This document shows, piece after piece, positions 1 to 64,000 of a DNA stretch of 64,000 bases. Under the pieces are notes generated by a model that made no database searches, was not told the DNA's origin, and was given only the letters and a program-made list of their open reading frames with translations. Positions within the stretch are counted from its first letter, which is position 1. Every line of letters begins with the position of its first letter. Source of the stretch: Thermoplasmatota archaeon (GTDB lineage Archaea; Thermoplasmatota; Penumbrarchaeia; Penumbrarchaeales; Penumbrarchaeaceae); NCBI GenBank assembly GCA_029762535.1, contig JARVGK010000003.1, forward strand, positions 64,001 to 128,000. The letters run 5' to 3'. The position numbers and the translations under genes were made by a program.

Positions 1-2
1 TG

Positions 3-878
3 CCGGTGGCCGCAAGGGAGGCATCTGTATACACAGGTATCACGATAGCGGAATACTTCAGGGACATGGGATACGATGTAGCTCTTATGGCGGACTCGAC
101 CTCTCGATGGGCCGAAGCTCTGAGGGAGATCTCGGGGCGGCTCGAGGAGATGCCGGGAGAAGAGGGTTATCCGGCATATCTAGCGAGTAGGCTGGCGAAT
201 TTCTACGAGAGAGCGGGGCTCGTTCAGACCATCGGATCCAAGCCAGAGGAAGGCTCGATCTCGGTCATAGGAGCGGTATCTCCGCCTGGAGGTGATTTCT
301 CCGAGCCCGTGACCCAGAACACGTTGAGAATAGTCAAGGTGTTCTGGGCTCTGGACGCGCTTCTGGCCGACAAGAGGCATTTCCCATCCATCAACTGGTT
401 GAAATCCTATTCCCTATACCTTGAGAAGGTGGAGACATGGTGGAAGGAGAATGTCGACTCCAATTGGCTTTCTATGCGCAACGAATCGATGGCCCTTTTG
501 CAGAAGGAGGCCGAGCTGCAGGAGATAATTCAGCTCGTCGGTCCCGACGCCCTGCCTCCCTCCCAGCAGGCGGTCCTGGAGGTTACCAGGATGCTGAGGG
601 AGGATTTCCTACAGCAGAACGCATTCCATGATGTGGATTCTTACTGCTCAGAGACAAAGCAGGTCTCGATGCTGGGGGCCATCCTTCTTTTTCACAGGCT
701 CTCCTCGCAGGCCGTTGATAGAGGGGCGACGATCGATATGGTCCGATCGTGCAGGTCCAGAGTTGCCATTTCCCGTCTTCCCAAGGTGGATGAGGCATCT
801 TTCCCGAAGGAGATCGAAACCCTGAAAAAGGATATGATACAGGAGTTCAAGGCCATGGGGGCTCATTCCCGGCAATGA
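3..878 (+). CDS. atpA: A/V-type ATP synthase subunit A, C-terminal part (5' truncated by window edge)
   Basis: [55 protein letters not shown] and [14 protein letters not shown] are hallmark subunit A motifs. Confidence 0.97.
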
Positions 879-949
879 GACCAGGAGAGAAACGTATTTC
901 TATCTGTTCCATAGTTCCAATCGTGTCCGGCATCCGGAGGTAGGTCATT

Positions 950-1312
950 TTGCCCAAGGTGATGATAGTCGATGACGAACCCACCATCCAGCAGCTTCTG
1001 AGGATAATCATGGAGGACATGGGATACGAGGTCGTTGCCCAGTCGATGAACGGGGAGGCGGCCCTCAAGGCATATGACGGGATGGACCCAAAGCCGGATG
1101 TCCTGATCATAGATCACCGAATGCCGGTCATGACAGGATTGGACCTGGCGAAACGCGTTCTCGAGAAGGAGCCTGGTCAGAAGATCCTATTCCTCACAGC
1201 AGATGAGACCATCAAGGAACGCGTGAAGGAGATCGGCGTGACCTCCTTCCTCGAGAAGCCAGCTGAAATAGATGTCATAAGGACATCGGTCAGATCCCTC
1301 ATAGGCGAGTGA
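950..1312 (+). CDS. Stand-alone response regulator receiver (CheY-like)
   Basis: IVDDE, phospho-acceptor IIDHRMP, FLTA and FLEKP motifs; 120 aa; GGAGGT upstream of TTG start. Confidence 0.92.
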   Translation: MPKVMIVDDEPTIQQLLRIIMEDMGYEVVAQSMNGEAALKAYDGMDPKPDVLIIDHRMPVMTGLDLAKRVLEKEPGQKILFLTADETIKERVKEIGVTSFLEKPAEIDVIRTSVRSLIGE

Positions 1313-1314
1313 CC

Positions 1315-1668
1315 TCATTTCACTCTTATCTTCTGCACCTTCTTTCGAGGCCTGGCATCGTCCTTCTTCTCCATTCCCAGAGCTACGCTCTGTGGTATGG
1401 CGACGACGCGGGTAGAAGGGCCTTCGATGTCGGCCGAGAGCAAGCCCTTGAGAACATCCTGGATCCTCTGGGCGCAGGCCTTGGACATTATGAGCTGTGC
1501 ATTTGATATGTAGAACTCGCCCGCCGATGACTCGACCACCTCGTTGTAGACGTGCAATCTCACATCGTCCTCTGTAACGGACGCGATCCCACCTATGATG
1601 TAATGGCTCCTGTGGTCCGAAGTCCTGACGACGCGTATCTCATCCTTGGAACCTTTCTCATCCTTCAC
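1315..1668 (-). CDS. Hypothetical protein, possibly DUF3467-like
   Basis: 117-aa ORF abutting the upstream HTH gene; beta-rich core followed by MSKACAQRIQDVL helix. Confidence 0.6.
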   Translation of the reverse strand: MKDEKGSKDEIRVVRTSDHRSHYIIGGIASVTEDDVRLHVYNEVVESSAGEFYISNAQLIMSKACAQRIQDVLKGLLSADIEGPSTRVVAIPQSVALGMEKKDDARPRKKVQKIRVK

Positions 1669-2073
1669 CTAGCCCAACCTCCCGTGAACGAAACATCTGG
1701 GTAGATTCCCCCAGGAAACGATGACGATCTTGTTCGGAAGCTCTCTCGCCGGTTCTGGACCGCCCTCCCTCGACAACTCCTCTCCTATCGCTATAAGATG
1801 AAGACAACGAGGTGTAGGGATGTAGAAAGAATAGTCCCTTCTCCCCTCTTTACGGCAGACCACGTTCTCCACGAGACCCCTATCCCGCATCAGCCCAAGA
1901 TGATACGCACATAGCGAAGGAAGGGATCCGATATTCGATGAGAGCTCGCTGATGGAAGATCCGTTCTCACCGCTCTCAATGATGTATGAGATAATTTTCC
2001 GTCGTATGGGGTGTTCGATCCAATCGATATCTCTAAGGACATCCTTGCCCGACCTTAAATTTCTTGACATCAT
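1669..2073 (-). CDS. ArsR-like winged helix-turn-helix regulator
   Basis: HPIRRKIISYI...SISELSSNI...CAYHLGLMRDRGLVEN pattern; ATG start chosen at 2073. Confidence 0.8.
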   Translation of the reverse strand: MMSRNLRSGKDVLRDIDWIEHPIRRKIISYIIESGENGSSISELSSNIGSLPSLCAYHLGLMRDRGLVENVVCRKEGRRDYSFYIPTPRCLHLIAIGEELSREGGPEPARELPNKIVIVSWGNLPRCFVHGRLG

Positions 2074-2085
2074 ATTGGGCCCCAT

Positions 2086-2277
2086 TTTAAATTCAAATAA
2101 TGTTGTATATATTCAAAGCTATTTGAATATTGCTGTGAAAAAACATGGTCACCTCGACATTTTCGGCATTTTCGATATCAGCGAAGGGGTTTTTCCTCGT
2201 AAACTATATAAAGGATGTTCATGAGATATCTGGGAATAATCGAACAGTATCTGATTTGACGGAAAGGTGAATGACCT
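2086..2277. promoter_or_regulatory. AT-rich divergent promoter region between the HTH gene and the surface-protein genes
   Basis: Sharp AT enrichment, TATA-like TATATA elements near 2106 and 2205, and AGGTGA RBS before 2278. Confidence 0.55.
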
Positions 2278-5200
2278 ATGAACATCAAGATCGTATCCGC
2301 AGCCATGGTTTTGTTAATGATCGCAACCTCCGGGATCGTCCTCTTCGGAGCGCAGGAGGCAGAAGGGGTTCCCCCGACGAGGGCCATACCAAGGACCTTC
2401 ACCGGGTTCATAGATAACTATACCTTGGCCAACAGAGGAGATTTCGTTGCGAACATAACGGCAGAGACAGTGGACCCCTCGGTCCAGCCGCCTCTACAGA
2501 TAGGTCCGTTCTTTGGCATGTTCAATGAGACGCATCCCGCGCTCGAATTCAGGATCTCGGTGGATATCCAGTCCGTTCCTGCCGGGTCCCCTTGGACGAT
2601 CAGGATAAACGACAGGTATGGCTGGAACGAGACCGGTGGAGGCTCGATATCGGTCACCCCCTATCCGGAATTCTACTGGCAGAACGGCAGCGCGAAGACC
2701 GTATACGTTCTGGAGAACGGTTCCTCGGACCAGCCAGCTTACCTGCCGGGGGTTTTCGGCAACCTGTCCTTCACGATCTTGAACGGTTCTTCCGGAGAAC
2801 CTCTAGAGGGAGTCGCTTTCGATTTCGACAAACACAAGGGGCACTCGACCTCGACCTCCGGCAACTATACGGACCTCTCAGGCAACGTCACGTTCCGGAA
2901 CATGCAGCTCGGCATCGACCAGGACAACAATGTGAAGGTGACCTTCATCAAGGAGCATTTCAACACGGTCGATCAGACCGGATATTCCTTCTTCGAGTTG
3001 AGGGAGGGCGTTGACACCCATCACTTCTTCACCTTGATCGAGGATCCGCTGGTCAGGTCCGTCGCTCCAGCCGACGGAACGATGAACGTGAGGACGGAGA
3101 AGGACATCGTGAACATCTTCGTGAGGTTCACCGATCTCATCAACGTATCGACGATAAACCAGAACACGATATGGCTCGAGAACGGTTCTGGGGCCAAGGT
3201 TCCAGTGAGCTACACGTTCAACAACGACACATTGCCCTCCACATGGGCATATCTACAACCCATCGAGGACCTGGAATACGATACCGACCACAAGCTCGTG
3301 GTCGATACGGGAGTCAAGACCACGGTCGGAACGAGCTCCCTTTGGCGCAGGTACGAATCGAGTTTCCGGACCTGGAAGGCCCCTGGCATACTCAGGGGAA
3401 CGGTCTTGGTCGAGGGAACGTCCAACCCCGCTCCGGAAGGAACGAGGATCTGGCTTGATGGGGTTCTTCCGAGGGATCTCGTGGACGGGGAGTTCGTTTT
3501 CGATCCAGTCTCCGAGGGCGTCCATACGTTGAAGACCGTTGGACCTACCGTTGGGGGAATAGACGAATACCTCTATACAGGTATGGAGACTGACCCGATA
3601 ACGGTGGTCAGGGGCGACGATATTGACGTCCAGGACCTGACCGTCACGAAAAGGCCCACCGTCAGCGTCATTATCACGGTGACCGACAGGTCCGGCATAC
3701 CCTTGGAGGGGGCGACGGTCACCCACGTGATCACCGATGCTCAGAGCATCTCCGATCCCAATGGAAGGGCCGTTCTCTCCGACATCAGGGCATCCTATAC
3801 TCAGCAGTTCTGGGTGAGGGCCGAGAACTATCAGGACAGCATTGTACCTCTGGATGTTGGTGATTCGGATCCGGCCCAGTTCACTGTGGCCCTTTCCGAG
3901 AGCCCGCTTCCATTGACGATAACCGCAAGGAACGGAGTGGAAGTGACACTCGACGAGGGGGCCGTTGTCGCTGTAAATTCCTATTTCGTTCTTACTTTCG
4001 AGGATCTCATGAACCCCGATACGATGACGACCGCGAACATAAAGGTCTTTGACAGCACGAACGATCCCCTCTCCCTCAGGATAGTTAACGACACGAACAA
4101 TATGAAGAGATGGTACATAACTCCAGTATCGAACATGATGTGGGGATCCGATTACAGGCTTTGGATAAGCAGCCTCGTCGCGGACTCCTTGGGGGACAAT
4201 CCTCTTTGGCGCGATGTGGAGATCGCCTTCAAGACACATCCATTGAACCCCGCCAGCGTCTCAGGAAGGGTCGCGATAAACGACAAGGGGTTGGAGGGAT
4301 TCGACGTTGTACTGAAGAATGGCGAGGATACCTTGGGTAGTGCGGTGACCGGCCCCAATGGCGCATTCTTCCTCTACATACCCATGAGCGTCGAGACCCT
4401 AACTGGCGTCGATGCGCTTGTGAACGGTTCGGAATACGGTCTGCTCGAGGGCAGGAGGACCGGTCTGACCTTGAACGCGGACGAGGCGCTGGACGATGTG
4501 GTCATAAACATGGTCAGAAGGCCTAATTGGTTCCGTGTAACATATCAGGTGGACGACACGGGCAGGATGCTGAGGAACGGGAACATCACAATCTCCTTCG
4601 ACAGGGAATTGGACCATACATCCGAGGGTTTCCAGAACAATTTCACGCTCGGCAGCATGCGGATATCCGTCACGCCTTCCGCTGACGGTACCGGTGTAGT
4701 GATCATCCCCGAAGAGCCTCTGGAGTATGACACGGAGTATGCACTGACGATCTCGGTCTTCAGCGATGTGGATTATCACAAGGAGCTTAGGTTCGCGGAT
4801 GGGAAACCCGCTTTGATAAGGGGCGATACCGTGACCCTGAGGACCGAACTGCGTCCTTTGACAGTGACCCTCCAGTCACCATCCGGCGACCTGCTGAACG
4901 CCGTTGCCAAGGACGAGCGGTTCGTTGTGAGGTTCTCCACTGCGGTCGTAAGTGAGGTCGTGGAGGAGGAGATATCGATGGTCAGGTTCGTCGACGATCG
5001 GCCCGTGGGCAACATCGCTTTCGAGTGGAGGGACGACTTCCGAGCTCTGGATATAACCCACGAGAACTTCATGCCCGAGACAAGGTACGTCATAAGGCTC
5101 GGTTCCGGATCATACGGTCAGAACGGCGCCAAATTGATGGAGGACTTCGAGGTATTCTTCAGGTCCGATTCCTGGACCGATCCTGCCCTCAGACCTCTCC

Positions 5201-5862
5201 CGAGCCTGCCTGAAGGATCGATGTTCGCATCTCCTATAGTGGTTTCCTTGAGCAATTCCAAAGGATATCCCATCAACGTTTGGATAGGATACAGGATCAA
5301 GGATACGACACTCGCCCCGACCGAGCTTGTGAACGAGACCCTCGCGGCCCTTGAATCGAACCGTCAGGTCACTCTCGATCTTTCCGAGGTGCCCGTTGGC
5401 GTTTACGAGATCAGGGTCATCGTAAGGGACGCCACGGAGGGTTCCGTCCTCAATGAATACCCATTGTACCTCACTATAGAGGAGAGGACCCCGGACACGA
5501 CCAGATCATGGATCATCATAGTCGTGGTGGTCCTTCTCCTGATCGTCATAATAGGCGTTGGGGCCTTCCTCTATCTTCAGTCCCGAAAGGGAAAGGAGGA
5601 AATGGCCGTCCGCGAGGAGTTCGAATGTCCAGAGTGCCACAACACCGTTGGCGCGGATGATACGGTGTGCCCCAACTGCGGTGCCGAGTTCGAGGAGGAG
5701 GCCTACAAGTGCCCGAAGTGCGGCAACATGCTGGACCCCGAGGACGATGAGTGCTCCGAATGTGGTTACGATTTCGCCGATGAGGACAAGATGGAGATCG
5801 ACGAGGACGATTATGAGATCGATGAGGGCGAGGTCGAAGAGCTCATCGACATGGAGGAGTGA
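2278..5862 (+). CDS. Large surface protein: signal peptide, repeated Ig-like (Big_5-type) and carboxypeptidase-regulatory-like domains, TM anchor, cytoplasmic double zinc ribbon and acidic tail
   Basis: Hydrophobic N-terminus; repeats ending LWR...F.T; TM WIIIVVVVLLLIVIIGVGAFLYL; CPEC..CPNC..CPKC..CSEC. Confidence 0.85.
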   Translation: MNIKIVSAAMVLLMIATSGIVLFGAQEAEGVPPTRAIPRTFTGFIDNYTLANRGDFVANITAETVDPSVQPPLQIGPFFGMFNETHPALEFRISVDIQSVPAGSPWTIRINDRYGWNETGGGSISVTPYPEFYWQNGSAKTVYVLENGSSDQPAYLPGVFGNLSFTILNGSSGEPLEGVAFDFDKHKGHSTSTSGNYTDLSGNVTFRNMQLGIDQDNNVKVTFIKEHFNTVDQTGYSFFELREGVDTHHFFTLIEDPLVRSVAPADGTMNVRTEKDIVNIFVRFTDLINVSTINQNTIWLENGSGAKVPVSYTFNNDTLPSTWAYLQPIEDLEYDTDHKLVVDTGVKTTVGTSSLWRRYESSFRTWKAPGILRGTVLVEGTSNPAPEGTRIWLDGVLPRDLVDGEFVFDPVSEGVHTLKTVGPTVGGIDEYLYTGMETDPITVVRGDDIDVQDLTVTKRPTVSVIITVTDRSGIPLEGATVTHVITDAQSISDPNGRAVLSDIRASYTQQFWVRAENYQDSIVPLDVGDSDPAQFTVALSESPLPLTITARNGVEVTLDEGAVVAVNSYFVLTFEDLMNPDTMTTANIKVFDSTNDPLSLRIVNDTNNMKRWYITPVSNMMWGSDYRLWISSLVADSLGDNPLWRDVEIAFKTHPLNPASVSGRVAINDKGLEGFDVVLKNGEDTLGSAVTGPNGAFFLYIPMSVETLTGVDALVNGSEYGLLEGRRTGLTLNADEALDDVVINMVRRPNWFRVTYQVDDTGRMLRNGNITISFDRELDHTSEGFQNNFTLGSMRISVTPSADGTGVVIIPEEPLEYDTEYALTISVFSDVDYHKELRFADGKPALIRGDTVTLRTELRPLTVTLQSPSGDLLNAVAKDERFVVRFSTAVVSEVVEEEISMVRFVDDRPVGNIAFEWRDDFRALDITHENFMPETRYVIRLGSGSYGQNGAKLMEDFEVFFRSDSWTDPALRPLPSLPEGSMFASPIVVSLSNSKGYPINVWIGYRIKDTTLAPTELVNETLAALESNRQVTLDLSEVPVGVYEIRVIVRDATEGSVLNEYPLYLTIEERTPDTTRSWIIIVVVVLLLIVIIGVGAFLYLQSRKGKEEMAVREEFECPECHNTVGADDTVCPNCGAEFEEEAYKCPKCGNMLDPEDDECSECGYDFADEDKMEIDEDDYEIDEGEVEELIDMEE

Positions 5863-5932
5863 TCCCGCCCTAATCGAGCCAAGGACCCGAATGTGAAGTA
5901 TATCGGATACACGTATTAAGAGGTGGTTCAGG

Positions 5933-8900
5933 ATGCAGTCGAAGAACATCGTTACGATGTTACTGGTGATCTTGTTGATAGCCATGGCACAGCCCGCGAC
6001 CGGTGATCGGTCGGAGGGCGATCCAACGCGCGGAACGCTGGACGCCTATGTCGCCGGGACGGTCCTCAATGCAACGGGGGGCCATCCCGTCAGCGTCTCC
6101 TCAAGGGAGCTGAGCAGCAACATGTTCATATACTTCAACGGAACGACCGATAACCTGGGAAGGTTCAATATCACCGTGGACTCGGACCCGGTGGACCTCT
6201 TGCCCTACACCGTGTCGATCGCTGAGGTCTATTTTCAGGTCCCATCATTGGGGACGTACAACTTCGACACCACGATCGGATCGGGCCAGACGCAGCATGT
6301 GCCAGAGGGTATGCTTGAGCTTGTGGATGCCGCCCTGGGGGACCTGAAGATCACCATACTCAACGGTTCCTCGATGCGGCCGCTGCCGCACCCCCTTCTC
6401 AACATAAGGGCGGATTCGGTCCCGGATCCTCCATTCCCGACCGCTAAGATGGGTGACGCACAGGGTACGGCCGTTTACCTGGGGATCAGGGCGGTCACGA
6501 CGAAGGTGATTGCAAGCAAATCGAACTTCCTCACCTTGGAGGATTCCACTTCCGACGATATCGTTGAAGTGCTTCCCGGGGTTCAGACCGATGTGACCTT
6601 CGTGCTCGATGAGAGGCCATGGCCTTTCACAACGGACCCTGCGGACGGTTCCGAGGACGTTAACCATACCCAGCGCATGACCGTTTACTACGGACAGGAG
6701 ATGGACCCTCTGACCATCGCCGACGCTTCCAACTTCATGGTCTACCCTGCCGAAGGAGGGGATGCCCTCGAGCTGCAGGTGGAATCCGCGGGAGGCAACA
6801 CCCAGACCAGGATCACAACGATCGCTCCCATGGAATACAACACCTCATGCATTCTACGGATAGACAACACCGTGAGGACCAAGCTGGGTGCGAAGCCTCT
6901 CTGGAGGGCGATGGAGGTCAGTTTCACAACGGAGCTCGCGCCGGCCGTGGTCAGCGGGAGGTTAGTGGACTCATCGAGCGGATCCCCTGTCCCTGGGGTA
7001 TCACTTCGGTTGAAGGATATGCGGGCCAGATCGAATGGGTCCGGCCATTTCATCTTCCCTCTGGTCGTTCCTGAAGTTTACACCCTTGAGGTGGAACCAA
7101 GCTACCTGTTCCTCGGGACAAGCATCACTTCACTAGATATAGTGAAAGGGGAGATCAGGGACCTCGGGGATGTGGAGATCGATCCAAGGCCGAACGGGTC
7201 CCTCGAGGTCCAGGTCCTATCAGGCCCCTTCCCGCTGCCGGGAGCCTGGGTCCATATCGAAGGGTCCGATCTCAACCTGACGACCTCTGACGACGGCATA
7301 GCCTACTTCGAGAGGACCAGAACGGGACTTGTGACCTTGATGGTCGGGGCGGAGCATCATGCGATGGTCGTCGAACAGGCCACCGTGTCGGAAGGGCTAC
7401 GCTCACATCTATCAGTGGCCCTGGTCGAGGATCAAATGCTCGTAAGCGTCGTACCGACCTTGCCCCTCGGCGGTGGCATCGTTGAACCGGGGACGAAGTT
7501 CGTCCTGATAATGCCTGAACCTATAGATTTCTCCACCCTTTCCGTTTCCCTGTGGGAGACCGACAATGAACTGAACAGGGTTCTTCAGATGCCCACACTC
7601 CCGGTCAGCGCAGGGGAGGCTATCAATACATACATGGTGTCCCCCACCTCCGCCCTCCCGATGGAGAGGAGCTATGTCCTCCTGATCGATATGGGTCTTG
7701 CGTCCTCCGGTTCGGGGGATCCTCTTCTGTGGAGGGACCTATCATATTATTTCAGCACGCCTGATTACCCTCTATCCTACGTTTCCGGTAAAATACTGCT
7801 CGACGACAGCCCCTTTGCAGGGCTCGAGGTGAACTTCGGAACCTTCGTTTCTCAGACCGGGGACGACGGGGAATTCAACATCACGGTCGACCTCTCCGGT
7901 CCCACGCTGGATGGGATACTATCCTTCAACGGCTCCGCATGGGGATACGAGAGCCTGAGCCAGTCCATCAGTATTACCCCTGGGGTCGTCGTTGATGCCG
8001 GGACGATCCATCTGGCGATGCTGCCCGGAAGATGCACGATCGATCCGGAGGATGGGTCTAATAATGTAGAACCGGACATTGCCGTATCCTTCACCTTCTC
8101 CGAACCTGTCATCGTACCGGAGGAGGGACTCTCTGCAAGGCTCTTTCTGTCCAGGAATGGATCTACTACCCCCATTCCGGGGTCATATGAGGCTTCGAAC
8201 GGGAACAGGACCATAACGTTCTCCCCAACGTTCCAATTGGAAGAAAGTATGGTTTACGTCGCGACCGTACGGAACGCGCTCATGCTTGGGACGGGATACC
8301 CGGCCTGTCCTGTGGGACACACCTCCCGTTTCACTGTCAGGATGCCGATGGTGCGCATCTCGCTCCTGTCCCCGGATACGTCCATCCTCGAAGAATTGCC
8401 CCTCGACGAACCCATTGTCCTGTCCTTCTCGATGCCGGTGAACCGGACAATGGTAGAGTCATCGTTGGTGATCGATCCGGACCCGCTACTGTTACGATAC
8501 CTATGGAGGACATCCACGGAACTGGAGATCGTCCTCTTCATGACCCCTCTGTCGGAATACACCCTTACCCTGCCCAGATCTGACTTGGGTATGGATGGTC
8601 AGATGGGCATGGAGGAACTTTCGATACAGTTCACGGCGGGAAGATCCTATGCTCGCAGCCACGAGGAGAGGTCCTTCTCGATACTCCCGGACACCATACC
8701 GGAGGTCAAGCCGGGTCAGGAGATTCGCTTGAACGGCCTGATCGACGGCTCTAAGGGATATGATGTCGTCGTGAAGCTGACCGGGAACGGAATGGAACAG
8801 GAACACGTCGCACAGGTGGGAGAGGACGGGTCCTGGGACATAGCCTTCAAGGCTCCGAATGCGTCAGGCACCTACACGATCTCTCTGACCATAGGGGTGC

Positions 8901-9133
8901 CAGGGGCACCATCATGTATAGAACCCAGGTCCTATACTATAGAGGTCGGATCAGAGAAGGAGGTGGATGAGCCCTACGACATCCAGGGTTTGATGGTACC
9001 GGTCCTGGTCGGTTTATTCATACTGATCATCGTTCTTGTGGCGATCGCCGTGTTCTTTGTTCAAAGGAAGAGAGCCAGAGAGACCCTCGAGAACATAGAT
9101 TACGACTCCGTCGATATCGACATGGAGGAATGA
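5933..9133 (+). CDS. Paralogous Ig-like (Big_5) domain surface protein with C-terminal TM anchor
   Basis: Signal peptide; P.DGS..V and PLWR motifs and TILNGSS shared with the upstream protein; C-terminal TM. Confidence 0.85.
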   Translation: MQSKNIVTMLLVILLIAMAQPATGDRSEGDPTRGTLDAYVAGTVLNATGGHPVSVSSRELSSNMFIYFNGTTDNLGRFNITVDSDPVDLLPYTVSIAEVYFQVPSLGTYNFDTTIGSGQTQHVPEGMLELVDAALGDLKITILNGSSMRPLPHPLLNIRADSVPDPPFPTAKMGDAQGTAVYLGIRAVTTKVIASKSNFLTLEDSTSDDIVEVLPGVQTDVTFVLDERPWPFTTDPADGSEDVNHTQRMTVYYGQEMDPLTIADASNFMVYPAEGGDALELQVESAGGNTQTRITTIAPMEYNTSCILRIDNTVRTKLGAKPLWRAMEVSFTTELAPAVVSGRLVDSSSGSPVPGVSLRLKDMRARSNGSGHFIFPLVVPEVYTLEVEPSYLFLGTSITSLDIVKGEIRDLGDVEIDPRPNGSLEVQVLSGPFPLPGAWVHIEGSDLNLTTSDDGIAYFERTRTGLVTLMVGAEHHAMVVEQATVSEGLRSHLSVALVEDQMLVSVVPTLPLGGGIVEPGTKFVLIMPEPIDFSTLSVSLWETDNELNRVLQMPTLPVSAGEAINTYMVSPTSALPMERSYVLLIDMGLASSGSGDPLLWRDLSYYFSTPDYPLSYVSGKILLDDSPFAGLEVNFGTFVSQTGDDGEFNITVDLSGPTLDGILSFNGSAWGYESLSQSISITPGVVVDAGTIHLAMLPGRCTIDPEDGSNNVEPDIAVSFTFSEPVIVPEEGLSARLFLSRNGSTTPIPGSYEASNGNRTITFSPTFQLEESMVYVATVRNALMLGTGYPACPVGHTSRFTVRMPMVRISLLSPDTSILEELPLDEPIVLSFSMPVNRTMVESSLVIDPDPLLLRYLWRTSTELEIVLFMTPLSEYTLTLPRSDLGMDGQMGMEELSIQFTAGRSYARSHEERSFSILPDTIPEVKPGQEIRLNGLIDGSKGYDVVVKLTGNGMEQEHVAQVGEDGSWDIAFKAPNASGTYTISLTIGVPGAPSCIEPRSYTIEVGSEKEVDEPYDIQGLMVPVLVGLFILIIVLVAIAVFFVQRKRARETLENIDYDSVDIDMEE

Positions 9134-9214
9134 GCCTCCGACCAAAGTTTATAATCCGATTACGGCATAACCCGAATATTCGAAACAGCGGTCTTTGGGC
9201 CAGCCGGTGGACTG

Positions 9215-9847
9215 ATGAAAGGTTATGACAGATATGTCGTCATCTCAGGAACGGTATTCCTTTTCATGATAGTCATCACTTCGTTGATGTTCGGGGCGAA
9301 CGTCGGGGGCGATGGAGGCGATAGACCCGTTGAAAAGGGCTATCTCGAACCATTGGAGCTGAAGAAGGAGACCATCAGTAACGTAGGCCAGCTTGACGAG
9401 GGCATCGAGGACCTCATCACGATAGCCCAGACCGGCAAGGCCATAAGGAACGTTTCGGCCGTCCTCACATGGGTGGACGAATCGGACAGGCCCGGGATGC
9501 CAAGGCTTCGCCGCTACGAGAACCAGCCGGACACCTTCGAGTTGAGAACACAGCCTCCAGTGGGCAACGGAAGCAGCCAGACAGCTCAGAACCCCGTCAA
9601 CTCGGAGGGCAGGATAGAGCTCTCCCATTCGCATACTCTGGACGAGCTCTACACGATGATCGATGAGGCGAGATCGTCGCAGAACTCGACCCTACCCGAC
9701 TGGGAACTGGCCGTCAAGCTCGTGAGTGCCGGAAATTGGGTTCCGGTACTCCCTCCCAAGTTCATAGGTTACATCGACGATTCGAACTCCTACATACTCG
9801 AGGTCACGATCGAGTATTATGATATTTCTGGTCTTATGGAGGGATGA
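9215..9847 (+). CDS. Membrane-anchored hypothetical protein
   Basis: 210-aa ORF with N-terminal TM, 15 bp upstream of the OPT gene. Confidence 0.7.
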   Translation: MKGYDRYVVISGTVFLFMIVITSLMFGANVGGDGGDRPVEKGYLEPLELKKETISNVGQLDEGIEDLITIAQTGKAIRNVSAVLTWVDESDRPGMPRLRRYENQPDTFELRTQPPVGNGSSQTAQNPVNSEGRIELSHSHTLDELYTMIDEARSSQNSTLPDWELAVKLVSAGNWVPVLPPKFIGYIDDSNSYILEVTIEYYDISGLMEG

Positions 9848-9862
9848 GGGGGTTATTTTCCG

Positions 9863-11884
9863 ATGGCTGACCATTACGAACCTTATATTTCACCGGACGT
9901 GGATATCAGCGAGTTCTCCATCAAGGCGATCGTCGTCGGTATCATCATCACCATCGTGATGGGCGCGGCCAACGCCTACCTGGGACTATTCGTGGGAATG
10001 ACCGTATCGGCGACCATCCCCTCTCTGGTCTTCGCACTGGCCATCCTCAAGGTGTTCAAAGGGAATATCCTCGAGATAAACATGTCCAAGAACATTGGTG
10101 TGGCCGGTGAAGCTCTTGCGGCAGGCATCATATTCACCTTTCCCGCATTGATAGTGATCCATTCCATAACCGGTGGCAGTGCCGGCTGGGAGGATATGCT
10201 CCAGATCAGGAACCTCCTGATCATGCTCGTCATATCCACCGTGGGCGGACTGTTCGGGATACTGTTCACCATACCCTTGAGGAAGGTCTTCATACAGGAC
10301 CTCGACCTGCCCTATCCCGAGGGCGTCGCCGCGGCCGAGGTGCTCAAGGTCATGGAGAAGGGCGGCAGGGGCATTTACCAGATCGGAATAGCTGCGGGTA
10401 TTGGAGGTGCCATGAAGTTCGCCGCGGAATCCGGCCTCTCGCTCTGGAAGGAGAGGCTCGAAGCGGTGGTCGGGGGCGAGAGGATACGATTGTTCGGCGG
10501 TTTCAACATCTCGCCCGCCCTGCTAGGCGTTGGATACATCATCGGTTTCAGGATATCGCTCATAGTCTTCGCCGGAGGCATAGTAGGTTGGGTCTTTGCC
10601 ATACCTTTGATCGGTCTTTTCAAGGGCTGGCCGACCGTCGATTTCCAGGGAAATCCGGTCGATGCGATAGGATCGATCTATGCGGTATGGTTCAACGAGA
10701 CCAAATGGATCGGCATAGGAGCGGTCCTGACGGGCGGGATCTACACGCTGTTCTCCCTCAGAAAGACCATAGTCCAATCCGTCAAGGGCATGTTCGCCAA
10801 GAAGAGGGCCTCCTCGGAACCAGCCCCGCTGCGGACGGAGAGGGATTTCCACGTCAACCTCGTATACATCATCATCCTTGCGGTCATCGTTGCGATCATC
10901 TATTTCTTCGTCACGGGAGAGATATTCACCGCGATATTGCTGGCACTGGTGATGATAGCCGCTACGTTCTTCTTCACGGCCGTTGCGGGGTATCTGGCAG
11001 GCATAGTGGGCTCCTCCAATAATCCCATCTCGTCCGTGACGATATCCACGCTCGTCGTCACGGCCCTCCTTTTACTTCTTCTCGGGGGCATAGGAGTGTC
11101 GAACATGGGCATGGACCTGGGAATGACCGCGACTATACTCGTCGCCGCCATAGTCTGCTGCTCCGCGGCCATTGCGGGAGATTCTATGCAGGAGCTCAAG
11201 ACCGCCCAGATCCTCGGGGCCACCCCGGTCAGGATACAGTGGGGGCGATTCATCGGCGTGATCGTTGGCGCATTGACCATCCCGGTCATCGTCGCACTGC
11301 TCGCACAGGCGTACGGGATCGGCTCCCCCGCCCTGCCCTCACCGCAGGCGGTCATTATGGGCTCTACCGTCCACGCGATATTCAACTTGAAGTTCAACGT
11401 TTTGATGTTCGGAATAGGTGTGGCCATCGCCGCGGGGTTGATATTCTTCAAGCTGCCCGTTATGGCCGTTGCCATCGGGATATACCTCCCATTCACCCTT
11501 ACTACCCCGATCTTCTTCGGCGGTATACTCGCCTGGATCACGAACAGGTTCGTGGCCGTGAAGGAGCGGCTTTTCAGCAACCTCTCCGGAACCGAGCTGG
11601 AGGCCAGGACCAAGGCCTCACAGGAGGTTACCTACAACCGAGGTCTCCTCTTCGCCGCGGGGCTCGTCGCGGGCGAAGCGATCATGGGGGTGGTCGTGGC
11701 CGGCATCATAATATTCCTGGGGCCGGGTGCTATCACCATATTCAACGATCCCAGCTGGATCCCCGGATTGCTGGCGCTCATCTATCTGCTCTTCCTGATA
11801 ATATACATGGTCCTGAGGGACGACATCAAGGACATGAGCAGGCGCGAGATCGGGTCGGTCTTCGGAAGGTTCTTCGGCAAGTGA
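9863..11884 (+). CDS. OPT family oligopeptide transporter
   Basis: AANAYLGLFVGMTVSATIP, LPYPEGVAAAEVL, GSSNNPIS and MQELKTAQILGATP motifs; highly polytopic. Confidence 0.95.
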   Translation: MADHYEPYISPDVDISEFSIKAIVVGIIITIVMGAANAYLGLFVGMTVSATIPSLVFALAILKVFKGNILEINMSKNIGVAGEALAAGIIFTFPALIVIHSITGGSAGWEDMLQIRNLLIMLVISTVGGLFGILFTIPLRKVFIQDLDLPYPEGVAAAEVLKVMEKGGRGIYQIGIAAGIGGAMKFAAESGLSLWKERLEAVVGGERIRLFGGFNISPALLGVGYIIGFRISLIVFAGGIVGWVFAIPLIGLFKGWPTVDFQGNPVDAIGSIYAVWFNETKWIGIGAVLTGGIYTLFSLRKTIVQSVKGMFAKKRASSEPAPLRTERDFHVNLVYIIILAVIVAIIYFFVTGEIFTAILLALVMIAATFFFTAVAGYLAGIVGSSNNPISSVTISTLVVTALLLLLLGGIGVSNMGMDLGMTATILVAAIVCCSAAIAGDSMQELKTAQILGATPVRIQWGRFIGVIVGALTIPVIVALLAQAYGIGSPALPSPQAVIMGSTVHAIFNLKFNVLMFGIGVAIAAGLIFFKLPVMAVAIGIYLPFTLTTPIFFGGILAWITNRFVAVKERLFSNLSGTELEARTKASQEVTYNRGLLFAAGLVAGEAIMGVVVAGIIIFLGPGAITIFNDPSWIPGLLALIYLLFLIIYMVLRDDIKDMSRREIGSVFGRFFGK

Positions 11885-11890
11885 TGTGCC

Positions 11891-12403
11891 ATGGACGATA
11901 GTGGACCGGACGAGGATCCGAAAAAGGGCAAAGGCCGGCCGTCGAAATGGTGGAGGGAAGGCGACCGCAAGCTCGTTCAGCACAGGATCGAAGAAGTGAC
12001 CTCCTCGATGGGTTTTAAAAAGGTGGACCTGGACGATTCCGACAGGGAGGCCCTTGTTCAGGAGGCCAGAAAAAGGGATCCCCGACTGAGGAACATGCTC
12101 GATGTCGTATTCGAGAGGGCGGATCGAGTCAGCAGGGAAGGTGAATACCTAACCATTCCCATTTACAGGTCCAAGATGGGAGAGAGCATCGCCAGGGCGC
12201 TCAGGATCCGGACCAGGAGGCGTATAAGGCTCGACGGATACGGCTGGGCAGTTTGGGAACTCCTTGACGGCCGCAGGACGCTGGAGCGGGTCGGGGAGGA
12301 ATTGAAGAAGCGCTTCGGGGACGAGATCGAGCCCATCTATCCCCGGCTCGCGAGGTTCATGACATATCTCGTCAACCTCGGATTGGCAAGGGAGAGGGCG
12401 TGA
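11891..12403 (+). CDS. PqqD-family (RRE-like) protein with N-terminal extension
   Basis: C-terminal IRLDGYGWAVWELLDGRRTLERVGEELKKRFG...RLARFMTYLVNLGL matches the PqqD pattern. Confidence 0.82.
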   Translation: MDDSGPDEDPKKGKGRPSKWWREGDRKLVQHRIEEVTSSMGFKKVDLDDSDREALVQEARKRDPRLRNMLDVVFERADRVSREGEYLTIPIYRSKMGESIARALRIRTRRRIRLDGYGWAVWELLDGRRTLERVGEELKKRFGDEIEPIYPRLARFMTYLVNLGLARERA

Positions 12404-15400
12404 TCATTTTCTCTTTACTCTCTTCCTGGTCCTGACAGTGGCCCTTTCCGATCCATCGTCATCTGGGGGTGTTTCTGCGGACATGTCCTCTTCAGAGGTC
12501 TCGACCTCGGGGCCTACCTCATCGTCCTCAAGGACCTCATCCTCGAGATCTTCCTCATCTTCATATCCCTCCTCCTCTGCTCCCTCCTCTTCGTCCTCGG
12601 GCTCCCCTTCGTCCTCCAGGTATTCCTCATCTTCCAGGTCCTCATCGGCTTCCTCATCCGCGTCCCCGTAAGCCTCCTCATCGAGATAGTCATAGCTGTA
12701 AGGATCGAACTCCTCCTCATCGGTTCCGAGATCGTCGTCCCTGGGCTGTTTGATGTATATGTATACGCCGATGGCGATGATGATGATCGCGAAGATTGCA
12801 AGGGCCGCGTACATCACCTCCCTCGGTATCCCATCGGATCCTACGATGGTCCTCTCGGTCCGGAAGGTCCATGTATTGTTGGTGTAGCCCTGAGGGAAAC
12901 CGGCCCCTTCTATGGACCTGGCCTCGGTCCCGATCCTCACGGTGTATGATACGCGGTTGCCGAGCCCGTCGTGCAGGATCTCGAGGCTCTGATTGTTATT
13001 GGTCCATACGTATCTCGCACCTTTGAGGGGGGGGTCGATCGTAGTGTATGATTCGATGGTAAGGGTGTCCATGGGCTGGTTGAACATGATCCTTATGGAG
13101 GTATCGAGGTCCCTGACCGTACCTACCGGGGTCCTCCAGAGCACCAGGAGCTCCCTGGGCGGCGGAGTGAAATCCAGATAGTCCAGCCTGATCTCGAACC
13201 TGCCCCAGTATGGTTCCTGGGAACTTACCTCGAACGTATTGGTCATCTTCTGCAGATATCCCGCTCTCTTCCCGGGGATCGCCGAGACGGATTCCGGAGG
13301 GGTGACCTTGAACCTGCCAATGAAGGGGAGCGTCCTGATGCTGAACGTCGCCTCTCCCAGGTTGTTCGTGGTCCTGTTCTCGAGGACGACATCATCCATC
13401 GAAAGCAGTTCTATCAATGCGTTGAAGACCGCCCCGCTCCTCGGACCCTCTCCGAATGCGACGAAAACATCTATCGAACCGGTCTCCGGTCTGAGATAAT
13501 ATGTCAGAAAGAGTTCAGTGAAAAGATCGGGGTTCGGACCTGATGCGGATATGAACGTGCTGGTGTTCGAGAGATAGCCTGAGCGAACGCCGATCTCTCC
13601 TCTCAACGCGGCCTCCGGAGCTCCTTCCAACCTGTATTCCCCTCCCATCTCAAGGGAGGAGAATCCAACAACTCCGTCCTCCTGGGCTTGGGCGCTCTCG
13701 ATCAGAGTGCCGTTGAAGGACAGGAGACGTACTATGGAGCCCTGCGCCCCCTGGCCTGAGAGCGGCCCTCCCTCGTAAAGGACCGTCACTTCAAGTGAAT
13801 AGAGCATGCGTTCGGTCGTTCCCTGGAATACGGGAGTGTAAGGGGAATAGTTGTATGATGTATCGAAGGCCAGCATCCTGAAGCCATAAAGCGTCCCGGG
13901 GACAAGACCTCCTAGGGTGTACGACGTTTCTCCGGGACCGAGCGTCACAAGCGTTTCGAACTGCGTCATGGAGGGGGTAGAATTCATCTCGATGATGAAA
14001 CCTTCAAGATCGGTCTCGGAGCCGGGGTCCCAGGATATGGTGAGATGATCGACGCCCTTGTCGGAGATGATCGCGGAGGTTGGCGTGGCGGGCGGGGTCA
14101 GGTCCGACGTGATGTTGGTCGCTGGCTGGGAAGGAGCCCCTTCCCAAACTCCGTCAAAGGCTGACACTCTGAATATTCCCCGCGTGGAAGGGCCTATCTC
14201 AGGGGATATCCAGGATGTTGATGGATGGTCGACCTCCCCCGAGAGTATCCATTCTCCCGAGGAGAATGAGTATATCCTGTAGGCGATCGTGTCGTCGTCG
14301 TTGGGGTCCCATTTTAGCTTTATGCTCTCGAGCGTATCCAATGAGTCCGCCGTCAGGTTCAGGACGGATTGTGGAAGGTCTATGTCAGGTACAACAAGTT
14401 CGACCGACATCGGAGCCGATGTGTCGATATCGTAGACATGATCCCATATCATCGCCGTTCCCGGAACGTGAACGGTCGCGTTGGTCCTAACGTTCATAGG
14501 CGCGTTGGATCCGGGATAGATCATTTTCAAGGCCACGAATGGTGCTATTCCGCCATCCGGTCCCGTGACCGGGTCGCTCCCCCCGAAGTAAGGGGTCGAG
14601 TGGAGGCCGCCTGTCCTTTCGTTCACTACGTGGAGCTCCACTCCTTCCATGGGCTGCACGTCCTTGTACAGGACGCGAACTCCGATCGTGTTGCTTATCA
14701 TTACGTTCGACATGGGGTCGACATCGAACGAGGACACGGTAGTGTCCAGGACCTCGACCTCAGCTCCTTCGTATGCGGATAGGGCCGTCCCGCTGGCGAC
14801 TATATCCGATCCCACAACGGCATGGTCCCCCTCCCTGAATATCACGCTCCTTTGTGCGTCCACCTTGCTGTTGTTCATGAGCAGTCGGGCGCTATTCGAT
14901 TCCAGGCCGATGCCGGCGCTCTTGACGATGACGTGGTCCAGGACGATATCGTTTCCGGAGAGGTCGAGGGCGGCCATGGTGGTATTGGACCAGATGATGA
15001 CGTCCTTCATCATCATGCTGGTCGTATCGTGCCCCGTTACTATCGAATGGCCTGTGCCCGGATCGGAATGGATCATGGTGGTCAGGATGCGTAGATTGGT
15101 AGTATGCGGAGGCACTGGGCCTGCCCTTATCCCTGTCGATCCCTCTCCGATGAGGTCGATGGAACAGCCATCGATCACCCCTCTCCTTACGTCCCCGAGA
15201 ACGTCTATCCCCGTACCGGGGCCGTTCAGATATATCTGGGAGTATACCACCTCGTTATTACTTCCGCCCAGATGGAGTAGCCAACCGTCGTTGAACGATG
15301 TGAGGGTGGAGTCGATAAGGACGTTGTCCGTTCCCGAGAGGATCGATCCGCTCGAAGCTTCGCCCCAGACTATGAAGGTCGAATCTCGGATCTCCGTCTG

Positions 15401-16735
15401 GTCCGCTCCAACCCGGACCCCGAAGGAGTTGTCCGCCCTTATGGAATAGCTGTTCGAAGAAAGGAGCGCCCCCCTGCCCGGACCGAGAACGATGCCGTTG
15501 GTCATCATACCGCTGGTCATGATGATGTCATTGATCAGGGTGAGGTTCCTGTGGTCGGAGAAGGCCGCTATGATCGATCCATTCCCCCCTTGGTAGAAGT
15601 TCGATCCCGATATGGACATATCAACGCATCCCAGTAGGAACGACCCGTTCACAAGGCCCCCGGAGAGGGATATGCCCGTTTGATTATCCCCCTTCGAGGA
15701 ATAGGACAGGTCCATGATCGAGCATCCTATGAGATGGGTGCCATTGAGGAAGGACGAACCGTTCCCGAGCATGTTCACAGATGTATTGCTCAGCATGACA
15801 TCCCTCACGTTGAACACCTCGATACCTCTGGCTCCCGAGTCCAGGAAAAGGGCCGTCCCGTTCATTGTGACGTTATCACACGATGAAAGTTCGATGCCGT
15901 GTGTGTTCTTACCGGTCATGGTGAGGAAGCAGCCCTCTATCTCTATCCCGGAACCGGAGAGGTGCATCGCCGTTCCGACCATCTCGATGATCATGGCATT
16001 GAGCTCGAGGTCTGTACCCTGGAAGTGGATCCCAGATGCTCTCCCGGTCGATGTGATGCTGGAGTTATGGAAGTGGATGGAATCTCCCGAGATGATGAAC
16101 CCCTTTGAACCGGACCCGAGTCCTATGTCCATGTCCCTGAAGGTGATGTTCGAGACATTGATGGCATGGCATATCGTGGATCCCGATCCGTCACTTGCCA
16201 TTTTCCCCAATATGATGTTCGATGAATTGGCTATGTTCACGCAGATGTCCGGCGATCCCGAGAAGGATGCTCCGTCGATCTCGATGGACTTCGACGACTC
16301 TATGTTCAGAGCGATGCCGGTCGTTGACCTGAAGCCGATCCCCGTCAGATCGATGTCGTTCGAGGAGATGTTGAGAGACCGACCGACGAAGGTCATGCCG
16401 GCCAATGTTACGAAGGGAGCGGTCACACTGCTGTTCTTGCCATACGGGCCTGAGATAAGTACCGATGCCGTATCATTACCCCTGAGCGTTACGGAACGGG
16501 TCCCGACACTGATCGATTCGTTGTAATTGCCGGATGCGATGACTATTACATCGCCCTCGACGGCATCGCCCAGGGCTGCCCCTATGGTGGAATAGGTGGA
16601 TCCCGTCCCGACGTAAAGTACGAGTCCGGATGCCCCGCGTGGGGTTATCAGCAGGATCCCCGATGTGAATAACAATAATACCATGGCCGTTGCGATGAGC
16701 TTACCTTTGCGTTCCCCGGCGTGTACTTCGATCAT
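12404..16735 (-). CDS. Large surface protein: parallel beta-helix (pectin-lyase/NosD-like), FN3 domains, Ig-like domain, TM anchor and very acidic cytoplasmic tail
   Basis: LYVGTGSTYSTIGAAL...VIVIASGNYNESI beta-helix start; FN3 patterns LKWDPN..AYRIY and YTLGGLVPGTLYGFRMLAFD; TM; D/E-rich tail. Confidence 0.85.
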   Translation of the reverse strand: MIEVHAGERKGKLIATAMVLLLFTSGILLITPRGASGLVLYVGTGSTYSTIGAALGDAVEGDVIVIASGNYNESISVGTRSVTLRGNDTASVLISGPYGKNSSVTAPFVTLAGMTFVGRSLNISSNDIDLTGIGFRSTTGIALNIESSKSIEIDGASFSGSPDICVNIANSSNIILGKMASDGSGSTICHAINVSNITFRDMDIGLGSGSKGFIISGDSIHFHNSSITSTGRASGIHFQGTDLELNAMIIEMVGTAMHLSGSGIEIEGCFLTMTGKNTHGIELSSCDNVTMNGTALFLDSGARGIEVFNVRDVMLSNTSVNMLGNGSSFLNGTHLIGCSIMDLSYSSKGDNQTGISLSGGLVNGSFLLGCVDMSISGSNFYQGGNGSIIAAFSDHRNLTLINDIIMTSGMMTNGIVLGPGRGALLSSNSYSIRADNSFGVRVGADQTEIRDSTFIVWGEASSGSILSGTDNVLIDSTLTSFNDGWLLHLGGSNNEVVYSQIYLNGPGTGIDVLGDVRRGVIDGCSIDLIGEGSTGIRAGPVPPHTTNLRILTTMIHSDPGTGHSIVTGHDTTSMMMKDVIIWSNTTMAALDLSGNDIVLDHVIVKSAGIGLESNSARLLMNNSKVDAQRSVIFREGDHAVVGSDIVASGTALSAYEGAEVEVLDTTVSSFDVDPMSNVMISNTIGVRVLYKDVQPMEGVELHVVNERTGGLHSTPYFGGSDPVTGPDGGIAPFVALKMIYPGSNAPMNVRTNATVHVPGTAMIWDHVYDIDTSAPMSVELVVPDIDLPQSVLNLTADSLDTLESIKLKWDPNDDDTIAYRIYSFSSGEWILSGEVDHPSTSWISPEIGPSTRGIFRVSAFDGVWEGAPSQPATNITSDLTPPATPTSAIISDKGVDHLTISWDPGSETDLEGFIIEMNSTPSMTQFETLVTLGPGETSYTLGGLVPGTLYGFRMLAFDTSYNYSPYTPVFQGTTERMLYSLEVTVLYEGGPLSGQGAQGSIVRLLSFNGTLIESAQAQEDGVVGFSSLEMGGEYRLEGAPEAALRGEIGVRSGYLSNTSTFISASGPNPDLFTELFLTYYLRPETGSIDVFVAFGEGPRSGAVFNALIELLSMDDVVLENRTTNNLGEATFSIRTLPFIGRFKVTPPESVSAIPGKRAGYLQKMTNTFEVSSQEPYWGRFEIRLDYLDFTPPPRELLVLWRTPVGTVRDLDTSIRIMFNQPMDTLTIESYTTIDPPLKGARYVWTNNNQSLEILHDGLGNRVSYTVRIGTEARSIEGAGFPQGYTNNTWTFRTERTIVGSDGIPREVMYAALAIFAIIIIAIGVYIYIKQPRDDDLGTDEEEFDPYSYDYLDEEAYGDADEEADEDLEDEEYLEDEGEPEDEEEGAEEEGYEDEEDLEDEVLEDDEVGPEVETSEEDMSAETPPDDDGSERATVRTRKRVKRK

Positions 16736-16843
16736 ATCCTTCGCCCTCCCCGGCGCTATCGCCTATCCATATGCAACAACGCCATCAATTAATTTTCCTG
16801 ACATATGTAAAAGATTTAAAAGGGGGACGCTTTCATCCTGCTC

Positions 16844-18076
16844 ATGCATCCGACGGATGAGTTGAGGGGCGCAGCATCGACCCTCCTCGAAGGTAGAACG
16901 ATCGTCCTTGGCGTAACTGGGTCCATCGCTGCGGTCGAGTGCGTCAAACTCGCCAGGATGCTAATCCGTCACGGCGCTGCAGTTCATGCTGTCATGACGG
17001 CGGAGGCCAGGAAGATAGTGGGGGAGTACGCCCTCGGCTTCGCAACGGCGAACCAAGTCATCACCGAGCTGACCGGAGACCTCGAGCATGTGGCTATGTG
17101 CGGGGACGTTGAAGGGCGGGCGGACCTTCTCCTGATCGCCCCCTGCACCGCCAACACCCTCGGGAAGATCGTCAACGCTATCGACGATACCCCCGTCACG
17201 ACGTTCGCCACCACGGCGATAGGGACAGGGATCCCGTTGATCGTCGTTCCCGCCATGCACAATACCATGTACGCCCACGAGGGTGTGGCCTCCAACATCA
17301 AGAAGGCCAGGTCCATGGGCATAGAGGTTGTGGACCCGGTGCTCTCCGAGAAGAAGGCCAAAATGGCCCCGGTGGACACCATAGTCGAGATCGCGATAAG
17401 AAAGCTCTCCGGAGGGGGCCTTCAAGGTCGAAAGGTTTTGATCGTCGCCGGGGCCAACCGGGAGGAGGTGGACGATATGAGGCTCCTTACCAACAGGGCG
17501 ACTGGAAGGACCGGGATCCATCTGGCCATGGAGGCTTTCAGAAGAGGGGCGGACGTGACCCTCCTTGCCGGAGTATCGGTCCACGGGATCCCGCCTCACT
17601 TCAGGACGGTTCGCTTCGGAGGGGTCATGGACCTCTGGGAGAAAGTGGAGGAGGAATTGTCTTCCTGCGACCAGTTCGATATCGCCCTCTTCCCGGCGGG
17701 GATCTCAGACTACATACCTTCCAGGTTAGATGGGAAGGTCCCCTCGGGACGGGAGGAGATGACTCTCGAGCTCAAACCCGCCATAAGGATCATGGATCGC
17801 TTCGTGAAGAGGGGCGGTAGCCGCCTTATCGTGGGTTTCAAGGCCGAGAGCGTATCGGGTGAGGAGCTCCTGAGAAGGGCCTACAGGAGGCTTAAGGAGG
17901 TCGGGATGGACCTGATCGTGGCGAACGACCTTTCTCAGGTGAAGGAGGATTCCAATCACGTTATGATAATATCGAACGACAGGGAGGTCCTCGACATCGA
18001 GGGATCGAAGGCTGACATCGCTTCCGTGCTCATGGCGAGATGCCAGGAGATGCTCGTCGGGATAAAGGAGAGTTGA
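16844..18076 (+). CDS. coaBC: Bifunctional phosphopantothenoylcysteine decarboxylase/synthetase
   Basis: VLGVTGSIAA, IAPCTANTLGKI, VPAMH, LTNRATGRTG, VGFKAE and DLIVAND motifs. Confidence 0.96.
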   Translation: MHPTDELRGAASTLLEGRTIVLGVTGSIAAVECVKLARMLIRHGAAVHAVMTAEARKIVGEYALGFATANQVITELTGDLEHVAMCGDVEGRADLLLIAPCTANTLGKIVNAIDDTPVTTFATTAIGTGIPLIVVPAMHNTMYAHEGVASNIKKARSMGIEVVDPVLSEKKAKMAPVDTIVEIAIRKLSGGGLQGRKVLIVAGANREEVDDMRLLTNRATGRTGIHLAMEAFRRGADVTLLAGVSVHGIPPHFRTVRFGGVMDLWEKVEEELSSCDQFDIALFPAGISDYIPSRLDGKVPSGREEMTLELKPAIRIMDRFVKRGGSRLIVGFKAESVSGEELLRRAYRRLKEVGMDLIVANDLSQVKEDSNHVMIISNDREVLDIEGSKADIASVLMARCQEMLVGIKES

Positions 18077-18079
18077 ACC

Positions 18080-19273
18080 ATGGTACTGCGAGGTGGAGCT
18101 TTCTGCCCCGGGCATATCACCGGGCTTTTTTCCATACACGACGATACCGAGATGTACCTCCACAAAGGCTCCAGGGGGTCCGGGGTCTCCGTTACCCTCG
18201 GGGCCTCCGTTTCCACTGCACTGTATCCCCCTGAAGATGGGAACGGGACGGAGAACCTTTCACTGGAGCTTCATGTAAGGGGAGTTGACAAGTTCCCCGT
18301 GAACGATCCGATATACCGCCAGGTCCTGAAGGAGATGCTTCCCAATTCAGGTATCGGATGGAGGGCGGCTGTAAGGTCGAACCTGCAGCTGCCCGTAGGT
18401 CAGGGGTTCGGAATGTCGGGAGCCGGCGCCCTAGCCACCGCAATTTCCGTCTGGGAGGCCCTCCATTCGACCATTCCGCGCTGGGACCGAAAATTGAGGT
18501 TCAAGGGACAGCAGGAGATGTTCTTCTCGATGAAAACGTCGGAGTTCAGCGTCAGGCCGATAAGGAGGAGGATGCGCTCACACCTGCAGCTTCTGTCAAT
18601 GAAGGAGGAACCCTCGCTGCCTGTCCAGCCTTTCGGCAAACCCTCAGGAATGGTGGAGGAGGGAGGGGTCAGGCCCCCCATGAGGTGGCTCAAGGACAGC
18701 GAGGCCGAAAAAGGGTCCGGTGGGATCACGTACGCCGATTGCGTGAACGCGGCGCACAGGGTCGATGTCATGATCGGCGGAGGTCTGGGCGATGTGATCT
18801 CACAGGCCAGGGGCGGCGTGGAGATCAGGATGTCTCCCGGCGTCCCGCCCTACGGGGAGATCCACACCATCCCCGTGGAGCTGGACAACACCCCGAAAGT
18901 GATCGCCGCCACGGTGGGGCCCCCGATAGAAACTTCGAGGGTGATAGGGAATCCCGCAAGAAGAGAAAGGATACACGGGGCGGGCGAGGCGGCGTTGAGG
19001 AGGCTGACAGAAGCGCCATCGATGACCATGATGATGTCAGAGAGCAGGCAGTTCTCCATCGAGGCCGGGATCCAGAGCATGATGGTGAGGTCCGCCCTCT
19101 CCGAAGTCGATGCGATGGTGAAGGCCTCGCAGATAATGATCGGCAACAGCGTGTTCACCATGGTACCGAGCAAGGATAAGGACCTCGTCAAAAGTATCAC
19201 GGAGATCTGGGGAAGGAGAGGAAGCGTATTCTCCATGGACGTGGACCTGATCGGTGCGAGGCCCTTGACCTGA
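18080..19273 (+). CDS. Pantoate kinase (archaeal GHMP kinase) with a large internal insertion
   Basis: AFCPGHITGLF, GSRGSG, LPVGQGFGMSGAGAL, AHRVDV..GGGLGDV and SQIMIGNSVF motifs; directly after coaBC. Confidence 0.88.
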   Translation: MVLRGGAFCPGHITGLFSIHDDTEMYLHKGSRGSGVSVTLGASVSTALYPPEDGNGTENLSLELHVRGVDKFPVNDPIYRQVLKEMLPNSGIGWRAAVRSNLQLPVGQGFGMSGAGALATAISVWEALHSTIPRWDRKLRFKGQQEMFFSMKTSEFSVRPIRRRMRSHLQLLSMKEEPSLPVQPFGKPSGMVEEGGVRPPMRWLKDSEAEKGSGGITYADCVNAAHRVDVMIGGGLGDVISQARGGVEIRMSPGVPPYGEIHTIPVELDNTPKVIAATVGPPIETSRVIGNPARRERIHGAGEAALRRLTEAPSMTMMMSESRQFSIEAGIQSMMVRSALSEVDAMVKASQIMIGNSVFTMVPSKDKDLVKSITEIWGRRGSVFSMDVDLIGARPLT

Positions 19274-19575
19274 CCAGCAGGGGTTCCTAAAGTTCCCAAG
19301 AGATGATACCGCCTTGTACACGAAGAAGAATATTGAGGCCGATATCTTCATTTGAATCCGATCAGGGCCGATCGGATCCTATCACTGAAGCGAACTTCGT
19401 ACGATCGGAGCCATCCATTCGATCCCTATTGACCCGACACGGGAGGGATCACATTGTTCTTGTTTCGCTTCTACCCAAACGTGATATAGTTAAAAAGCCT
19501 AACCGGGAAAGAAAAACCCTTATAGGCCATCCCTTTTGAGCGCACTGGGGTGATCGAAAAAAACAATGAAGGCGA

Positions 19576-20646
19576 GTGTTGATCATGTTGGAGGACCAGC
19601 TTTCCACATCCAGGTTCGAGAGCGTTGGGGTCAATGTCCCCTCCAGGTCACTCACGACCACCGACCTTATGAGGTCCATGAAGCACAGGATCGGGCTAGA
19701 CCTCGAGAGGCTTACGGGCATCCATGCTAGGAGGGTCTGCGCCCCAGGAGAGTCATCATACACATTGGCCCTGAATTCCGCCAGGGACTGCCTCAGCCAT
19801 TCGAGATACAAGCCGGATGACCTGGAGGTTATAATAAACTGCTCCATATCCCGTTCAAAGGACCGGAACATGATAGTCTATGAACCATCCATGGCCCATT
19901 ACATCCGTCAGGCGATCGGGGCCAAGAACGCAATGGTGTTCGATATCAACAATGCATGCGCTGGAATGCTAACGGGCGTTCAGATACTAAACGGTTATAT
20001 CAGGAACGGAATATTCAAGAACGGCATGGTCGTCAGCGGAGAGCATATAACGCCGATCAGCGACAGCGCGACAAGGACGGTCAGGTCGATAGCGAGCAGA
20101 CAGCTCGCCTCCCTTACCGTTGGAGACGCGGGAGCCGCGGTAATACTCGAAAAAACGGGGGATCGGGGCAACGGGATGTCGGTCACCCAGTTCACCACCC
20201 TCTCGAAGTTCAGCAGGCTCTGCATAGGAAAGCCGCTCACCAACGATATCGGCGGAATGATGGTGGCAAAAGCAAGGAAGATCCACAGGGTGGCCCTGGA
20301 CCACGCCCCTCAACTGATCAAGGGGGCCCTCATCAAGGCGGGACTGACCATAGACAGGATAGATCATCTCATCCCGCACCAGACCTCGAAAAGCTCAATA
20401 AAGAAAGGCATAAAGGAGATGGCCGACCATTTCAAAGCGACTCCCAAGAACGTCGTCATCAATCTGATGGAGTATGGGAATACGGCCTCGACGACAGTGT
20501 TCCTTGCCCTTCATGACATGCTCAAGGGCGGCATCGTGAAGAAAGGCGAGAAGATCATGCTATTGTGCTTCGCATCGGGCCTGGTCGTTGGGGTTATCAT
20601 CTTTACAATGGACGATCTGGTGGATCGATATGGGATCTCGAATTAG
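19576..20646 (+). CDS. oleA: OleA/KAS-III-type acyl-CoA condensing enzyme, catalytic subunit (LstA-like)
   Basis: YEPS Glu, FDINNACAG catalytic Cys, IPHQTS His, YGNTAS Asn, VVSGE and LTVGDAGAAVIL; ATG alternative at 19585. Confidence 0.85.
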   Translation: MLIMLEDQLSTSRFESVGVNVPSRSLTTTDLMRSMKHRIGLDLERLTGIHARRVCAPGESSYTLALNSARDCLSHSRYKPDDLEVIINCSISRSKDRNMIVYEPSMAHYIRQAIGAKNAMVFDINNACAGMLTGVQILNGYIRNGIFKNGMVVSGEHITPISDSATRTVRSIASRQLASLTVGDAGAAVILEKTGDRGNGMSVTQFTTLSKFSRLCIGKPLTNDIGGMMVAKARKIHRVALDHAPQLIKGALIKAGLTIDRIDHLIPHQTSKSSIKKGIKEMADHFKATPKNVVINLMEYGNTASTTVFLALHDMLKGGIVKKGEKIMLLCFASGLVVGVIIFTMDDLVDRYGISN

Positions 20647-21526
20647 GTCAGCCGCATTCGTTGGGAAGAGCCTCAACCCTTTCTCCAGAGGCGCCATATC
20701 ACTGGGTGTCAAGGCTGCGAGGAAATGCATCCATAACTCGGGTATAGACCCGTCAGACATAGGACTGCTCATCTTCTGCGGAATATACCGGGACGAGAAC
20801 ATCGGGGAGCCGGCCATCGCCTCGCTCATACAGTCCAATCTTGATATCAACCTCCTGAGCGAGGGTGAGAAGGGGACGTTCGCGTTCGACATACTGAACA
20901 GCGGTTGTGGGATGGTGACCGCGCTCCATGTGGCCGACAGCCACCTCCGATCGGGTGGAGGTGAATATGCGATGATAGTGGCCTCCGATCACATACCCAT
21001 CCCGAGCCATACCGAGGGTTACCCTTTCCAACCCGGGGGAGGCGCACTTCTGCTCGAACGCTCCGACGAGGACAGGGGCCTTACCGATTTCAGGTTCGAT
21101 ACATATCCGACCGACAAGGAGGCCTTCCACTCGTTCATCGAATACAGGGACGGAAAGGAGAAGGGTAAAAAGAAGGGGCAGTTCCTCAGGTTCGAGGAGG
21201 ACCCACATTTCCTGGAAAAGGGCGTATCGGGTGCGCTTATGACGGTTAATAAACTCCTTGAGAGGAATTCACTGAGCATCGATGACGTACGGTCGATCCT
21301 GCCATCCCAGAGCCCGACAGGCTTCCCCATTGCCCTTGGAAAAGGGTTGGGCCAAGAGAAGAGGACCATTGACCTTACAAGCATCCATGGGAACCTCCAC
21401 ACGGCGGGATTGGCGGCCTGTCTCGAGAGCGCCATGGAGAGCGATAAGCTTCCTGCGAACTCGAACCTCCTTCTCGTAAATGTTGGATCGGGAATATCGG
21501 TGGGCGCGGCCCTTCTCCGAACATGA
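20630..21526 (+). CDS. Second KAS-III-fold subunit with degenerate active site (LstB-like partner)
   Basis: GEPAIASLIQ Glu retained; FDILNSGCG has Gly at the Cys position; LPSQSP has no His; HGNLHTAG; start overlaps the upstream gene end. Confidence 0.8.
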   Translation: MGSRIRSAAFVGKSLNPFSRGAISLGVKAARKCIHNSGIDPSDIGLLIFCGIYRDENIGEPAIASLIQSNLDINLLSEGEKGTFAFDILNSGCGMVTALHVADSHLRSGGGEYAMIVASDHIPIPSHTEGYPFQPGGGALLLERSDEDRGLTDFRFDTYPTDKEAFHSFIEYRDGKEKGKKKGQFLRFEEDPHFLEKGVSGALMTVNKLLERNSLSIDDVRSILPSQSPTGFPIALGKGLGQEKRTIDLTSIHGNLHTAGLAACLESAMESDKLPANSNLLLVNVGSGISVGAALLRT

Positions 21527-21557
21527 ACCATAGACCGGCCGGGACCTGTTATATCCG

Positions 21558-22553
21558 TCAGATCGGATGCCCCTTCAGATATTCTCCATACCTCTTCATA
21601 CCCTCCGCCGTGGAAATCCTAGGTCCGTAGCCAAGGTCCCTTTTGGCCGAGGAGATATCGAACCAGTGTGAACTGGTCATCTCCTCCACAAGGAACCTGG
21701 TGACAATGGGCTCTCCTCTCCTTCGAAGGAGGAAGTGGGTCAATTCCATGATCCCCGCTAAAGCCATGGCCGTCCATTTGGGAATGGACCCCCTGATAGG
21801 AGGGGCCCCTGCAAGGGCCAGGAAGTCATCGATGGCATCCCAGGCATTCACTGGCTCACCGTTGGTGATGAAATATGCTCTGCCCCTGCATCGTGGGTTC
21901 TCCTTGAGCGCTTTGAGGGCCAGGATATGGGCCTCGGCGGCGTTTTCAATATAAACCATGTCCACAACGTTCTTTCCGCCCCCTAACCTCTTCAACCTTC
22001 CGGCCCTTGCCCCCTGGACGAGCCGAGGGAGCAATCGGTCGTCCCCCGGACCCCAGATGAGATGCGGACGCAGTGCAATGGTCCGAATATCATCGCCGTT
22101 CGCTGAGAGGACCATACGCTCGGACGCCGCCTTGGTCCGGTTGTAATGCGACCCATGCACTGCGGGATACGGTGCGCTCTCATCGGCGCCCTCCATGTCC
22201 TTCCCATCAAAGACAACGGAAGGGGAGCTTGTGAAGACGAGGTAACCCACTCCGTTACTCCTGCATGCTTCGATCACGTTCCGGGTCCCCTCAACGTTCG
22301 TCCTGTGGAATTCGTGATAAGGCCCCCAGAAACCCACCCTGGCAGCAGTATGTATGACCGCATCCATGCCCCCGACGGCATCCACCACCGTTCGCTGGTC
22401 CCCTATGTCCCCTGATATCGTCATGATGCCGCTCTTCCCAAGTTCAGGATAGCTGCCTCTGGAGAAGCTCGTGACATCATGGCCCTGATCCCGGAGCATG
22501 TGACATATGGCTCCTCCCAGGAACCCGCCTCCGCCGGTGACGAGGACCCTCAT
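21558..22553 (-). CDS. oleD: OleD-like 2-alkyl-3-oxoalkanoate reductase (3-beta-HSD-type extended SDR)
   Basis: VTGGGGFLG, FTSSPSVVF, YNRTK, LRPHLIWGPGD and AYFITNGEP; start overlaps the oleC stop (TGATG). Confidence 0.88.
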   Translation of the reverse strand: MRVLVTGGGGFLGGAICHMLRDQGHDVTSFSRGSYPELGKSGIMTISGDIGDQRTVVDAVGGMDAVIHTAARVGFWGPYHEFHRTNVEGTRNVIEACRSNGVGYLVFTSSPSVVFDGKDMEGADESAPYPAVHGSHYNRTKAASERMVLSANGDDIRTIALRPHLIWGPGDDRLLPRLVQGARAGRLKRLGGGKNVVDMVYIENAAEAHILALKALKENPRCRGRAYFITNGEPVNAWDAIDDFLALAGAPPIRGSIPKWTAMALAGIMELTHFLLRRRGEPIVTRFLVEEMTSSHWFDISSAKRDLGYGPRISTAEGMKRYGEYLKGHPI

Positions 22554-24175
22554 CAGAATTGCCTCCCGGCCCATTCCGCAAGCTCTTCCCTGAGTATCTT
22601 GGCATTGTGGCGAACGTCCATCGGGAATCCGTCATGGATCAGGATATCTCTAATATCCTCGGTCAGAATATTGGCCTTTCCCAAAGCCAGGAGCTCCTTT
22701 TTGATCCTGTCCGGATCGCCGATATTTTGGTCCTTCTTAAGCTCGACAACGATCACAGGCCTCTGGTTTCCTATTTGACCCACACCGACTAGTGCCGACC
22801 TGAAGACCAAGGGGTGTTTGTTGAAGATCGCCTCACATCTGACGGGATATAGCGTTCCTTTCTTTGTCACGACCCTGTGCGCCTTCCTCCCGCAGAACCA
22901 GAGCATTCCGTCCTCCAGATAGCCCGTGTCCCCCATTCTGTGCCATATGGTCTTGCCATCCAGTATCTTGGCGTTTTTGGTATGCTCAGGCTTCCTGAAG
23001 TATTCCTTGGTCACCGAGGGCCCCCTCACGCATATCTCACCGACTTCCCCATCCGGTAGGACCTCAGCGGACCCCCAATCCGCGACAGGTCCGTCCGTGA
23101 TCCGAATGATCCGAACCTCGTTGCCAGGTAGCGGCCTACCCACGCATGTTCCTGCTCCGGTCTCGGTCCTGCGGAGGGAGTGCTCCAGTATCACATCGCT
23201 GGAGATATCAGTTACTGGCAGTGCCTCGGTCGCCCCGTAAGGAGTATGGATAAGAGCATTTTTTGGCAGTATTCGGTGAAGATCGACCATGAGGTCGGGA
23301 CGTATTGGAGCTCCCGCGGTCACGATCCTTCTCACCGATCCCAGGGTCAACTTCCTCTCTATCCCGTAACGGGCCAGGTTCGTCAAGAGCGCCGGGGAAC
23401 CATAGACATTGGTGCATTTCTGGTCCTCAATGGCCCTGACTATGTTCTTAGGATCGGCCTTTCCGGGCTTGGTAGCATCCATGTAAGGGATGACCGAGGT
23501 CAGCCCCAGGTTGGCGTCGAATAGGGCGAAGAGCGGGAACGTCGCCAGGTCAACATCTCTCTTTTCGTATCCGAAATGGTCCTTTAGGAATCCGATCTGA
23601 TGGTCGAACATGGAATGTTCGTAGACCACTCCCTTCGGGGGGCCTGTGGAACCGCTGGTGAAGAAAATACCGACGGTATCCTCAGGCCTTCTCTTGACCG
23701 AAGGGAAAGGAGCGGGATCGGAGGATCGAACCTCTTTAAGCCTCTTACCGCCCCATGCACCTGTGGTTATCTTCAGTTCGACGGTCCTGAAAGCGGACGG
23801 TGAGAGTATCCTGAGTACATGGGCAAGGGGCGTCCCGATGAACGCCTTGGCCTCGACCTCCCCGAGGGAGGAGACGAGCCTCTTCTTGCCCATACCAGGG
23901 TCTATCATAACAAGGACAGCCCCCATTTTTAAAAGGGCGGAAGTGAGGGAAAAGAACTCTATCGAGGGTTTGACCATCAGGATGGCCTTGTCGTCCTTCT
24001 TGAGCCCCGCATCGATCAACCCCCTGGCGTATCTGTTCGATTCCTCCTCTAGCCTGCGGTAGGTCATGCTCCTATATCGAGGAGACGGATCGACCTGGAC
24101 CACCACAGCCGCCTTATCAGGTTGTGTCCTTGCTAACTCCGTCAACCTCTCCGAGAGGTTCGTCGTCGAATCCAT
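22553..24175 (-). CDS. oleC: OleC-like beta-lactone synthetase (ANL superfamily)
   Basis: FTSGSTGPPKG, DLATFPLFALF, TPYGATEALPV, WHRMGDTGY, LWFCGRKAHRV and OleC-typical FPMDVRHNAKI. Confidence 0.9.
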   Translation of the reverse strand: MDSTTNLSERLTELARTQPDKAAVVVQVDPSPRYRSMTYRRLEEESNRYARGLIDAGLKKDDKAILMVKPSIEFFSLTSALLKMGAVLVMIDPGMGKKRLVSSLGEVEAKAFIGTPLAHVLRILSPSAFRTVELKITTGAWGGKRLKEVRSSDPAPFPSVKRRPEDTVGIFFTSGSTGPPKGVVYEHSMFDHQIGFLKDHFGYEKRDVDLATFPLFALFDANLGLTSVIPYMDATKPGKADPKNIVRAIEDQKCTNVYGSPALLTNLARYGIERKLTLGSVRRIVTAGAPIRPDLMVDLHRILPKNALIHTPYGATEALPVTDISSDVILEHSLRRTETGAGTCVGRPLPGNEVRIIRITDGPVADWGSAEVLPDGEVGEICVRGPSVTKEYFRKPEHTKNAKILDGKTIWHRMGDTGYLEDGMLWFCGRKAHRVVTKKGTLYPVRCEAIFNKHPLVFRSALVGVGQIGNQRPVIVVELKKDQNIGDPDRIKKELLALGKANILTEDIRDILIHDGFPMDVRHNAKILREELAEWAGRQF

Positions 24176-24179
24176 CAGC

Positions 24180-25082
24180 CTACCCCCTGCGCAGGGCTTT
24201 CCCCACCTCTTTCAGGATGCGGTCCCTGGCATCCTCTATGACATAATGTCCAGCATCCTGATATGTCACGAATCGGGCCTTCGGGAATCGAGCCCTCCAG
24301 ACGTCTAATATATCCATATCGAATATGAAATCCTTTTCACCCCAAATAACGAGCATCGGCTTCCCCTTTAGCTTTGACAGGTTCTCGTCGATCCACTTGA
24401 GCGTGCCGTAGCTTGGGTCCTTTGGTACGAGGGGTATGTCCTGAACGAACCTGAGCGTGGATAGGCGGTTCCTCCACGAGTTGTACGGGGCGACGTAACC
24501 CTTCCTTACATGGGGGTCCATCCTCTTTTCAACGCCGATATGGGACGCTATTCTGGAAAAAGCGTTGAGACCCCTGATGAGAAGGGTCGGTGAGATCAGG
24601 CCGTACTTCACGTAATAGAGAGACAGGGGCAATCTCTTGCCCTCCGGCATCCTGAAGGCCGCGGTGTTCATGAACACGAACCTCGAGAACCGCTCCGGAT
24701 GTCCGACCGCGACCCCTGCTCCGATCACACCCCCCCAATCATGGGCTATCAGAGTGATATCCTCATCGATGCCCAGGTGATCGAGGAGCGCTTCCACATC
24801 CTGGATCCTGGATGCGATCCTGTATTGGTATTTGTCCTCTCCTGGTCGGTCCGACAGCCCCATTCCCATATGATCGGGCACGATGCATCGGTGGTCCGCC
24901 CTGAGGTCCTTGACCAGCTCCCGGAAATAAAAAGACCAGGTCGGGTTGCCGTGAAGAAAAAGAACGGGAGGTCCCCTGCCCTCGTCGAGATAATGATGCC
25001 TCAGACCGTTCCTCTCGAACCAGTGATGTTCGAACGGGTAAATGTCCCTGAAAGGGGTAATATCGAAAGGTGTTCCATGCAT
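24180..25082 (-). CDS. oleB: OleB-like beta-lactone decarboxylase (haloalkane-dehalogenase-like alpha/beta hydrolase)
   Basis: YPFEHHWF, LHGNPTWSFYFR, AHDWGG, RFVQDIPL and AGHYVIED; directly upstream of oleC. Confidence 0.88.
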   Translation of the reverse strand: MHGTPFDITPFRDIYPFEHHWFERNGLRHHYLDEGRGPPVLFLHGNPTWSFYFRELVKDLRADHRCIVPDHMGMGLSDRPGEDKYQYRIASRIQDVEALLDHLGIDEDITLIAHDWGGVIGAGVAVGHPERFSRFVFMNTAAFRMPEGKRLPLSLYYVKYGLISPTLLIRGLNAFSRIASHIGVEKRMDPHVRKGYVAPYNSWRNRLSTLRFVQDIPLVPKDPSYGTLKWIDENLSKLKGKPMLVIWGEKDFIFDMDILDVWRARFPKARFVTYQDAGHYVIEDARDRILKEVGKALRRG

Positions 25083-25248
25083 TGTATCCGGGGACCAAGG
25101 TCCATATCCTAAATTAAGATTGCTTCGGGGATGATCCGCTTAGATCGATCTATTATCATCCATCATCATTCATGAACCCCGGGATGTTTAATTATGGTCG
25201 AGTGGGGTTCGAATCCCGTGCGTCGCTAGAGCTACAACAAATTAGATA

Positions 25249-25335
25249 TGGTGCAGGGGAAGGGATTCGAACCCTCGAACCACTAAGGACCAGACCCTGA
25301 ATCTGGCGCCGTTGGCCAGGCTTGGCTACCCCTGC
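25249..25335 (-). tRNA. tRNA-Leu(CAG), CCA encoded
   Basis: Reverse complement GCAGGGGTAGCCAAGCCTGGCCAACGGCGCCAGATTCAGGGTCTGGTCCTTAGTGGTTCGAGGGTTCGAATCCCTTCCCCTGCACCA: acceptor stem, CAG anticodon, variable arm, TTCGAAT loop. Confidence 0.96.
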
Positions 25336-25657
25336 ATGTTTTTGCGTTTGTGCCTGGGTAGCGTATGGCCAACGGCGCCCCGAGACGCAGTCTCGGTGAT
25401 GGCGCCTCGGATGGGTGGCATGTGCCACCCGTCCCCTTCCGCGAACGCTTTGGTGGTGAGACCAAAGGGTTCTTGGGCAGGCTTGGCTACCCCTGCATGT
25501 TTTTGCGTTTGTGCCTGGGTAGCGTATGGCCAACGGCGCCCCGAGACGCAGTCTCGGTGATGGCGCCTCGGATGGGTGGCATGTGCCACCCGTCCCCTTC
25601 CGCGAACGCTTTGGTGGTGAGACCAAAGGGTTCTTGGCCAGGCTTGGCTACCCCTGC
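25312..25657 (-). repeat. 161-bp tandem repeat: three copies of the tRNA-Leu 5' 24-mer separated by two identical 137-bp hairpin-rich units
   Basis: ttgg(c/g)caggcttggctacccctgc at 25312, 25473 and 25634; intervening units identical. Confidence 0.93.
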
Positions 25658-25699
25658 GATATCTGGGCATCGTTGATACGATGTCGCCTTTAACGACCG

Positions 25700-25715
25700 T
25701 TCGATAATAAAGATA
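25700..25715 (-). promoter_or_regulatory. Probable TATA box for the repeat/tRNA transcript
   Basis: TTTATTAT on the minus strand about 47 bp upstream of the outermost tRNA 5' fragment. Confidence 0.45.
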
Positions 25716-25732
25716 TCGATGAGAAGGTCTCA

Positions 25733-27997
25733 TCAGGTGATGACGAGATCCTGGGACGATGAAACGAACAGTGTATCTCGAACTTTGTCGAACCTCGTGA
25801 AAATCTCAGGACCCATGTTCTCGATCTGCTCCTGAGTGAATCCAACTATGGTGAGATCCGCTTTTTTCGAGATCCTGTTGATCTTATCCCTCATCTCCTC
25901 ATCGCTCTCATATACCTTGGACTTTACCGATCTCATCGAGATCGGCAGCCTCCCCTCGGATACCAAAGCCTTCACCCTCTTGGCAAGGGCTGCGCGATCC
26001 CCTTTGGGAAATAGAGTGAATATCGAGATCTTCGTCCCTTTCCATTCATCATGCTCCATAATAATATAGGACAGAAGTATCATGAGATTGACGTTCCTGA
26101 AATCCTCCTTGGTTATCCATAGATGTATATTCTGTCTATGTCCGAAGTTATGCTCCGTGGATCTCAACACGAGCTTGTTGTAGTTCACTATGGATGCCAT
26201 CCTCAATCCCGTTATGATGTCGGTGAGGTCATCTTGTCTATTCTTGTGGAACTCGAACATTATGGTGTTATTGTCCATCCCTGAGATACCGGAGATCTGC
26301 ACGGTCTGGGCAACTGCCGTAAGCGTAGAAGGAGAAACCAAGGTGGTTACCGAATAGTTCGCCTTTGAGCTTCTCATCTCCTCTATTAGTATTCTCTCGT
26401 CCTTTTTCGAGGATTTGACGGTCTCCGGGTCCAATTTTCCCCTCGTCATATGTACCAGGGTCCCGAAACCGTAATGATGCGAGATCCACCTAAGCATGTC
26501 CTTGGGTCCCTTCCGCTCGATGGCATTGGTGGAAATGGCGATTATCGAGGGCCTCCAGTTGAACTTGTCGGGTTTTGACATGGTCCTCTGGAGGGTGATC
26601 TTCATCAACCTGCTGAGCTGGAACATCACACCCTGGAATATTATGGCGAACGACCGCGACCTTTTATGCCTCATACCTAATAGATAATAGATCCCTCCCA
26701 TTATCAGAAGGGTAAGGAACGCGTAACCCGCGCTCAACTGGAACATGATACCGAATGAGAATACGGCTCCAACAAGGGAGATATACCACTTGGTCTTGAA
26801 TGTTGGACGATAGGAGGGATTACCCGCAAAATGTTCGAGGAATGAAATGAGACAGACCGAGCCGTATGCGATCAGGAAGAACATGGTGATGATCTGGGCC
26901 ACCATGTTGAGGTTGCCCATGAAGATGAACACGATCGCGATGATCGCAGATAAAAGTGTTCCGTTGATAGGTTCGTTCTCCTTTCCCTTGCCATATCTTA
27001 TGAAATCCCCTATTCTCTTGGAGTAGAACACCTTGTCCTTGCCCAGGGCCTGGAGCGTCCTTGGTCCGATCAGAGCGAACCCAACTGCTGATGATATCGT
27101 GGCACCGAAAAGGCCTGCGAGTATAACGTATCCCAGATGCAGGTTCCCGATCCCGTTGGCCATATCGAACATTATCAATGTGTTCGATGCGAGGACATCA
27201 ACCGGGGCGCTCAGATAGAGCTTGACCATCATTGCCAGATAGACGAAGAACCCGATCACTATGGCGAAAATGATACCCTTTGGGATCGATTTCCCCGGGT
27301 CCTTGAGGTCTCCCGAAAGACCTACTCCTGCCGTCATGCCTGTGAACGCCGGGAATGCAATTGCGAAGACGGGTAGGAACCCCAAAGAGTTCTGTGATGT
27401 AGCGGTTATCCCGGACGGGGCGCCGGGTAGGGGTGGGCTTATCATAAAGATGATTATTGAAGCGACCATCAGTGTGAATACCACCCAAAGGAGTTTGATA
27501 CCGATCTTGGCTCCCTTGGTGAGAATGATGCTGAATAGTATGAGTGCCAAGGGAATGCTGATGAGCCGGGGATCGTAAGTTATTGAGATCGGCAGAGGAT
27601 CGAGCAGATATCTCTGGATCGGTTCTTTCAACGCCTCGAACCCTTCGGCAAAACCGATGATGTAGAAAGCCACGGATATGGACTGGGCCGCATACAGCAT
27701 GACGCCGATCGTAGCGCCAATCCTCGGTCCAAAGGATCGGCTGATGATGTAATACTCGCCACCGCCGCCAACCCTTAGGTTCGTGGCGATCTCGGATATG
27801 GCTACCCCGGTGGGAAATGTTACCATGTGCCCTAATAGAACTATCGCGATGGCCCCTATGAATCCGACGTTGCCGACCGTGAAACCAAAACGCAGGAACA
27901 TGACGGCGCCTAGTATGGCGCAGATCGAGGTGAGGAAGACGGGGGCGGTACCGAAACCGTATCCGCCCTTGATAATGTTCCTTATCCTTCTGACCAT
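25733..27997 (-). CDS. APC-superfamily permease, cation-chloride cotransporter (SLC12-like) with C-terminal cytoplasmic domain
   Basis: ILGAVMFLRFG, AISEIATN..VGGGGEYYIISRSFG, FPAFTGMTAG..LSGDLKDP.KSIPKG and NWRPSII motifs. Confidence 0.88.
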   Translation of the reverse strand: MVRRIRNIIKGGYGFGTAPVFLTSICAILGAVMFLRFGFTVGNVGFIGAIAIVLLGHMVTFPTGVAISEIATNLRVGGGGEYYIISRSFGPRIGATIGVMLYAAQSISVAFYIIGFAEGFEALKEPIQRYLLDPLPISITYDPRLISIPLALILFSIILTKGAKIGIKLLWVVFTLMVASIIIFMISPPLPGAPSGITATSQNSLGFLPVFAIAFPAFTGMTAGVGLSGDLKDPGKSIPKGIIFAIVIGFFVYLAMMVKLYLSAPVDVLASNTLIMFDMANGIGNLHLGYVILAGLFGATISSAVGFALIGPRTLQALGKDKVFYSKRIGDFIRYGKGKENEPINGTLLSAIIAIVFIFMGNLNMVAQIITMFFLIAYGSVCLISFLEHFAGNPSYRPTFKTKWYISLVGAVFSFGIMFQLSAGYAFLTLLIMGGIYYLLGMRHKRSRSFAIIFQGVMFQLSRLMKITLQRTMSKPDKFNWRPSIIAISTNAIERKGPKDMLRWISHHYGFGTLVHMTRGKLDPETVKSSKKDERILIEEMRSSKANYSVTTLVSPSTLTAVAQTVQISGISGMDNNTIMFEFHKNRQDDLTDIITGLRMASIVNYNKLVLRSTEHNFGHRQNIHLWITKEDFRNVNLMILLSYIIMEHDEWKGTKISIFTLFPKGDRAALAKRVKALVSEGRLPISMRSVKSKVYESDEEMRDKINRISKKADLTIVGFTQEQIENMGPEIFTRFDKVRDTLFVSSSQDLVIT

Positions 27998-28123
27998 TTC
28001 CCTACCCCCTTGGATGACACTGGTCCGTCATCTGTGCCTCTGGTGCGTCCCAGTGTCAATTCTGGCATTGATATTTATACGTTATGTCATCCTTCCATAA
28101 CTCTCGATCATTCGTTATGGATC

Positions 28124-30421
28124 TCAAGGATAGGAGCCGTAGCACTGCTGCATGATATGATACGACGCTTTGAGCCTGGGCACATATTCGGGTATGTCCC
28201 AGTTATCCCAACCATAGAACATGAAGTCCACTCTCCTGAACACGCCTGAGAGGGGGCGGGGGATCGAATCGGATATCGGGGGGTGATTCGTCCCGTGACT
28301 AAAATTTCCGAATGCATCAGGCTTGTAGGTGATGACGGCGAGGTGAATGCCATCTATCCTCTGGCTCGCCTTCAATCCATCCCTCCACATATCCCCCATC
28401 ACCTCCTTTCTTGAAGGGTCCCTGAAGTTTAAAAGCAGCCAGGGGATCCTCATCTCTAAGGAGTCATCCCCCCATGAGATATCGGCAAGGGAGTTGTAAT
28501 TGGGCATGGCCGGGTCCGCCACCCCCCATCTCAGCTTGCCGGTCTCGTGAGTGGAGAAGTTCGCGCTGATGTTGAACCTCTCGATAATATAACCGCGTTC
28601 ATGCGTGAGTTCTATGGTGTGGAATATGCCATTGTCCTTGCGGTTTGCATATTCCACGATCGGGATGACGCCTTCGTCCACCGCGTAATCGTAATGGTTG
28701 ACGTCGTAGTACGAATCGACGATGACCCTGGACTCCTCTCCGTTCAGTTGGATGAGGAAGTCTATACCCCTCTCGGATACGATCCCCGATCCGAAGGGCA
28801 TGACATGTACGCCCTGGTCCTGAACCGTGTCGAGGAGGACCATCGTCCTCATCCTCGACCAATCGGGAGGGCCCTGAAGGTCCATGTATTCCAGCCTGAG
28901 GTAGAGATAAGCGGCGTCATGGTGTACTTGAACGGCCTGGAGATCCCTGCCGTCGTCGTACCCGTCATCGAATATATTGTAGCGGGATCCGGCCGTCCTT
29001 CCGAGGGGGTCCACCCTTTCCCAATCGCCGGAGGATCCGTCGATGACGATACGATGCTCGGAGACGGGATCGAAGGCGAGCATGCCGTAGCATTGTTCGC
29101 ACGTCTGTACATCGTTCCAGTAAGGCCTTCTTCCCGGGTTCATGTAGTCCATGGTGTTCCATGCCCGCTTGAACCATTCGTCCTGCCACGAGAACAGAAG
29201 CCCTCCTGCGTAACCCTCATCAATAATATCGTTGAACAGTGAGGAAGTATAGGCTCCCTGTTCTTTTTCCGTTAAACCCCCATGGTGCATCCCATTGTTA
29301 TTGAAGTGAGCGATCCCACGAGAGGAACTTATACCATATTCCGCGACCAGTATCGGAATGGAAAGCGTCTTTTTCAGGTCATTCAGGTATGATGCATAGG
29401 GGGAGGCCCTTCCATATTTTGATATGTAATTTGCATAAGAGGGATCCAGATTAAGGAAATCTGGATAGTTGGGATATACATGGTATGAGGCGAAGAAACC
29501 GGGATAGAAATGGGACTTAACACGAAAATGCCTATCATCGATAGTCTCCCAATCATCATACAGCCTGGGTTCATATTTATGCTCCAGAGGATCGGTGGTT
29601 GGCCAGTTGATAAAGCTTTGAGCCCTCTGACAGTCGTAGTTGTCATATTCATAACCTGCGCAGAAATCCATCATCCTGGCCAGCCAGATCTCCATCGGGC
29701 TTGCCTCCACGGTTCTGAAGAACCTTCCATCGAGCTGGTGGATCCCCCGGTTGTTGGAATTGGTCCCGTTGACGATGTAGGGATCGTATTCGATCCCGAG
29801 GATGTATCCAAGGACATATTCTGAAACATCATGCCTGTATATGCCGTCGGCGATCCCCACGGTCGGTTCGACCTTCCTGTTGCCGTGGATTATGTCAACG
29901 GCCATGGCGATGTTGTCTATGAATACCGTGCTTACCTCATCATCGAAGGCATCGCAGCGCTCATGGATCGCGATCTCGTCCAAGGTCACGCCCTGGAAGA
30001 GGAATATCGGATCGGGGCGCACTCTGTTGTACTCGAGCAAGGCCCTGTAGAAATCCGGAGGGTGATGCGTGTATATCCTGACGGCGTTCGCGTTCATCTC
30101 CCCAATGAGTCGGAACCAATCCCTGTATTCGGAATAGGTTATCGCGGCCTCCCCGGGGAAATATCCCGGCTTGGCGGCCCCCATGTTCACTCCTTTGATG
30201 ATGATGTCCGTCCATATACCATCCTTCATGATCTGGAAACGCTCCTCTCCCACCCGGGACGTGATCCATGCCCCTTTTCCCCCGACATCGAAATATGCCC
30301 CCTCCATGTGATAGCGGGGGATCTCCCTGTCCCTGATCAAAAGAGGCCTCACGGCGAGGGCCGAGAGCAGCAGCATCCCGGCAATGAATACCGCATACTT
30401 TAGAGGACCTTTCCACTCCAT
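28124..30421 (-). CDS. Membrane-anchored putative glycoside hydrolase (TIM-barrel, GH-A-like)
   Basis: IKGVNMG, MNANAVRIYT, FASYHVYP, PILVAEYG and GGLLFSWQDEWFK; N-terminal anchor. Confidence 0.72.
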   Translation of the reverse strand: MEWKGPLKYAVFIAGMLLLSALAVRPLLIRDREIPRYHMEGAYFDVGGKGAWITSRVGEERFQIMKDGIWTDIIIKGVNMGAAKPGYFPGEAAITYSEYRDWFRLIGEMNANAVRIYTHHPPDFYRALLEYNRVRPDPIFLFQGVTLDEIAIHERCDAFDDEVSTVFIDNIAMAVDIIHGNRKVEPTVGIADGIYRHDVSEYVLGYILGIEYDPYIVNGTNSNNRGIHQLDGRFFRTVEASPMEIWLARMMDFCAGYEYDNYDCQRAQSFINWPTTDPLEHKYEPRLYDDWETIDDRHFRVKSHFYPGFFASYHVYPNYPDFLNLDPSYANYISKYGRASPYASYLNDLKKTLSIPILVAEYGISSSRGIAHFNNNGMHHGGLTEKEQGAYTSSLFNDIIDEGYAGGLLFSWQDEWFKRAWNTMDYMNPGRRPYWNDVQTCEQCYGMLAFDPVSEHRIVIDGSSGDWERVDPLGRTAGSRYNIFDDGYDDGRDLQAVQVHHDAAYLYLRLEYMDLQGPPDWSRMRTMVLLDTVQDQGVHVMPFGSGIVSERGIDFLIQLNGEESRVIVDSYYDVNHYDYAVDEGVIPIVEYANRKDNGIFHTIELTHERGYIIERFNISANFSTHETGKLRWGVADPAMPNYNSLADISWGDDSLEMRIPWLLLNFRDPSRKEVMGDMWRDGLKASQRIDGIHLAVITYKPDAFGNFSHGTNHPPISDSIPRPLSGVFRRVDFMFYGWDNWDIPEYVPRLKASYHIMQQCYGSYP

Positions 30422-30551
30422 TGAGCCTTATGAGCCGCATATCATAACTTAAACGTTGTCCAGTCATTCTCCTCGGCCCCCCAACATGGCCGACCGGATC
30501 CAAATCGTTGATTATTTATGCCGCGTGCCCGATACGTGGCGGAGGTTCAAA

Positions 30552-31118
30552 ATGACGACCAGGAAGACCCATATAGTGTTCGATCTGGAGGCCACTTGCT
30601 GGAGGGAAAGGGGGGATCCCGATCGAATGGAGATAATAGAGATCGGAGCGACAAGGCTCGATACGGTCTCATTCGACGTCACGGAGGTGTTCTCCACCTT
30701 TGTGAGGCCTTTGAGGGAACCTCAACTTAGCGATTTCTGCAAGGAGTTAACCAGCATCAGGCAGTCCGATGTTGACGGCGCCCGCCTATTCCCTGAGGCC
30801 ATGACCTCCTTCCTAGGGTGGATCGGGTCCGTTGATGCCGTTCTCTGCTCATGGGGGGCATATGACCTCAAGCAGATGAGAACGGACCACAGCAGGCACG
30901 GTATGCCCGAGCCCGATATCCTGAACGATCATATCAACCTAAAACAGCTTTATGCTGACCTGTTCAAAAGGAAACGATGCGGGATGAAGAAGGCCCTGGA
31001 GCAGCTGGGGATCCCGCTCGAGGGGACACATCACCGCGGCGTGGACGATGCCAGGAACATCGCGAAGATCGCCAAAGTGATACTGCCGATGTACTACGAT
31101 CGAAATTCCGATCGATGA
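30552..31118 (+). CDS. DEDDh 3'-5' exonuclease (ERI-1/KapD-like)
   Basis: VFDLEATCW, EIIEIGA, LSDFCKELTSI, CSWGAYD and GTHHRGVDDARN; GGAGGT RBS before ATG 30552. Confidence 0.92.
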   Translation: MTTRKTHIVFDLEATCWRERGDPDRMEIIEIGATRLDTVSFDVTEVFSTFVRPLREPQLSDFCKELTSIRQSDVDGARLFPEAMTSFLGWIGSVDAVLCSWGAYDLKQMRTDHSRHGMPEPDILNDHINLKQLYADLFKRKRCGMKKALEQLGIPLEGTHHRGVDDARNIAKIAKVILPMYYDRNSDR

Positions 31119-31124
31119 GGGAAT

Positions 31125-31196
31125 GGCAGGGGCGGCCGAGGGTTTTCATGGGGTGAGTGTGGTTCGGGAGGCCAAAAAGAAGCGGCCGCTCCTGCC
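31125..31196. ncRNA. Candidate structured RNA element, copy 1
   Basis: 14-bp terminal inverted repeat (ggcaggggcggccg / cggccgctcctgcc) enclosing agggttt...gtgtggttcgggaggc; paralog at 31915. Confidence 0.4.
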
Positions 31197-31318
31197 CGGC
31201 TTCCTTATCCTTGAGAATAATACGTCACTGAAGGGTATATAAGATTTGTAGTACAACGTTCGTATTGAGATCCTTTCATGCGTTCGGGATAAATACGCTG
31301 ACGGCATCACCCGATGTT

Positions 31319-31912
31319 ATGGATCAGGTCCACAAGCAGTCATATGGATTCTCCTGCGGCCCTGCCGCACTCCTCTCAGTTCTTCACTGGATGGACCCGT
31401 CCATTCCGCTCGAGCATGACGTGGAGTTGGACCTCTGGAGGGATGCCAACCTCGGAGAGTCCCGGGCCACCTCCGCACACGGATTGGCCCTCGCCGCGCT
31501 CAGGTTGGGCTTCAAGGCCCGGATCATCGCGAGCGGCGAGGGAATAGGTTTCGATGGGAGGTTGATGGAGCATTTCCCATCGATCCGCCCGGAATTGCTC
31601 CATGCCCTGTTCGATCACACCAGAAGGAGGTCCTTATCCTTGGGACTCATAGAGGAGATCGCACCCGTAACGCTTGATATCATCGGATCGCATATAGGGT
31701 CCGGTCATCTTCCGATAGTTCTGATCTCGACCTCTCTGATGGGGGAGGATCCGGGGATCCCGCACTGGGTGGTCGTTGTCGATGTGGATGATGGGATAAG
31801 TATCGCGAATCCGGAGACCGGAGGGATCGAGAATCATTCCATTCAAGAATTCTCGAATTCATTCGGTTATGACGGATACTCCGCTTGCGTTCTGGTATGG
31901 AAGGAAGAATGA
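31319..31912 (+). CDS. Peptidase C39-like family protein
   Basis: QSYGFSCGPAAL catalytic Cys, ELDLWRDA, HGLALAA and PHWVVV...IANP. Confidence 0.82.
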   Translation: MDQVHKQSYGFSCGPAALLSVLHWMDPSIPLEHDVELDLWRDANLGESRATSAHGLALAALRLGFKARIIASGEGIGFDGRLMEHFPSIRPELLHALFDHTRRRSLSLGLIEEIAPVTLDIIGSHIGSGHLPIVLISTSLMGEDPGIPHWVVVVDVDDGISIANPETGGIENHSIQEFSNSFGYDGYSACVLVWKEE

Positions 31913-31914
31913 TC

Positions 31915-31985
31915 GGCAGGAGGGGCGGACAAGAAGGGTTTGATGATGTGTGGTTGGAGGCTTACAATATTCGCCTCCTCCTGCC
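31915..31985. ncRNA. Candidate structured RNA element, copy 2
   Basis: Terminal stem ggcaggagg.. / ..cctcctgcc enclosing agggttt...gtgtggttggaggc. Confidence 0.4.
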
Positions 31986-32060
31986 CAAGTGTAGTCTCTG
32001 AAGGAAAAGACGTTCTTTAACCCTTTATAAACCTATTGGTACACTTTAGGATTGAAAACC

Positions 32061-33014
32061 CTATCTATCCGCTTTGACCTTCATGGATGGAGGTACCCTT
32101 GCCCAGCTGTGGAGGGCGATCCCGGCCGTTATCAGGACCAATCCCGCAAGGGTCGTGAGTAGTATCTTCTCCCCCAGGATCAGGTTTATGAAAACCAAAG
32201 ACAGAAAAGGCCCCAGATAGATCAGGCTGGTGATGCGCGTAGTGTTCGAGCTCAGGGTCAGCGCCCTCATCCATAGGAAGAACGTGACACCCATCTCGAA
32301 GATCCCGACGTAGATGGCAGCTCCTATGGGGATGATCCCTGTTATCGTTGGTCCGCCCGCGATGAGAGCTATAACGGCCAGGATCGGGATGGAAGAAACG
32401 AAGGACACGAGCATCACCACGTCCCTATCCCTTCTCTCCTTCAGCATGGCTATCCAGTAGATGGACCATAATATCCCGGAGGACAGGGCGAGGACGACAC
32501 CCATTGCGTTGGGGACATCGCTGAACAAAAATCCCTTCGTCGATATTACCATCACTCCTGCGAATCCAAGAAAGAGAGCCGCGATGTTCAATGCCCTCAA
32601 TCTCTCCTTTAAGAACACTATCGACAGGAGGCCCATGATCATGGGCCATGTATAGTTGAGAGGCTGGGCCTCCTGCGCCTTCAGCAGGTCATATGCATTG
32701 AAGAGCACTACGTAATAGAGAACCGGGTTGAGGGTTCCAAGAATGCAGAATTTCAAGAGCCTGAGCGGGGGCAGGTTCCGGACCCGGGAGATCCCCCCGT
32801 TCAATGAGACAACGATGAGAAGGGATAGTGACGATGCGCATGTGGCAATGAACAGCAACGTGTACGGGTCAAGATAGCCAAGTGCGATCTTGAAGGCGGT
32901 GGCGACGGTGGACCATATTGCGACAGCGGTCAGGGCGAACAGGTATGCCTTGCCTTGGTCATTCACGAGTCCGAAGAGATGCAATAGGTATAATAATGAT
33001 CTTATATGATGCAA
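32061..33014 (-). CDS. DMT/EamA family transporter (true start may be GTG 32966)
   Basis: About 10 TM in two EamA halves; WSTVATAFK, AQPLNYTWP and FEMGVTFFLW. Confidence 0.9.
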   Translation of the reverse strand: MHHIRSLLYLLHLFGLVNDQGKAYLFALTAVAIWSTVATAFKIALGYLDPYTLLFIATCASSLSLLIVVSLNGGISRVRNLPPLRLLKFCILGTLNPVLYYVVLFNAYDLLKAQEAQPLNYTWPMIMGLLSIVFLKERLRALNIAALFLGFAGVMVISTKGFLFSDVPNAMGVVLALSSGILWSIYWIAMLKERRDRDVVMLVSFVSSIPILAVIALIAGGPTITGIIPIGAAIYVGIFEMGVTFFLWMRALTLSSNTTRITSLIYLGPFLSLVFINLILGEKILLTTLAGLVLITAGIALHSWARVPPSMKVKADR

Positions 33015-33073
33015 AAAGTAAAACTATAATAGATAAAAAGGTCATGATATCGCATCAGATAAGGGGGTTTCAA

Positions 33074-33412
33074 ATGGCGAAAGACGATCTGGAGAAAGAG
33101 CTGAAGAAGAAGGCCAAGAAGGCCAGGAAGAAGGCAAAGAAATTCGCTGAGGACATCGGAGAGGACATATCCAAGGTGGATCTGGAGAAGGAGGCGCTGG
33201 AACTGGTCAGGGGCGTCGAGTCGGCATTCTTCGCCATGTCCGAAGACCTCAAGAGGAAGAGGGAGGAGATGGAGGCCAAGGGGGTAAAGGACACAGTGAA
33301 GAAGGACGCCAAGAGGACTGCCAATACCGCCAAAAAGGTCGCTTCAGAGGTCATAGACGATCTGGAGAAGGCCCTGTCAGAACTCAGGGATAGCATAGAT
33401 AAGGCAGAATGA
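33074..33412 (+). CDS. Small highly charged helical protein
   Basis: MAKDDLEKELKKKAKK...; RBS-like AGGGGG upstream; host-like codon usage. Confidence 0.65.
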   Translation: MAKDDLEKELKKKAKKARKKAKKFAEDIGEDISKVDLEKEALELVRGVESAFFAMSEDLKRKREEMEAKGVKDTVKKDAKRTANTAKKVASEVIDDLEKALSELRDSIDKAE

Positions 33413-33427
33413 TGCTTTAGAGGATAC

Positions 33428-33787
33428 ATGCACTCGAACTGCACCGTATACAAGACCATGGACTTCCTCGGCAAGAGATGGACCCTCCTCATCTTGCTCG
33501 AGCTATACAAGGGCAGGGAGGAGACCAGGCGCTTCTCCGAGCTGAAGGGGAAGCTCCCGGATATCACGCCGAAGATGCTGTCATCGAGACTCAAGGAATT
33601 GGAGCGGGAGGGCATGATAGAGCACACGATCGACGATTCGACCAAACCCTCGAAGAGCATGTACACTCTCACCCAAAGCGGCAAGGAGTTCATGGCCGTG
33701 ATCGGCGATATCAAATCATGGGCCCTGCGCTGGAAGTTCGATGACCCTGTGTGTGGATCGCTCGAGTGCAAGGATTGCCAACTATAG
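33428..33787 (+). CDS. HxlR-family winged-HTH regulator
   Basis: CTVYKTMDFLGKRWTLLIL, RFSELK..LPDITPKMLSSRLKELE and YTLTQSG. Confidence 0.92.
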   Translation: MHSNCTVYKTMDFLGKRWTLLILLELYKGREETRRFSELKGKLPDITPKMLSSRLKELEREGMIEHTIDDSTKPSKSMYTLTQSGKEFMAVIGDIKSWALRWKFDDPVCGSLECKDCQL

Positions 33788-33867
33788 AATATATATTATA
33801 TATCGAATACATATTTTCGATATTACAAATCACAAATCATTTATAACAGTAATAAATCCAATACAAC

Positions 33868-35157
33868 ATGCAGCGCGGGACTGGCCTTAAGAATGCACTT
33901 ATCATATCGATGGTCATACTTCTGGCCCTCTTCGCAGGTTTTTTATGGTACACGTTCAAGTTCCGGTCCCTTTACGGGGTCGTATCCCCGGTGTTCCTTA
34001 CGCTTGCGGTCCTCTACACCCTGCTGATACTCGTCTATCTGCCTATAAGGATCATACTCTACACCCTCTACAAGCCTTACGAGGACAGGGGTTACCGCCC
34101 GTCGGTGACGGTCGTCGTCCCGGCATACAACGAGGGTAAGTTCATAGAGAGAACGATAGACGCCCTGGTCCAGAGCGATTATCCGAGGGACAAACTGGAG
34201 ATCGTCGTTGTGGATGACGGGTCAAAGGACGAAACATACAAGCACATTCTCAATGCATCCTCCCGTCATCCTGGATGGATCCGCTCGATCAGGTTCGATA
34301 GGAACAGGGGCAAGAGGGAGGCCATGGCCGAGGGGGTCTCCAAGGCCAAAGGCGAGATAATAGTCTTTATAGACTCCGACACGAGGGTCGATAAGGACTC
34401 CATAAAACATCTGGTCGCTCCCTTCGAGCGGCCGATAGTGGGCGGGGTCACGGGCAAGGTAAAGGTCCACAACTGGAAGACCAATTTCCTCACAAGGATG
34501 ATGGCGGTCCGTTACATCATGTCCTTCGACTTCTACAGGAGCACGTCATCTGTGTTCGGCGGGATCAGCTGCCTGAGCGGGGTGATCTCCGCATACAGAA
34601 AGGAGATACTCGATCGGGTCATTCCGGCCTGGAGGGACCAGCATTTCCTTGGCCGAAAGTGCACTTTCGGCGACGACCGGTCCCTCACCAACCACACTCT
34701 GAGGCTAGGCTACCATACGGTCTATTCAAGAAAGGCCGTGGCCCACACGCTCGTCCCTGAGAGCTTCGGAAAGATGGCGAGGATGCTCATCCGTTGGAAC
34801 CGCAGTTTCACCAGGGAATCCATAATCCTTTTCGGATATCTCCTGAAATGGAAGGTTATTAAGAAAAGGAAGCTCCTGTTCTACGAGTCCGTGGGCAATG
34901 TCGTACTTCCGTTCCTTATGATGCTCATCCTTTTGACGCTCTACGTCAAGGTTATAATGGACCCGTTCTATCTGCTGACGGTGACTGCCTCGGTCATCGG
35001 CATGTCCATGATATACATGCTGTTCTACATACGCTCCGAGAGGAACTGGCAGTTCGTGTTCGGGATCGCCTACGCGTTCTTCTACATGTCCGTCCTCATA
35101 TGGCTCCTGCCTTACGCGATGATGACCGTTGGCAGGACGGGATGGGGTACCAGATAA
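33868..35157 (+). CDS. Processive GT2 glycosyltransferase, hyaluronan-synthase/NodC-like
   Basis: VVPAYNE, VDDGS, NRGKREAM, FIDSD, CLSG, FGDDRSLTN, IRWNRSFTRES and terminal GWGTR; N- and C-terminal TMs. Confidence 0.88.
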   Translation: MQRGTGLKNALIISMVILLALFAGFLWYTFKFRSLYGVVSPVFLTLAVLYTLLILVYLPIRIILYTLYKPYEDRGYRPSVTVVVPAYNEGKFIERTIDALVQSDYPRDKLEIVVVDDGSKDETYKHILNASSRHPGWIRSIRFDRNRGKREAMAEGVSKAKGEIIVFIDSDTRVDKDSIKHLVAPFERPIVGGVTGKVKVHNWKTNFLTRMMAVRYIMSFDFYRSTSSVFGGISCLSGVISAYRKEILDRVIPAWRDQHFLGRKCTFGDDRSLTNHTLRLGYHTVYSRKAVAHTLVPESFGKMARMLIRWNRSFTRESIILFGYLLKWKVIKKRKLLFYESVGNVVLPFLMMLILLTLYVKVIMDPFYLLTVTASVIGMSMIYMLFYIRSERNWQFVFGIAYAFFYMSVLIWLLPYAMMTVGRTGWGTR

Positions 35158-35407
35158 GCCCCTTTTGTGAGGATCTAATTATTGAAGAATAACGTAATTC
35201 AGTAATTGGTCATAGCGTTCTGCGCTAATGCTATAATAGGTTTGCTTAAGGGCTATATATCACGCATCGAATGGATATTTTAACGGTTCGGAACCAAAAA
35301 AGGGCAATCTATTTATAGTTACAAGCAATAAATATATATATGGCTTCTTACGTTCGGATAATCCCGATATAAAAAACCAACTGTCTATGTCCTGGGAGGT
35401 ATGCAAC

Positions 35408-36337
35408 ATGGTAGATAAGGTCCAGGTAGAGGAAGTCACGAAATGCCCCGAATGCGGTTCCGAACACATAATAAGGGATTACGAGAGGGGCGAGCTTGTT
35501 TGCGGAGACTGCGGAGTGGTAATAAACGACCTGCAGATAGACATGGGTCCCGAGTGGAGGGCCTTCGATTCCGCCCAGGGAGAGGCCAGGGCCAGGACCG
35601 GAAGCCCCATCACCCTCACAAGGCATGACAAGGGGCTTTCCACAGAGATAGGGTGGAAGAACAAGGATTCCTACGGAAAGTCCATTCCATCCCGTAACAG
35701 GGCTCAGATGTATAGGCTAAGGAAGTGGCAGAGGAGGATCAGGGTCAGCAACGCCACGGAGAGGAATCTGGCCTTCGCGCTCTCCGAGCTTGACCGTGTA
35801 GCATCCGGGCTCGGTCTACCCCGCAATATCAGGGAGACGGCCGCTATGATATACAGGAACGCGGTGAACAAGAACCTGATCAGGGGTAGGTCCATTGAGG
35901 GTGTTGTAGCGTCATCCCTTTATGCGGCATGCAGACAGTGCAACGTCCCCAGGACGCTAGATGAGATATCAGCGGCATCCAGGGTGAGCAGGAAGGAGAT
36001 AGGAAGGACCTATCGGTTCATGACCAGGGAATTGAACCTCAAGCTAATGCCCACATCACCTCAGGATTACGTGTCAAGGTTCGCATCCGAGCTCAAGCTC
36101 TCCGGAGAGACGATAACCAAGGGTTACGAGATCCTGAAACAGGCGGACCAGCTGGAGATCACTTCAGGCAGGGGGCCAACGGGCATGGCCGCCGCGGCGA
36201 TATACATAGCCTCCATCATGACCTCGGAGAGGAGGACCCAGAGGGAGGTCGCAGACGTCGCCGGGGTTACGGAGGTCACCATAAGGAACCGCTACAAGGA
36301 GCTTGCGGAGCAGCTCGGGATCGATCTCGAGATATGA
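35408..36337 (+). CDS. tfb: Transcription initiation factor IIB
   Basis: CPECGS..CGDCG zinc ribbon, [25 protein letters not shown] and [14 protein letters not shown]; GGAGGT RBS before ATG 35408. Confidence 0.98.
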
Positions 36338-36353
36338 TCCAGGATAAGGTCGG

Positions 36354-36629
36354 GTGAGATATCTGAAGTTCGTACTCTATTCGCTGGAGAACTGCCCATT
36401 CTGCAAACATTTCATTCGACTGTTCGCGAACGCATTGCCCGACGGAGAGATCGTTATGATGGACGGGCACGGCGACGGTCTTTGGATCGAAAGGGGGATC
36501 GATTTCGTCCCGACGGTCATAGCCTACGACAACGGGGCGGAGGTGGACAGGATCTCCGCGGTGAAGATGGTGGGGATCCGCTACGGCGTCTGGCAGGATT
36601 GGATAGGCAAATACGGGATAAAGTCATGA
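36354..36629 (+). CDS. Small thioredoxin-fold protein
   Basis: CPFC motif and IDFVPTVIAYDNGAEVDRI. Confidence 0.75.
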   Translation: MRYLKFVLYSLENCPFCKHFIRLFANALPDGEIVMMDGHGDGLWIERGIDFVPTVIAYDNGAEVDRISAVKMVGIRYGVWQDWIGKYGIKS

Positions 36630-36720
36630 TCCGCTCTACAACTCCACCCCTTATTAAAGTAAACGTTGATATATTTTAATATACCACTTAGAACATCTCC
36701 TTATTAAAGAGGTTTTTAAG

Positions 36721-37869
36721 ATGGCTAATAGGGTCAGGGCGGGTACATACAGAGATACTGAGGAAGGTTACAGGGCCTTCGATCCCTTTCCGGTCCCGGA
36801 TATCGACGATATCGTCCTCGATAGGGAGATGCTGATCGCCCTCTCGAACGCTTCGATCTCGATCGGGAAGCTGGAGGGCATCTCCGGATCGGTCCCCGAA
36901 CCGGATCTTTTCGTCATGATGTACCTCAAGAAGGAGGCGGTGCTTTCGAGCCAGATCGAGGGGACGCAGGCCTCTCTGATGGACGTTCTGGAGTATGAGG
37001 GTCGAGCCCTTGACCCCAATGAGATGGCGGACCTGCCCGAGGTTCTCAATCATATCTCGGCGATGAGAAGGGGTGTCGAGAGGATAGGCAGTGGTGAACC
37101 TCTCGACCTTGGATTGATCAGGGACCTTCACAGGACCATGATGAGGGGCGGGCGCGGAGGGGACCTATCTCCAGGTGAGTTCAGAACGGTCCAGAACTGG
37201 ATCGGTCCCAAGGATGGACCATTGAACGATGCCGTTTATGTACCGCCGCCCCCTGATGCGATAAAAGGTGCATTGGAGGACCTGGAGTCGTATATCGGCC
37301 GGGGTAACGCCGCCCCGCCTCTGATCAAGGCGGCCCTTTCCCACGTCTGGTTCGAATCGATACACCCGTTCCTCGATGGGAACGGCAGGGTAGGAAGGCT
37401 GTTGATAACATTGATACTTCACAAGGATGGGGTCCTGAGTCGTCCCCTTCTATATCTTTCACATTATTTCAAGAGGAACAGGTCAGCATATTACGATAGA
37501 TTGCAGGCTGTGCGGGACGGAGATGATATCGAGGGTTGGCTCGGTTTCTTCCTCAAGGGCGTTTCGGCCGTCTCGGTCGAATCCCATGCAAAGATATTGC
37601 AGATCACCGTACTCAGGGACCGCTGTAGAAAGAACGTAATGGACGGACTTGGTCAGTCGTCTGCGGCGGGAATGCGCGTACTTGACGCACTTTTACACAG
37701 GCCCGTCATAAACGTGAATTACGTCATGGAGGTCACGGGGCTCACCTACCCTTCCGCGAACAAGCTGACAGGGGACCTTATGGGTTTGGATATCCTCTCA
37801 GAGGTGACCGGGAACAAGAGGAACCGGGTCTTCGAGTTCAAGGAATACATGGACATTCTCGAGAGATGA
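36721..37869 (+). CDS. Fic family protein (Fic_N + Fic + C-terminal wHTH)
   Basis: KEAVLSSQIEGT, PGEFRTVQNWIG and canonical HPFLDGNGRVGR. Confidence 0.94.
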   Translation: MANRVRAGTYRDTEEGYRAFDPFPVPDIDDIVLDREMLIALSNASISIGKLEGISGSVPEPDLFVMMYLKKEAVLSSQIEGTQASLMDVLEYEGRALDPNEMADLPEVLNHISAMRRGVERIGSGEPLDLGLIRDLHRTMMRGGRGGDLSPGEFRTVQNWIGPKDGPLNDAVYVPPPPDAIKGALEDLESYIGRGNAAPPLIKAALSHVWFESIHPFLDGNGRVGRLLITLILHKDGVLSRPLLYLSHYFKRNRSAYYDRLQAVRDGDDIEGWLGFFLKGVSAVSVESHAKILQITVLRDRCRKNVMDGLGQSSAAGMRVLDALLHRPVINVNYVMEVTGLTYPSANKLTGDLMGLDILSEVTGNKRNRVFEFKEYMDILER

Positions 37870-37934
37870 TAATTAAAATATTTTGGTCTTTTCTTTAATA
37901 TGGCAGAAAGTCCAGGCCTTTTATTGAACCAGAA

Positions 37935-38441
37935 TTAACTATGGACAGGGCCGCTATGCCGCAGAAGGATCTCCACCGTCCATCTTGCCGCCCTACCCGC
38001 AACGGAGGTGCACTTGTCCTCATGACCTCCTGCTTCCTCGAATTCGATGTTGCCCTCCCTGGTCCGAAGATCGAAGGAACGGCCCATTATTCTCTCCTGG
38101 ATGTCGGAGCATGTGATGCTCCCGTATTCCTCTATGAACCTCTCATACAGCTTTATCGAGAGCCTGTAAGCGTCCCGGAACTCCCTCTCCTTTCCGAAGC
38201 CGTCGACCGGACGGCCGTAGAGGAGGCCGATCGCCATCAACCCTCCGGCAAGGGCCCCGCAGGTGCCCCGCCCGGAAAGGGCCGATCCCCCGGCAAAGGT
38301 GTAGCCAGACCTGACCACATCATCGGGGATCCCCCCAATGGTCTCCCTGACCGCCATTAGGACGGCCTGGGTGCACCCGCCGTATCTCCTCTCGTACTCG
38401 AAGGCCACGTCATATGCCCTGTCGGGGAGCGATCCGTCCAT
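37935..38441 (-). CDS. C_GCAxxG_C_C family putative redox protein
   Basis: GCTQAV, GTCGALAGG, GSITCSDI and DKCTSV. Confidence 0.88.
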   Translation of the reverse strand: MDGSLPDRAYDVAFEYERRYGGCTQAVLMAVRETIGGIPDDVVRSGYTFAGGSALSGRGTCGALAGGLMAIGLLYGRPVDGFGKEREFRDAYRLSIKLYERFIEEYGSITCSDIQERIMGRSFDLRTREGNIEFEEAGGHEDKCTSVAGRAARWTVEILLRHSGPVHS

Positions 38442-38492
38442 GAACGATGAATGCGCTGGTCGGATTTATCATTTGACATCTCTTGAACGGGA

Positions 38493-39260
38493 TCAAAGAA
38501 CGTTGATGAAGAGGGTGTATGCGATGAGAAGTCCGATCCCCCCGAGAATGACCCCCCCGGCGATGAGAGCCACCCCCTTCACCATGTAGTGGGAGGCGAT
38601 CACCTCCTCGCCCTTGGCCGAAACTATGAGAACCCTGTCCTTGCGTATGGTGTAGGGGTTCACCAGAGCTTCGTCCTTAAGAGCGCTCTCCATGTCCATC
38701 TCGGTGGCCGTTCCCAGGACGTAGATCTCGTGATCGATGGGAAGGGACCTCTCCCTTATCCTGTACGTCCTGTTGAGTATGCCCAGAGGTCCCTTGAGAG
38801 GAAGGCCAAGCCCTCGTAGGACCCTTCCGCTATCCGGATCCACCCCTTTGAATCCGGATGTCATGACATTGAACGTATTGGCCATATGCAGATCGGCATC
38901 CTTCATAAGAACCCTGGTCAGCCCGGATCGGTCCCTGACGAGGAAGCGATCCCCCTTGCTCTCGCTGAACCGCCTTACCCAGCGGCTCCTCTTTCCGCTG
39001 CTTACCCGCTCCTCCACGATGGCGGAGTAAGCTACGCATGGGACGTGCCCGAAGGGCGAGAAGTATCTTGAGCCAGGCACCGGATCCACGGTCCCTTTGA
39101 TCTCCATCATCCCCTCTTCGACGTCCACGCTCATGCTGGTGGGGATCTCCTTGATGAGCCTGAACCGTTGAAGGGCCCTGATCCCGAAGAGGATCATGAG
39201 GGCCATTCCCGTCAGGAAGAGGAGGATGATGAGGACTATGAAAATGAATAGCCATTGCAC
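38493..39260 (-). CDS. GIDE-domain membrane protein
   Basis: N-terminal TM; LIKEIPTS, EIKGTV, SPFGHVPCVAY, FLVRDRSG and IRERSLP..IYVLG; C-terminal TM. Confidence 0.72.
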   Translation of the reverse strand: MQWLFIFIVLIILLFLTGMALMILFGIRALQRFRLIKEIPTSMSVDVEEGMMEIKGTVDPVPGSRYFSPFGHVPCVAYSAIVEERVSSGKRSRWVRRFSESKGDRFLVRDRSGLTRVLMKDADLHMANTFNVMTSGFKGVDPDSGRVLRGLGLPLKGPLGILNRTYRIRERSLPIDHEIYVLGTATEMDMESALKDEALVNPYTIRKDRVLIVSAKGEEVIASHYMVKGVALIAGGVILGGIGLLIAYTLFINVL

Positions 39261-39302
39261 ACAGATGGAACGTATTGCTATGTTATGTGGTTTATCCTTC
39301 GA

Positions 39303-40799
39303 TCAGAGCGTGATCCCGTAGATCCCCGAGAACTTTTCTTTGAGATAGCGGATGAAATGGTCCGCATCCGGGGCGGATCCCGTGGCCTTCTCAATGAGGA
39401 CCTTCGGGGGATACAGCTTGCCCTTTGAATGTATCCTCTCCCTGAGCCAGGAGAGTATCGGCGCGAATTCGGCCGATGCGACCCTGGAGCCGAGATCGGG
39501 CATGTCCCTGAGTATCGCGTTGTATATCTGGGCCGAGTACAGGTTTCCCAGGGTGTAGGTGGGGAAGTAGCCGAACAGCCCCATGGACCAGTGTATGTCC
39601 TGAAGGCATCCGTCGGCGTTCGTCGGCGGTCGGATCCCCAGATACTCCTCGTACTTGTCGTTCCATAATTCGGGGATCTCATCGACGCCTATCTTACCCT
39701 CCATGATCCCGGTCTCCATCTCGTACCGGATCATGATGTGCAGGTTATAGGTGACCTCGTCTGATTCGGTCCTGATGAGCGAAGGCCCGACAGTGTTCAC
39801 GGCCCTGAACATTTGATCCAGGGTCACATCGTTCATGTTGGGAAAATGCCTTTTCAGCTCCGGGAGCATGTGGGACCAGAACGGCCTGCTCCGGCCGATT
39901 ATGTTCTCCCAGAACCTGGACTGTGACTCGTGTATGCCAAGAGATACGCCCTCGGCAAGAGGTGTGAGGTAGTTATTCTCGAGATAACCCTGCTCGTAGA
40001 GGGCGTGCCCGGTCTCGTGTATCGTGGAGAACACCGAGTTCTTGAGGTTGTCGATCTCGAACCTGGTCGTCATCCTGACGTCCCTCCTGGTCCCGCTCGT
40101 GAAGGGATGAGCGGAGATGTCGAGCCTTCCTTTGTCGAAGTCGAACCCCAGCACCTTGGCCAGATGGTCGCAGAAGGCCTTCTGGTCCTCGATGGGGTAT
40201 TCCCTTCTGACCACTGTTTCGTCGATGACGATCCCGGACTCCGTTATCTTTTTCACGATATCGACGAGCCTCGATCTGAGCGAGGAGAAGAGTTCGGTTA
40301 TCTCCGAGGACCTCGCATAGGGTTCGTAAACGTCCAGCAGTGCGTCGTAGATGACATCATCGTATCCAACGCATTCGGCCTCTCTTTTTTTCAGCTCCAC
40401 CATCTTCACAAGGTACGGGGAGAACATGGAGAAATCGTCCTTCTTTCTGGCGTTCTGCCATGCCTGCTGGGCCACGGACTGCGTGGATGCGATCTCCTTC
40501 ACCAGGTCCTCCGGGATGGAGGTCTGCCTCCTGTAGGCCCTCCCGATCTCCCTGACGACGGCCGATACCTCTTCTCCGAGTTCGCTCTTCTCCAGAACGG
40601 AGACGAGCCTTCCGATCTCGGGGTCGGTGACCTTTCTGTGGTGTATCGCCGAGAGGACGGACATCTGTCCCGCCCTGTCGAGTATAGCCCCTGGGGGCAT
40701 GAAGGTCTCCTGGTCCCAGGAGAGATGGTTGATGGCCTGGTCGATGTAGGAGATCTCCGAATAGAGCTCCCTGAGCCTTGCATACTCCTCTTCTGCCAT
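39303..40799 (-). CDS. Carboxypeptidase, family M32
   Basis: LSWDQETFMP, SAHPF, HETGHALYEQ, HESQSRFWEN, IRTESDE and GCLQDIHWSMG.FGYFPTY. Confidence 0.96.
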   Translation of the reverse strand: MAEEEYARLRELYSEISYIDQAINHLSWDQETFMPPGAILDRAGQMSVLSAIHHRKVTDPEIGRLVSVLEKSELGEEVSAVVREIGRAYRRQTSIPEDLVKEIASTQSVAQQAWQNARKKDDFSMFSPYLVKMVELKKREAECVGYDDVIYDALLDVYEPYARSSEITELFSSLRSRLVDIVKKITESGIVIDETVVRREYPIEDQKAFCDHLAKVLGFDFDKGRLDISAHPFTSGTRRDVRMTTRFEIDNLKNSVFSTIHETGHALYEQGYLENNYLTPLAEGVSLGIHESQSRFWENIIGRSRPFWSHMLPELKRHFPNMNDVTLDQMFRAVNTVGPSLIRTESDEVTYNLHIMIRYEMETGIMEGKIGVDEIPELWNDKYEEYLGIRPPTNADGCLQDIHWSMGLFGYFPTYTLGNLYSAQIYNAILRDMPDLGSRVASAEFAPILSWLRERIHSKGKLYPPKVLIEKATGSAPDADHFIRYLKEKFSGIYGITL

Positions 40800-40857
40800 G
40801 GAGCATGAAAACCCGATGTTGAATATGTAGTTTTGTCCGGCCTATTCCGGAGCGTCC

Positions 40858-41247
40858 TCATTTCTCGTCCTTTTTGCTTTTCTTTTTTTTTCGCGAAGCG
40901 GCAAAGGCGATGATCACGATAAGGAGCACTATGAGGCCGAGGAACGAGACAGAGCAGCAAATACCCACGATCCACCAGGGGAATTCTTGCCCGTCGACCG
41001 TGGGAGGATGTCCTCCGTCCAGAGGATGCGTTCCGTCCAGATATTCCTGCAGGTTCGTCCTGCCGTCCCCGTCAGGGTCCTTGTCCGCATCCTTCACATA
41101 CGGATCCGTGCCGAACGCGATCTCCCACCAGTCGGGGATCCCGTCGCCGTCCGTGTCCTCGGCGGCAGCCGCGTTCGATAAAAAGAGAGACGAATAGAAA
41201 AGCAGAACAACGGTAAACAAGATGGACAAAGTCCTTTTGAACTTCAT
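40858..41247 (-). CDS. Small membrane-anchored protein with Ca-binding DxDxDG repeats
   Basis: Signal peptide, DTDGDGIPDWWE and DPDGDGRTNLQEY, C-terminal TM and basic tail. Confidence 0.8.
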   Translation of the reverse strand: MKFKRTLSILFTVVLLFYSSLFLSNAAAAEDTDGDGIPDWWEIAFGTDPYVKDADKDPDGDGRTNLQEYLDGTHPLDGGHPPTVDGQEFPWWIVGICCSVSFLGLIVLLIVIIAFAASRKKKKSKKDEK

Positions 41248-41337
41248 TAAAGGATCCCCGTATGGTAACAAGGCTGATAAGGCTCTGTCGTAGAAGAAAA
41301 GAACAGATATTTAAAAAATATCCGGCATGATGGGCTA

Positions 41338-41679
41338 TCATCTGAGCTTTTTTAGCGTGCGGGGAGTCAAGGGCTCCTCCTTTTCGAGGATCTCGCCGCT
41401 GGTGTCCACGATCCAGGAGATGTAATCTGGGCCCAGCTCCTCGAAGATGGCCGCCTTGATGCGTTCCGGGACGTACATGTTGTGCAGCATGAAATCTATG
41501 GACGAGTCCTCGTGCAGCCCCCATATGTGTTGGAAGAGCTCCTCTTCAACGCCTTCCCTGGACCCACTGAACTCCACGCTGCAGAAAGGGCATTCGACGA
41601 CAACGTCGATATCGGGATCCTCATCTTCGTAAAGTTCCTGGCCGTCCGCTCCCATGGAGCGTCCTTCGATGTCCGTCAT
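41338..41679 (-). CDS. Acidic hypothetical protein with C2H2-like zinc finger
   Basis: CPFC...HIWGLH spacing. Confidence 0.6.
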   Translation of the reverse strand: MTDIEGRSMGADGQELYEDEDPDIDVVVECPFCSVEFSGSREGVEEELFQHIWGLHEDSSIDFMLHNMYVPERIKAAIFEELGPDYISWIVDTSGEILEKEEPLTPRTLKKLR

Positions 41680-41819
41680 GCGCTGCCTGCCTTGTTTCGG
41701 AGCCCCCCATGAAAGAGGACCTTATTTTATCTTTCTCCCATGGTGATACATATCCTGACAATTCAGGGACAATGATGATACACGACCGATCGATAACATA
41801 TCAAAAACGGAGGAACTAC

Positions 41820-42098
41820 ATGACCGATGAGGAGTATCTGGATTTCTACGGCGCCGAATGCGAGGGCTGCGCCATGGTATCGGGATTCATAGATGAGATC
41901 GAGGTGGAGGAGAAAGTGTCTTTCAAGAAGCTTGAGGTGTGGCACAATTCCAAGAACCAATCCCTCATGATGGAGCTATCCAAGGAGAGATGCCATACGG
42001 TTCCAATGCTCTACAACCGCAGGACGGATTCCGTCCTGTGCGGATCCCCGACCAAGGACGACATCCTGAAATGGGTCAGGGAACAGAAATCGAAGTGA
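41820..42098 (+). CDS. Glutaredoxin/thioredoxin-like protein
   Basis: FYGAECEGC, KLEVWHN and CHTVPMLYN; GGAGGA RBS before ATG 41820. Confidence 0.8.
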   Translation: MTDEEYLDFYGAECEGCAMVSGFIDEIEVEEKVSFKKLEVWHNSKNQSLMMELSKERCHTVPMLYNRRTDSVLCGSPTKDDILKWVREQKSK

Positions 42099-42103
42099 TC
42101 TCT

Positions 42104-43219
42104 ATGATATTCGGATCGTTCGATCCCCTCAAGGGGGATATGTTCCAGGTCCTTGACCCTGACGGAAAGCTCGTGGCGGAGGATCCCGGCCTTGATCCGG
42201 TCCTCATGAAGGACCTGTACAGATGGATGCTCTACGGGAGGCTAGCCGACGAGAAGGCGGTCAAGCTCCAGAGACAGGGCAGGATGGGCACATACGCTCC
42301 GGGCAAGGGCCAGGAGGCGTCCCAGGTCGGCCCAGCGCTCGCCATGGGGGATTATGACTGGCTCTTTCCATCCTTCAGGGAGCTTACCACATACATGATC
42401 AGGGGTTACCCTCTGGAGTACAACCTGCTCTATTTCATGGGCGATGTAAGGTCAAATCAGGTACCGGAAGGGACGAAAAGCCTCCCCATATTCGTCCCCG
42501 TGGCAACACAGGTGCCCATCGCCGCCGGAGCGGCGTGGGCCCTGAAGAAAAAGGGCAGCGGCTCCGTTGTGGTGTGCTACATGGGCGACGGCGCGACCTC
42601 TGAGGGCGATTTTCATGAGGGGCTGAACTTCGCAGGTGTGTTCCGCGTCCCTGCGCTGTTCATTTCCCAGAACAATCAGTGGGCCATATCCGTTCCAAGG
42701 AAAAAGCAGACCCTGAGCCGGACAATAGCGCAGAAATCGCTCTCATACGGGATCCCAGGCGTTCTCGTGGATGGCAACGATGTGCTGGCTATGTACATTG
42801 CCGCCAGGGAGGGGATCGAAAGGGCCAGGAACGGGGAAGGCCCGTTCTTCATAGAGGCCTTCACATACCGGAGGATGATGCACACCACCGCCGACGATCC
42901 CGGCAGATACCGGACTCCCGAGGAGGAGGCGGAATGGGATCTGAAGGATCCCCTTCGCAGATTCAGGGCCTATCTGGAGGGAAGAGGGATCTGGACCCCT
43001 GAATGGCAGAAGCAACTGGAAGCGGATGCGGAGGAGATGATTAAGAAAGCTGTTGAGAAGGCGGAATCATTGGGGCCCCAGGAGCCGGAGGACCTTTTCC
43101 GGCATATGTATGAGGAGATGACCCCCGCCCTTGTGGAGCAGCTGGAGTATCTGAAATTCTCCCTGGCCAACAGGGAAATAGAGGAAGAGGCCGACGAGAT
43201 AAAGGGGGGATTCCCATAG
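42104..43219 (+). CDS. pdhA: 2-oxoacid dehydrogenase E1 alpha subunit
   Basis: LQRQGRMGTY, GQEASQVG, TPP motif GDGATSEGDFHEGLNFA..QNNQWAIS and HTTADDP. Confidence 0.95.
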   Translation: MIFGSFDPLKGDMFQVLDPDGKLVAEDPGLDPVLMKDLYRWMLYGRLADEKAVKLQRQGRMGTYAPGKGQEASQVGPALAMGDYDWLFPSFRELTTYMIRGYPLEYNLLYFMGDVRSNQVPEGTKSLPIFVPVATQVPIAAGAAWALKKKGSGSVVVCYMGDGATSEGDFHEGLNFAGVFRVPALFISQNNQWAISVPRKKQTLSRTIAQKSLSYGIPGVLVDGNDVLAMYIAAREGIERARNGEGPFFIEAFTYRRMMHTTADDPGRYRTPEEEAEWDLKDPLRRFRAYLEGRGIWTPEWQKQLEADAEEMIKKAVEKAESLGPQEPEDLFRHMYEEMTPALVEQLEYLKFSLANREIEEEADEIKGGFP

Positions 43220-43221
43220 AG

Positions 43222-44190
43222 ATGAACATGGTCCAGGCCATCAATTCCGCCTTGAAGGTCGAGATGGAGCGCGATCCCAGCGTCGTCGTACTCGGCGAGG
43301 ACGTAGGACTCAACGGAGGCGTGTTCAGGGCCACCGAGGGCCTTCAGGAGCTATTGGGCGAGGACAGGGTCATGGACACCCCTCTGGCCGAGTCGGGCAT
43401 AGTGGGGTTCTCCATAGGCGCCGCCCTCATGGGCATGAGGCCTGTGGCAGAGATACAATTCATGGGATTCCTCTGGCCCGCCATCGATCAGCTTGCGAGC
43501 CATGCCGGCAGGCTGAGGAACAGGACGCAGGGCCGCTTCTCGGTTCCGATGGTCGTCAGGTTCCCCTACGGCGGAGGCGTAAGGGCCCTGGAGCATCATG
43601 CGGAGAGCTACGAGGCTACGCTGGCGCACATCCCCGGACTCAAGGTGGTGATACCATCGACGCCGTATGATGCCAAGGGGCTGTTGATCTCCTCGATACG
43701 GGATCCTGATCCCGTCATATTCATGGAGCCGAAGAAACTGTACAGGGCCGGAAAGGAGGAGGTCCCCGAAGGGGAATACACCGAGCCGATCGGCAAGGCC
43801 AAGGTCCTTCGGGAGGGAGATGATATCACCCTAGTGGGCTGGGGATCCTTGGTCCCCAGGCTCTTGAAGGCGGCCCGGCTTATTGAGGACAAGGGGATCT
43901 CCGCGGAGGTGATCGACGTAAGGACGATCTCTCCATACGACGAGGGAACGGTCCACGACTCCCTGGAGAAGACAGGCAGGATGCTGGTGGCGCAGGAGGC
44001 GCATCGTAATCTGGGGTTCGCCTCGGAGATCGCGGCCAGGGCTCAGGAGAAGATGATGGATGTTATGGAGGCCCCGATCCTGAGGCTGACCGGTTTCGAC
44101 GTGCCGTTCCCGTTCTACAGGATGGAGAACTGGGCCATGCCCGATATTGACAGGATAATCAAGGGGATAAGGGAGGTGCTGACATGGTAG
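43222..44190 (+). CDS. pdhB: 2-oxoacid dehydrogenase E1 beta subunit
   Basis: GEDVGLNGGVFRATEGL, DTPLAESGIVG, PVAEIQF and PYDAKGLL. Confidence 0.96.
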   Translation: MNMVQAINSALKVEMERDPSVVVLGEDVGLNGGVFRATEGLQELLGEDRVMDTPLAESGIVGFSIGAALMGMRPVAEIQFMGFLWPAIDQLASHAGRLRNRTQGRFSVPMVVRFPYGGGVRALEHHAESYEATLAHIPGLKVVIPSTPYDAKGLLISSIRDPDPVIFMEPKKLYRAGKEEVPEGEYTEPIGKAKVLREGDDITLVGWGSLVPRLLKAARLIEDKGISAEVIDVRTISPYDEGTVHDSLEKTGRMLVAQEAHRNLGFASEIAARAQEKMMDVMEAPILRLTGFDVPFPFYRMENWAMPDIDRIIKGIREVLTW

Positions 44191-45377
44191 TGGAGTTCAG
44201 GTTCCCCGACGTGGGGGAGGGAATAACCGAAGGCAGATTGAAGAAATGGCATGTCGCCGAAGGTGATCAGATCAAGGAGGACCAGATAGTCGCCGAGATG
44301 GAGACCGACAAGGCGGTGGTGGAGATGCCCTCCCCGGCCTCCGGCAAGGTCCTGAAATTGAACTTCCTCGAGAACGAGAAGGTCAGGGTGGGGGAGGTCC
44401 TCCTCGTCATAGGCGGAGAGGGTGAGAAGGCCGGGGACACTGTTCAGGCAACGGCGGCCGTGGCGCCCCCCAAGGAGGGTTCATTGGGGGGCCTTCTGGG
44501 CAGGAGAAGGCCTTCTTCGACCAGGGCGATCCCGCGGGTCAGGATGCTGGCCGAGGAGAAGGGGGTGGACATGGAAAGCATCCCGGGCACGGGACCGGAG
44601 GGAAGGGTCACCGAGGAGGACGTGCTCAAAGCCGCGGCGCCGAAGAAGAAACCCCTTAAGATCAAGTCGAACTTCGATTTCTACGGACACATAGATCACG
44701 TTCCGTACACTGGCATGAGGGAGGTAATCGGCAGGAGGATGTCGGAATCCAAGTTCACGGCTCCTCACGCCACGACCATGGACGATGCCGATGTGACCGG
44801 GCTCTACAAGCTTAGGAAGAGGATCAACTCCGAGAAGGATATACATCTCACTTTCATACCCTATCTCATCATGACCGTCGTAGAGGCCCTCAAGGAGAAC
44901 CCGATGCTAAACGCGATGCTTGATCCAGAGAACGAGGACATCATCGTGAAAAAGTACTACAACATCGGGATCGCAGTGGACACCCCCAACGGGTTGATGG
45001 TCCCCGTCGTAAAGAGGGTGGAGCAGAAGAAGATGAAAGGTATCCAGAAGGAGATAGAGGGCCTCGTGGAGAGGGCCAAGGATAGGTCGATCGACCTTGC
45101 CGATCTCAAGGGCGGGACCTTCACGATCTCCAATTACGGGTCGATTGGAGGGATATACGGGGTACCCGTCATCAATTTCCCGGAGGTGGCGATCCTTGGG
45201 GTAGGGAGGATAAGGGACATGCCCGTGGTCAAGGACGGGAAGATAGCGATCCGAAAGGTAATGGGATTGTCCCTGTCGATCGACCACAGGGTGGTCGATG
45301 GAGGCAACGCCTCGAGGTTCCTCAACAGGGTCATAGAGCTTCTGGAGGATCCGAAATGGCTTTCGGATAAGGTCTGA
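44184..45377 (+). CDS. pdhC: Dihydrolipoamide acyltransferase E2
   Basis: Lipoyl motif ETDKAVVE, E3-binding GTGPEGRVT, GGTFTISN and DHRVVDG. Confidence 0.95.
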   Translation: MVVEFRFPDVGEGITEGRLKKWHVAEGDQIKEDQIVAEMETDKAVVEMPSPASGKVLKLNFLENEKVRVGEVLLVIGGEGEKAGDTVQATAAVAPPKEGSLGGLLGRRRPSSTRAIPRVRMLAEEKGVDMESIPGTGPEGRVTEEDVLKAAAPKKKPLKIKSNFDFYGHIDHVPYTGMREVIGRRMSESKFTAPHATTMDDADVTGLYKLRKRINSEKDIHLTFIPYLIMTVVEALKENPMLNAMLDPENEDIIVKKYYNIGIAVDTPNGLMVPVVKRVEQKKMKGIQKEIEGLVERAKDRSIDLADLKGGTFTISNYGSIGGIYGVPVINFPEVAILGVGRIRDMPVVKDGKIAIRKVMGLSLSIDHRVVDGGNASRFLNRVIELLEDPKWLSDKV

Positions 45378-45485
45378 TCCCGTAGTGAATTTTGTTTAGT
45401 TAGTTCTGCTCTGTGGAACTAAGTGAATAAAAATTACCATGTTTATAGTAAAATATAATTAGAACTTCTACTATAAGTAGAATTA
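45378..45485 (+). promoter_or_regulatory. AT-rich abiE promoter with inverted repeats (probable autoregulatory operators)
   Basis: TAGTTC-N9-GAACTA (45401-45421) and TTCTACT-ATA-AGTAGAA (45466-45482). Confidence 0.5.
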
Positions 45486-46277
45486 ATGGATACAAATTAC
45501 TATCTGACCCCTTCGGAACAGAGAATACTTAACGTCATCGATAACGCCTCTTTCATTGAAAAGAAGGCTCTCTCCGAACATTTGTATGGAATGAACGATA
45601 AGAATCTGGATAAGGGCTTGACCTCCCTCTCGAGAAAAGGGGAGATCTTCCGATTGAAGAGAGGTTTCTATATCAGGACGGGAGCCAGAGGCATCGATAC
45701 GACATTGATCCTGAGAGCAGCTCCAGTGGCATACGGAGGTTACATCGCCTTCGATACCGCTTTGCGAATCTACGACCTTCTCGATTATGAACCGTTCACT
45801 ATCATGGTATCAACTCCTTATCATTCGGGGTCGATCCCTATCTGTCAGTATGAGATAGTCTATACTTCAATGGGGGAAAGATGCCGGGGCCAGGTCAATC
45901 AAGATGGGATATGGGTGTCCGATCTGGAGAAGACCTTTTTCGATTGTTTCTACAGACCTGACCTTTCCGGAGGATACCAGAACATCTCCAAAGCAATAGC
46001 TCAGGTCAAGGACCTATCATGGAAAAGGTTCGGTTCCTATCTTCAGAGACTTGGGACCGACCCTCTCAGGCAAAGAGTTGGTTACATCACTTCAAAAGTC
46101 CTTGCATCAAGGATCGATGATGAGATCAAGGAGTTCCTTGAAGGATTGAAAGGATCGGTGAAGACACCGACCCGTCTGCTTCCAAGCGGCCCCACAGGGG
46201 GAAAATCGAATAAAGAATGGAAGGTTCAGGATAATTTGGGTATAAATGTTTGGGGAGAGTGGATGAGTGGTCATTGA
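45486..46277 (+). CDS. Type IV toxin-antitoxin antitoxin, AbiEi family
   Basis: N-terminal wHTH (RLKRGFY), GYIAFDTALRIY, VSDLEKTFFDC..RPDLSGG and QRVGY. Confidence 0.87.
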   Translation: MDTNYYLTPSEQRILNVIDNASFIEKKALSEHLYGMNDKNLDKGLTSLSRKGEIFRLKRGFYIRTGARGIDTTLILRAAPVAYGGYIAFDTALRIYDLLDYEPFTIMVSTPYHSGSIPICQYEIVYTSMGERCRGQVNQDGIWVSDLEKTFFDCFYRPDLSGGYQNISKAIAQVKDLSWKRFGSYLQRLGTDPLRQRVGYITSKVLASRIDDEIKEFLEGLKGSVKTPTRLLPSGPTGGKSNKEWKVQDNLGINVWGEWMSGH

Positions 46278-47079
46278 TCCGGATGATATCGAAAGGATCT
46301 CCAGGAAGAGGGGTCTGGGACTAAAGTTCGTTTCAAAGGATATGAAGATATCCATTCTACTGGAGGCGATCTCGGCATGGGAGGGCCTGGATTTCGCCCT
46401 GAAGGGTGGGACGGCCATCAACAGACTCTACTTGAAGAATGACCAGAGGTTCTCCGAGGACATAGATATAGACCTTTTCGGCCCGGGAAGGATCGATGAG
46501 AGATTATCCAGGGTCAGAGAACTGTTCGATGATATCCAGGGGTTCGATATCATCGGCCCCAGGATGCTTTATCATAACGCCAGATTCGATGCGATCTACA
46601 CAAGCGAGTTCGGAGAAAAGGACCGGGTGATGCTCGATATCAACATAGGATATGACAGGTCCTACTGCGTGAACCCGATCGAGAGAAGACCGATAACGTC
46701 TTCGATTATAGCCTATCCCTCTGCGATGGTCCCGGTATATTCTATGGAGGATCTTTTGGCCCAGAAGTTCATGGCGCTTGAAAACAGGATCGAGGGGAAG
46801 GATGTCTACGACATCAAGATGGCACTAAATACCAAGTTCGATGTGGGGATTCTAAAAAGTTCGATCATCCAGCGACTTGAAATGATGAAAATGGAAAAAG
46901 ACCTGTCATCCTTCCTGGATTCCCTTATGGAAAGACGCGACCTCTTTTTAGACAATTGGGTTAGGATAATGAATGCGACCAATCATTATCTCCCAAAGGA
47001 CAGAAGACCCGATTGGCGCTCCTTCATTAGGACCCTCTTCGACGATATTCAAGATAAGGTCATAGGCGAGATCCAATAA
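46267..47079 (+). CDS. AbiEii/AbiGii-family nucleotidyltransferase toxin
   Basis: LKGGTAIN, RFSEDID, EDLLAQK.AL..R and KDVYD; overlaps the antitoxin stop. Confidence 0.9.
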   Translation: MVIDPDDIERISRKRGLGLKFVSKDMKISILLEAISAWEGLDFALKGGTAINRLYLKNDQRFSEDIDIDLFGPGRIDERLSRVRELFDDIQGFDIIGPRMLYHNARFDAIYTSEFGEKDRVMLDINIGYDRSYCVNPIERRPITSSIIAYPSAMVPVYSMEDLLAQKFMALENRIEGKDVYDIKMALNTKFDVGILKSSIIQRLEMMKMEKDLSSFLDSLMERRDLFLDNWVRIMNATNHYLPKDRRPDWRSFIRTLFDDIQDKVIGEIQ

Positions 47080-47179
47080 ACTGTGAATGATCGGTGTAAA
47101 GGACGACTCTCTCGGGGTGGACATCCCTCCGATCGGTTGAGGTCGGGCATGGATCGCCAATGTTCAGGCGTTCGTAGGA

Positions 47180-47656
47180 TCACCCTTCGACATGCTTGCA
47201 GATCGCTATCGGGGATCTGTTCTTGATCCCCATCGCCTCCAGATCCAGAGGGCTCACAAGGATCCGGTCGTTGTCCCTGGCATCTATCTGGTGTGCCCTC
47301 AGTTTGCAGTTCTTGTCGCAATGGATGATGTCCACCATGTCCCCGCTCCTCAATTCGAGATAATCCATTACCACCTTGGGGATCATGACATGGCCCGTAT
47401 ATCCCATGGGCTCCTTCTGGATGTGGACCTTCTTCGTCTTTAGGTATCTTTCGGCGATCTTTTGATCCATATCGTCGAGGAGCCGGAAGACCTTGACCTT
47501 GATCTCATGCTCGGTGATCCCCGGATGGGGATCTATCATGTCCGCTATCATGTTCGATGAATCGCTGTCCAGGCCTACCGTCTTAAGCGATTCGACGATC
47601 TTCTTTCTGCGGAACCTCTCCTGGGTCCCATCTTCCAGTGTCACCCTGTCGCTCAT
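47180..47656 (-). CDS. ATP-cone domain fused to a double-psi/CDC48-N-like beta-barrel
   Basis: VTLEDGTQERFRRKKIVESL..ITEHEIK ATP-cone pattern; MDYLELRSGDMVDI and DLEAMGI repeats; GGAGGTGA RBS. Confidence 0.65.
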   Translation of the reverse strand: MSDRVTLEDGTQERFRRKKIVESLKTVGLDSDSSNMIADMIDPHPGITEHEIKVKVFRLLDDMDQKIAERYLKTKKVHIQKEPMGYTGHVMIPKVVMDYLELRSGDMVDIIHCDKNCKLRAHQIDARDNDRILVSPLDLEAMGIKNRSPIAICKHVEG

Positions 47657-47822
47657 GTTATCACCTCCAATATGAAGATCCCACCCTCCCATCCAGAAGA
47701 AGATGAGAGATCCGTGAATATATTGTTCCACAGGGTATTTAAAGGTTCATGCTAAGCGAAGACCGATGTTTTTGACCATATACATTCTGATGCGGTTCAC
47801 AAGAGGTTCAATATTGTTGAAC

Positions 47823-49580
47823 TCATTTGATATTGCGGAGGAAGCCCCTCTCGATCCACTGCTTGAACTTTTCCTTATCCTGGGCTTTCACCTCGACGAC
47901 GTCCCCTGCCTTGTACTTCGTCCTCGTGGACCAGTCCACGAACTTCGATGCCACCTCGTACCTGTCGATCCGGTCGTCGAGGGTCATGAGGTCTATTCTG
48001 CCCTTGACCTCGGAGTAGTTCCCCGGGAACACCTTCATCTCCCCGTCGTTGAGGACGGCGGTCCGGGTGCAGATCCCGTCCAGCAGATACCTGTCGTGGG
48101 ACACGAGTATTATCGTCCCCGTGTAGTTCGAAAGCCCTTTTTCCACCGCGTCCCTGGACCTGATGTCAAGGTAATTTGTCGGCTCGTCCAGGACGAGCAG
48201 GTTCCTTCCCGATACCATGAGGTTCGCCAGGGCCACCCTCGCCCTCTCCCCGCCGGAGAGGGTGGAGATCCTCCTCTCAGCGTCAGTCCCCGTTATCAGA
48301 AAGCTCGAGAGGGTCTTCCTGGCAATGGCCTTGCCGTCCGGGCCCGTGGCCCTCATCAACTGCTCCTCGGGGCTGAGTTCAGGGTCGAGGCCGTCGTGGG
48401 CCTGGGCGAAGTACCCTATGGTGGCCCCAGGAGCTAGCCAGAACTTCCCTTTGTGCGGGAGCTCTCCCATGAGCGCCTTGATGAAGGTGGATTTCCCGGA
48501 ACCGTTGGGGCCGAATATACCCAGCCTCTCTCCTGCATCAAGGTCCAGCTCCCCCAGCCTTATAACGGGCGTTCCATTCCTCTCGATCACCATGTCCCTT
48601 GCCATGATCACGTTCACCCCGCCCCTGGGGGTGGTCCGGATGCTGAAGTCCATCTTCTTATCCCGGACGGGAGCCTCCTTCACGGCGGTCTTGTCAAGGA
48701 GTCGTTTCCTGGTCTTGAAGGTGGTCATATATCCCCACCTCCTCTTCTGCTCGGCGATGATCCTCTCCTGTCTCTGTCTCTCGGCGAGGTTCTTCTGCGC
48801 ATCCTTGGTCCTCTGCCCCTCCTCCATCTCCCTTGCCATCGTGTACTCGGTGAACGATCCGTTGTAGGACCTCGTCAAACCGGATCGGACCTCGACGATC
48901 CTCGTCGCGACACGGTCCAGGAAATATCGATCGTGCGATATCGTGACGATAGCGCCCGGAAAGTCGATGAGCATGTCCTCGAGCCACTCGATGGTGCCCA
49001 CGTCCAGGTGGCTCGTGGGCTCGTCGAGGAAGAGGACGTCAACGTCCTTGGACTGGACCAGTATCCTCGCTAGCATGACCTTGGTCACCTCGCCGCCGGA
49101 GAGCTCCGACATTCGACGCTCCAGAAGGTTTAGCGGCATCTCCAGCTTTTCCAGCGCTTCCGCCGTGTAGGTGGTGGAATACTTCGCCCGGTCCGAGGCG
49201 TATTCCTCCTGCAGCTTCCCGTACTCGGCGTTGATCGCCTCCCAGTCCGCGTCCGGATAGGACATCATATCCTCCAGCTCGGAGATCCTCCTCGTCACAT
49301 TCGAGGTCCTCCCGTAGGGGGCCTCTATGATGTCCTTGACTTTTGATGCAGGGGCGAAGTCCGGGATCTGGGGCAGGTATCCGATCCTGTCCGTTCTGAT
49401 GCGAATATCCCCTGAATCGGGTTTGACATACCCCATAAGCATTCGGATGAGCGTGGTCTTTCCCGCCCCGTTGTCTCCAACGAGGCCAATACTGTCCCCT
49501 TCCTCTATGATCAGGGAGGCGGATCCTATCACCTCTTTGTGGCCATATATCTTGGATAAGGATTCCGCACGGATCAGCAT
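47823..49580 (-). CDS. ABC-F family ATPase
   Basis: Two NBDs (GDNGAGKT/LSGGE/LDEPTSHLD and GPNGSGKS/LSGGE/LDEPTNYLD), SHDRY twice, no TM. Confidence 0.95.
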   Translation of the reverse strand: MLIRAESLSKIYGHKEVIGSASLIIEEGDSIGLVGDNGAGKTTLIRMLMGYVKPDSGDIRIRTDRIGYLPQIPDFAPASKVKDIIEAPYGRTSNVTRRISELEDMMSYPDADWEAINAEYGKLQEEYASDRAKYSTTYTAEALEKLEMPLNLLERRMSELSGGEVTKVMLARILVQSKDVDVLFLDEPTSHLDVGTIEWLEDMLIDFPGAIVTISHDRYFLDRVATRIVEVRSGLTRSYNGSFTEYTMAREMEEGQRTKDAQKNLAERQRQERIIAEQKRRWGYMTTFKTRKRLLDKTAVKEAPVRDKKMDFSIRTTPRGGVNVIMARDMVIERNGTPVIRLGELDLDAGERLGIFGPNGSGKSTFIKALMGELPHKGKFWLAPGATIGYFAQAHDGLDPELSPEEQLMRATGPDGKAIARKTLSSFLITGTDAERRISTLSGGERARVALANLMVSGRNLLVLDEPTNYLDIRSRDAVEKGLSNYTGTIILVSHDRYLLDGICTRTAVLNDGEMKVFPGNYSEVKGRIDLMTLDDRIDRYEVASKFVDWSTRTKYKAGDVVEVKAQDKEKFKQWIERGFLRNIK

Positions 49581-49666
49581 CGTGCGGGAGTAGGTGACCC
49601 TCGAATAAATAATCGATGGGGGTCATCTAATTAAACCTGAAAATATATTGACCGACGGGAGAAGCA

Positions 49667-50869
49667 GTGAGAGCACCGATCGCGGCAGCATCCGTCCTCA
49701 TTCTGTTATTCGTCTCTCTCCTCGGGTCTTTCAACGCATTTGCAGGAGATGGGACGGTGTCGGACGGCATCTCATTTGACGTGACGATCGTCAGGGATTA
49801 CGAGTCCGGTCAGATCCTCTGGCCTCCGGTGATCGGCGAGGACGTGCTATGTTACACCCTTTTCCAATACCCTCGATCGACATTCCCGGTGGAATTCGAT
49901 TATGATCTGGTCCTCATCGATACCCGAACGATGCTCGAGGTGGACCTGGGACTCGAGGGACAACAGTTCTACCCCCATACAGACGGTTCATTGTTGACCT
50001 TCATGCGCTCCGTGGACCTCGTGGTCATGGACATCCGAACGGGGGATAAGGTCATCCTGAATGTGAGCACCTCGGAATTCTTGTTGAGCGGAGGGCATAT
50101 CTTTGTCGTCCAGAACCAGATGAACAGCGGTGATATCCTGTCCTACGATATTCGGGGAGGGACCTGGAACAGGATCACCGATAGCCCTTTCGATGAGGAG
50201 ATGCTGGCCGTTCGCGGGGACAGGTTGGCATACGTTAAGGTTTACAGCGGTGGATCGGTCGTGTGCCATAACGACGTCGTGGGGGGAAAGGAGACGGTGA
50301 TATCAGATCCTTCATCCAATATCATGTCCCTCTCCATGGACCGGAGGCATGTTATATGGGCCCAGGACGAGGGCATCCTGCTTCACGACATGGAGAAGGC
50401 CATAACGAGGACTATCGCCCCTGGTATGAAGGTCGGAGGCCTCTCGATAGACGGAGATATCGCGGTCTGGTCGGGAAGGTTCGACCGGACAACATATCGG
50501 AACAACCTGTTCCTGCATCACATCCCCTCGGGCAGGACGGTCGAGCTGTTCATGAACGCCTCCTCCCAGTTACATCCCTCGATCTCCGGGAACAGGATAT
50601 TCTATATCGAGAAGGATAAGAAGAGCGAGAGGGTGATGATGATAGAGATAACATCGATGCCGTCATATGGACCCCGAACATGGGGTCTGCCATCTAACGC
50701 CTCGAGCGCATATCCCTTGCTTCTCGCAGGGGACCTGACCTTGGTCCTTCTCCTTGCCTCTGCCGTCTTTCTGAGAGAAGGATCACCAACAGCGCGCCCA
50801 GGAGGATCGCGAGGACCATCGCGGACAGGACGGGGCGCAGGTCCCTTGAGGGGGCGTCCTCCTCCATAA
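49667..50869 (+). CDS. Secreted beta-propeller-repeat protein (TolB-like)
   Basis: Signal peptide; repeats such as QFYPHTDG, SIDGDIAVW and QLHPSISGNRIFY; hydrophobic segment near the C-terminus. Confidence 0.75.
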   Translation: MRAPIAAASVLILLFVSLLGSFNAFAGDGTVSDGISFDVTIVRDYESGQILWPPVIGEDVLCYTLFQYPRSTFPVEFDYDLVLIDTRTMLEVDLGLEGQQFYPHTDGSLLTFMRSVDLVVMDIRTGDKVILNVSTSEFLLSGGHIFVVQNQMNSGDILSYDIRGGTWNRITDSPFDEEMLAVRGDRLAYVKVYSGGSVVCHNDVVGGKETVISDPSSNIMSLSMDRRHVIWAQDEGILLHDMEKAITRTIAPGMKVGGLSIDGDIAVWSGRFDRTTYRNNLFLHHIPSGRTVELFMNASSQLHPSISGNRIFYIEKDKKSERVMMIEITSMPSYGPRTWGLPSNASSAYPLLLAGDLTLVLLLASAVFLREGSPTARPGGSRGPSRTGRGAGPLRGRPPP

Positions 50870-52478
50870 CCCTGATGGTTACGTATGAGCTGGCCGTCGA
50901 TCCGTAGCCGTCCATTCCGGTGACGAATACCGCGTAAAGTCCCGGTTCGTCGAAGGTGTAGGAGGCGCTCGTCCCGTCTATTTCCATATGATCCTGGTGA
51001 GACGGGACGTGCCATCTGCATGAGGCGAGGCCTCCATCAGCATGATGTGGGACGGCCTCGAGGTCCACCCGATAGGGGGCCCCGCCTTCGGTCCCGCTTA
51101 ATCGTATCTCCATGAACAGATCGCTCTCGCGGACCTCTATCGTTACAGAGGCCTCGGCCAAAGCCAGATCGTCGTCCCATGCGAAGAGACGGATCCTGTG
51201 AACCCCCACATCGAGAGTGATCGCCCCCTCCTTGAGCTCTCCTGCTCTTCCCTTCATAACGGCCATGGAGTTCACTATCATCCCGTCCTCGTCAGACGCT
51301 TCCCATGTGATATTGACGGTGAGCGGGGCCTTCCCGTGTAGTTTGTCGGAGCGGATCTTGGCCGAGGGCGGCTTGTTGTTCGGCGCCGCATCGCTCCAGG
51401 TCAGATGCTCGAGCAGATATGTGTTGCTCACATTGATGAGCGCCACATGCAAACCGTTCTCATCGAAAAGGGAATCCACCTCGGTAGGAAAACATAGATG
51501 GATACCGCAGCTCATATGAAGTTCAGGGTCCAGATATGCGTTGTCGAGAAGCCTCATGCTCGAGTTTCTATCGATACCCAGGCTCAGTAGGTTGAGCCTG
51601 TAGGACTCATCGTACAGAAGAGCAGCGATATCTCCGCTCGGATATTCTCCGCACAGTATCAACAGCCCAAAATGGTCCCTGAACCGCCAAATGCCATCAA
51701 CCCGCTCCGCGATGCGAGATCGGTAAGTTTGGAGATTGGAGGGGTCCCGGTAGGATACCATCAATCGATCGCCGATGACCTTTACGGTCGGCATGTACCA
51801 TTCGCCGAAGATCTCCGCGGTCTGTATCACCTCATCGCTCCATGAGCCGAGCCATCTCGTCCAAAGGGATATGCTATCGGAATACGCGACGCAAAGGTAT
51901 GCGGTATCGCCATGTGCCGCTATCGCCATTTGAAAGGAGTGGCCCATATCCAGCTCCATGATGGACCGGGGCATGAACCCGCCGTCGAGGACGGCCTCTA
52001 CCAGTGAAACATCGTTCCTGTAAACGATAAGGGGTCCCTCATCGATAATGACGAGCTTCGGCTGCTCTCCCACACATAACTGGGTGTAGTTCCATTCCTC
52101 ACCCATCGAGTATCCGTGCATTATCTGCTTCTCGCCGTTCGGGGGCCCCATCGTGAAGACGATATGCGATGAGCCTTCCGGGCCGATGGCGTAGGTGAGA
52201 TCGTCAAGGACGGCGATGGTGCTATCGATCCTCCACAAGGTCCTTCGGCCCCACACACCATCATGGAATGAGGCTAAAACGATCTTCTGTTCCGTACCAG
52301 TGGCTGTGATATATGCTATTGTGGGCCCCTCCGCCATGGAGATGTCGGAGATCCCATCTTCCGAGGCGTCAACTACGCTGATGTTGATATAGGCATCATC
52401 CGGCAGGGAAGCATCCGAGTGGGGCAGGGCAGGGATCGATGCGAGGATGATGAAGAAGATGACGCACGAAACGCGCAT
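50694..52478 (-). CDS. PKD-domain surface protein with C-terminal TM
   Basis: Signal peptide; NKPPSAKI..GKAPLTVNI..SDEDG and SYTFDEPGLY; TM AMVLAILLGALLVILL. Confidence 0.78.
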   Translation of the reverse strand: MRVSCVIFFIILASIPALPHSDASLPDDAYINISVVDASEDGISDISMAEGPTIAYITATGTEQKIVLASFHDGVWGRRTLWRIDSTIAVLDDLTYAIGPEGSSHIVFTMGPPNGEKQIMHGYSMGEEWNYTQLCVGEQPKLVIIDEGPLIVYRNDVSLVEAVLDGGFMPRSIMELDMGHSFQMAIAAHGDTAYLCVAYSDSISLWTRWLGSWSDEVIQTAEIFGEWYMPTVKVIGDRLMVSYRDPSNLQTYRSRIAERVDGIWRFRDHFGLLILCGEYPSGDIAALLYDESYRLNLLSLGIDRNSSMRLLDNAYLDPELHMSCGIHLCFPTEVDSLFDENGLHVALINVSNTYLLEHLTWSDAAPNNKPPSAKIRSDKLHGKAPLTVNITWEASDEDGMIVNSMAVMKGRAGELKEGAITLDVGVHRIRLFAWDDDLALAEASVTIEVRESDLFMEIRLSGTEGGAPYRVDLEAVPHHADGGLASCRWHVPSHQDHMEIDGTSASYTFDEPGLYAVFVTGMDGYGSTASSYVTIRVMEEDAPSRDLRPVLSAMVLAILLGALLVILLSERRQRQGEGPRSGPLREARDMRSRR

Positions 52479-52502
52479 GATGCATCATCGCCCTGAAGGT
52501 TA

Positions 52503-53093
52503 TTAAAGCCGTATGCTGCCGAACTTCTCCGGGTGCTTCCCCTCTATCCCTTCGTAGAAACGGGCTATGACCTCCATGTCCTTTTCCTGATCCCCGGTAA
52601 GGGTGTAGAACCTTCCGATCCCCCCCTCCTTCTTCTTGAAATCGAGATATCCGAATCCCAAGGGAACCCCGGCCCCCAGAGCGATGTGGTAGAACCCGCT
52701 CTTCCAACGTTCGGTCCTCTTCCTTGTCCCCTCGGGGGTGATGGTTATCATGAGCTCATCCATCTCCCTGAAGGCCTTTATTGTCTGATCCACCCGGTTC
52801 ATGGTCTTGCTTCTTTCAATAGGGATCCCGCCCAACCATCTGAAGAACCAACCCAAAGGAGGCTTGAACAGCGAATGTTTGCCGAACCAATGTCCCTTGA
52901 TATCCGTGGCGAACGCGATCGTGAAGATGATGACGAAATCCCAGTTGGAGGTATGCGGAGCGAGTATCAACAGGTACTTCTCATGTCCCGAAGGCCCGCC
53001 AACCGCCTTCCATCCGGTCGATCCGAGAAGGATCCTGGATAGCCTCCTCAGAGCAGGGTAGATGACGGGTGTGTCGAATATGGTCCGCTGCAT
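52503..53093 (-). CDS. Lysophospholipid acyltransferase family (PlsC-like)
   Basis: HTSNWD (HX4D), GGIPIER, TPEGTR and WKSGFYHIA. Confidence 0.92.
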   Translation of the reverse strand: MQRTIFDTPVIYPALRRLSRILLGSTGWKAVGGPSGHEKYLLILAPHTSNWDFVIIFTIAFATDIKGHWFGKHSLFKPPLGWFFRWLGGIPIERSKTMNRVDQTIKAFREMDELMITITPEGTRKRTERWKSGFYHIALGAGVPLGFGYLDFKKKEGGIGRFYTLTGDQEKDMEVIARFYEGIEGKHPEKFGSIRL

Positions 53094-53220
53094 TGAACTA
53101 CTCCCGATACGGACCGTTAATGCGCGGCAATAATAAAAAACATGCTGGGTCTATCGCCCTCCGAGAAAACTTATATCGGCGCATCCGTTTATTGGTGTCG
53201 CGAAAGGGCGTGGTCCGAAG

Positions 53221-54693
53221 ATGTTGTACGATCGTCTGCAGAGATACTTCTCCATGAGCAGCGAGGAGGTAATTCGAAACCAGGAGGATAAGCTCAGGGA
53301 TTTCATACAGCATCAGCTGTACCCTTTCTCCCCATATTACAGGAGGCTCTTCGATGACAAAGGGATCGATCCCCGTTCTATAAGGAGGATCAAGGACCTC
53401 GAGCTGGTCCCGCTCACGAGGAAAGAGGACATCATGCCCTCACCTGAGAACCCAAAACGCTACAAGGACTTCATTCTTCAGCCGGACCCTGAAAAGATAA
53501 AGAGGCACTGGCCGAAGAGCGTGCTGGCCGGGATGAGGCTCAAGGAGCTGGTGGGCATCGATGTCAAGAAGGAGATCAGGGAGGAATACTACCCGAGCTT
53601 CATGATAGCTACATCCGGCACGACCGGGAACAACGTCCCGTTCATGTACACGAGGAAGGACATACTGCAACTTTCCGAGAACTACGCCTATACAAGGGAG
53701 CTCACGGGCATGAAGGACGAGTACGTCCTTCTCAACGTCTTTCCCTTCGCCCCGCATCTCGCCTTCATTTTCGCCTACTGGGTCAATATCGTGAGCAGTA
53801 TCAGGATGTTCCACACCGGTGGGGGGTCGATCACTTCTACCGACAAGACTCTGGATGTCCTTAGGGCCGTCGATGCCAACATCTTGGTCGGGATCCCGTC
53901 CTACGTGTATCATCTGTTAAGGAAGGCCCAGGAGAAGGGAACGGACCTCTCCTCGATCAAGCTCATAGGCACTGCTGGTGAGAAGCTATCAAGAGGGGCC
54001 AGGGAGAGGATGCTCGATATTCTCAAGGAAAGGGGCGCCAGGGACGTCGGGATCTTCGACCTGTACGGGACGACCGAGATGAGGGACGCCTACTGCGAAT
54101 GCGCCCCTGGATCGGGGACTTACCACATACATCCCAACATACACATAGCCGAGATCGTGGACCCGCAGACGGGGGAACAGAAGGCCGAGGGTGAGGCCGG
54201 GGCCCTGGCAATAACAAACATAGACGGGAGGGGGACCGTCGTGTGCAGGTACCTCATCGGCGACATATTCGAGGGGGGGCTGAAGTACGGAAAATGCCCT
54301 CACTGCGGTTGCAGCGTACCGAGGCTGGTCGGGCCCATAGGCAGGATGAGGGACTATTCCAGCAAGCTAGAGATGGCGAAGCTGAAGGGGACGCTCCTCA
54401 ACCTCAACGTCTTCCACGAGCTCCTGCCGGGGATAGATGGAGTTGATGAATGGCAGGTCATACTCGAGAAGAAGAACGACGACCCGCACGATCTTGATAT
54501 ACTCAGGATTAACATCGCCCCCGCCCCCGGTTACGATGCGGCCGATCTGAAGCGTGTCGTCGGCGATGCGGTCAACGACGCCATCGAGATAAAGGCCCTG
54601 GTCGATACCAGCTTCACCTCTGACCAGCTATTCGAAGCGATGGGGGGCAAGCTCAAGACGAAGAGGATCCTGGACAGAAGGCCCAGGGATTGA
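53221..54693 (+). CDS. Phenylacetate-CoA-ligase-like (PaaK/F390 family) adenylating enzyme
   Basis: SPYYRRLF, PLTRKEDI, TSGTTG, AGE, LYGTTE and RYLIGD. Confidence 0.82.
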   Translation: MLYDRLQRYFSMSSEEVIRNQEDKLRDFIQHQLYPFSPYYRRLFDDKGIDPRSIRRIKDLELVPLTRKEDIMPSPENPKRYKDFILQPDPEKIKRHWPKSVLAGMRLKELVGIDVKKEIREEYYPSFMIATSGTTGNNVPFMYTRKDILQLSENYAYTRELTGMKDEYVLLNVFPFAPHLAFIFAYWVNIVSSIRMFHTGGGSITSTDKTLDVLRAVDANILVGIPSYVYHLLRKAQEKGTDLSSIKLIGTAGEKLSRGARERMLDILKERGARDVGIFDLYGTTEMRDAYCECAPGSGTYHIHPNIHIAEIVDPQTGEQKAEGEAGALAITNIDGRGTVVCRYLIGDIFEGGLKYGKCPHCGCSVPRLVGPIGRMRDYSSKLEMAKLKGTLLNLNVFHELLPGIDGVDEWQVILEKKNDDPHDLDILRINIAPAPGYDAADLKRVVGDAVNDAIEIKALVDTSFTSDQLFEAMGGKLKTKRILDRRPRD

Positions 54694-54702
54694 GATATTC
54701 CC

Positions 54703-55170
54703 TCACTTCTTCTTGCATCCTTTTCGAGTGGGCCTGACGAGCATCACCGGGCAGCAAGCGTGTCTGGACACGTATTCGGCGACGGAGCCCAGAAGAAGGG
54801 ACGTGATCATGTTCCTGCCCTGGGACCCCATCACGATGAGGTCGAAATCATCCGAGGCTTCGACTATCTCCGATGATATGTTGCCTTTGGCGATGACGGT
54901 GTCGATAATGATGTCGTTCTCCTTACCCATCTTCTTGAACTTTTTGAGGTACTTCTCAACAGCGTTCACGCTCTCGCTCTCGATGAGGGTTATGGCGGAG
55001 TTTATCTCGGCCCCCTCGAAGCCCGTGTAGGAGAGTGATACCGGCTCGATGACGTGCAGGACCGTCAGTTTACCGTCTATCAGCTCGACCAGGGAGAGGG
55101 CCTTCTTGAAGGCCAGCTCGCTGAGTTCCGATCCGTCCACGGGGACTAGTATCCTCTTGAAATCCTTCAT
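54703..55170 (-). CDS. Universal stress protein
   Basis: RILVPVDGSELS and DLIVMGSQG..LLGSVAEYVSRHACCPVMLV. Confidence 0.95.
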   Translation of the reverse strand: MKDFKRILVPVDGSELSELAFKKALSLVELIDGKLTVLHVIEPVSLSYTGFEGAEINSAITLIESESVNAVEKYLKKFKKMGKENDIIIDTVIAKGNISSEIVEASDDFDLIVMGSQGRNMITSLLLGSVAEYVSRHACCPVMLVRPTRKGCKKK

Positions 55171-55222
55171 GTGGTCACCGATCGATAAATGTGCTCTCTG
55201 ACGTATAATATTTGGGGTCGGC

Positions 55223-56215
55223 CTATATTTCCTTTTTTGGGATCCTCAGCATCTTCATGTATTGGGCCCTGGTGTACGCCTCGGGATCCGGCGAGTTCGC
55301 CATGGACATGCTTCCCCTGAACTCTGATAGGGAGGAGAATCCTTTTGCCTCCATCCATGAGGAGAGGTCATCCAGAGCTGTCCTTATGTGGTCCACGCCG
55401 CTGCGGTATAGGGCGGAGACCATCTGAACGCACGATGCCCCGGCAAGGATGAGCCTGGCAGCGTCCTGTCCGGAGTATATCCCCCCGCTGCCGCAGATGT
55501 CCGCACTGATATGATCGTAGGCTATCCCCGTGAACCGCAGAGGCAGCTTGTGGTCCCCCTTGTAAGAGAGGTCGTTCTCGTATGCGGGGGTGAGGGTCTC
55601 GGTGTCTATGGTCGGCTGCAGGAACCTGTTGAACAGGACCAGGCCGTCCACACCTATTCGGTCCAGGGTGGTCATGAAGTTGAGGGGGTTCGTGTAGAAA
55701 GGGCTCAATTTGACGCTGAGCGGGACCTTGACGGCCTGCTTGACCGCCTCGAATATCCTCACCTGCTCGAGCTCGATGGAGTTCGAGTCCAGGTTGTGAT
55801 CGACGGGCGTCGAGTACATGTTCAGCTCCAATCCCGCGATCCCCGTACCCTCTAACAGTTTGGAGTATTCCACCCATATCTCGAGGTCCACGGCGTTGAG
55901 GCTGGCAATGACGGGAATGTCAAGCTCCTTCACCGCCTTCCTGACCCAGAAAAGATGGTTCTGCGGCCCTCTGTCCCTCAGGGTCGGCATCACATCGACC
56001 ATCTCGGCGTGAAGGTCATCGTACATTCGCATGCGCTCCTCCTCGATGAAGCGCTCCATGCCCTCCTGCTCCTGGAACAGCGATTTGATCACGACCGCTC
56101 CCGCCCCGGCTCCTGCTATCCTGTGAAGCGTGTTCATGTCGGATGTCAGCGAGCTGGCTCCGACGACGATTGGGTTCTTCAGCTTAAGTCCCATGTACTC
56201 CGTTCTCATATCCAT
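55223..56215 (-). CDS. Dihydroorotate dehydrogenase-like flavoprotein
   Basis: YMGLKLKNPIVVGAS, GAVVIKSLF, PVIASLN, VKLSPFYT and GLVLFNRF. Confidence 0.85.
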   Translation of the reverse strand: MDMRTEYMGLKLKNPIVVGASSLTSDMNTLHRIAGAGAGAVVIKSLFQEQEGMERFIEEERMRMYDDLHAEMVDVMPTLRDRGPQNHLFWVRKAVKELDIPVIASLNAVDLEIWVEYSKLLEGTGIAGLELNMYSTPVDHNLDSNSIELEQVRIFEAVKQAVKVPLSVKLSPFYTNPLNFMTTLDRIGVDGLVLFNRFLQPTIDTETLTPAYENDLSYKGDHKLPLRFTGIAYDHISADICGSGGIYSGQDAARLILAGASCVQMVSALYRSGVDHIRTALDDLSSWMEAKGFSSLSEFRGSMSMANSPDPEAYTRAQYMKMLRIPKKEI

Positions 56216-56272
56216 TTATCTTTCCCCCGATCTCCTGTCGATATGTATCGAGATAGATAAAGATGCCCCCTC

Positions 56273-57667
56273 TCATGTATCGCACACTACCTGTGCCCCT
56301 TTCTTCTTTTTCTCAAGCGCGTCCGGCCTGAAGTATGCCTTCAGCCATACGATCCCCGCCATCCCCGCCAGGATGTTCGAGAGCGCGATCCCAAGGAATA
56401 TGCCCTCGAGACCCAGAAGATGACCCCCGATGAGCATGAAGGGTACCATGAAGGCTATCAGCCTGATGATGTTGAGAACGGCCGAGGGCATGGGCCTCCC
56501 CACGGCGTTGAAGGCGGATCCCGCGATGAAGCTTACGCTTATGAGGGTGTATCCCAGGCCCGAGAACACGAAGAAGCGCCAGTACGCGTCAATCACCTCG
56601 GGGTCCGACGTGAACAGTCTGGCAGTGAGCAGAGATGTGGATGAAAGCAGCAGGTATATGAGTATGCCCCATGCCGCGCTCAGCCGGTTCGAGAACCTTA
56701 TGGCCGTCCTCACCCTGTCCCACCTGGAGGCGCCGGAGTTCTGGCCTATGAACGGGATCAGAGCCACGGAGAGAGCTATCGGAGGCATCAGCAGGAGCCC
56801 CTCGAGCCTGGTCCCCGCCCCGAAGCCGGCGACCACCTCCTTTCCGTATCCCGCGAGAATGGCGGTTATGATGGCGGTGTTGACCGGGGCCAGGATATTG
56901 ACGAAGGTCGCCGGGACCCCCACCTTGAGAATGTCCTTCCAGGAACGCAGTATATTTTTGATGGGGACCATCCATTCGACGAGAAGCCCCTCCTCTTTCC
57001 TGAGGACGATCAAGGTCAACGGGAGCGTGACGAACCTCGCGATAACGGTGGCTATCGCGGCCCCTTCCATTCCCAGGGACGGGATCGGTCCGAACCCGAA
57101 TATGAGAATGGGATCCAGAACCACGTTGAGGACCACTGCCGCGATGAGAATGTACATCGGCCTCTTCATGTCCCCAAGGCCTCTTAGAACGCTTCCGCCC
57201 AGTATCGGAACGGATATGAAGACGGCCCCTAGATACCACCAGGTCATGTAGTCCTTGAGCATCTCCAGTATGGACCCGCTCGCCCCCAGTGCGTTGAACA
57301 GGGGCCCCATGGTAGCTATGCCAGTTACCGTCACTGCGATGCCGATGAGCAGCCCCAGGAGCAGGGTGGATATGGTAAGCGCGCTCAACCTGCTCGTTTT
57401 ACATGCGCCCACGGTACGGGAAACGAGCGAGGTCACCCCTGTCCCGATACCTATCGAGATCGAGTTGAAGAAGAACACCGCCGGGAAGGAGAACGATATC
57501 GCGGCGAGTTCGTCCGTGCCCAGCATCCCGACGAATATGGTGTCCACTAAATTGAATAGCAGCATGGAGACGAAGGCGAACACGAGTGGGATCGACAGCC
57601 TGATGAGGGTCGCTCCCACCCGGCCCTCGGTCAGGGCCGCCCTCTTCGCGTTACTGCTACCGGTCAC
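56273..57667 (-). CDS. MATE family efflux transporter
   Basis: NLVDTIFVG, LRGLGDMKRP, NVVLDPILIFG, GAAIAT and FIGQNSGA; about 12 TM. Confidence 0.94.
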   Translation of the reverse strand: MTGSSNAKRAALTEGRVGATLIRLSIPLVFAFVSMLLFNLVDTIFVGMLGTDELAAISFSFPAVFFFNSISIGIGTGVTSLVSRTVGACKTSRLSALTISTLLLGLLIGIAVTVTGIATMGPLFNALGASGSILEMLKDYMTWWYLGAVFISVPILGGSVLRGLGDMKRPMYILIAAVVLNVVLDPILIFGFGPIPSLGMEGAAIATVIARFVTLPLTLIVLRKEEGLLVEWMVPIKNILRSWKDILKVGVPATFVNILAPVNTAIITAILAGYGKEVVAGFGAGTRLEGLLLMPPIALSVALIPFIGQNSGASRWDRVRTAIRFSNRLSAAWGILIYLLLSSTSLLTARLFTSDPEVIDAYWRFFVFSGLGYTLISVSFIAGSAFNAVGRPMPSAVLNIIRLIAFMVPFMLIGGHLLGLEGIFLGIALSNILAGMAGIVWLKAYFRPDALEKKKKGAQVVCDT

Positions 57668-58938
57668 CTCAGATTCCCTCCGTCGAAAAGGACCTCGAGC
57701 ACCGAATCGATCCGGAGCAGGACATCCTTCAATTTCGAGGCTTGGCGTTTGGAGATCCCTTCTCTTTCCAGTTCCTTCAAGCCCTCTTCGAGGGCGGTCA
57801 ATGCGCCTCCCACGTTCAGATCGTCGTCCATGTTCTCGGCGAAGCCTTTGGGCATGCCCTCTATGATCGATGTGTTACCGGGGAGGTCCGGACCATCTCC
57901 GGCCAGAAGGCCGCAGATGGATCCCCTGATCCCGTCGAGGCGCTCGCCGGAGCGCTCGAAGGCGTCGTACGTCATGTTCATCCTCCTACTGTAATGTCCC
58001 TCGATGAGGAAGAATCGGATGTGCCTCCGATCGTACCCTTTTTCTATGAGGTCCTCCGGATAGATGACGTTCCCGGCGCTCTTTGACATCTTCTTGCCGT
58101 CGACAAGCAGATGGGCCCCGTGCAGCCAGAACGGAGACAGCTCCTCACCGCTGTAACCTTCGACCACGGCGATGTTGTAATCATGATGCCTGATGAGGTT
58201 GTCCTCTCCCCCGCACCAGATGTCTATGGACGGGCCAAGTGTGTCGAGGACCATCGCCCCGTCCTGAACGTTCCATGAGGGCCTACCGGATCCCAGCTCC
58301 TCGTCCCAGCAGACCCTGTCCTCTTCGGAGCAGCCGTGCCAGAGTATGAAATCCCCCCTGTTCCACCGCATTCCCGGGTATGTGTCCTTTGAAAAGCGCA
58401 TCCTTCTTTTGGGCCATTCGTTCATGTCGAGCCCGTAGAGCCGCCCGAAGCCGGAGAACTTCAAAGGGTCGTAGAAGATGTCGTTCTTGTATCGGTAGGC
58501 CATTCCCTTTTTCAACAGCAACTTGATGATCTCTACGGAGCGCGGGACCGATCCCGAGGCGCGGGGCAGCATGTCCGGCATCCTCATCCGGAGCAGCTCC
58601 CATTCCCGGAGCATATCCTCCTCGTTCCTCCTGGTGAGCTCCGATACGTCCAGCTCCCTCTTCATCGACTCCAATATGGCCTTGTCCTCGACGTCCGTGA
58701 TGTTCATGGCGCGCTTGACCCTCATTCCTCTGTAGATGAGGTATCTGACGAGTATGTCCTCGAACAGGAACGTCCTGTAGTTACCGATGTGCGGCCTCTG
58801 ATATATCGAAGGCCCGCAGGTGAAGATCCTGACCTCGTTCCTGTGCTCGAAGGTCATCTTCTTCTTGCCCAGGCTATTGTGAAGGGTTAATCCCGTCCGC
58901 TCCATGTCCCGGCCATATACTGTCAGCTTATATCCCAT
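57664..58938 (-). CDS. Cysteinyl-tRNA synthetase paralog with altered active site and no anticodon-binding domain
   Basis: TCGPSIY, HIGN, NITDVEDK, DFILW, KMSKS and DDLN motifs; GRPSWNVQD in place of GRPGWHIEC. Confidence 0.8.
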   Translation of the reverse strand: MGYKLTVYGRDMERTGLTLHNSLGKKKMTFEHRNEVRIFTCGPSIYQRPHIGNYRTFLFEDILVRYLIYRGMRVKRAMNITDVEDKAILESMKRELDVSELTRRNEEDMLREWELLRMRMPDMLPRASGSVPRSVEIIKLLLKKGMAYRYKNDIFYDPLKFSGFGRLYGLDMNEWPKRRMRFSKDTYPGMRWNRGDFILWHGCSEEDRVCWDEELGSGRPSWNVQDGAMVLDTLGPSIDIWCGGEDNLIRHHDYNIAVVEGYSGEELSPFWLHGAHLLVDGKKMSKSAGNVIYPEDLIEKGYDRRHIRFFLIEGHYSRRMNMTYDAFERSGERLDGIRGSICGLLAGDGPDLPGNTSIIEGMPKGFAENMDDDLNVGGALTALEEGLKELEREGISKRQASKLKDVLLRIDSVLEVLFDGGNLR

Positions 58939-58957
58939 TCCCCTTGAATGATAGGGG

Positions 58958-61900
58958 TCACTCCTCCGAGTATGCGAGCCTTCTGCGAAGAAGGAGGAAA
59001 ACGATGGTGAGGAGCAGCATGACGGCGATTATCAGGACCGGGACCCATATCCACATGTCGGTCCTTTCAACACCCTCCTCCTCCGGAGGGACGATCTCCC
59101 TGGCGATGCATACGATGGGTACGGAACCTACCGTGTCGAGCCCCGTCCCGTCCATCACGATGTGTTCGAGGGTATACGTGCCCGGGGCGAAGGAGAGCTT
59201 GACCGAGGGATCCGTCGAGATGTTGACATCATCCAACCTCCACAGGTAGGTGAGCGAGGTCATGTCCGGGTCGAACGAATCCGACATGTCGAAGGTCACG
59301 TTCTCTCCCTCTTTCACTCTGATGAGGCCGCTCTCGTGGATGGTTCCGTTGATCCGCAGCACCATGACCGGCATCATGTCTATGACTAGGACCCTTGCCG
59401 AGGCGTTGTCGTAGAGCTCTCCGTCCCAGACCATGAGCCTGATGCTGTGAAGACCCGCCGGGAGCCTCATTGAGAACGTCGGCTCGACCGAACGGTGGAT
59501 CCCGTCCACGAACCATGAGTATTGAATTTCCGCCCCTTCGGGATCGAAGCTGCCCTCCGATTCGAACGTGACATATTCCATCACGCCGTAATGTGAGCCG
59601 TCAATGGGCGACGATATGTTCGCGACGGGAGGGAGGTTCACGGGAGGAGGGCGCTCGATCACCGAGACGATCACCGATGAAAAGCTGAACAGCTCCCCGT
59701 CGCTCACGTTGAGGGTCACGGTATGGTCCCCGATCGAGAGGAAGGTATCGAACTCCATCTCTTCCGAAAGGAGGCCGTCGATGGAACTGCTCCATGAGAA
59801 GGTTATGGGATCTCCGTCGATGTCATAGGACCCACCCCCGGAGAAGATGATCCTGGTGTCCGAGTAGAACACGGAGCCGGACGCCGGACTTGTGATGAAC
59901 GATGATGGGGGGTTGTTCCCGGGGACCACGCTGAAGGTGACAGTATCGGTCCCGTATCCACCCAGTCCGTCGGAGACGTTGAGGGAGACGTTGTGCGTGC
60001 CCGGAGCGAACCTCATCGAGAATCCGCTGGACAGCGATATTATCTCGTTCCGGTCCATGTCGGACCAGACGTATGTCAGGGGATCGCCGTCCGGGTCGAG
60101 GGTCCCCTCCGAGTAGAAGGATATGGATGTCCCCAGGAGGAACTTTTCCCCTTCGATGGGCGACGATATGTTCGCGACGGGAGGGGCGTTGCGGCGAACC
60201 ACGCTTATGTCGACCTTCGCCTTGGATGCGAATACGCCGTCATGGAACACCGTGAAGGTTATCGTGTGGTTCCTGATAGGCAGCGACATAGAGAACTCCA
60301 GCTCTTCGGAGATGGGTTCGAACAGGGCGCTGCTGGTCCAAAGGTAGGTAACGCGGTCACTTTCCCCCGGAAGGAGCCCTCCCGTGAACGTGATGGTCTC
60401 GTCCGAGTAATACGTCCCTGGAGACGGGCTCAGTATGATCGCGTCCGGGACCACGACAGCGGACTCGATGAGGACCCTCATCGATACGAAGGAGATCGTG
60501 TTCGGGGATAGGGCGCCTGCGACGATGTTGTAGCCGGGCCCGTCCAGGACCAGGGAGGCGTTCTTCCCCGGTTCCAGGAGTAGGATGTACGAGGGGATGA
60601 ATCCAAGACCGGAGCGGAACAGGGTGAGGTTCTCATCGTTGAGGACCATGACCGGAAGGGTCGAGGACCCGTTCCTTTCAAGGGTATTACCTCTCAACAG
60701 ATGGTCATCGAAGGACCTCGTTCGCTGCCGGAGATCGTTCAGTAACAGGGTGTAGCGAGCGTCCTGCCCCGAAGCGTTAACAGGCTCGTTCATGAACGGG
60801 AACATGGTCGAGTTCAGGGTCACGTTGTAAAAGTGGTCCTGTCCGATCCCCGCCAGCGGATAGGCTAGCGTCAGGGTGCCGGGTGTCTCGGGGTGGTCCC
60901 CAATGTGAGAGATGACCCTCACGTAGTAGTCGAAGTTGAAACCGACCTTGAAGGAGGCTGCCCCGGAAGCGTCAGTGGTATTGGCGATCAGCCCGATGCC
61001 GTAGGGGTTGTTGAAGGAGTCCTCCGTCCCGACGACGACAAGGGCGCCGTCAACTGGGATCCCGTGCGCGTCAAGGACGTTCACGGTCATGTTGGAGGTG
61101 AAGGTGTAAAGGGACGTCGCGTCGAAGACGGACCCGTCGGGATCCAGTGCGGAGAAGGCGGATACGGCTCCCGGGGATCCCTCCGCGAAGGGGTCGTCCA
61201 CCCTCCCGTCGTATGCGCGGATCAGGTGCCATCCGTCCTCGTAGAAATGGTTCCACGCATGCCATGTTCCGAAATCGACGACCTGCACTGCCGGGATCAG
61301 GGCGATCTTCAACGAGGCGGTCAGGAGATCCGAGTTCTCCCCGCACATCCCCCAGTGGTTCTTGTAATGGACGATCGGCTGCTTCGTCCTGTTGGCCTCC
61401 GGTGGGATCCCGAACTGGGGCATGACCTCCCGCTGCCAGCGGGCGGCAGCGCCGAGGGCCCCGTTGTCGTCAAGGTCGTTGACGTTCCCCTTCCAGAGAT
61501 ATGTCTGGTTCTTCAAATAGTCCTTCAGTATGGGATATCCTGGATCGTCCGTCATGTTGAATAGATGGCTCCTCCAGAAGGAGCCGTTCGCCCTGTCGGA
61601 GTGGGAGCGGGAGTCCGGATCGATGTATGATGGTAACTCCATCGTGTTGATGGGCGGGACCAGATACTTGTAGTAGATCTCGTGGGGGAGGGTCCTGTTT
61701 CCGCTCTGCAACCTGTATTCGACCGTGGACCTCTGCCCGTCGGCGTGGTCGGAATCGACGATCCTGACGTAGTCGAGATGGGCGTCCATAGAGTACATCG
61801 CGACGACGTTGTCGAGGAAGACCATCGGATCGACGAGCGGGTGGGAGAGGACCTCCTTGGGGGCGCTCGCTATGGAGAAGGCGATCTCGTCGATGTATTG

Positions 61901-62287
61901 TTTAGGTATGGACCCATCGTTGATGAGGGCGGAATATTTGGATCCGGTCGATGCGTCCAGAGAGAGCAGCTTCATGGTCAGGGAGGAGTTCAACCACTGA
62001 GGGGAACGCCTGACGGCGTCCTTGGAGGCGCCGTCCAGCAGTGAGAAGGGATCGAAGGCTGGTGAGACGGTCCTCTCGGTGCCATCGATCTCGATGATCA
62101 TGGGGTTGCCTGTATCGGCCCATGAGAGGACTTCGAACTCCTGCTCGACGTCCCAGACCACGCTCCAGCGTGAGAGAGGGGGATCCGATCCCGATGCGGG
62201 TGAGGAAGATCCTGTCATGAGCATGGAGAGGACCAAAGTTAACGATATCACCGATGCGATCCTGGAGTATATGCGAGATCGGGTCAT
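58958..62287 (-). CDS. Large surface protein with transglutaminase-like Cys-His core and tandem PKD domains
   Basis: GMCGENSDLL..L..ALIP and HAWNHFYEDGW; N.PP.A.I.SP and DPDGD.LTY.W repeats; C-terminal TM. Confidence 0.82.
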   Translation of the reverse strand: MTRSRIYSRIASVISLTLVLSMLMTGSSSPASGSDPPLSRWSVVWDVEQEFEVLSWADTGNPMIIEIDGTERTVSPAFDPFSLLDGASKDAVRRSPQWLNSSLTMKLLSLDASTGSKYSALINDGSIPKQYIDEIAFSIASAPKEVLSHPLVDPMVFLDNVVAMYSMDAHLDYVRIVDSDHADGQRSTVEYRLQSGNRTLPHEIYYKYLVPPINTMELPSYIDPDSRSHSDRANGSFWRSHLFNMTDDPGYPILKDYLKNQTYLWKGNVNDLDDNGALGAAARWQREVMPQFGIPPEANRTKQPIVHYKNHWGMCGENSDLLTASLKIALIPAVQVVDFGTWHAWNHFYEDGWHLIRAYDGRVDDPFAEGSPGAVSAFSALDPDGSVFDATSLYTFTSNMTVNVLDAHGIPVDGALVVVGTEDSFNNPYGIGLIANTTDASGAASFKVGFNFDYYVRVISHIGDHPETPGTLTLAYPLAGIGQDHFYNVTLNSTMFPFMNEPVNASGQDARYTLLLNDLRQRTRSFDDHLLRGNTLERNGSSTLPVMVLNDENLTLFRSGLGFIPSYILLLEPGKNASLVLDGPGYNIVAGALSPNTISFVSMRVLIESAVVVPDAIILSPSPGTYYSDETITFTGGLLPGESDRVTYLWTSSALFEPISEELEFSMSLPIRNHTITFTVFHDGVFASKAKVDISVVRRNAPPVANISSPIEGEKFLLGTSISFYSEGTLDPDGDPLTYVWSDMDRNEIISLSSGFSMRFAPGTHNVSLNVSDGLGGYGTDTVTFSVVPGNNPPSSFITSPASGSVFYSDTRIIFSGGGSYDIDGDPITFSWSSSIDGLLSEEMEFDTFLSIGDHTVTLNVSDGELFSFSSVIVSVIERPPPVNLPPVANISSPIDGSHYGVMEYVTFESEGSFDPEGAEIQYSWFVDGIHRSVEPTFSMRLPAGLHSIRLMVWDGELYDNASARVLVIDMMPVMVLRINGTIHESGLIRVKEGENVTFDMSDSFDPDMTSLTYLWRLDDVNISTDPSVKLSFAPGTYTLEHIVMDGTGLDTVGSVPIVCIAREIVPPEEEGVERTDMWIWVPVLIIAVMLLLTIVFLLLRRRLAYSEE

Positions 62288-62416
62288 CTGGAGGCACCCC
62301 TATGGTATAGAAAACCGTCTTCTGGTTAATATCATGTATGGTATGCCCTCTCCCGGGATCCCCCTATTTCACTTCTGATGGCAACATAAAAATAGATACC
62401 CTCCCATCGTGGGAGG

Positions 62417-63370
62417 ATGGCTCCCGAAAGATCGGATCCCACACTCGACGTCGAGATCTCCGGGATCCGCTTCCCCAACCCGCTCCTTCTCGCCTCCGGG
62501 ATCGCGGACGAGACCGGGCTCTCCATGGCCAAGGCCGTAGAGAGGGGAGCAGGAGGGGTGGTCACAAAATCGCTATCCCTTGATCTCCGGGAGGGACACC
62601 GCAACCCCGTGGTCGTGGACCTTCAAAACGGCATGATCAATGCCATGGGCCTGCCGAACCCGGGCGCCTCCCATTACATCCGCGAGATAGAGGAGTACCG
62701 CAGACACACATCGGGCAAGAACCCCATCATCGCCTCGGTGTTCGGGTCCACCATCGAGGGTTACGCCGAATGCGCAAGGACGATCGCCGCCTCGGGTGTG
62801 GACGCCATCGAGCTCAACGGCTCATGTCCCAACGCCGAAGGGCTGGGGCTGGAGTTCGGACAGGACCCCGACGTCATATCGGACCTCATCAAGGCCGTCA
62901 GGTCCGCTGTATCGATCCCTGTGTTCTTCAAACTCACACCCATGTGCAACGACATCGTGAAGCTCGCTTCGGCATGCCAGGATGCGGGAGCGGATGCCGT
63001 GGTCGCCATCAACACCATGAAGTCCATGAAGATCGACATACGCACGGGCAGGCCCGTGCTCACCAACAGGTTCGGTGGCCTCTCCGGACCCGCGATCAAG
63101 CCCGTTGGGGTCAGGTGCACCTATGAGATCGCTTCCCGGCTGGACATACCCGTGATATCGGTGGGAGGCATATCCAACTGGGAGGACGCGGTCGAGTACA
63201 TAATGGCCGGAGCGTCGGCGCTCCAGATCGGCACGGCCGTCGCATGGGGAAACCTCGACGTCTTCTCCCGGATACGCAGCGGGATCTCAGGTTTCATGAG
63301 GGCGGAGGGCTACTCCTCCCTCGAGGAGATGCGGGGGATCGCCCTGGAGGTGAAGAGATGGAGGTCCTGA
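62417..63370 (+). CDS. pyrD: Dihydroorotate dehydrogenase family 1B, catalytic subunit
   Basis: NPLLLASG, VVTKS, INAMGLPNPG, ELNGSCPN, KLTP, INT and GGLSGPAIKP. Confidence 0.95.
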   Translation: MAPERSDPTLDVEISGIRFPNPLLLASGIADETGLSMAKAVERGAGGVVTKSLSLDLREGHRNPVVVDLQNGMINAMGLPNPGASHYIREIEEYRRHTSGKNPIIASVFGSTIEGYAECARTIAASGVDAIELNGSCPNAEGLGLEFGQDPDVISDLIKAVRSAVSIPVFFKLTPMCNDIVKLASACQDAGADAVVAINTMKSMKIDIRTGRPVLTNRFGGLSGPAIKPVGVRCTYEIASRLDIPVISVGGISNWEDAVEYIMAGASALQIGTAVAWGNLDVFSRIRSGISGFMRAEGYSSLEEMRGIALEVKRWRS

Positions 63371-64000
63371 GGATCGATGAGATCAGATCAGAGTGCAGGT
63401 CCTCATCGACCCTGTTCGTCAGCCCCGATCCGGAGAAGTGGCCGGGTTTCGTACCGGGCCAGTTCGTCATGGTCTGGATCCCCGGCATTGACGAGGTGCC
63501 CATGTCCGTCTCGTACATCGATAAGGATCCCTTCAGGATCGGCATCACGGTCCAGGGCATAGGTGAGGCGACGGAATCCCTCAGGACCCTCCCCGTCGGA
63601 TCCCGCATCGGCATCAGGGGCCCCTACGGCAGAGGATTCGATCTCAGCGGAAAGAAGAGGCTCGTTGGAATATGCGGCGGTGTGGGGGCGGCCTCGATAG
63701 TCCTCGCATTGGAGAAGGCCAAGGACATTGGCAGGGAAATCGTTGTTCTATCAGGGTTCCGCTCGAAGGAGCTGGTCATGTTCGAGGACCGCTTCGGAAG
63801 GATCACGCCCGACACCCATATATCGACGGACGACGGGTCGTACGGGTTCCACGGCCTGGTCACGGACCTGCTCCGCAAAGAGCTCAAGATGAACGATGCG
63901 GAGCTCATCGCCTGCGGCCCGGAGATGATGATGAAAGTCGTCCTCGATATCGGCTCGGAGTTCGGGGTCCATTCGCAATGCTCCCTGGAGAGGTACATGA
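63358..64000 (+). CDS. pyrK: Dihydroorotate dehydrogenase electron-transfer subunit (3' truncated; not in the ORF track)
   Basis: Manual translation from ATG 63358 (GGAGGTGA RBS): PGQFVMVWIPGIDEVPMS, GIRGPYGRGF, GGVG, TDDGSYG, ACGPEMMM and SLERYM. Confidence 0.92.
   Translation, partial: MEVLRIDEIRSECRSSSTLFVSPDPEKWPGFVPGQFVMVWIPGIDEVPMSVSYIDKDPFRIGITVQGIGEATESLRTLPVGSRIGIRGPYGRGFDLSGKKRLVGICGGVGAASIVLALEKAKDIGREIVVLSGFRSKELVMFEDRFGRITPDTHISTDDGSYGFHGLVTDLLRKELKMNDAELIACGPEMMMKVVLDIGSEFGVHSQCSLERYM

Follow-up and report, generated by a model that had tools for sequence, protein, structure and literature searches.

A window of 64,000 nucleotides (the whole stretch of DNA that was analysed) from a Thermoplasmatota archaeon contains a cluster of five genes (positions 19585-25082) that probably specifies a long-chain head-to-head cis-olefin, made by a pathway with a two-subunit condensing enzyme. 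Every open reading frame of the cluster is present and none is interrupted. Two genes on the plus strand code for KAS-III-type condensing enzymes. KS1 (19585..20646, 353 residues, alternative upstream GTG start at 19576) is the LstA/NltA-type catalytic subunit, with a Cys125/His265/Asn299 triad and a Glu100-Pro101 motif. KS2 (20630..21526, 298 residues) is the LstB/NltB-type partner subunit, with Gly92 and Ser226 in place of the catalytic Cys and His, and with a Glu60-Pro61 motif. The two reading frames overlap by 17 nt, as they do in bacterial and archaeal homologues. On the minus strand, oleB (24180..25082, 300 residues) codes for a predicted beta-lactone decarboxylase of the haloalkane dehalogenase subfamily III type (Asn46, Asp115, Trp116, Asp251, His279), oleC (22553..24175, 540 residues) for a predicted ATP-dependent beta-lactone synthetase (TSGSTG loop, YGATEA, DVRHNAKI), and oleD (21558..22553, 331 residues) for a predicted NAD(P)H-dependent 2-alkyl-3-oxoalkanoate reductase (GGGGFLG and YNRTK). 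A gap of 4 nt separates oleB from oleC, the stop codon of oleC and the start codon of oleD share the sequence TGATG, and the KS1-KS2 and oleBCD blocks converge with 31 nt between them. These coordinates and overlaps agree with a preliminary description of a coupled minus-strand oleB-oleC-oleD unit facing two KAS-III-like genes, and all catalytic residues said to be intact in OleB, OleC, OleD and the first condensing subunit could be located. The same description spoke of a complete oleABCD-type cluster. This designation stands for the five intact genes and for the types of OleB, OleC and OleD, but not for the condensing genes, which form an LstAB/NltAB-type pair instead of OleA. A scan of the cluster for promoters and terminators, using a bacterial model on this archaeal host, found no excess over shuffled sequences.

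The assignment of the condensing pair follows from several comparisons. In these, the characterised OleA-D, LstA-D and NltA-D were represented by a syntenic lst-type cluster from Streptomyces (L119/L120) and by bacterial oleABCD loci. The KS1 triad is invariant in 40 homologues, and the predicted KS1 structure is a thiolase fold (pLDDT 89.6). We examined KS1 for the OleA signature EPxx[AS]x(14,18)DxxNACL (PMC7158056), for a PRK09258 score above the cut-off and for grouping with single OleA proteins. The KS1 motif ends in NACA, as it does in 112/120 homologues and in the LstA-type protein, whereas all single OleA proteins from the comparison loci end in NACL (26/26). The NCBIfam model PRK09258 gives 144 bits, below its cut-off of 285, and the KS1 tree places the protein with the LstA-type protein, split from single OleA with a support of 100. 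A canonical homodimeric OleA was rejected on these three counts. Fold searches with KS1 and KS2 did not tell FabH and OleA apart.

KS2 is a homologue of the gene in the LstB position of the Streptomyces lst-type cluster; identity to the lst-type proteins is 28% for KS2 and 36% for KS1. Glu60 and Pro61 of KS2 occur in 39/39 homologues and there is no cysteine at position 92, while Asn255 is retained in this copy but not family-wide. The position of Glu60 is occupied by Phe in FabH. The corresponding glutamates are essential in LstB (Glu60, PMC12141560) and NltB (Glu57, 10.1101/856955), and both of these subunits lack the triad. By analogy, Glu60 of KS2 is the presumed general base. As in the lipstatin (LstAB, Streptomyces toxytricini) and nocardiolactone (NltABCD, Nocardia brasiliensis) systems, tandem KAS-III genes lie next to each other, the first alone has the Cys-His-Asn triad, and the second is shorter, triad-less and carries a Glu at 57-60. 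Sequence comparison thus identifies KS1-KS2 as an LstAB/NltAB-type pair. The partner gene is adjacent in 71/73 bacterial loci. The predicted KS1-KS2 complex scored 0.95 (best of three controls, 0.01) against a mark reached by 51/78 solved complexes and 2/108 mismatches, although this pass may mirror mere likeness, since FabH and OleA homodimers have already been solved. At least 97% of contacts agree between runs, the partner pLDDT is at least 90, and the predicted interface takes in KS2 residues 55-65 and KS1 residues 120-130. A KS1 homodimer is also conceivable, because KS1 keeps its own Glu100. The genome contains no other OleA-like gene; a third PF08541 match resembles HMG-CoA synthase and lies beside a thiolase.

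Comparison with known families places OleB, OleC and OleD in olefin-type lineages. OleC scores 656 bits against NCBIfam PRK09274 (cut-off 478); its next matches are two olefin beta-lactone synthetase models, whose equivalog cut-offs, for Xanthomonas and for Shewanella, it does not reach. The OleC tree joins the protein to bacterial OleC that are associated with OleB (clade support 100/99) and keeps LstC-type enzymes separate. The best NCBIfam models for OleD are the two OleD models, with 399 bits (E 2e-119) and 362 bits (E 3e-108). These values are below the equivalog cut-off of 580, and the next non-OleD family reaches only 129 bits. OleD also groups with ole-cluster OleD in its tree, has Rossmann and YxxxK motifs, and is encoded after oleC. 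OleB matched no OleB-specific NCBIfam model. Its motifs HGNPTWS, HDWGG, WGxxD and GH[YF]xxED are common to 32/32 other ole-cluster OleB tested, but on their own do not distinguish OleB from subfamily III dehalogenases. The OleB clade is supported at 100 against Bacteroidales-type hydrolases, and the gene sits before oleC. Trees and model scores therefore place all three proteins with bacterial ole-cluster proteins, away from the generic FadD and the divergent hydrolases tested.

The host is a Thermoplasmatota archaeon. In the probable source read run, one 39-kb unitig of even depth spans positions 16000-25200, and an independent study yields a single contig of 20.8 kb that spans 16002-25226 at about 90% identity. 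Gene order and left flank are unchanged in an ENA assembly with 91-95% protein identity, and none of the five genes departs from the genome mean by more than 0.5 SD in GC3 or codon adaptation. The reported contiguity with archaeal genes is thus borne out on the left, where flank (a pantoate kinase-like gene and coaBC) and cluster share single contigs in two studies. At the right edge, next to a tRNA-Leu, a tRNA-linked repeat interrupts the assembly in every read set, but the contigs on either side have similar depth. It is extremely unlikely that the cluster stems from bacterial contamination or a chimeric join, or that its genes are generic ligase, dehalogenase and sterol-dehydrogenase homologues: the nearest non-archaeal homologues are indeed bacterial and the right edge does break, but the spanning contigs and host-like codon usage are joined by orthologues in 9-12 related genomes that form archaeal clades. 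As regards assembly, a chimeric join or contamination is refuted by the spanning contigs, the order conserved in the ENA assembly and the codon usage. A functional tie to the neighbouring CoA genes was rejected, as the flank is not conserved past the closest relative. Three further read runs (X2-X4) have few words in common with the 64-kb stretch, and we therefore base no habitat claim on them.

By homology to LstAB and NltAB, the pathway would begin with a KS1-KS2 heterodimer in which Cys125 of KS1 accepts the first acyl chain. Glu60 of KS2 would enter the KS1 site and remove a proton from the second acyl thioester at its alpha-carbon, so as to yield a 2-alkyl-3-keto acid without decarboxylation. 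If OleD, OleC and OleB act like their orthologues, NAD(P)H-dependent reduction would then give the 3-hydroxy acid, ATP-driven ring closure the beta-lactone, and decarboxylation a mid-chain cis-olefin that may partition into membrane or storage lipid. This scheme resembles that of the OleABCD systems of Xanthomonas campestris, Shewanella and Micrococcus, which have orthologous OleB, OleC and OleD with intact catalytic residues, the order B-C-D, and a condensing enzyme with a Glu-Pro general-base motif. In contrast to these bacterial examples, the archaeal cluster lacks a homodimeric OleA and has two condensing subunits instead, one catalytic and the other the presumed donor of the Glu; its OleC and OleD fall under the Xanthomonas and Shewanella equivalog cut-offs. 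The presence of the genes is not proof of the product, because Photobacterium profundum SS9 contains oleABCD and produces no detectable hydrocarbon.

The acyl donors would most likely come from a type I FAS/PKS of the same genome and the acetyl-CoA carboxylase encoded beside it, in the way that Ole is supplied by Pfa in Shewanella. This synthase (3,308 residues, KS-AT-KS'-4xACP-KR-DH-PPTase, with a fused phosphopantetheinyl transferase and an N-terminal flavin-reductase-like domain) scores 997 bits against the PfaA model (cut-off 1010), and the expected Ser is replaced by Thr in three of the four ACP domains. It is followed by a single-chain carboxylase of 2,142 residues on a contig that carries archaeal RFC. 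Coupling of Pfa and Ole is established in Shewanella (PMC6463001), where it leads to a C31:9 hydrocarbon and likewise combines a multi-ACP type I synthase with ole genes in one genome. Unlike Shewanella Pfa, the archaeal synthase is a single polypeptide that includes a PPTase and the flavin-reductase-like domain, and its gene does not adjoin the ole cluster here; in two genomes of one related genus it lies about 20 kb off. The synthase occurs in 21/23 family members and in 132/401 genomes of the phylum irrespective of ole genes, so that co-occurrence gives no tie between the two. A weaker inference would be scavenged fatty acids activated by acyl-CoA ligases; the genome encodes six further full-length AMP-binding ligases. 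Also present are two PlsC-like acyltransferases and homologues of archaeal GGGP synthase and G1P dehydrogenase. Fatty-acyl and isoprenoid-acyl substrates had both been proposed. Since the genome encodes a type I synthase and an acetyl-CoA carboxylase, straight-chain donors appear more likely, and nothing in the sequence favours isoprenoid-acyl donors.

Related genomes place the cluster in a wider context. The proposed search of archaeal genomes for the five-gene set found oleBC in 9/23 relatives of the archaeal family and a condensing gene in 12/23, mostly at separate loci. All relatives with oleC also have KS1, and complete genomes in which one of the genes is missing have none of them. The closest bacterial homologues belong to a five-gene operon of Syntrophia and related Deltaproteobacteria (identities of 51-54% for KS1, 36-39% for KS2, 49-53% for OleB, 55-57% for OleC and 51-54% for OleD). 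The co-directional order KS1-KS2-oleB-oleC-oleD of these bacteria (L106, L108, L127-L131) is shared by an archaeal contig (L118), whereas the blocks converge here, as the five genes also do at two further loci (L114, L117). The bacterial copies differ in that they adjoin phasin, ABC1 kinase, LolA-like and MMPL genes, and the type I synthase is absent from the five Syntrophia-like genomes tested. Altogether, three arrangements with all five genes linked occur across archaea and Syntrophia-like bacteria. Sequence comparison indicates that the cluster is vertically inherited across an archaeal family. The set, whose closest relatives are in anaerobic bacteria such as Syntrophia, was probably acquired no later than the family's ancestor, and then split, rearranged or lost in different genera. 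The OleC, OleB, OleD and KS1 trees support no particular branching order among the archaeal clade, Syntrophia and other bacteria, and hence no direction of transfer. A single origin of all archaeal OleC was rejected: the OleC of an archaeon of the same class (G032) is separate (AU p = 0.0002), and a 'Thermoplasmata' OleC (P0182) also branches apart.

Condensing enzymes of the LstAB/NltAB type are known only from beta-lactone pathways, and the G032 genome (91% complete) has KS1-KS2-oleC-oleD with no OleB match. Both observations would suit a dialkyl beta-lactone similar to nocardiolactone, or its hydroxy acid, as an end product that serves as lipase or protease inhibitor or as envelope lipid, with OleB hydrolysing or recycling it. 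This reading is unlikely, given that OleB is intact and orthologous to the OleB of canonical clusters, that all family members examined have it coupled to oleC, and that OleC groups with olefin-type enzymes while the G032 OleC has its separate origin. The Lst and Nlt systems do share a reductase and a beta-lactone synthetase as partners, but they differ from the archaeal cluster in that OleB is present here, OleC is of the olefin lineage, and identity to the stand-in lst-type cluster is 28-40%; within the window no NRPS or formyltransferase gene is adjacent, in contrast to L119. Alternatively, the pair and oleBCD could belong to separate pathways, their adjacency being a meaningless rearrangement and the pair making dialkyl ketones or branched keto acids by itself. 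The pair may indeed have other uses, since it has no oleC nearby in 55/73 bacterial loci and occupies a separate locus in most archaeal relatives. Lone pairs are common in Actinomycetota and Myxococcota (two such genomes tested lack OleC), and three relatives (62-86% complete) have the pair without oleBCD. Yet the absence of a further OleA-like gene, the linkage in three layouts across archaea and Syntrophia-like bacteria, and the presence of the pair in every oleC-bearing relative make this separation very unlikely.

The same chemistry might also act on other substrates, be they isoprenoid acyl-CoAs or the short or branched acyl-CoAs that arise when amino acids are degraded; the olefins would then be short, branched or asymmetric and would have no connection with the type I synthase. 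Heterodimeric LstAB joins two unlike chains (PMC12141560), the genome encodes five acyl-CoA dehydrogenases and many CoA ligases, and the distribution of the synthase does not follow the ole genes. On the other hand, NltC preferred C20 backbones to those of C14, and myristoyl-CoA was condensed by NltAB (10.1101/856955); the closest bacterial relatives have the same five genes (about 50-57% for KS1 and OleB-D, 36-39% for KS2) without archaeal isoprenoid chains, and there is no sequence sign of isoprenoid donors. We consider such substrates quite unlikely, and prefer long-chain olefins as products of the cluster.

Isoprenoid chains define archaeal membranes. Archaea are said to have no type I FAS and, with few exceptions, no ACP (10.1101/2024.07.05.601840), and surveys using oleC as a hydrocarbon marker name bacteria only (PMC10176705, PMC13170169). 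The preliminary view that the ole pathway is characterised only in bacteria was nevertheless too strong: Hodarchaeales of the Asgard group are reported to encode whole OleABCD, in a one-sentence annotation claim that names OleA and contains no chemistry (2024 preprint, bioRxiv 10.1101/2024.07.04.601786). Like our analysis, that claim derives an ole-type pathway for archaea from genomes, but in a different phylum and, for our purposes, compared by description only; no Asgard sequences were among the closest homologues retrieved. Our literature search turned up nothing on ole genes in Thermoplasmatota, nor on a heterodimeric condensing enzyme coupled to OleB; the characterised LstAB and NltAB enzymes feed beta-lactones. 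The paper on Ca. Penumbrarchaeia (EX4484-6) makes no mention of olefins or ole genes.

The co-occurrence of the cluster, otherwise a typically bacterial set, with a predicted giant fatty-acid synthase suggests that lipids of bacterial type accompany the isoprenoid ones in these uncultured sediment archaea. Tentatively, and with somewhat less confidence than in the olefin itself, we propose that a whole Thermoplasmatota family may make fatty-acyl chains de novo through the ACP-dependent type I synthase and single-chain acetyl-CoA carboxylase, and that part of the family may convert them to head-to-head membrane hydrocarbons via the heterodimeric condensing enzyme. If so, fatty-acid-derived lipids would exist next to isoprenoid ethers in these archaea, and some sedimentary mid-chain alkenes credited to bacteria could be archaeal. 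A genome that combines a predicted fatty-acyl-consuming pathway, an ACP-dependent synthase, a carboxylase and PlsC-like genes with archaeal lipid genes makes the lipid divide testable outside the Asgard group. An LstAB-type heterodimer that feeds an olefin pathway would be an architecture shared with uncultured Syntrophia.

Five uninterrupted genes between positions 19585 and 25082 make up the ole cluster. Two KAS-III-type condensing genes, KS1 (19585–20646) and KS2 (20630–21526), lie on the plus strand, and a minus-strand trio encodes a 2-alkyl-3-oxoalkanoate reductase (oleD, 21558–22553), a beta-lactone synthetase (oleC, 22553–24175), and a beta-lactone decarboxylase (oleB, 24180–25082). This layout confirms the preliminary description of coupled oleBCD genes converging on two KAS-III genes. 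The gap between oleB and oleC is 4 nt, and the oleC stop overlaps the oleD start in TGATG. A 17-nt overlap joins KS1 to KS2, and the same holds for their homologues from bacteria and other archaea. In NCBIfam, OleC reaches 656 bits against the PRK09274 cut-off of 478, its next-ranked hits being the two olefin beta-lactone synthetase models, and OleD matches the two OleD models best. For OleB, the hits to haloalkane dehalogenase models stay below cut-off, the result anticipated for an enzyme of the subfamily III type. A neighboring pantoate kinase-like gene (18080–19273, plus strand, 397 aa) carries an internal insertion and exceeds the family models by about 100 residues.

The cluster is not chimeric. 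The genome measures 2.96 Mb, with completeness of 93% and contamination of 1%; the window is part of one of its contigs (137 kb), and the nearest named loci belong to Thermoplasmatota MAGs. A check of read coverage showed that one 39-kb unitig from the probable source run (depth 14.3) covers 16000–25200 with zero differences, and that a single 20.8-kb contig from a separate study covers 16002–25226 at about 90% identity. An ENA assembly also contains the five genes (91–95% protein identity), the pantoate kinase-like gene, and coaBC. GC3 and codon adaptation of the cluster genes resemble those of the host. Given these observations, an artefact is a very unlikely explanation. Outside the cluster, two tandem 161-nt units (25336–25658, minus strand, 160/161 identical) sit directly upstream of tRNA-Leu(CAG) at 25249–25335. 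The opening ~23 nt of each unit repeat the start of the tRNA, and each unit has a strong fold (z = −6.25); an Rfam search with these units returned zero matches. In two studies the unitigs at this site reach roughly double the local depth, so the duplication looks real.

The condensing genes had been described as OleA-like, a view that does not hold for KS1. This protein scores 144 bits against a PRK09258 cut-off of 285. Its version of the published OleA signature closes with NACA, whereas 26 of 26 single OleA proteins close with NACL, and it clusters with the protein at the LstA position in a lipstatin-type cluster from Streptomyces; we therefore reject its assignment as OleA. The reference, L119 from Streptomyces sp. 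NBC_00390 (CP107945), is a complete lipstatin-type cluster with two KAS-III genes, synthetase, reductase, NRPS, and formyltransferase. The Cys-His-Asn triad of KS1 is unchanged in 40 homologues, and its own Glu100 is retained in all. In the shorter KS2, the catalytic Cys and His are replaced by Gly and Ser. Its Glu60-Pro61 is unchanged in 39 homologues; FabH has Phe-Pro there. LstB from lipstatin biosynthesis matches this pattern and requires E60 (PMC12141560), while NltB from nocardiolactone biosynthesis has no triad, requires E57, and is active only together with NltA (10.1101/856955). KS2 resembles both in the missing triad and the conserved Glu. Despite losing the canonical triad, the KS2 family keeps an invariant His257 and a near-invariant Cys93, possibly marking a remodelled site. 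Complex prediction for KS1–KS2 scored 0.95 (best control 0.01), with run-to-run contact agreement of at least 97%, partner pLDDT of at least 90, and an interface that takes in both the cysteine region of KS1 and the loop with Glu60. Of 78 solved complexes 51 reach the mark applied, as do 2 of 108 mismatches, and structures of comparable homodimers exist, so that this model shows likeness rather than binding.

Tree analysis bore out the proposal that OleB and OleC are of ole type. Archaeal OleC falls into a 100/99 clade with Syntrophia and canonical OleB-associated enzymes, with the LstC and Bacteroidales types outside, and archaeal OleB has all catalytic motifs of canonical OleB. The downstream enzymes thus point to an olefin, unlike the condenser, which is of a type otherwise known from beta-lactone pathways. 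By homology, KS1–KS2 would join two long acyl chains, OleD would reduce the condensation product, OleC would lactonise it, and OleB would decarboxylate the lactone to a mid-chain cis-olefin. We consider this the most likely reading of the sequences, and hold it with moderate confidence. A beta-lactone as end product would suit the condenser type, but the lineage and motifs of OleC and OleB are olefin-type, making this outcome unlikely. Conversion of other substrates is slightly less probable still. The condensing pair and oleBCD occupy separate loci in most relatives, and KS1 occurs in every family genome that has oleC; that the pair is unlinked to oleBCD seems to us distinctly improbable.

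The KS1 family is widespread, with at least 572 matching stretches among species representatives. In 73 bacterial loci that we read, KS2 adjoins KS1 in 71, OleC lies within 8 kb in 18, and a true OleB occurs in 6. Among these loci the full five-gene operon is found mainly in Syntrophia-like genomes, a variant with a divergent hydrolase in Bacteroidales and KSB1, and stand-alone KS pairs in Actinomycetota and Myxococcota. The trees do not settle the donor lineage of the archaeal genes. Within the family (23 genomes), oleC and oleB were each found in nine genomes, oleD in eight, and KS1 in 12; in the ninth oleC-bearing genome, which has no oleD call, the contig stops inside oleC. Three genomes with KS1 alone are 62–86% complete, and all five genes are absent from two genera and from one near-complete genome of a third. 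The search for the five-gene set in other archaea, as previously suggested, returned a JGI contig with the convergent layout of the window (65–82% identity) and an ENA contig with archaeal flanks and a single run, KS1-KS2-oleB-oleC-oleD. OleC was found in only 11 of 401 phylum genomes, all from the same class. Archaeal OleC, OleB, and OleD each form one clade (supports 100/100, 85, and 96), and an RpoB tree places the window's genome as the earliest branch of the family (support 88). The simplest reading is a single gain, no later than the ancestor of the family, with splitting and loss afterwards. This genome joins one genus of the family (g5) in the gene trees but not in the RpoB tree, so that some transfer among family members is possible. 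In one relative oleC is broken into two frames (L088:7499–9035, G004) by a frameshift or assembly error.

An archaeon from another family of the class contains KS1-KS2-oleC-oleD without OleB (L087, G032:C25:15470–20297). The OleC of this archaeon arose separately (AU p = 0.0002), and its cluster is an independent, candidate archaeal beta-lactone pathway. At least 11 genomes of a further family in the phylum, which also have a type I synthase, carry a distant tandem KAS-III pair (L298–L304; 28–31% to KS1, KS2-like gene of 233–237 aa) with a gene for a conserved membrane protein downstream of it; zero OleC matches were found in these genomes.

The cluster represents real, intact, inherited pathway genes, a variation of a known pathway type in an unexpected host. 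A 2024 preprint states the entire OleABCD pathway for Hodarchaeales, so archaeal ole genes have already been reported. The notion that the pathway is characterised only in bacteria must be narrowed accordingly. A literature search, with most subscription journals outside its scope, found no report of ole genes in Thermoplasmatota, of an LstAB-type pair together with OleB, or of a type I synthase in this phylum. Environmental oleC surveys name bacteria only (PMC10176705, PMC13170169). Novelty is limited by the Asgard precedent and by the occurrence of this architecture in bacteria.

A genome-wide search found four ACP domains, all in one 3,308-aa PfaA-like type I FAS/PKS (P0274, locus L220, contig C17:819–10745; 997 bits vs a PfaA cut-off of 1010). 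Its domain order is flavin-reductase-like N-terminus (a lead from Atlas, score 0.94), KS, AT, second KS-like, four ACPs, KR, DH, and fused PPTase. The next gene (C17:10833–17261) encodes a single-chain, eukaryote-style acetyl-CoA carboxylase of 2,142 aa, and the contig also has archaeal RFC. Pfa synthase feeds OleA in Shewanella (PMC6463001); by analogy, the type I synthase is a plausible source of acyl chains for the ole pathway. Two genomes of one genus have the synthase roughly 20 kb away from oleBCD; it is absent from the Syntrophia-like genomes tested. Of the 23 family members 21 have the synthase, and its KS region is matched in 132 of the 401 phylum genomes, among them numerous representatives of several other families. 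Because this spread is wider than that of the ole genes, co-occurrence does not prove a link. The carboxylase turned up in 10 of the 23 family genomes; in two ole-bearing genera the query used did not detect it. The ole genes thus share their genome with a candidate fatty-acid source, and the pathway lends itself to direct testing. The synthase–carboxylase locus, with KS-region matches in 132 Thermoplasmatota genomes, may outweigh the ole cluster as a finding. The genome also encodes several acyl-CoA ligases and dehydrogenases, homologues of PcrB/GGGP synthase and G1P dehydrogenase, and two PlsC-like acyltransferases, one in the window (52503–53093, minus strand, PF01553, HTSNWD motif, glycerolipid type) and one on contig C14. 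Three of the four ACP motifs in P0274 (residues 1936, 2029, 2126, and 2223) read LGIDTV, with Thr replacing the phosphopantetheine Ser, and in several relatives every ACP motif found has Thr.

Follow-up and report, generated by a model that had tools for sequence, protein, structure and literature searches.

The OleA enzyme of Xanthomonas campestris (PDB 3ROW and 4KU5), which works within the OleABCD system, carries a Glu-Pro motif at the dimer interface whose glutamate, Glu117, acts in trans (PMC7064751). In two described systems, the work of such an enzyme is shared between two KAS-III paralogues: LstA/LstB from Streptomyces toxytricini, for lipstatin, and NltA/NltB from Nocardia brasiliensis, for nocardiolactone. 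LstA carries the C128/H271/N305 triad, and E60 of its partner LstB is essential (PMC12141560). NltB, a truncated protein without the triad, shows activity only in co-expression with NltA (bioRxiv 10.1101/856955). One survey reported ole clusters to be absent from Archaea and Bacteroidetes (PMC7158056). An original prediction for the archaeal locus described here proposed an LstAB-like heterodimer, taking as established the trans-acting Glu117 of OleA and the split of roles between LstA and LstB; both of these literature facts check out in PMC7064751 and PMC12141560.

The locus lies in a stretch of 64,000 nucleotides from a Thermoplasmatota archaeon, here called the window. Two overlapping open reading frames are present on its forward strand, one running from 19576 or 19585 to 20646 and the other from 20588 or 20630 to 21526. 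We refer to their products as A1 and A2. The genes for OleD-, OleC-, and OleB-like proteins lie on the reverse strand, convergent to the pair. The features are as follows.

19585 to 20646, forward strand: A1, predicted catalytic KAS-III/OleA-like subunit, 353 amino acids, with an alternative GTG start at 19576
19882 to 19884, 19957 to 19959, 20377 to 20379, and 20479 to 20481, forward strand: A1 codons for Glu100, Cys125, His265, and Asn299, respectively
20619 to 20646, forward strand: putative translational-coupling junction, with a GGTGG Shine-Dalgarno-like motif (20619 to 20623) followed by the overlap of the A1 stop and A2 start (20630 to 20646)
20630 to 21526, forward strand: A2, predicted noncatalytic partner subunit, 298 amino acids, with a shortened N terminus
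20807 to 20809, 20903 to 20908, 21305 to 21307, and 21392 to 21394, forward strand: A2 codons for Glu60, Gly92/Cys93, Ser226, and Asn255, respectively
21558 to 22574, reverse strand: OleD-like 2-alkyl-3-oxoalkanoate reductase, 338 amino acids, Pfam 3Beta_HSD
22553 to 24175, reverse strand: OleC-like beta-lactone synthetase, 540 amino acids
24180 to 25082, reverse strand: OleB-like alpha/beta hydrolase of the haloalkane dehalogenase type, 300 amino acids

Both A1 and A2 match the Pfam families ACP_syn_III and ACP_syn_III_C above cut-off. All four motifs that had been claimed for the first subunit were found in A1, namely YEPS (Glu100), FDINNACAG (Cys125), PHQ (His265), and GNT (Asn299), with Cys125, His265, and Asn299 aligned to the FabH triad. 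The corresponding motifs in A2, which is shorter than A1 and has the triad cysteine and histidine replaced, are GEPA (Glu60), FDILNSGCG (Gly92 at the cysteine position and Cys93 one residue on), PSQ (Ser226 at the histidine position), and GNL (Asn255). A direct BLASTP alignment of the two proteins pairs Glu100 with Glu60 and Cys125 with Gly92, while a HMMER alignment to Escherichia coli FabH places Gly92, Ser226, and Asn255 of A2 at Cys112, His244, and Asn274. The reading of the second subunit that had been put forward is confirmed, with the glutamate kept, glycine at the cysteine position, a cysteine shifted by one, and the histidine lost. The statement that A2 keeps only the glutamate is a little too narrow, as A2 also retains Asn255 and the cysteine at the +1 position, which is near-invariant in its family.

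We counted these residues in 81 partner (A2) and 83 catalytic (A1) sequences, drawn from archaea and no fewer than five bacterial phyla. The cysteine, histidine, and asparagine of A1 are invariant in all 83 sequences, and Glu100-Pro101 is present in 81 of them. Among the partners, the glutamate is found in 81 of 81 and Pro61 in 80 of 81, while neither the histidine nor a cysteine at the canonical position occurs in any. Asn255 is not conserved among them (12 of 81). Glu60-Pro61 and the surrounding GIYRD...EPA are invariant across archaea and several bacterial phyla. Because the same pattern is conserved in both sets of sequences, the motifs of A1 and A2 are not a matter of chance. About 15 positions of A2 show at least 97% conservation among the 81 orthologues, which span roughly 30 to 72% identity, and the frame is intact both in these and in the window. 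These alignments place A2 in a large family of partners that selection has maintained.

In a tree, the A1 and A2 sequences form two reciprocally monophyletic groups (100% support), pointing to one old duplication. Within the same genome pairs, A2 diverges much faster than A1 (31 to 40% versus 45 to 61% identity). Synonymous sites were saturated among the compared sequences, at 66 to 72% protein identity. A frame break was seen in the A2 copy of one relative (G010). That break, together with the lost triad cysteine and histidine, would fit a decaying duplicate, and A2 might otherwise be an independently active KAS-III. We consider either very improbable: the pseudogene reading is largely refuted by the conservation of A2 in 81 orthologues and its intact frame here, the A2 fold is predicted confidently, and independent activity is unlikely for a protein with no histidine and with its cysteine displaced by one residue.

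The arrangement of the two genes is conserved as well. In 79 of 80 related loci the gene immediately upstream of A2 is A1, and A1 without A2 was seen at contig ends only. The 17-bp overlap of the original prediction was borne out at 17 nucleotides, with the A2 ATG at 20630 and the A1 stop codon TAG at 20644 to 20646. Of 75 gene pairs, which come from archaea, Syntrophales, Bacteroidota, Myxococcota, and Actinomycetota, 62 share this overlap length, and the junction sequence itself (TATGGG...ATTGA/ATTAG) is conserved across phyla. Natural single-chain fusions of A1 and A2 also occur, in the same order, with lengths of 675 (P0084) and 625 (P0083) amino acids. In two actinobacterial genomes, long open frames of 766 and 818 amino acids surrounding A2 homologues were considered as further fusions and rejected, with A1 and A2 lying in different frames. 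Judged across these loci, the order and overlap of A1 and A2 are obligate. The conserved overlap and the upstream GGTGG would couple A2 translation to that of A1, and the two subunits would be made together.

Taken together, these data indicate that A1 and A2 probably pair 1:1 as an obligate, LstAB/NltAB-type heterodimer that feeds the adjacent OleD/OleC/OleB olefin pathway. The LstAB/NltAB-like heterodimer part of this reading, which had been the central proposal for the locus, is well supported by sequence: the Glu-Pro is invariant, the histidine and canonical cysteine are missing from the partner, order and overlap are obligate, fusions exist, and partner homologues with the same motifs are found in A-B-OleC-OleD clusters of an actinobacterial family. 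In our model, A1A2 would be an OleA-like enzyme with the thiolase fold and just one functional active site. A1 would provide Cys125 to accept the acyl chain and the oxyanion machinery of His265 and Asn299, and the pocket of A2 itself would be catalytically dead. Glu60 of A2, on a dimer-interface loop, would be inserted into the A1 site, where as a base it would take a proton from the alpha-carbon of the second acyl-CoA for a nondecarboxylative, head-to-head Claisen condensation. The resulting 2-alkyl-3-ketoacid would then be reduced by OleD, converted to a beta-lactone by OleC, and decarboxylated by OleB to a long-chain internal olefin. We infer that A1 and A2 physically dimerize and that Glu60 acts in trans, and the substrates and end product are likewise inferred; the product could be asymmetric. 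An AlphaFold2 monomer model of A2 (pLDDT 87.5) has a FabH/OleA-type fold, with pLDDT below 50 in two stretches only, the glutamate loop at residues 56 to 60 and residues 15 to 17. Such low confidence in the glutamate loop of a monomer model would fit a loop that becomes ordered only in the dimer.

One point against the heterodimer is that A1 retains a Glu-Pro of its own alongside a full triad, so that the sequence would also suit a homodimer of A1 in which both active sites work. A1 could then be a conventional OleA-like homodimer using Glu100 in trans, and A2 would be an accessory without a catalytic residue, such as a chaperone, a solubility or substrate-delivery factor, or a regulator; the much faster evolution of A2 would suit such a role. 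However, the invariance of Glu60-Pro61 and GIYRD...EPA is hard to explain for a noncatalytic helper. Activity is lost with the E60A mutation in LstB, and on their own NltA and LstA are either insoluble or inactive. The constant company of A2 away from contig ends and the natural fusions also speak against a merely accessory A2, and we therefore regard the A1 homodimer as unlikely.

The OleC-like protein scored 656 bits against PRK09274, above the cut-off, and 565 bits against NF045786, below the 900-bit cut-off, and is 56 to 58% identical to OleC of the A1A2BCD operons of Syntrophales. The OleD-like protein scored 398.6 bits against NF042422 (below the 580-bit cut-off) and is 51 to 59% identical to OleD from the oleBCD operons of relatives. 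The nucleophile elbow of the OleB-like protein reads HDWGG (Asp115), and a histidine toward its C terminus lies in GHY; the protein is 49 to 53% identical to the product of the gene at the OleB position in Syntrophales operons. Operons with the order A1-A2-OleB-OleC-OleD are found in Syntrophales and with OleB-A1-A2-OleC-OleD in Bacteroidales. The pairing with an OleB-like gene, which the original prediction had described as a hybrid of beta-lactone and olefin architectures, is real here but is not a one-off, being widespread in both of these orders.

Linkage is looser in the archaea. In this family, A1A2 and the oleBCD operon co-occur but are usually unlinked, lying on different contigs in most relatives, and in the window they are convergent. 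A genuine A1A2 heterodimer might therefore make some other lipid, such as a ketone or a beta-keto acid like 'orphan' pairs, with its adjacency to oleBCD being coincidental. A1A2 was found without a detected OleC in three relatives (G006, G019, and G023, which are 86%, 62%, and 65% complete). No OleBCD lies near many of the pairs in Actinomycetota and Myxococcota, nor near the pairs of a large clade, and one such genome, a Rhodococcus (G041), has no OleC orthologue at all; the pair does not always feed the Ole pathway. Against a separate pathway in this archaeon, the window pair falls in an A1 clade (97% support) whose bacterial members share single operons with OleB, OleC, and OleD, and among 40 relatives A1 is present in all 10 of the OleC-positive genomes. 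There is also no competing OleA. Across the whole genome, which is 93% complete, the OleA-like model NF006720 matched A1 (144.5 bits) and A2 (62.6 bits) and nothing else, and neither reached the cut-off of 285. We thus think it quite unlikely that A1A2 is not the entry enzyme for the neighboring OleBCD.

The combination of A1A2 with OleBCD appears to be undescribed in the literature searched. With A1A2 read as the entry enzyme, archaea of this Thermoplasmatota family would make bacterial-type long-chain olefins from acyl-CoAs, and a heterodimeric OleA would be the standard entry enzyme of an overlooked ole branch in Syntrophales, Bacteroidales, and archaea, missed by surveys built on homodimeric OleA patterns, with a single site that may select two different acyl chains. 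We hold this broader proposal to be evenly balanced between right and wrong. If it is true, enzymes of the LstAB/NltAB type extend beyond actinobacterial beta-lactone antibiotic pathways to full olefin pathways in anaerobic bacteria and archaea, and fatty-acyl-derived hydrocarbons would occur in organisms whose membranes are isoprenoid based. A1A2 loci would escape searches that are keyed to a homodimeric OleA, so the distribution of head-to-head hydrocarbon synthesis probably extends beyond what has been reported. To enzymologists, the pairs offer many natural single-active-site OleA variants, including single-chain fusions, in which the choice of acyl chains can be studied.

Compared with OleA, A1A2 shares the thiolase/KAS-III fold and the Glu-Pro hallmark, which in OleA acts across the dimer interface, and it lies next to homologues of the same downstream enzymes, OleD, OleC, and OleB. 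By alignment boundaries and the Glu-Pro motif, Glu60 and Gly92 of A2 correspond to Glu117 and Cys143 of OleA. OleA is encoded by one gene, dimerizes symmetrically, and has two active sites, whereas A1A2 is encoded by two genes and presumably has one. A1 does not reach the curated cut-off of either the FabH or the PRK09258 model; we take the NF006720/PRK09258 model to represent canonical homodimeric OleA. Against the PDB, A1 scored higher with a FabH (103 bits) than with OleA of X. campestris (3ROW, 61.5 bits). Both results weigh against our model of A1A2, as do the OleC- and OleD-like scores below cut-off. The pair also resembles PqsB/PqsC of Pseudomonas aeruginosa, a FabH-like heterodimer in which PqsB is catalytically dead. 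A PqsBC-like identity was rejected: the PDB matches of A1 to PqsC (E = 1.5e-11) and PqsB (1.4e-4) are distant, no pqs genes were found, and the neighbors are Ole genes. The conserved Glu-Pro motif, predicted to act in trans, and the Ole context argue for OleA-type chemistry rather than quinolone synthesis.

The closest likeness is to LstA/LstB and NltA/NltB. These are also adjacent KAS-III paralogues with the Cys-His-Asn subunit first, and LstB and NltB, like A2, are partners of about 300 amino acids with a short N terminus, no triad, and an essential or conserved glutamate near residue 60 (E60 in both LstB and A2); A2 is likened to them here through their published properties. At the sequence level, the partners in A-B-OleC-OleD clusters of an actinobacterial family, which have the nltABCD layout, share the GxYRD..EPA, SFD..NG.CG, and HTA motifs with A2 and have their glutamate at residues 54 to 57. 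A weak hit in a further, unpublished genome (G112) was given no weight. The window pair and these nlt-type pairs nevertheless form separate clades, with about 30% identity for A2 (86 to 114 bits) and 39% for A1, and the nlt-type genes lie 1 to 9 nucleotides apart, in contrast to the 17-nucleotide overlap of the window clade. The LstAB and NltAB systems are without OleB and end in a beta-lactone, whereas the A1A2 locus has an OleB homologue and, unlike either of them, is found in an archaeon.

The OleA-like gene A1 (353 aa) and its partner gene A2 (298 aa) lie among the following features of the window.

12404-16735, minus strand: 1,443-aa protein with beta-helix, fibronectin-III, and bacterial Ig-like domains, probably secreted or at the surface
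16844-19273, plus strand: CoaBC (Dfp), then a 397-aa pantoate-kinase-like protein, directly upstream of A1A2
19585-20646, plus strand: A1, from ATG 19585 (most likely start) to TAG 20644-20646; in-frame GTG also at 19576
20630-21526, plus strand: A2, with ATG 20630 as the most likely start, giving a 17-nt overlap with A1
21558-22574, minus strand: OleD-like reductase, convergent to A1A2
22553-24175, minus strand: OleC-like beta-lactone synthetase, convergent to A1A2
24180-25082, minus strand: OleB-like alpha/beta hydrolase of haloalkane-dehalogenase type, convergent to A1A2
35387-36337: TFIIB gene
36721-37869, plus strand: Fic/DOC-family protein

Both A1 and A2 scored above the gathering cut-offs for the Pfam KAS-III domains ACP_syn_III and ACP_syn_III_C, and the structures of FabH, OleA, PqsD, and PqsC were homologues of both. 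A1 carries Glu100-Pro (YEPS), Cys125 (NACAG), His265 (PHQ), and Asn299 (GNT). A2 carries Glu60-Pro (GEPA), Gly92 at the position of the nucleophilic Cys with Cys93 at +1, Ser226 for His, and Asn255. HMMER aligned E. coli FabH Cys112, His244, and Asn274 with A2 Gly92, Ser226, and Asn255, and BLASTP of A1 against A2 paired Glu100 with Glu60 and Cys125 with Gly92. Together with an ORF check, these alignments bore out every detail of the original prediction on the two ORFs, the four motifs per subunit, and the overlap. The AlphaFold2 model of A2 was confident (pLDDT 87.5, pTM 0.88; TM ~0.8 against FabH and OleA structures), with pLDDT below 50 only at residues 15-17 and in the Glu loop, residues 56-60. 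The low score of this loop in the model fits ordering only at a dimer interface.

Among 5.8 billion proteins searched, we found 66 A2 relatives of similar length, and scanning GTDB species genomes for the pattern gave 378 loci; conservation was counted over 81 full-length partners and 83 A1 orthologues. All 81 partners had Glu60 and 80/81 had Pro61, both part of the invariant motif G-I-Y-R-D-x3-E-P-A. No partner had Cys at its canonical position, which held G, T, A, or S, and the His position held Ser (61 partners), Ala (18), Thr, or Pro and never His; Asn was retained in just 12/81. The +1 Cys (Cys93, window 20906-20908) was kept in 75/81. An H-T-A motif follows the lost Asn in the A2 family (His in 69/81, Thr in 73/81; A2 His257-Thr258, window 21398-21403). 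We know of no role for the equivalents of Cys93 and His257-Thr258 in LstB or NltB. Among A1 orthologues, Cys, His, and Asn were invariant and Glu occurred in 81/83. In a joint tree, the A1 and A2 sequences split completely into two groups (100% support), indicating one ancient duplication, and A2 has evolved faster (31-40% identity versus 45-61% for A1 over the same genome pairs). A2 is a maintained partner; its reading as a decaying copy was rejected on the grounds of the universal Glu60, the invariant motif around it, and the confident predicted fold.

Of the 80 best loci, 79 had A1 as the gene immediately 5' of A2, and the remaining one starts at a contig edge. A1 was detected in 13 of 40 relatives of the window's genome and A2 in 12, the thirteenth A1 being cut by a contig end. 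With our start calls, 62 of 75 pairs, spanning archaea, Syntrophales, Bacteroidota, Myxococcota, and Actinomycetota, overlap by exactly 17 nt. The consensus at the junction is TATGGG, 8 nt, then ATTGA, with a GGTGG-like motif 6-7 nt 5' of the ATG. This conserved junction suggests that translation of A1 and A2 is coupled and yields them in equimolar amounts. Rosetta-stone fusions with A1 before A2, as in the genes, are represented by two clusters of single-chain proteins, P0084 (675 aa) and P0083 (625 aa): their N-terminal halves are 36-37% identical to A1 and have NACAG, HQ, and GNT, and their C-terminal halves are 27-29% identical to A2 and have F-E-P-A-I-A-S-L without the Cys or His. In relative G010, the A2 orthologue was split over two frames (L027, G010:C3, 9807-10648), possibly by a frameshift or MAG assembly error. 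Separately, NRPS proteins of Mycolicibacter and Mycobacterium (~1,750-1,810 aa, with condensation, adenylation, and carrier domains) bear a KAS-III domain 29-32% identical to A2 (P0070-P0082; G288:C86, G255:C68, G217:C24), making them fusions of the partner with a peptide synthetase.

The OleB-like protein has a nucleophile-elbow Asp115 (HDWGG) and a C-terminal GHY His, which we take to be its catalytic residues. The hybrid of beta-lactone and olefin architectures proposed from this OleB does exist, but it is not special to the window, being common in operons of other phyla. In Syntrophales and other Deltaproteobacteria, the genes run A1-A2-OleB-OleC-OleD on a single strand, and their OleB, OleC, and OleD share 49-58% identity with the window's counterparts; in Bacteroidales the order is OleB-A1-A2-OleC-OleD, and a few genomes have A1-A2-OleC-OleD. 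In the A1 tree, Ole-linked pairs grouped with archaeal pairs in a single clade (97% support). Another, large clade (Actinomycetota, Myxococcota, and Gammaproteobacteria; loci L055-L105) had no OleB, OleC, or OleD within 10 kb, and its orphan pairs share the 17-nt overlap; one genome of this clade, Rhodococcus G041, had no OleC orthologue.

In the archaeal family, oleB-oleC-oleD form a compact three-gene unit, mostly on contigs other than that of A1A2. Among the 40 relatives, all 10 with OleC had A1, 3 had A1A2 without detected OleC (all incomplete, 62-86%), and 27 had neither; no statistical test accompanies these counts because of the relatedness among the genomes. NF006720, presumably the model of canonical OleA, matched only A1 and A2 across the window's own genome (93% complete). 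Its best match was the A1 orthologue in two Thermoplasmatota relatives, one Syntrophus MAG, and one Bacteroidales MAG, with the cut-off reached in none of the four.

Some neighboring features were also recorded. The CoA-biosynthesis genes stand directly 5' of a putative acyl-CoA-using pair; in the 397-aa protein, similarity to models of archaeal pantoate kinase, below their cut-offs, is confined to the C-terminal part (~residues 217-373), and the N-terminal ~200 residues have no assignment. A homologue of the Fic/DOC protein (53% identical) adjoins the oleBCD operon of relative G021 (L163, 8056-9183). The OleC orthologue of relative G004 is broken in two (L164, G004:C11, 7568-9026), again possibly by a frameshift or MAG assembly error.

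In the mechanism we propose, an acyl chain would be loaded on A1 Cys125, A2 would dock via the usual FabH/OleA interface, and A2 Glu60 would serve as base toward the second acyl-CoA. OleD, OleC, and OleB, in that order, would then convert the 2-alkyl-3-ketoacid product to an internal olefin. Only the steps visible in the sequences are shown; that A1 and A2 dimerize, that Glu60 acts in trans, and what the substrates and product are is our inference. A1 may instead form a homodimer, which is compatible with its sequence because A1 keeps its own Glu-Pro, although in a heterodimer this Glu would face the dead A2 pocket.

The A1-A2 heterodimer we favor is of a type already known. As the original prediction had stated, the base of OleA is Glu117 of the other monomer; this Glu with its Pro is also the family hallmark (PMC7064751). 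The division of roles cited for lipstatin also agrees with the literature: LstA carries C128/H271/N305, the E60A change in LstB eliminates activity, and each subunit is insoluble on its own (PMC12141560). NltB is truncated and without the triad, and activity was found only for co-expressed NltAB (bioRxiv 10.1101/856955). Surger et al. (2020) reported ole clusters in neither Archaea nor Bacteroidetes (PMC7158056); a 2024 preprint places OleABCD in Hodarchaeales, by annotation. The literature we searched contained no description of the heterodimer within OleB-containing clusters.

For the nlt-type comparison, we sampled 300 genomes of an actinobacterial family with a Rhodococcus hit, which stand in for the named LstB and NltB sequences. 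This sample yielded a second tier of A2 homologues, in which 12 of 20 regions had A1-A2-OleC-OleD without OleB, the nltABCD layout, and the partners had the same motifs as A2, with Glu at residues 54-57. The unpublished genome G112 was used for none of the conclusions. The window pair is ~30% (A2) and ~39% (A1) identical to these pairs. Judged by shared gene order and partner motifs, A1A2 belongs with the nlt-type pairs to one superfamily of split OleA-type enzymes.

Follow-up and report, generated by a model that had tools for sequence, protein, structure and literature searches.

What are the two long direct repeats that stand between an intact tRNA-Leu(CAG) gene and its putative promoter in a Thermoplasmatota archaeon, and why does each carry the first nucleotides of that tRNA? 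The window analyzed here is a stretch of 64,000 nt from assembly GCA_029762535.1 (contig JARVGK010000003.1, positions 64,001 to 128,000, forward strand); the host genome is 2.96 Mb and 93% complete. An initial annotation of this DNA had offered two readings of the repeats, a structured noncoding RNA cotranscribed with the tRNA and released by RNase P, or a miniature mobile element that targets tRNA genes.

Architecture of the array at tRNA-Leu(CAG)

The features of the locus all lie on the minus strand and are described in the sense of the tRNA (Table 1). Direct repeats of 161 nt (25312-25472 and 25473-25633) are 99% identical, and the first 24 nt of the tRNA occur three times at a spacing of 161 nt with one change in the middle copy, exactly as the initial annotation had described. 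Each unit consists of 137 bp plus tRNA nt 1-24, and two units precede the intact gene. The third hairpin begins with 6 to 7 nt copied from tRNA nt 26-32, and the unit is therefore composed of tRNA nt 1-24, two inserted hairpins (M1 with its hexamer tag, then hairpin 2), tRNA nt 26-32, a cap hairpin and an antisense arm, followed by a linker. In the distal unit, the arm comprises 14 nt complementary to tRNA nt 18-31, a 3-nt gap and 7 nt complementary to tRNA nt 5-11. The 14-mer is a perfect complement of the intact tRNA, with 7 nt on each side of the hairpin junction, so that folding would restore the tRNA 5' region as a duplex from which two hairpins extrude. Behind the tRNA lies a truncated unit of a second, 3' type, which shares 78 identical nt with the unit that follows tRNA-Leu(TAA) on contig C58.

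Table 1. Features of the tRNA-Leu(CAG) locus (positions in the window)
Feature	Position	Strand	Basis
Truncated 3'-type unit behind the tRNA (inverted T-arm at 25205-25217)	25171..25248	-	Inverted repeat
tRNA-Leu(CAG), intact, encoded CCA; target	25249..25335	-	ARAGORN; Rfam RF00005, 47.7 bits
Proximal 161-bp unit	25336..25496	-	Direct-repeat analysis
A-rich linker (16 nt) before the tRNA (distal copy, 25497-25512)	25336..25351	-	Sequence
Antisense arm, proximal unit	25356..25379	-	Inverted repeat
Hairpin M1 plus tag, proximal unit	25437..25472	-	Repeat and predicted fold
Proximal copy of tRNA nt 1-24; C in place of the second D-loop G (standard G19, window 25477)	25473..25496	-	
Distal 161-bp unit	25497..25657	-	Direct-repeat analysis
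Antisense arm, distal unit	25517..25540	-	Inverted repeat
Cap hairpin 3, distal (proximal copy, 25380-25396)	25541..25557	-	Predicted fold
Sense copy of tRNA nt 26-32, distal (proximal copy, 25400-25406)	25561..25567	-	Sequence
Hairpin 2, distal (proximal copy, 25409-25434)	25570..25595	-	Predicted fold
Hairpin M1 (25604-25633) plus 3' hexamer tag, distal unit	25598..25633	-	Predicted fold; pan-archaeal module
Distal copy of tRNA nt 1-24, exact	25634..25657	-	Direct-repeat analysis
Possible TATA box upstream of the array	25704..25711	-	Sequence (putative)

The upstream neighbor of the array is a co-oriented amino acid permease gene ending at 25733, from which transcription of the array could alternatively start. 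Downstream is an OleABCD-like cluster; neither neighbor is common to the other arrays of the genome. The Ole genes, which adjoin the tRNA (19576-25082), comprise OleA-like (two condensing enzymes), OleD, OleC and OleB-like genes, and Pfam matches to ACP_syn_III, AMP-binding and Abhydrolase confirmed three of them. Open reading frames overlapping the array were dismissed as spurious; they are absent from the units of relatives.

An assembly artifact, the possibility that the initial annotation had raised against the duplication, has in its favor that none of the sequencing-run contigs checked spans the whole array. However, the two copies differ at one base, homologous and tandem units are present in many independent assemblies, those of other genomes included, and variant units were found in runs of two other studies. 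In three sequencing runs from three studies the 161-nt unit forms a separate short contig at ~1.4 to 2.2 times the depth of its flanks, contig depth being only suggestive of copy number and the first run possibly being the source sample; the three contigs carry 0, 2 and 8 differences. This depth fits a real duplication that is also present in related strains, and an artifact is highly improbable. The sequencing-run contigs checked contained no excised or empty form, a result that is uninformative either way. Runs of N interrupt tRNA arrays of this genome on C5, C7, C21, C23, C33, C47 and C69; tRNA-Leu(TAG) and some other tRNAs were not found in the genome and may be hidden in such gaps.

A genome-wide family of arrays at tRNA ends

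The feature is a genome-wide family and not a single locus. Arrays adjoin 26 of the 42 tRNA genes, at the 5' end of 9 and the 3' end of 23. Upstream copies of the tRNA's own 5' end occurred at 9 of 42 genes, compared with 0.0 per random set and 0 when the sides were swapped; the corresponding values for 3' ends copied downstream were 23, 0.1 and 1. Each unit combines a direct copy of the host tRNA end with an inverted copy centered on a tRNA loop, where two hairpins are inserted; this center is the D-loop in 5' units and the T-loop in 3' units. The common 3' unit is accordingly a mirror image, made of a linker, an inverted acceptor and T-arm, and a sense copy that two hairpins interrupt at the T-loop. 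Unit size is uniform (~110 to 200 bp), and the duplicated tRNA end, 24 nt at the Leu-CAG locus, measures 14 to 44 nt elsewhere. Many tRNAs carry alternating A-B-A-B arrays, and tandem units often differ in their hairpin heads while the tail stays constant. A diverged homologue of the Leu-CAG unit, with Ser-specific arms, precedes tRNA-Ser(TGA) on C47, and on C29 a cargo of 2.6 kb, which includes a CopB-like ATPase gene, lies between two 3' units.

Several individual arrays have peculiarities of their own. At the C29 locus (L047:400-3900), the 3' units belong to a tRNA with a CAT anticodon, a His-rich small protein is encoded between them along with the ATPase, and a HicB antitoxin gene lies directly beyond the last 3' unit. 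On C36 (49465-49720), a whole copy of tRNA-Thr(GGT) lies upstream of the gene, with two-hairpin inserts in the anticodon stem and the T-loop. The 5' units at tRNA-Arg and tRNA-Pro genes on C5, C14, C15 and C36 end in a hairpin that holds a TATA-like TTTATA box, and these units may therefore bring a promoter for the tRNA; in some Leu and Ser units, the middle of the arm is unpaired and contains a TATA-like run.

Homologues in relatives and tailoring to the local tRNA

Searched with a covariance model built from 12 units, 8 genomes belonging to 3 genera gave strong full-length homologues (E < 1e-26), and most of the 24 family genomes gave weaker matches. The homologues sit at Leu-CAG, Leu-TAA, Leu-GAG and Ser-TGA genes. 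Relatives differ in how many units they carry, in unit order and in whether a unit is present at all: several genomes lack a 5' unit at Leu-CAG, and a given position can hold unrelated unit types. Only Thermoplasmatota records and metagenome contigs yielded the full unit; bacterial matches to the full-unit pattern had neither M1 nor a tRNA context and were set aside as chance. In hairpins 2 and 3 of 18 units, 261 Watson-Crick pairs stand against 24 mismatches, the sequence changing while pairing is kept, and neither the loops nor the stem sequences are conserved among units. The copies at other tRNAs with covarying stems that the initial annotation had proposed to look for are present.

The arm is fitted to the intact tRNA. 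It matches the gene, and not the fragment in its own unit, at all 8 sites where that fragment differs, and it is still present (11 to 13 of 14 matches) where the fragment of the unit ends at nt 14. The junctions are fixed, after nt 14 or after nt 22-24. In L025 and L034, both the copy of nt 26-32 and the arm change together with a local nonconsensus tRNA, as does the arm in Ser units. The substitution in the middle copy of the window array is nonrandom: the second D-loop G (G19) is replaced by C, A or T in about 10 units of the subtype found in the window and in none of the second subtype, a change that would weaken pairing in cis relative to pairing with the intact target. Related cores occur at different isotypes with retailored tRNA-derived arms; one Ser-TGA core has 80 to 81% identity with Leu-CAG cores from its own genus, compared with a background of ~67%, and this similarity suggests movement between isotypes.

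Folding and strand polarity

In tRNA sense, the unit is predicted to form three hairpins and a closing antisense arm, in agreement with the initial annotation, at -92 kcal/mol (z score, -5.6; none of 200 shuffled sequences folded as well). The opposite strand folds at -99 kcal/mol. Neutral decay should produce A-C and G-T mismatches equally. Among all 5' units, A-C exceeded G-T by 16 to 4 in the sense strand and C-C exceeded G-G by 28 to 1; the A-C to G-T ratio was 12 to 1 in the subtype of the window unit, which includes a C-A mismatch in hairpin 2, and 4 to 0 in M1 across phyla. As A-C and C-C in sense are G-T and G-G on the template, the template strand folds better. These counts are not independent owing to kinship and one recurrent C-A site, and the 3' units show no significant bias (17 G-T versus 10 A-C), so the preference for the template strand is a lean and not proof.

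The unit and the downstream tRNA fold jointly at -127.9 kcal/mol, versus -116.5 kcal/mol for separate folds. In the full precursor RNA, the arm is predicted to unfold the tRNA, which loses its acceptor stem, in a model that ignores tertiary contacts and cotranscriptional folding. A search of the locus against Rfam returned the tRNA as the sole match above the gathering score, and the same scan of the whole window returned no match; the unit thus matches no Rfam family, and the initial annotation had likewise recognized none. The genome encodes EndA, and a spliceable bulge-helix-bulge was also considered. It was set aside; judged by eye, the central helix would have only 4 bp and the flanks 1 to 2 bp, in a register that is not kept in relatives.

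The M1 hairpin across archaea

M1 extends well beyond the full unit. Its pattern has at least 119 matches in GTDB genomes; among the 80 matches listed, all but one are archaeal, many of them from DPANN. The closing pair covaries, being C:G in 62 and G:C in 54 of 124 sites. A tRNA signature lies beside 58 of these 124 sites, compared with 12.5 by chance, and deletion of the M1 insert restores a high-scoring tRNA at 16 sites, compared with 0 to 1 in controls. In the 16 restored tRNAs, M1 is always in sense orientation (16:0), and in 13 it lies in the anticodon loop. M1, which lies at the junction of the unit, has a conserved mismatch and a hexamer tag at its foot, and the tag is conserved across phyla. 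In DPANN and other archaea, most copies inside tRNA genes sit at the intron site of the anticodon loop; elsewhere, M1 lies in T-loops, D-loops, variable arms and an RNase P-like gene or precedes a tRNA with a short duplicated 5' end. The RNase P-like copy (L133:6670) is inside a sequence resembling the 5' part of the RNase P RNA gene. Among viral contigs, one phage-like genome contains two true matches and no obvious mobilizer; on a tailed-virus contig, M1 occupies an intergenic gap near terminase genes (L169:4414-4443).

Search for a mobilizing enzyme

Clustering of the open reading frames near ~120 M1 sites returned mostly housekeeping genes and four ordinary tRNA-adjacent integrases. The Y1 HUH domain (PF01797) was found in none of the 24 family genomes, which are incomplete metagenome-assembled genomes, with positive controls. 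Searches for GIY-YIG (PF01541) in the family genomes yielded only frames of UvrC size (~600 aa) and no Ssn-sized gene, and a few small matches elsewhere in the class had no tRNA or hairpin context. Reverse transcriptase (PF00078) was not found in the 93% complete host genome.

Tyrosine recombinases are present in only 16 of the 24 family genomes, and ordinary integrases occur beside tRNAs in relatives. The host genome has two Phage_integrase matches, both away from the unit. It encodes a 266-aa XerA/integron-integrase-like recombinase (C25:100855-101655; L049:1356-2156), 21 kb from the nearest array, which scores 187 against TIGR02249 (cutoff, 265). Orthologues are patchy in the family (L265, L266, L267 and L269 to L271), and several have beside the gene an attC-like fold-back with repeats different from those of the tRNA units; such a pair is a probable archaeal integron. 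The L270 orthologue adjoins a tRNA-Gly 3' array.

Comparison with known systems

In integron attC cassettes and in the folded attP(+) of CTX-phi, the fold-back of one strand rebuilds a duplex site. The units resemble both in their fold-back duplex site, strand-biased mismatches, tandem or alternating arrays and occasional cargo. However, neither strand of the unit matches the attC boxes RYYYAAC and GTTRRRY, no integrase is linked to the unit, and the site is the host tRNA sequence, retailored for each tRNA. REP/REPIN-RAYT systems and Rickettsia palindromic elements (RPEs) are likewise small, noncoding, oriented hairpins, and RPEs insert into structured-RNA genes. With these and with PATEs the unit shares, in addition, a conserved mismatch and a short tag at one foot, but in this host it is strictly confined to tRNA genes. 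PATEs, which derive from IS200/IS605, make no target duplication (PMC3119063), whereas 14 to 44 nt are duplicated here and the 24 genomes have no Y1 transposase.

The NTS/SRM hairpins of Ssn nucleases share with the unit an oriented single-stranded DNA hairpin and a CG-containing tag, which in the unit lies 5' of the stem when read on the template strand; the unit does not match the published SRM pattern, and the paper mentions neither tRNA nor archaea (PMC11893778). For the pTN3-like integrases of Thermococcales, attB lies within a tRNA gene, in its 5' half (PMC8371274), and as here insertion is at the 5' part of the tRNA, with the gene restored and a 5' fragment left upstream. Those elements are kilobase sized with a suicidal integrase, whereas the 161-bp unit contains no gene, neither an integrase nor a split remnant of one, and carries part of the tRNA in inverted form; units of this kind occur in tandem arrays and have mirror-image counterparts at 3' ends. 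In Caldiarchaeum, a 5' fragment of tRNA-Thr accompanies intron gain, with an element of 1.8 kb that encodes a recombinase (PMC3293823). The upstream 5' fragment, the link between mobile element and intron gain and the location of M1 at intron positions elsewhere are points of likeness; unlike archaeal tRNA introns, the unit needs no splicing, since the 5' end is rebuilt. The ends of both the 137-mer and the 161-mer are noncomplementary, which leaves no terminal inverted repeats of the MITE type. The unit lacks defining features of MITEs, PATEs and REPs, attC cassettes, SRMs and pTN3-like elements, and a published description of its layout was not found in the literature searched, most of it open access.

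A probable tRNA-targeting cassette and its alternatives

We consider it probable that the unit is a nonautonomous mobile cassette directed at tRNA genes, with a folded single strand of DNA, probably the template strand, as its active form. The observations above supply the anatomy, tailoring, turnover and polarity in this reading; the chemistry is proposed by analogy with integron attC and CTX-phi attP, and in its mode of action the unit would resemble a small tRNA-integrating element whose attachment site is folded. The folded strand would rebuild a duplex copy of the target with two hairpins extruded as a four-way junction. A strand-transfer enzyme acting in trans, perhaps a tyrosine recombinase or an unrecognized single-stranded DNA nuclease, would cut at or near the foot of M1 and join the cassette into the D-loop region of the gene. 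The cassette would bring a new tRNA 5' end and displace the old one upstream, so that the tRNA gene survives and offers a regenerated target to later rounds. Either reinsertion or unequal recombination between the 24-nt repeats could then give tandem copies. The antisense arm would confer tRNA specificity, either as the partner strand of the folded attachment site or as a guide. A bolder form of the proposal, tentative at best, is a self-guided protein-less element of ~150 nt, served by an unrecognized enzyme, whose arm pairs across the insertion point and is retargetable, and whose M1 seeds archaeal tRNA introns at canonical and noncanonical positions.

The alternative that the unit functions as a structured RNA in the pre-tRNA leader, released by RNase P and serving as a regulator, a decoy or a switch that keeps the tRNA unfolded until processing, can draw on the strong fold in sense and on the ability of the arm to pair with the downstream tRNA in the joint fold. 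The putative promoter upstream of the array and the lack of a TATA-like box in the unit also make transcription of the unit probable. However, the mismatch polarity favors the template strand, which argues against a cotranscribed RNA, and the opposite strand folds at least as well. An Rfam match and conserved loops or stem sequences are lacking, the arm of the full precursor is predicted to unfold the tRNA, presence at the same isotype is patchy, and unrelated unit types take the same position. We regard a leader RNA as unlikely. Of the two readings in the initial annotation, the tRNA-targeting miniature element is thus the one strengthened, by the arrays, by presence and absence at the same isotype and by shared cores, while the RNase P-released RNA has lost ground on polarity, unconserved loops and tRNA unfolding.

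Equally improbable in our judgment is that the units are worn remnants (attL/attR plus arm sites) of ordinary integrase-driven elements, for example of the pTN3-like type, shrunken by deletion, locally duplicated and immobile. The known 5'-half attB sites of such integrases (PMC8371274) and the ordinary integrases beside tRNAs in relatives would fit this account, but uniform size, stems maintained by compensation, alternating arrays at many tRNAs, the lack of any integrase remnant and the sharing of M1 by distant archaeal phyla would not. We likewise doubt a process without a dedicated enzyme, in which host repair involving R-loops, fold-back synthesis or template switching copies the ends of a heavily transcribed tRNA gene in both orientations and captures a dispersed hairpin, with selection keeping usable tRNAs. 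It would account for tailoring to each tRNA and for the lack of a co-occurring enzyme, and a constant tail with different hairpin heads resembles long target duplications; fixed junctions, the strict 16:0 orientation of M1 and its conserved tag across phyla are not readily explained in this way.

Implications

Our results identify a major unannotated feature of this genome, in which more than half of the tRNA genes are flanked by cassettes. The tests made here concern how the arm follows the intact tRNA, which strand the mismatches favor, the recurrence of the G19 change and the occurrence of one hairpin both in cassettes and at intron positions. At tRNAs, such cassettes cause breaks or gaps in assemblies, and they can hold cargo genes. 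If the arm were a guide, the unit would amount to a naturally occurring, programmable insertion system much smaller than those already known, and would then be categorically new, which we think doubtful; otherwise it would be a miniature nonautonomous element. How archaeal tRNA introns arrive is open according to a 2026 preprint in which copying, mobile elements and reverse transcription were tested (10.64898/2026.10.13.758758). The presence of M1 in an insertion cassette and at tRNA intron sites elsewhere provides a concrete donor to test and a possible route to the origin of these introns.
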